NCBI GenBank assembly: GCA_003166335.1
Contig: PMWA01000066.1
Span: forward strand, 16,674-26,901
Length of the DNA: 10,228 bases
DNA from: Methanobacterium sp.
GTDB taxonomy: Archaea; Methanobacteriota; Methanobacteria; Methanobacteriales; Methanobacteriaceae
Direction of reading: 5' to 3'
The translations under genes were made by a program, and so were the position numbers. Below the pieces are notes generated by a model. That model was not told where the DNA came from, searched no databases, and saw nothing but the letters and a program-made list of their open reading frames with translations. This document shows, one piece after another, positions 1-10,228 of this stretch; the first letter of the stretch is position 1, and the number at the start of each line of letters is the position of its first letter.

Positions 1-357
1 GAATCTGAAGATGGTGAATCACTTCCCTTTGCTAAGGCTGAAGTGGTTAGGTTGATGAAGAAGAATTTATCCCGTGATAAATTAATTCGAGAAAGAGTAA
101 AAGTAGAAATGAATAGATTTTTGGGAGAAGTCTTGGAAAAGGTATGTGAACAACTTAATGAATATCCATACACCACAATTGAATACGAGATGTTGACCGA
201 ATCTATATATCCTTACAAGAATATAGAGAGGATAAACGAGGAAAAACGCCGTATATTAATGCATTTAGATGCTATTAAGGCTGATTGTGATGCTTTAAGT
301 ATGGATGTTAAAAAAAGTTTGAAATTAAAGGATGTGGATGAAGAAGATGAATTCTGA
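1..357 (+). CDS. Histone-fold protein with C-terminal helical/coiled-coil extension and acidic tail (5'-partial)
   Basis: The frame is open from base 1 ([20 protein letters not shown]...), so the GTG at 43 is not the true start. [13 protein letters not shown] resembles the archaeal histone alpha1 start (LP..P..RI.K). It is followed by a long alpha2-like helix ([23 protein letters not shown]) and YTTI at the L2 'RKTI' position. A further helical segment of about 40 aa ends in DVDEEDEF. Stop TGA at 355-357. Confidence 0.65.
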
Positions 358-454
358 ATTCTTCAATCTATTTCTTAATTAATTTCCAAATTTTTAGGTT
401 TTATTAATATTATAAAAATATTCAGTGAACTTTATATTAAATTTGATTTTATTT

Positions 455-1018
455 TTATTTATCAAAAGTTATAAAGCCTGTTTCAAGATTCTTTATTTCA
501 TCTTCACTTAAAACTGTCTTTATAGCATCCTTATCTTCTATTAAACTGTGTCCAAATGGATCTTCAATTATGATGGTAACGCTGTTCTCTCCATTCTTTA
601 CTTCATCTATTTCCTCAAGTATTCTAACTGCATTCTTCCTTGATTCATCATCTTCAGCCCATGATAGGGCTGTTTTAACAGCGTTTTCAAAACGTTTAAT
701 GACACCTTCAACGTTAGATATGTAACTTTGAGATTGGGGGCCAGGTTCTACTTTAAGACCTAATTCTGGTATTGTGATTGTTGCTGATTGTGATTTAACT
801 ACTCTCACATTTATTTTATTTTTATCAACACTTAAGGAGTATTTAACTGGTTCCTTAATCTCGAGACAAATGGTGTCTGAATGTTTAAATCCACATTCCT
901 GACATTTGACTGTAGATTCCATTATCTCTCCAAAGTAGGGTATTATCTCGGTTTTTGTTTTAACTTCTAGACAACCTTTAATATTACAAACAGGGCAGTC
1001 TGCCATCATTTTACTCAC
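455..1018 (-). CDS. Archaeal ZPR1-type zinc finger protein
   Basis: 187 aa. C4 zinc finger CPVC...CQECG, plus [24 protein letters not shown] and IEDPFGHS motifs typical of the single-module archaeal ZPR1. GTG start with GGAG upstream. A start at one of the two ATGs just downstream is also possible. Confidence 0.93.
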
Positions 1019-1078
1019 TATCTTCTATCTCCAAACCATCCATTCTCTATCAACTTGAACTAATAAAAAAAACTAATT

Positions 1079-2059
1079 CTATTTTTTAAGTTTATCCAAC
1101 AATTTTCCATGATTTTTAAGTAAAAAACCTACTTCATCTAATTCTTTTATCATATTATCCAAGCTTTCCTTATCAGGTGCACATATCTTATGACTGTGTT
1201 CATTATCTGAGAGACTGTAAAGATTTTCCAGATCTTTTTTTCGCTTAGGATTTCCATTTAAACGAGTTATAAAACGCTCGGCTTCAACTGGATCATAGAC
1301 ATTAACATTCCTTTTTAAAGGTTCACCAAAGCCTGGTAGGAAGTATGAAACATCAACTAATCGTCCTCCATATTCATTTATGACTATGTTAATTAGCTTT
1401 TCCAATTCATTTACAGAATTTTTGAAAATCAAAGTTTTACAGATTTCTTTTATTAAACTAAGCATTCTTTTAATAGTATTATCAATATCCAAATTATTTA
1501 TAACTGGAATTCTATGTGCAATAGCTTGCCTCACCAAATAATCATTTATAATTCGGTTTTCCTTGAAATATTCTAAATGTATACCACCACGTTTTATCGC
1601 CATGGCTCTTTTAACGAATCTTTCCTTGTGGACTTCTTCATCAACAGTTAGGATAAAAAAGTGGATATCAGCATCTTCTTTATATTTTTCGGTGTCTATT
1701 AAACCAGGTACTACATGAACACCTTCAATTACTACATCTTCAGAATCTTCAACAGCTATTTTAATAACCTTTTCAATTGCAGGAATAACAAAGGTAGCAT
1801 GTTCTTCGAATCCAGCATCTATCAATCCTTCAGTATTTCCCTCAAAGCGATCTTTATCTCTTAGAGTGATGTAGGCATCGAAAGAGGATTTATGAAGTGC
1901 AGGTGCATATTCCGGTCCTATTATTCCTCTTACTATTTCCCTTATGAAATCTGTCTCGATTATATGTGTAATTCCCAGTTTTTTAGCTAATTCAGACGCT
2001 ATAGTTGATTTCCCAATGCCTGAGGCACTGCCTATTAGGATTACGTATGGTTTTCTCAA
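1079..2059 (-). CDS. 2-phosphoglycerate kinase-like P-loop kinase with C-terminal 3H-like domain
   Basis: Walker [11 protein letters not shown], then [16 protein letters not shown] and IEGVHVVPG, matching the 2-PG-kinase family core. The C-terminal ~110 aa has an [13 protein letters not shown] segment resembling the 3H domain HxH motif. I moved the start from 2089 to the in-frame TTG at 2059 because GGGGG lies 8 nt upstream of it (aagggggaaactcca-TTG). Confidence 0.8.
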
Positions 2060-2516
2060 TGGAGTTTCCCCCTTAACGTATAGTTTCAATAGATAATAAA
2101 ATAATTATTTTTGTAATATCAATCTGTTAAAATCGTAACTAACATTTATATTTCTTTAATATTATAAAATCTTAATTATTGGTAAAAAAACCCATCAAGT
2201 ATAAATTTTATCATTTGTTGGATTTTAAATTAAACTTAAACTATTGGTTTTGTTAATACAACCTTCAAATAACTTTTTTATTTGCATTAAAAAAGTTTAC
2301 ATAATTCATGTTTCTGTGAAATAACGAAATACAATTTCAACTGTAAAAAAAATCCATAAAAACCCATTATTTCACATGTATGATGGATGTAAACCTACTA
2401 AACCTGAAAATTTAACCGAATGATGTTGTATTAAGAAGAATAATATAATTTGATGGATTTTAAATAAAAAATGCAGAATATAAGAAATCTTCCAGTTATT
2501 ATTTTATTTATTAAAT

Positions 2517-2562
2517 AAAGTTTATATTGACTATTATTAGAATCAAGTGAATAGTTTGGGGG
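2517..2562 (+). promoter_or_regulatory. Putative BRE/TATA box and RBS of the Ntn-hydrolase gene
   Basis: Purine-rich AAAG followed by TTTATA at 2521-2526, about 45-50 nt upstream of ATG 2571. GGGGG at 2558-2562 lies 8 nt before the start. The AT-rich background weakens the TATA call. Confidence 0.45.
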
Positions 2563-2570
2563 TTTAAAAC

Positions 2571-3560
2571 ATGACTCTAGTTTTGAATACAACTACGGCT
2601 GAAGGAATTGTATTAGCTGCAGATAGTAGACAATCGTATCGTAATCAAAAAGGTATGGCTCGAATTGGTAGTGATAATGCTTCAAAGCTTTTTCAAATGA
2701 ATAGAAGAATTGGTGTTGCTGTAACAGGATTGGCATTTTTACCGGAAAATGATGTAGCCAAAAATATAAGTAAATTTATTGATGAATTTAAACTCGACTC
2801 TAAAATCCAATCTGAGGAATTAGATGTTAAAGATGTAACTGAGAAGTTGTATGAACTTTTTAATGATAAATACAAATGGAAAGAACAACTTGAACAATTA
2901 AAACAAAATGTTAAATCTGACCTTACACCAAAAGGTTGTGAACTTAAAGAATTTAAAGAAGAAAATAATATTTTGAAATTCCGTTTTAAAACTCCTCAAG
3001 GAAATATAGAAGAAAGTTTAGTTACATTAGATATTATAGAGATCTTAGTTGCCGGCTATAATAATGACGGTTCCCACCAAGTTTACAGTATTAGAATCCC
3101 AGGAGAAATTAATTTACTTAGGAATAGTAACCAGAAAAATAATGAATACGGTAGTAGTTGGCTAGGGCAGGTAGATGTTGTTTCTAGAATCGTTCTTGGT
3201 TATGATGGCAGAATTGTTAATGTGCCATTCGTTAAAGATGCCATTGTAACTAGTGGTAATGATCAAATATCCACACAATTGCAAGGATTAGAATATTTAA
3301 TTCAATGGGGTACTATGACATTACAAGACGCTATGGATTATTGTAGGTTGATGATCCAAACCACTTCAGCAATTCAAAGATTTTCTGATGGTATTAGAGC
3401 AGATCCAGGAGATATGCCCGGAGTTGGAGGCCCTATAGATATAGCTGTAATAACACCAGACAAAGGGTTTGTTTGGATCAATAAAAAGAAACTAAAATTC
3501 GATGATACAATAGTTGATTTAGAAAAACAAGAAGAGTTAACAAACAAATCAAACAACTGA
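2571..3560 (+). CDS. Proteasome beta-subunit/HslV-like Ntn hydrolase, uncharacterised family
   Basis: 329 aa. After Met removal it reads Thr1...GIVLAAD17-S-R19. K38 (SKLF) and G52 (GVAVTG) match proteasome K33 and G47 with a constant 5-residue offset. ILVAGY strand and C-terminal GVGGPIDIAVIT are present. No propeptide. Confidence 0.8.
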   Translation: MTLVLNTTTAEGIVLAADSRQSYRNQKGMARIGSDNASKLFQMNRRIGVAVTGLAFLPENDVAKNISKFIDEFKLDSKIQSEELDVKDVTEKLYELFNDKYKWKEQLEQLKQNVKSDLTPKGCELKEFKEENNILKFRFKTPQGNIEESLVTLDIIEILVAGYNNDGSHQVYSIRIPGEINLLRNSNQKNNEYGSSWLGQVDVVSRIVLGYDGRIVNVPFVKDAIVTSGNDQISTQLQGLEYLIQWGTMTLQDAMDYCRLMIQTTSAIQRFSDGIRADPGDMPGVGGPIDIAVITPDKGFVWINKKKLKFDDTIVDLEKQEELTNKSNN

Positions 3561-3566
3561 ATAATA

Positions 3567-3584
3567 TTTTTTTAAAATTTTTTT
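3567..3584 (+). terminator. Oligo-T archaeal terminator candidate
   Basis: T7-A4-T7 run starting 7 nt after the stop codon at 3560. Confidence 0.5.
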
Positions 3585-3767
3585 ATTTCTAATTAGGCGA
3601 AAATGAGATTATAAAAAACTGTCAATTTGACTGGTGCTGGTCATTAAGACTATTTTTATATATTCTGAAAAAAATCCCACAAATGTAATTCATCACCTGG
3701 GCGATACATTAGATCTGGGATGGAATCCTACTAAAAAAATTGTTTTATTTAAAAAAAGTGGTTTTTT

Positions 3768-4115
3768 TTAAGTTAGAAAATCAACCACTCTTTCAGCACT
3801 TCTTCTCATCTCAATCCGTATTAACCCTAAATTTATTTCTATATCAGTTATAACCACCAGTATACCTTCACCAGCATCAATCATAAGAGTTTTACCTTTG
3901 TTTCCCTCAATCATGACCTGTTGCAGTGGTTCATGTTTCATCTCCTCTGCAGATCTTTCAGCTGTACCAAAAACAGCAGATGACATCGCTGCCACTAATT
4001 CAGAGTCTACATCTGACGATACTTCACTTTCTATAATTAATCCATCTTTCCCTACCACAAGGGATCCGTTAACCCCATTAATTCTACCTAAATCTTTAAG
4101 TACTCTATCTATCAT
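3768..4115 (-). CDS. Roadblock/LC7 (MglB-like) domain protein
   Basis: 115 aa. [42 protein letters not shown] and [11 protein letters not shown] follow the Roadblock/LC7 pattern. GGAGG RBS on the - strand at 4126-4122. Confidence 0.93.
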
Positions 4116-4253
4116 ACTAAGCCTCCAAATAGAATTAGATTCTAACCCTTATTAAATAGTTTATACCAATAGTATATATCATGGTTTGATATTTATTAAA
4201 TAAATATATAATGAATATCCCATTGATATATCACTAACAATAGGAGTGATTTT
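4116..4253. promoter_or_regulatory. Divergent promoter region between the roadblock gene and the DUF1611-sepF cluster
   Basis: 138-bp AT-rich spacer between divergent starts, with an RBS at each end (GGAGG on -, GGAGTGA on +). It has several TATA-like hexamers and an inverted repeat ATATTTAT-taa-ATAAATAT at 4189-4207. Confidence 0.55.
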
Positions 4254-5321
4254 TTGTATTTTATTAGTTCGGTAGAAGACTTACAAGATCTCAACCCATT
4301 CATAGTAATTGGCTGCGGAGGAGGAGGAGAAAAATTTGCCAATTTTGAAGGAGTGAAGGCTATTGGCTTCATCGATGACGATAAAACAAAACACGGTTTA
4401 AAATTCTGTAATAAAACAATATATCCAGATCTAAATCAGCTCATCCAAGAAACAGATGCTCGAAGTGTAGCCATTATGCTTCCCATTGGAGCTGAAGGAA
4501 CCGCACTTAAATATGCAGTGCAGGGCATAGACAAAGGTAAAAATGTGGTTACATCCTTCCGATCTCTTCCACTTAACTTAAATCCATCCCTCACAAAGTT
4601 TGCCAAAGATAAAAATGTTGTCATAAAAGAGATCAGTCCCCGTTTAGATGTTATTAGAAAGATATTTGGAACAGGACCATCCCAATGCACTGAAATCCTA
4701 CCTAAATTGAAGTATAAACCTAAAAAACCTGTAATTTTTGTAGGCGGAACATCCCAAGAATGTGGTAAAAGAACTACCACTAGAATATTAGGAAAAACTG
4801 CTCAAGAGATGGGTTTAAAGTCAGTTGTAATCTCCACGGATGAACTAGGACTTGAAGGACCAGTAGACGTGAATTTTAGAGCAGGTAGTCTCTCTGTTAT
4901 GGATGTAGCTTCTGCGGTTATGGGAACAATTAGGTATATGGAAGAACATAAAAATCCGGATATAATATTTGTAGAGGGACAATCCAGCCTCACTGAAGAT
5001 AATAATCCTCATCCACGAGGTCTTTCAGCAGCGATAATGGTTGGAGCTCAACCTAATGCTACGATAGTATGTCATCGACCTAATCACCCCTATCGTTACC
5101 CCAGAGGCATAGAATATGAAATAAGAGCCATAGAAGCTGTTGAACCCACAAAAGTAGTTGGAATTTCTCTTAACCTTAGGAATGTTAAAAATAAGAGTGA
5201 ATTAAAGAACTTCCAAGAAAAATATGATTTACCTGTCGCGGATATTAAGAATGGAGGAGCATTCATATTATTGAATAAAATTATTGATCATTTAGGGATA
5301 AAATTCCAGAGTATTAAATAA
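4254..5321 (+). CDS. DUF1611-family protein (N-terminal Rossmann-like domain plus C-terminal P-loop domain)
   Basis: 355 aa, TTG start after GGAGTGA. N-terminal IVIGCGGGG...GFIDDD is Rossmann-like. The P-loop [12 protein letters not shown] resembles the family's [19 protein letters not shown] and [12 protein letters not shown] are characteristic of DUF1611. Confidence 0.85.
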
Positions 5322-5349
5322 ATTTTGATCAATTGAGGGGATTTTTAGA

Positions 5350-5703
5350 ATGAAGGATATAATGGATTATCTAAAAAAAAATCTTGGGTTGGAAGATGTA
5401 CACACGAATAAAGAAGAAGAAACTATAATAGTTCCTGAACACTCTTTCTATGAAATAATTTTAATGAAAATAAAGAATCTGGATGATTTTATCGATGCTT
5501 TACGTCATATAGAAGAAGAGAAAAATCCGATAATAATGGATTTAAGTCACTTCGAAAGAGATGTTCCAGAAGATTTCAGTACTGCAGGAGAAAAACTTAA
5601 AGCCTTCAGAGATAGAACTGGCGGTGAAGCAATATTACTCTGTAAAAATGGTAAGAATATTATAATTATAACTCCTCCTGAAATTAAACTTATAAGAAAA
5701 TGA
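5350..5703 (+). CDS. sepF: Cell division protein SepF (FtsZ membrane anchor)
   Basis: 117 aa. N-terminal amphipathic helix [14 protein letters not shown], short linker, then SepF core [11 protein letters not shown]...NPIIMDLS...AGEKLK...GGEAILL...NIIIITP. From memory this closely resembles Methanobrevibacter smithii SepF. RBS GAGGGG. Confidence 0.88.
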
Positions 5704-5812
5704 GTAATTAATATAATATAAGATATATTAACGTATTATAAAATGTTATTTTATCATTATTCTAAATTTAATTAAAAATTTTTTTATACATAATTTTATT
5801 AGAGGAAAAATA

Positions 5813-6976
5813 ATGGAAATGCCTATCATCAGTCCTTCTATAGTTTCTTACGCTGATGAATTAAATTTTAATCAGCTTTTAGAGGATCTGTTGAAGAATA
5901 AACATAATGGATTTATAAGAGTTACATCAGGTTCTTATGAAGGTTACATATTATTTAAAAATGGCAATCAAGTTGCCGCCTCATATGATAAATATTCCAA
6001 ATTAGAAGCCGTTGAAAGTATTAAATCTATTATAAAGGAGAATGATACTCTTATTGAAGTTTTTAATTTAAAAGAATCTCCTGTTGATTATCTTATTAAT
6101 GTAAACAAACCATATTTAATTGAATCAGGTAATGATGTATACGATGTTCTGAATGAATTAAAAAAATCAGATCATGACGAAATTGAGAACCCCAATAGTC
6201 ATGCAGAAACAAAATCTTCAAGAAAAAAACTAGAAAGTGAATCTGAAATCACTGAAGAGTCTAATACAGAAACTACACAATATATTCCAAAACCTTTAAA
6301 CAATGAACCAAAACCCACCCAAAAACAAACAATTCAACAAACAGAAGCATCTAATGAAGATAAACCTAAATTTACTTTAGAAAACGAGTCTAAAATTGAA
6401 TTATCAAATTCTGAAGTTAAATTAAAACAATCCAATCCATCAAATACAGAAAAAATTTTAGTTGATGACTCAACATATTCTAACGAATCCCCATCTGAAA
6501 AAGAAATTCAAATCCAAAAAGATGCAGTTGAAGATATTGAAAAAAAATCCACCATTGAAGATGAATCTATTGATCGCTCCACTCTTTTAAAAAAATATGG
6601 TATTAAAGAAATAAATGAAACCGATGTGGAAAATATTTTATATTCCTATAAAGGTGGATCCATAGATGATAATGACGTGGAAAAAATAGAACTAACTCTT
6701 ATGAATAAAATTAAAAAATCAATACTAGGTATACCTAAAATTATGAGTGCAGAAGTTCTAGTATTCCTTGACAATACCCATGAACTCTCAGGAAACACTA
6801 ATATTATCATAGAGCATGAGTCTAAAGGATTTTTCTCGAGAATGATAGGTGAATCAAGAGATACTGAAAATTTAAGACGACAAATTATAAATATTGCACA
6901 AATAGAAATAAAAAAGAGTTTCAGAAAATATCCTGAAATTATAAACAACTTTGAAATAAATGTAGAGATCAATTAG
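5813..6976 (+). CDS. DUF2226-like protein: N-terminal globular domain, long low-complexity linker, C-terminal globular domain
   Basis: 387 aa. N-terminal HNGFIRVTSGSYEGYILFKNGNQVAASY fits the DUF2226 (PATAN/DUF4388-like) GxIRV...EGYIxFxxG pattern. Residues ~118-253 are E/S/N/K/T-rich. The last ~130 aa look folded. GAGG RBS. Confidence 0.72.
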   Translation: MEMPIISPSIVSYADELNFNQLLEDLLKNKHNGFIRVTSGSYEGYILFKNGNQVAASYDKYSKLEAVESIKSIIKENDTLIEVFNLKESPVDYLINVNKPYLIESGNDVYDVLNELKKSDHDEIENPNSHAETKSSRKKLESESEITEESNTETTQYIPKPLNNEPKPTQKQTIQQTEASNEDKPKFTLENESKIELSNSEVKLKQSNPSNTEKILVDDSTYSNESPSEKEIQIQKDAVEDIEKKSTIEDESIDRSTLLKKYGIKEINETDVENILYSYKGGSIDDNDVEKIELTLMNKIKKSILGIPKIMSAEVLVFLDNTHELSGNTNIIIEHESKGFFSRMIGESRDTENLRRQIINIAQIEIKKSFRKYPEIINNFEINVEIN

Positions 6977-6988
6977 GGGGAATATTAT

Positions 6989-7768
6989 TTGACAAGAGTT
7001 ATAGCAGTTGCTTCTGGAAAGGGTGGAGTGGGAAAAACCACCATAACTGCTAATTTAGGAGTAGCTTTATCCACCTATGGAGAAGAAACATTAGTATTGG
7101 ATGCCGATGTGGCCATGGCTAACTTAGAACTGATTTTAGGGATGGAAGGTAAGTCAGTAACTCTGCACGATGTGCTTTCCGGAGATGCAGAAATCGAAGA
7201 AGCTGTATATGAGGGTCCCGGTGGGGTGAAAGTTGTCCCAGCAGGTATATCCTTGGAAGGTCTTCGGAAAATTAAATTAGACAGACTAGAGAATGCATTA
7301 TCGAAATTGGTTCAAAATGTGGATATACTTTTAATAGATGCACCTGCAGGCCTGGAAAAAGATGCCTTAGCAGCTATAGCTGCTGCTCAGGAAATGATTC
7401 TAGTCACAACACCCGAAGTTCCATCCATTAGTGATGCACTTAAAACTAAAATCGTGGCCAATAAATTAGGAGTAGAAATCACAGGAGTGGTAATAAATCG
7501 GGAGATGCACGATAAAACATTTTTAACCATAAATGAGATTGAAACCATACTAGAAGTTCCCGTGATAGCAGTTATTCCGGACGATCCGGAAGTGAGTCGA
7601 GCAGCCGCTTTTGGAGAAGCATTAGTTGTTAGGAATCCTAAATCACCTACCAGTAACGCTATAATGCAGTTAGCTGCGGATTTAATTGGAGAAAATTATC
7701 AACCTATTGAACCCGATAAGAAGAGTATAATCGCTAAATTAGTGGAAGGTCTTTTAGGTCGTAGATAA
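6989..7768 (+). CDS. minD: Archaeal cell division ATPase MinD
   Basis: 259 aa. Deviant Walker [11 protein letters not shown], switch [10 protein letters not shown], Walker [13 protein letters not shown], and C-terminal amphipathic helix [19 protein letters not shown] start, with a GGGGG RBS overlapping the upstream TAG stop. Confidence 0.95.
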
Positions 7769-7845
7769 TTAAAAAAAAATATAGAATTCAAATAGGAATA
7801 TTTTTTTACAACCCATTCTATGAATAGATATAAAATGGTTTAAAA

Positions 7846-8634
7846 ATGCCGAGATTTGTAGCAATTGCATCAGGAAAGGGTGGAGTTGGAAGAACTACTC
7901 TAACATTTAATTTAGGAGTGGCTATGTCCCTCTTCGGCGAAAAAATTGTTATGCTAGATTTAGATTTAGTAATGGCAAATTTAGACGTTATAACTGGGCT
8001 TTTAAATCCTGATGTGACATTACATGATGTTTTAGTGAGAGATAAATCTATAGAAGACTGTGTATATGAAATAGAAAATGGTATACGAGTAATTCCAACA
8101 GGCATCCACTTTGAAACACTTAAACATATTAATCCTAATTATATATCTTGGAATAAGATAATTAAAGAAGGCGCCAATTATGGTGACATTTTTTTGATGG
8201 ATATACCCGCAGGAATTAACTCTAACGTTTTTGACGGTCTTCCCGAAGACACTGAAATTTTAATAATTACTAATTCTACCATGACTTCTGTCGCTGATGC
8301 TCTTAAGATGAGAATACTCTTTAACGAATTAGATATTAATGTTTTAGGTTTTGTTTTAAATATGTGGTATGATGATAAGTTTCTGCTTTCACCTAATGAA
8401 ATAGAAGCTATATTAGAGATTCCAATTATTAGCATCATCCCCTATGACAGGGAAATGGATCGATCTTTGGCTATGGGAAGATCTGTAGTAGAAGTAAACC
8501 CTTCATCACCAACCAGTAATGCTATAATGCAGCTTGCAGCAGATCTTTTAGGTGAAACCTATGAATCAATCCAACCTGATAAACAAAGCATACTTAACAG
8601 GCTTAAGAAATTTGTGGGTTTACTCCCCGAATAA
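7846..8634 (+). CDS. MinD paralogue with degenerate Walker A (GKGGVGRTT)
   Basis: 262 aa, collinear with the upstream MinD (shared VTLHDVL and [14 protein letters not shown]). The catalytic Lys codon is AGA (Arg) at 7891-7893. It keeps DLD..MANL, MDIPAG and the C-terminal amphipathic helix KQSILNRLKKFVGLL. Confidence 0.88.
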   Translation: MPRFVAIASGKGGVGRTTLTFNLGVAMSLFGEKIVMLDLDLVMANLDVITGLLNPDVTLHDVLVRDKSIEDCVYEIENGIRVIPTGIHFETLKHINPNYISWNKIIKEGANYGDIFLMDIPAGINSNVFDGLPEDTEILIITNSTMTSVADALKMRILFNELDINVLGFVLNMWYDDKFLLSPNEIEAILEIPIISIIPYDREMDRSLAMGRSVVEVNPSSPTSNAIMQLAADLLGETYESIQPDKQSILNRLKKFVGLLPE

Positions 8635-8712
8635 TAATTCAATTGAACTTCAACTTTCAAGGAAATTTAATTATTTTAAGGATAATTCAATTTTTATATA
8701 AATTAAAATCTA

Positions 8713-8733
8713 GAAATGTTGAAGTAACATTTC
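8713..8733. promoter_or_regulatory. Inverted repeat, possible operator upstream of the PfkB kinase gene
   Basis: Perfect 8-bp arms GAAATGTT-gaagt-AACATTTC, lying between two TATA-like elements (~8693-8702 and ~8739-8748). Confidence 0.35.
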
Positions 8734-8772
8734 AAACATTTAATATAAAAAATTTTTTGAGAGGTTTTAACC

Positions 8773-9660
8773 GTGAATAATACTTCTAATGTTGAAGTGA
8801 CTGCTTTAGGCACCTGTAATATTGACTTCATTTTGAAGGTTCCCCGGTTTTCGATGGCAGATGATGAAGTTGATGTAGAGAATATGACGGTATCTCTAGG
8901 TGGATCAGCCTCTAACTTCGCGGTTGGGGTTTCTCGGATGAATGTAAAAGTTGGAATAATTGCCCGGGTAGGATGCGATCAATTTGGCGATTTTGTAACT
9001 GATAAATTTAAAGAAGAAGGTGTTCAAACTCAAAGACTTCTCAAAATCTATCAATCAACCGGTATGGCATTTATTGCTGTTGATAAGAAAGGGGAAAGAT
9101 CCATCTACGCTTCTATGGGAGCTAATGCTCAATTTAAATTAGAGAAAGATGATAAAAAATATATTAAATCATCCAGCATATTACATATCACTGGAATGTA
9201 CCAGGAAGTGGTTGAAAAAGCATCTAAATATGCTAAATTTCTTTCACTAAATCCGGGAACTGTACTTTCATCTTATGGAATTGACTCGTTATATAAAATT
9301 ATTAAAAGAGCTAATATTATATTTTTAAATGAAAAAGAAGTTTTTCTTTTGACAGGAGAAGATTTAGAGAAAGGCGCAAGGATATTATTAGAAATGGGTG
9401 TTCCTATGGTGGTGGTAACTTGTGGTAAACGTGGAGCAAATCTTTACTCATCCGAGGGTGTAATGCATTCTTCTCCTCCAAAAGTTAAGTCTCTGGACAC
9501 AACAGGAGCTGGAGATGCTTTTGCAGCAGGATTTATTGCATCATTCGTTAAAAATGAAGAAATCAGTCAATGTCTTCAATTTGGAAATGTAATGGCTTCA
9601 AAATGTGTGGGTAATTTAGGTGCAATTAATATTCCAAATATTGAACATTTGAAGTTCTAA
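8773..9660 (+). CDS. PfkB/ribokinase-family carbohydrate or nucleoside kinase
   Basis: 295 aa. PfkB signature 1 GGSASNFAVGVSRM...VGCDQFG, FLNEKE motif, and signature 2 DTTGAGDAFAAGFI. GTG start with GAGG RBS. The substrate cannot be determined. Confidence 0.93.
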   Translation: MNNTSNVEVTALGTCNIDFILKVPRFSMADDEVDVENMTVSLGGSASNFAVGVSRMNVKVGIIARVGCDQFGDFVTDKFKEEGVQTQRLLKIYQSTGMAFIAVDKKGERSIYASMGANAQFKLEKDDKKYIKSSSILHITGMYQEVVEKASKYAKFLSLNPGTVLSSYGIDSLYKIIKRANIIFLNEKEVFLLTGEDLEKGARILLEMGVPMVVVTCGKRGANLYSSEGVMHSSPPKVKSLDTTGAGDAFAAGFIASFVKNEEISQCLQFGNVMASKCVGNLGAINIPNIEHLKF

Positions 9661-9684
9661 CTTTTAAGTTAAATATGGGTTTTA

Positions 9685-10228
9685 TTAAATTAAAATCCCA
9701 TAAAAATTTGATGCATTCTTCGTGGAAACTTTTTCTATTTCAGCATCTTCAAATCCAGCAAGTTTCATTTGATGCACAGTTTTAGGAACAGAAAGTGGAT
9801 TTGAGGGGGAAGAACTCATATCACTATTCAAAAGAAATTTCTCAAATCCATATTCATCAAGAAGATTAACTGCATCCTTGGGACTCATTTTTTGTGGTTG
9901 CACAGTAATGCCCAGCATACCTTCAAAATTTATCATAAAGTCTATTATAGAGTTATCAACATGATCTACGAGTACTAATGATGGATTTATGTTTTCATGG
10001 ATTATGTTAGAAGTTATTTGTGTAACATCTCTTTTATTACGCCGAGGAGTATGTACTATTACTTTAATCTCCAATTCCTGAGCTAGTTGGAGTTGTCTTT
10101 TAAAAACATCTTTTTCAGAAGATGAGGCAGTTTCCAACCCTATCTCCCCAATAGCCACCACATCTTCACGCTCTAACAGCAAAGGTAATTTATTTAGAAT
10201 CACTTCAAAATCTGGGGTTATGCTTCTT
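9685..10228 (-). CDS. TatD-family metal-dependent hydrolase (5'-partial)
   Basis: The frame stays open to the window edge (...RSITPDFEVILNKLP). VAIGEIGL, VIVHTPR, VLVDH and LLNSD motifs of the TatD-related TIM-barrel family are present. Confidence 0.88.
   Translation of the reverse strand, partial: RSITPDFEVILNKLPLLLEREDVVAIGEIGLETASSSEKDVFKRQLQLAQELEIKVIVHTPRRNKRDVTQITSNIIHENINPSLVLVDHVDNSIIDFMINFEGMLGITVQPQKMSPKDAVNLLDEYGFEKFLLNSDMSSSPSNPLSVPKTVHQMKLAGFEDAEIEKVSTKNASNFYGILI

Follow-up and report, generated by a model that had tools for sequence, protein, structure and literature searches.

Genes for a Roadblock/LC7 protein, a DUF2226 protein and an archaeal MinD, together with a degenerate tandem MinD paralogue (MinD*), seem on balance to constitute one accessory MinD-based positioning module that flanks a DUF1611-sepF pair in a methanogen of the genus Methanobacterium. 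Regulation of MinD by Roadblock and/or the DUF2226 protein had been proposed in the initial annotation of this DNA, and both are plausible partners of MinD, being linked to it by a common pattern of presence across genera, by gene adjacency in a second phylum and, in the case of DUF2226, by a weakly positive complex prediction.

Gene layout and protein families

The window, that is, the whole stretch of 10,228 nucleotides that was analyzed, comes from a peat methanogen in which the DUF2226, Roadblock and MinD genes surround sepF. Six ORFs were located (Table 1) and the spacing given in the initial annotation was confirmed, with the divergent spacer of 138 bp followed by gaps of 28, 109, 12 and 77 bp, the 12-bp gap being that between DUF2226 and minD. 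Scoring against Pfam and TIGR models upheld the family names of all six products. The reported absence of minC, minE and mglA was also borne out, as no MinC, MinE or small GTPase family was present among the 12 window ORFs scanned, and no window ORF was an MglA-type small GTPase gene paired with Roadblock. Simple motif inspection of the spacers located a ribosome-binding-like GAGG or GGGG ahead of sepF, DUF2226 and minD, and oligo-T runs in the 109-bp gap, the 77-bp gap and a 138-bp gap at 8635-8772, where DNA of 10-23% GC allows no promoter call.

Table 1. Genes of the cluster and the divergent spacer, in positions of the window.
Feature	Position	Strand	Description
Roadblock/LC7 gene	3768-4115	-	115 aa; divergent from DUF1611; accessory-set member
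Divergent spacer	4116-4253	.	138 bp, 23% GC; promoters in both directions presumed
DUF1611 gene	4254-5321	+	355 aa; Rossmann-like N domain and P-loop domain
sepF	5350-5703	+	117 aa; homologue of the FtsZ membrane anchor
DUF2226 gene	5813-6976	+	387 aa; candidate MinD partner
minD	6989-7768	+	259 aa; archaeal MinD
MinD* gene	7846-8634	+	262 aa; tandem MinD paralogue

The Roadblock product scored 72.1 bits against Pfam Robl_LC7 (cut-off 23), and its profile matched the solved Roadblock chains 7F8M and 7YH1 (E ~1e-19) as well as MglB (E 4.5e-4). SepF scored 29.2 bits against its Pfam model (cut-off 27), matched the solved SepF chains 7AL1/7AL2 over residues 25-117 (E 5.5e-22) and was the sole match in the source genome; it is a true SepF and not DipB. 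For DUF1611, the P-loop domain scored 159.5 bits and DUF1611_N 42.3 bits in Pfam, and identity as the N-acetyltransferase DgcN was not borne out (NF041892, 32.7 bits versus a curated cut-off of 480). The literature on DUF1611 is sparse and uninformative for function.

Against the archaeal MinD model TIGR01969 (cut-off 201.75), MinD scored 373.4 bits and MinD* 242.6 bits, and MinD matched the solved chain 1HYQ at E 1.9e-83 and solved FleN chains at E ~1e-30. Three P-loop proteins had been claimed for the cluster and three are present, although in MinD* the Walker A lysine is an arginine: the deviant Walker A motif of MinD is intact (GKGGVGKT, fitting KGGxxGK[ST]), while that of MinD* reads GKGGVGRT and fails the pattern. 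The substitution was present in 5/5 MinD* orthologues, with lysine in all 13 other aligned MinD sequences, and from this residue ATP hydrolysis by MinD* is predicted to be impaired. MinD* is a later tandem copy, confined to genera g1, g2, g4, g7 and g10 of a single family (f1). The source genome encodes a third MinD on contig C20, beside which no Roadblock or DUF2226 gene was found.

Amphipathic termini had been described for SepF, MinD and MinD*. Ranked by helical hydrophobic moment within each protein, the best terminal 11-mers lay at the 94.4th percentile (SepF N terminus), the 96.8th (MinD C terminus) and the 99.6th (MinD* C terminus), in keeping with that description, but a cruder 16-mer test went against the MinD tail, which is basic and hydrophobic in character. 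SepF, with this N-terminal segment, is a putative membrane anchor of FtsZ.

The DUF2226 product (PF09987, 31.9 bits; cut-off 22) was divided, on the basis of alignments and models, into a PATAN-like N domain (residues 1-115), a disordered acidic linker (~116-250) and a C domain (~285-387) of alpha-beta-beta-alpha-beta topology. After the linker, from R255, lies a conserved helix (R-x-x-L-L-K-K-Y-G-[LI]-K) whose motif is kept across both phyla, with the arginine and lysine invariant in the alignment. Membership of PATAN/PatA_N (PF14332) was not obtained for residues 16-88, which scored 18.7 bits versus a cut-off of 25. PatA_N clusters were among the atlas structural neighbours of DUF2226 (TM ~0.4), as were clusters named DUF2226/Roadblock fusion proteins (scores <0.9), and both are leads only. 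The N domain was modelled with a pLDDT of 89.8; no family could be named for it because its best Foldseek match had an E of 0.068 and its best VIA match a Z of 5.2 (rmsd 3.6 over 88 residues). The C domain matched the MamB/MamM CTD (Z 9.5/8.8, rmsd 1.6-1.8 over 76 residues) and the PrgK/EscJ/FliF ring-building motifs (Z 8.4-8.7), which, as judged from the models, are only common alpha-beta-beta-alpha-beta domains. Likeness to MinC, MinE, Roadblock or receiver domains appeared in no row of the DUF2226 fold searches, such folds being still possible, and no paper using the term 'DUF2226' was found in the literature.

Distribution in Methanobacteria and in a second phylum

Synteny and phylogenetic profiling, which the initial annotation had put forward as a check, were carried out on a class sample of 81 genomes from 18 genera; the GTDB phylum of the host is the same as its class, and a phylum-level search adds nothing wider. 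Archaeal MinD and Roadblock were each found in 46/81 genomes, the same 12 of the 18 genera being positive and the same six negative, and DUF2226, found in 42/81, had an identical genus pattern. The four MinD-positive genomes (of 46) missed by the DUF2226 Pfam model were G017, G039, G042 and G071; in G039 and G071 an unassigned ~1.5 kb separates sepF from minD. Gene order was identical, as far as contigs extend, in all 89 Methanobacteria loci, a sample that was collected by similarity to DUF2226 and is not independent. The six-gene arrangement is not due to chance; however, the order within the class proves little, because the housekeeping neighbours ZPR1, 2-PGK, PfkB and TatD are equally syntenic there. 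DUF1611, in single copy in 81/81 genomes, adjoins sepF in 19/20 representative Methanobacteria loci, and the pair is a constant core across all Methanobacteria genomes sampled; DUF1611 probably goes with sepF and not with the MinD set.

In 9/9 loci of the six lacking genera, the ZPR1/2-PGK and DUF1611-SepF..TatD flanks were kept while Roadblock and DUF2226-MinD were gone. Roadblock was lost from one side of DUF1611-sepF and DUF2226-MinD from the other, and therefore at least two deletions took place. The lacking genera all lie on one side of a single tree branch (support 86/84) and, since they form one clade, the shared genus pattern represents a single loss lineage instead of recurrent losses. 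PfkB is also absent at these loci and in compact genomes stands 6-25 bp behind MinD, so co-loss and tight spacing cannot separate partners from bystanders.

One interpretation of these data is that there is no functional link, the order having been inherited in a slowly rearranging region and the shared losses stemming from one extensive reduction in a single clade. The conservation of the whole ten-gene block, ZPR1, 2-PGK, PfkB and TatD included, fits this interpretation, as does the single loss lineage, and most of the lacking clade is also without DipB and without any Roadblock paralogue, which resembles general streamlining. It is nevertheless rather improbable: the adjacency of Roadblock and DUF2226 recurs in a second phylum in several arrangements, with MinD in two loci, and the complex fold described below gave weak support for DUF2226-MinD binding.

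The second phylum furnishes stronger evidence than the class does. Its sample comprised 38 genomes, of which 16 had both DUF2226 and Roadblock, four DUF2226 only, seven Roadblock only and 11 neither (odds ratio 6.3, Fisher p 0.019, with relatedness ignored). A DUF2226 match lay within ~1.5 kb of a Roadblock match in 10 of the 16 both-positive genomes, from six families, and the order varied (Robl>DUF2226, DUF2226>Robl or divergent). When 14 second-phylum loci were annotated (Pfam on 91/132 called ORFs), Roadblock stood beside DUF2226 in seven, and three more end at contig edges. MinD was present in 2/14, L109 and L112. The order in L109 is Robl>DUF2226>x>x>MinD, its Roadblock and MinD being 56% and 52% identical, respectively, to those of the window; neither of the two unannotated ORFs between DUF2226 and MinD resembled the Roadblock or the DUF2226-N profile (hhalign probability <1%). 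L112 contains an MCP, a HEAT protein, a DUF2226-N::HEAT fusion and MinD. At most second-phylum Roadblock-DUF2226 clusters no MinD was found within 4.5 kb, with 4-5 MinD paralogues elsewhere in those genomes, and MinD paralogues were present in 3/5 genomes that lack DUF2226 or Roadblock. It could therefore be that the usual partner is other than MinD, because most clusters are without MinD and MinD also occurs without the pair.

Conservation beyond close relatives thus holds for Roadblock-DUF2226, in part with MinD, but not for the sepF adjacency, which is confined to Methanobacteria; DUF1611 was not found in 5/5 second-phylum genomes searched. A DUF2226 profile search of genome contigs gave matches only in Methanobacteriaceae and none beyond the class, and in a metagenome scan with a three-sequence DUF2226 alignment 593 stretches fitted the pattern and 0 were confirmed as relatives. 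DUF2226 was not found in the Haloferax control genome, and no third phylum was reached via relatives of G159.

Predicted DUF2226-MinD complex and a candidate MinD cycle

Complex modelling, also suggested in the initial annotation, was weakly positive for DUF2226 with a MinD dimer. The L002 orthologues, not the window proteins, were folded as two MinD, two ATP and one DUF2226 using shallow alignments built for the purpose, and scored 0.42, the best control scoring 0.06. The mark for a complex fold was reached by 116/157 solved complexes and 2/215 mismatched pairs; at scores of 0.60 or below, however, it was reached by only 18/157 solved complexes plus both passing mismatches. Contact agreement between runs was at least 47% and partner pLDDT at least 69. 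The models lend weak support to binding of DUF2226 to the MinD dimer.

Co-transcription, a further suggested check, was explored in peat metatranscriptomes. RNA-library contigs bridged sepF>DUF2226 (X1 record 4), DUF2226>MinD (X1) and MinD>MinD* (X2, X3), but DNA may be present in the libraries, because contigs also cross the divergent spacer (X2 record 10) and the convergent junction between a proteasome-like gene and Roadblock (X1 record 1). RNA depth was lower at ~5412-5913 and no single listed contig covers the whole cluster; neither was counted as a finding.

In the module favoured here, ATP-bound MinD would dimerize and be anchored at the membrane by the amphipathic tail at its C terminus, and DUF2226 would bind the dimer, possibly via the invariant Arg/Lys helix after its disordered linker. 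This helix may act on MinD as the short basic peptides of MinE or ParB do, which stimulate ATPases of the ParA/MinD type. The C domain of DUF2226 might oligomerize, while a Roadblock dimer and the PATAN-like N domain of DUF2226 could jointly form a regulator or cargo adaptor. MinD*, as a partner with poor ATP hydrolysis, would tune the MinD cycle. The sepF neighbourhood may reflect shared expression timing and is not evidence for FtsZ as cargo.

Division site, polar structures and known positioning systems

The initial annotation had gone further and suggested that the cluster may be a division-site system working without MinC and MinE, with MinD coupled to SepF/FtsZ by Roadblock and/or DUF2226. 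This coupling was not supported and is judged unlikely. It would agree with the position of sepF directly upstream of DUF2226 in 11/11 representative loci of MinD-positive genera, at 1-17 bp in three compact-genome families (spacings cover 10 of the 11 loci, without L012, and the 689-bp value of L011 is an artefact of start-codon choice), and with the RNA-library contig across that junction. Set against this are the equal synteny of housekeeping genes in the class and the location of SepF in the second phylum, which was on contigs other than those of DUF2226, Roadblock or MinD in 4/4 genomes with SepF (five searched). The two-domain-plus-linker layout of DUF2226 recalls MinC and DipC (DipC layout: available text of PMC13228585), but the fold searches gave no MinC or MinE likeness, and deletion of all four Haloferax MinDs leaves division unaffected according to the accessible part of PMC11588486.

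A published FtsZ positioner, the archaeal Dip/Arco/Oap oscillator (2026 preprints), resembles the present cluster in having a membrane-binding NTPase and small partners, one of them two-domain with a disordered linker, but consists of an Arf-like GTPase, the SepF-like DUF2073/OapB and the Zn-ribbon OapC. None of these three is in the window and all three are at G000:C123, where the source genome has the full Oap/Dip/Arco operon, a further point against division coupling. The oscillator was mostly not found in genera without the MinD set: five of these six also lack DipB/OapB, which would suit division coupling in that the known positioner and the module were both given up, but genus g13 has DipB without the MinD set.

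It could instead be that the module serves to place or regulate a different structure, for instance type IV pili or some further polar assembly, a kind of role that FleN/MinD-type ATPases, MglB-type Roadblocks and PATAN proteins have elsewhere, and that its position beside sepF is a historical accident. FleN/FlhG-type proteins share the ATPase superfamily with MinD, and the archaeal FleN/MinD arCOG00589 and Roadblock arCOG02603 are tied to type IV pilus loci in the available text of Makarova 2016 (PMC4858521); in Synechocystis the pilus motor is bound by response regulators of the PATAN type (10.1101/2021.06.11.447907, as far as accessible). In the second phylum, the fusion and MinD of L112 stand beside a chemoreceptor and the DUF2226/Roadblock pair of L116 beside a sensor protein. 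However, no pilus, archaellum or chemotaxis gene was found in the window, and the distribution of the module does not track the pilus ATPase: T2SSE was present in 80/81 class genomes, including 5/6 genera without the module, so that the module did not disappear along with pili. A role of this kind is also judged doubtful.

Haloferax volcanii MinD2 and MinD4 likewise belong to the archaeal MinD family and position cellular machinery, though not alone; they place archaella and chemotaxis arrays, which would suit a polar role, are dispensable for division, and have no Roadblock/DUF2226 partner reported in the accessible part of PMC11588486. The bacterial MinCDE system shares with the window a MinD that combines a deviant Walker A motif with a C-terminal tail for membrane targeting, its gene lying next to those of small partners and near a division gene. 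The window differs in its candidate partners, Roadblock and DUF2226, which have no sequence relationship to MinC/MinE and gave no fold match to them. In Euryarchaeota with MinD, MinC and MinE are absent (available text of PMC13228585). The MglA/MglB switch of Myxococcus and relatives also places a Roadblock beside a PATAN-like protein and an NTPase, and the PATAN-MglB neighbourhood, compatible with a polar role, is already in print (available text of PMC4316618, citing Makarova 2006); in the window, however, a MinD-type ATPase takes the place of the Ras-like GTPase, and the PATAN likeness is below cut-off.

The wider proposal, that Roadblock and DUF2226 are the archaeal MinD partners in an ATPase-based counterpart of MglA/MglB/PATAN which, with SepF and Oap/Dip/Arco, sets the division site in rod-shaped, pseudomurein-walled methanogens, is quite unlikely as a whole. 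Should the sepF link prove genuine, two systems for the division site would operate in parallel in Methanobacteria. The partners of archaeal MinD remain unidentified according to the accessible part of PMC11588486, and the Roadblock-DUF2226-MinD set names two concrete candidates for this widespread family, which has no known MinC/MinE-type partner. No report of a Roadblock paired with a MinD/ParA-type ATPase was found in the literature and, if the pairing is true, it would be the first case of a Roadblock-fold regulator working with such an ATPase instead of a small GTPase.

The probable module in its own genome and in peat RNA libraries

Both the genes and the order in which they lie were confirmed. 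The 138-bp divergent spacer and the gaps of 28, 109, 12 and 77 bp across the five co-oriented genes, as given in the initial annotation, all match the ORF calls for the six genes, and the family names assigned there hold in both Pfam and NCBIfam. For the amphipathic termini that had been read from the sequence, segments were ranked by helical hydrophobic moment inside each protein: the ends of SepF, MinD and the tandem MinD paralogue (MinD*) came out between the 94th and the 99.6th percentile.

Features called in the window and basis of their family assignment
Feature	Position	Strand	Family assignment
329-aa protein	2571-3560		Proteasome subunit family, first ~90 residues only (28.9 bits)
Roadblock	3768-4115	-	Pfam/NCBIfam
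DUF1611	4254-5321	+	Pfam/NCBIfam
SepF	5350-5703	+	Pfam/NCBIfam
DUF2226	5813-6976	+	Pfam/NCBIfam
MinD	6989-7768	+	Pfam/NCBIfam
MinD*	7846-8634	+	Pfam/NCBIfam

The SepF product, the sole SepF match in the genome, was matched to the solved chain 7AL1 (E 5.5e-22) and, judged by its sequence, is a true SepF. MinD was matched to the solved chain 1HYQ (E 1.9e-83). The Walker A Lys is kept in 13 of 13 other aligned MinD sequences and replaced by Arg in all five MinD* orthologues; MinD* is a degenerate later copy.

The window was placed at G000:C102:16674-26901 of its own genome (G000; 2.49 Mb, 99.4% complete). The closest named loci belong to uncultured Methanobacteriaceae and Methanobacterium sp., and the stretch is present in peat metatranscriptomes of 17 studies. 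FtsZ_C gave a single match in this genome (G000:C96:8536-8652), covering 39 of 95 model positions within a 74-aa open frame; ftsZ may be located at the edge of a contig or in bases outside the sequence used. To judge by its sequence, the 329-aa protein resembles a divergent Ntn-hydrolase-like protein whose C-terminal part is long and unassigned. The window's contig encodes a second protein with a Roadblock domain (362 aa; Robl_LC7 spans residues 12-83), upstream of the window (locus L101, 5067-6155, minus strand), directly downstream of genes for the large and small subunits of a [NiFe]-hydrogenase (L101, 6384-8760) and ~14 kb from the module; counterparts of 360-446 aa were found in many relatives, 7-14 kb from the module.

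In assemblies of four RNA libraries from peat (runs X1-X4), contigs bridged every junction from DUF1611 to PfkB: DUF1611 to SepF in X3 and X4, SepF to DUF2226 and DUF2226 to MinD in X1, MinD to MinD* in X2 and X3, and MinD* to PfkB in X1, X2 and X3. Assembled contigs cannot resolve single transcripts, and the divergent spacer was also crossed by one RNA-library contig, so that DNA carry-over is possible; the contigs are therefore compatible with co-transcription without proving it. One X1 contig carries a 5-base insertion (TAATA) at window position 5708, in the AT-rich spacer between sepF and DUF2226, which is probably strain variation.

Retention and loss within Methanobacteria

Profile searches by family were run over the same 81 Methanobacteria genomes (four families, 18 genera). 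DUF1611 was matched as a single copy in all 81, archaeal MinD and Roadblock in 46 each, and DUF2226 in 42. The last three families follow an identical genus pattern, with all three present in 12 genera and none in six. That four genomes gave matches to MinD and Roadblock but none to DUF2226 probably reflects a weak Pfam model, because the window DUF2226 itself scores only ~30 bits.

The order ZPR1<, 2-PGK<, Roadblock<, DUF1611>, SepF>, DUF2226>, MinD>, (MinD*>), PfkB>, TatD< was found in 11 of 11 loci taken one per positive genus, with MinD* restricted to five genera of one family (f1), and it was contradicted by no contig across 89 Methanobacteria loci. Methanothermobacter thermautotrophicus, a species with a genetic system, carries the L004 type of this cluster. 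All nine negative-genus loci retained the flanks and DUF1611-SepF and lacked Roadblock, DUF2226, MinD and PfkB; DUF1611 and SepF were adjacent in eight of them and 16 kb apart in the ninth (L016). Families f2-f4 have compact genomes, and there the stretch DUF1611 through PfkB has intergenic gaps of 0-25 bp, except for one of 158 bp; this spacing looks like that of an operon that includes PfkB.

In a DUF1611 tree the nine negative loci fell on one side of a single branch (support 86/84), and the shared absence therefore represents one loss lineage, in which at least two deletions were needed, one to either side of the DUF1611-sepF pair that was kept. In the synteny and profiling check that had been proposed for the module, the order is kept throughout the class and the absences amount to one loss lineage. 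Housekeeping genes with no relation to the module show the same degree of synteny, and within-class order therefore cannot prove a functional link.

DUF1611 belongs with sepF. It lies almost always directly upstream of sepF (window 4254-5703 and class relatives) and may be tied to the cell-wall or division biology of the class; as a candidate DgcN it scored far below the DgcN cut-off. SepF open frames in one MinD-less genus (g5) span 130-210 aa, compared with 117-126 aa in MinD-positive genera.

According to two 2026 preprints, an oscillator made of a GTPase, a protein resembling SepF and a Zn-ribbon protein sets the position of FtsZ in Haloferax and occurs widely among FtsZ-using archaea (PMC13228585; 10.64898/2026.07.23.738820). 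All three parts are encoded on contig C123 of the window's own genome: OapC, OapB (the SepF-like protein) and a GTPase with a basic/hydrophobic N terminus. OapB was found in 48 of the 81 class genomes and was not found in five of the six genera without Roadblock, DUF2226 and MinD, the exception being genus g13, which keeps it. The lineages that lost the module have therefore mostly lost the known positioner too. This joint loss fits a role in cell geometry, its basis being the same single clade. The four MinDs of Haloferax are described as dispensable for division, none being required for it (PMC11588486).

It could also be that the module serves type IV pili. FleN/MinD ATPases and Roadblock proteins have been linked to archaeal type IV pilus loci (Makarova 2016, PMC4858521), and PATAN adjoining MglB is already in print (PMC4316618). 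Among the 81 class genomes, however, 80 have the pilus ATPase, and the module was thus not lost together with pili.

Architecture of the DUF2226 protein

Alignments and models divided DUF2226 into an N domain (residues 1-115, modelled confidently at a pLDDT of about 90), then a linker that is disordered, acidic/proline-rich and variable in length, and finally a C-terminal domain of alpha-beta-beta-alpha-beta topology. The helix after the linker carries the motif R-E-E-L-L-K-K-Y-G-L-K-E-P, in which an Arg and a Lys (window R255 and K261) are invariant in both archaeal phyla sampled. The C domain resembles common dimerising and ring-forming modules (MamB/MamM CTD, Z 9.5/8.8; ring-building motifs, Z 8.4-8.7). 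A solved-fold search with the N domain gave no convincing relative (best Z 5.2), and its PatA_N/PATAN score was 18.7 against a cut-off of 25.

When a short-linker DUF2226 orthologue (locus L002) was folded together with ATP and a MinD dimer, the complex scored 0.42, compared with 0.06 for the best control. Of 157 solved complexes, 116 pass the mark applied, as do 2 of 215 mismatched pairs; only 18 of the 157 solved complexes, plus both passing mismatches, pass at 0.60 or under. Contact agreement in these runs was at least 47% and partner pLDDT at least 69. The model lends weak support to DUF2226 as a direct MinD partner.

In many class genomes there is an additional short match resembling the DUF2226 N domain (~150 aa, in many cases with an in-frame TAG read through; for example G028:C1:1586063-1586614, G077:C6:65426-65800 and G012:C1:265616-265981). 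Its distance to a gene for the type IV pilus ATPase is mostly 23-35 kb (75 kb in genome G019); the window's own genome gave no such match.

Neighbourhoods in a second archaeal phylum

As the GTDB phylum of Methanobacteria consists of the class itself, a second phylum (38 genomes) was reached through a genome of the same domain (G159). DUF2226 was matched in 20 of the 38 genomes and Roadblock in 23: both in 16, DUF2226 only in four, Roadblock only in seven and neither in 11 (odds ratio 6.3, p 0.019, without correction for relatedness). Ten of the 16 both-positive genomes, from six families, have the two matches no more than ~1.5 kb apart, in varying orders and orientations.

In 14 of these loci, the ORFs closest to DUF2226 were searched with Pfam (91 of 132 called ORFs). 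Roadblock was found beside DUF2226 in seven, and three more end at a contig edge. MinD was present in two. One of them, L109, has the order Roadblock>, DUF2226>, 165 aa>, 141 aa>, MinD>, with 56% (Roadblock) and 52% (MinD) identity to the window's proteins. The other, L112 (G166:C1:63000-78000), encodes a methyl-accepting chemotaxis protein, a HEAT protein, a fusion of the DUF2226 N domain to HEAT (638 aa) and MinD, a set suggestive of a variant linked to chemotaxis. MinD paralogues number four to five per genome, mostly elsewhere, and were also found in three of five genomes without DUF2226 and Roadblock. From these neighbourhoods, the deep association is therefore between DUF2226 and Roadblock, which MinD often joins as a third, non-obligate member.

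Among five second-phylum genomes searched, SepF was found in four, always on another contig, OapB in all five and DUF1611 in none; the sepF/DUF1611 adjacency is special to Methanobacteria. Among the control genomes, M. jannaschii gave matches for DUF2226, Roadblock, MinD and SepF, and Methanococci are described as being without Dip (PMC13228585). Taken together, Roadblock, DUF2226 and MinD are likely to form one module, and its coupling to SepF and FtsZ is proposed on the basis of a neighbourhood specific to Methanobacteria.
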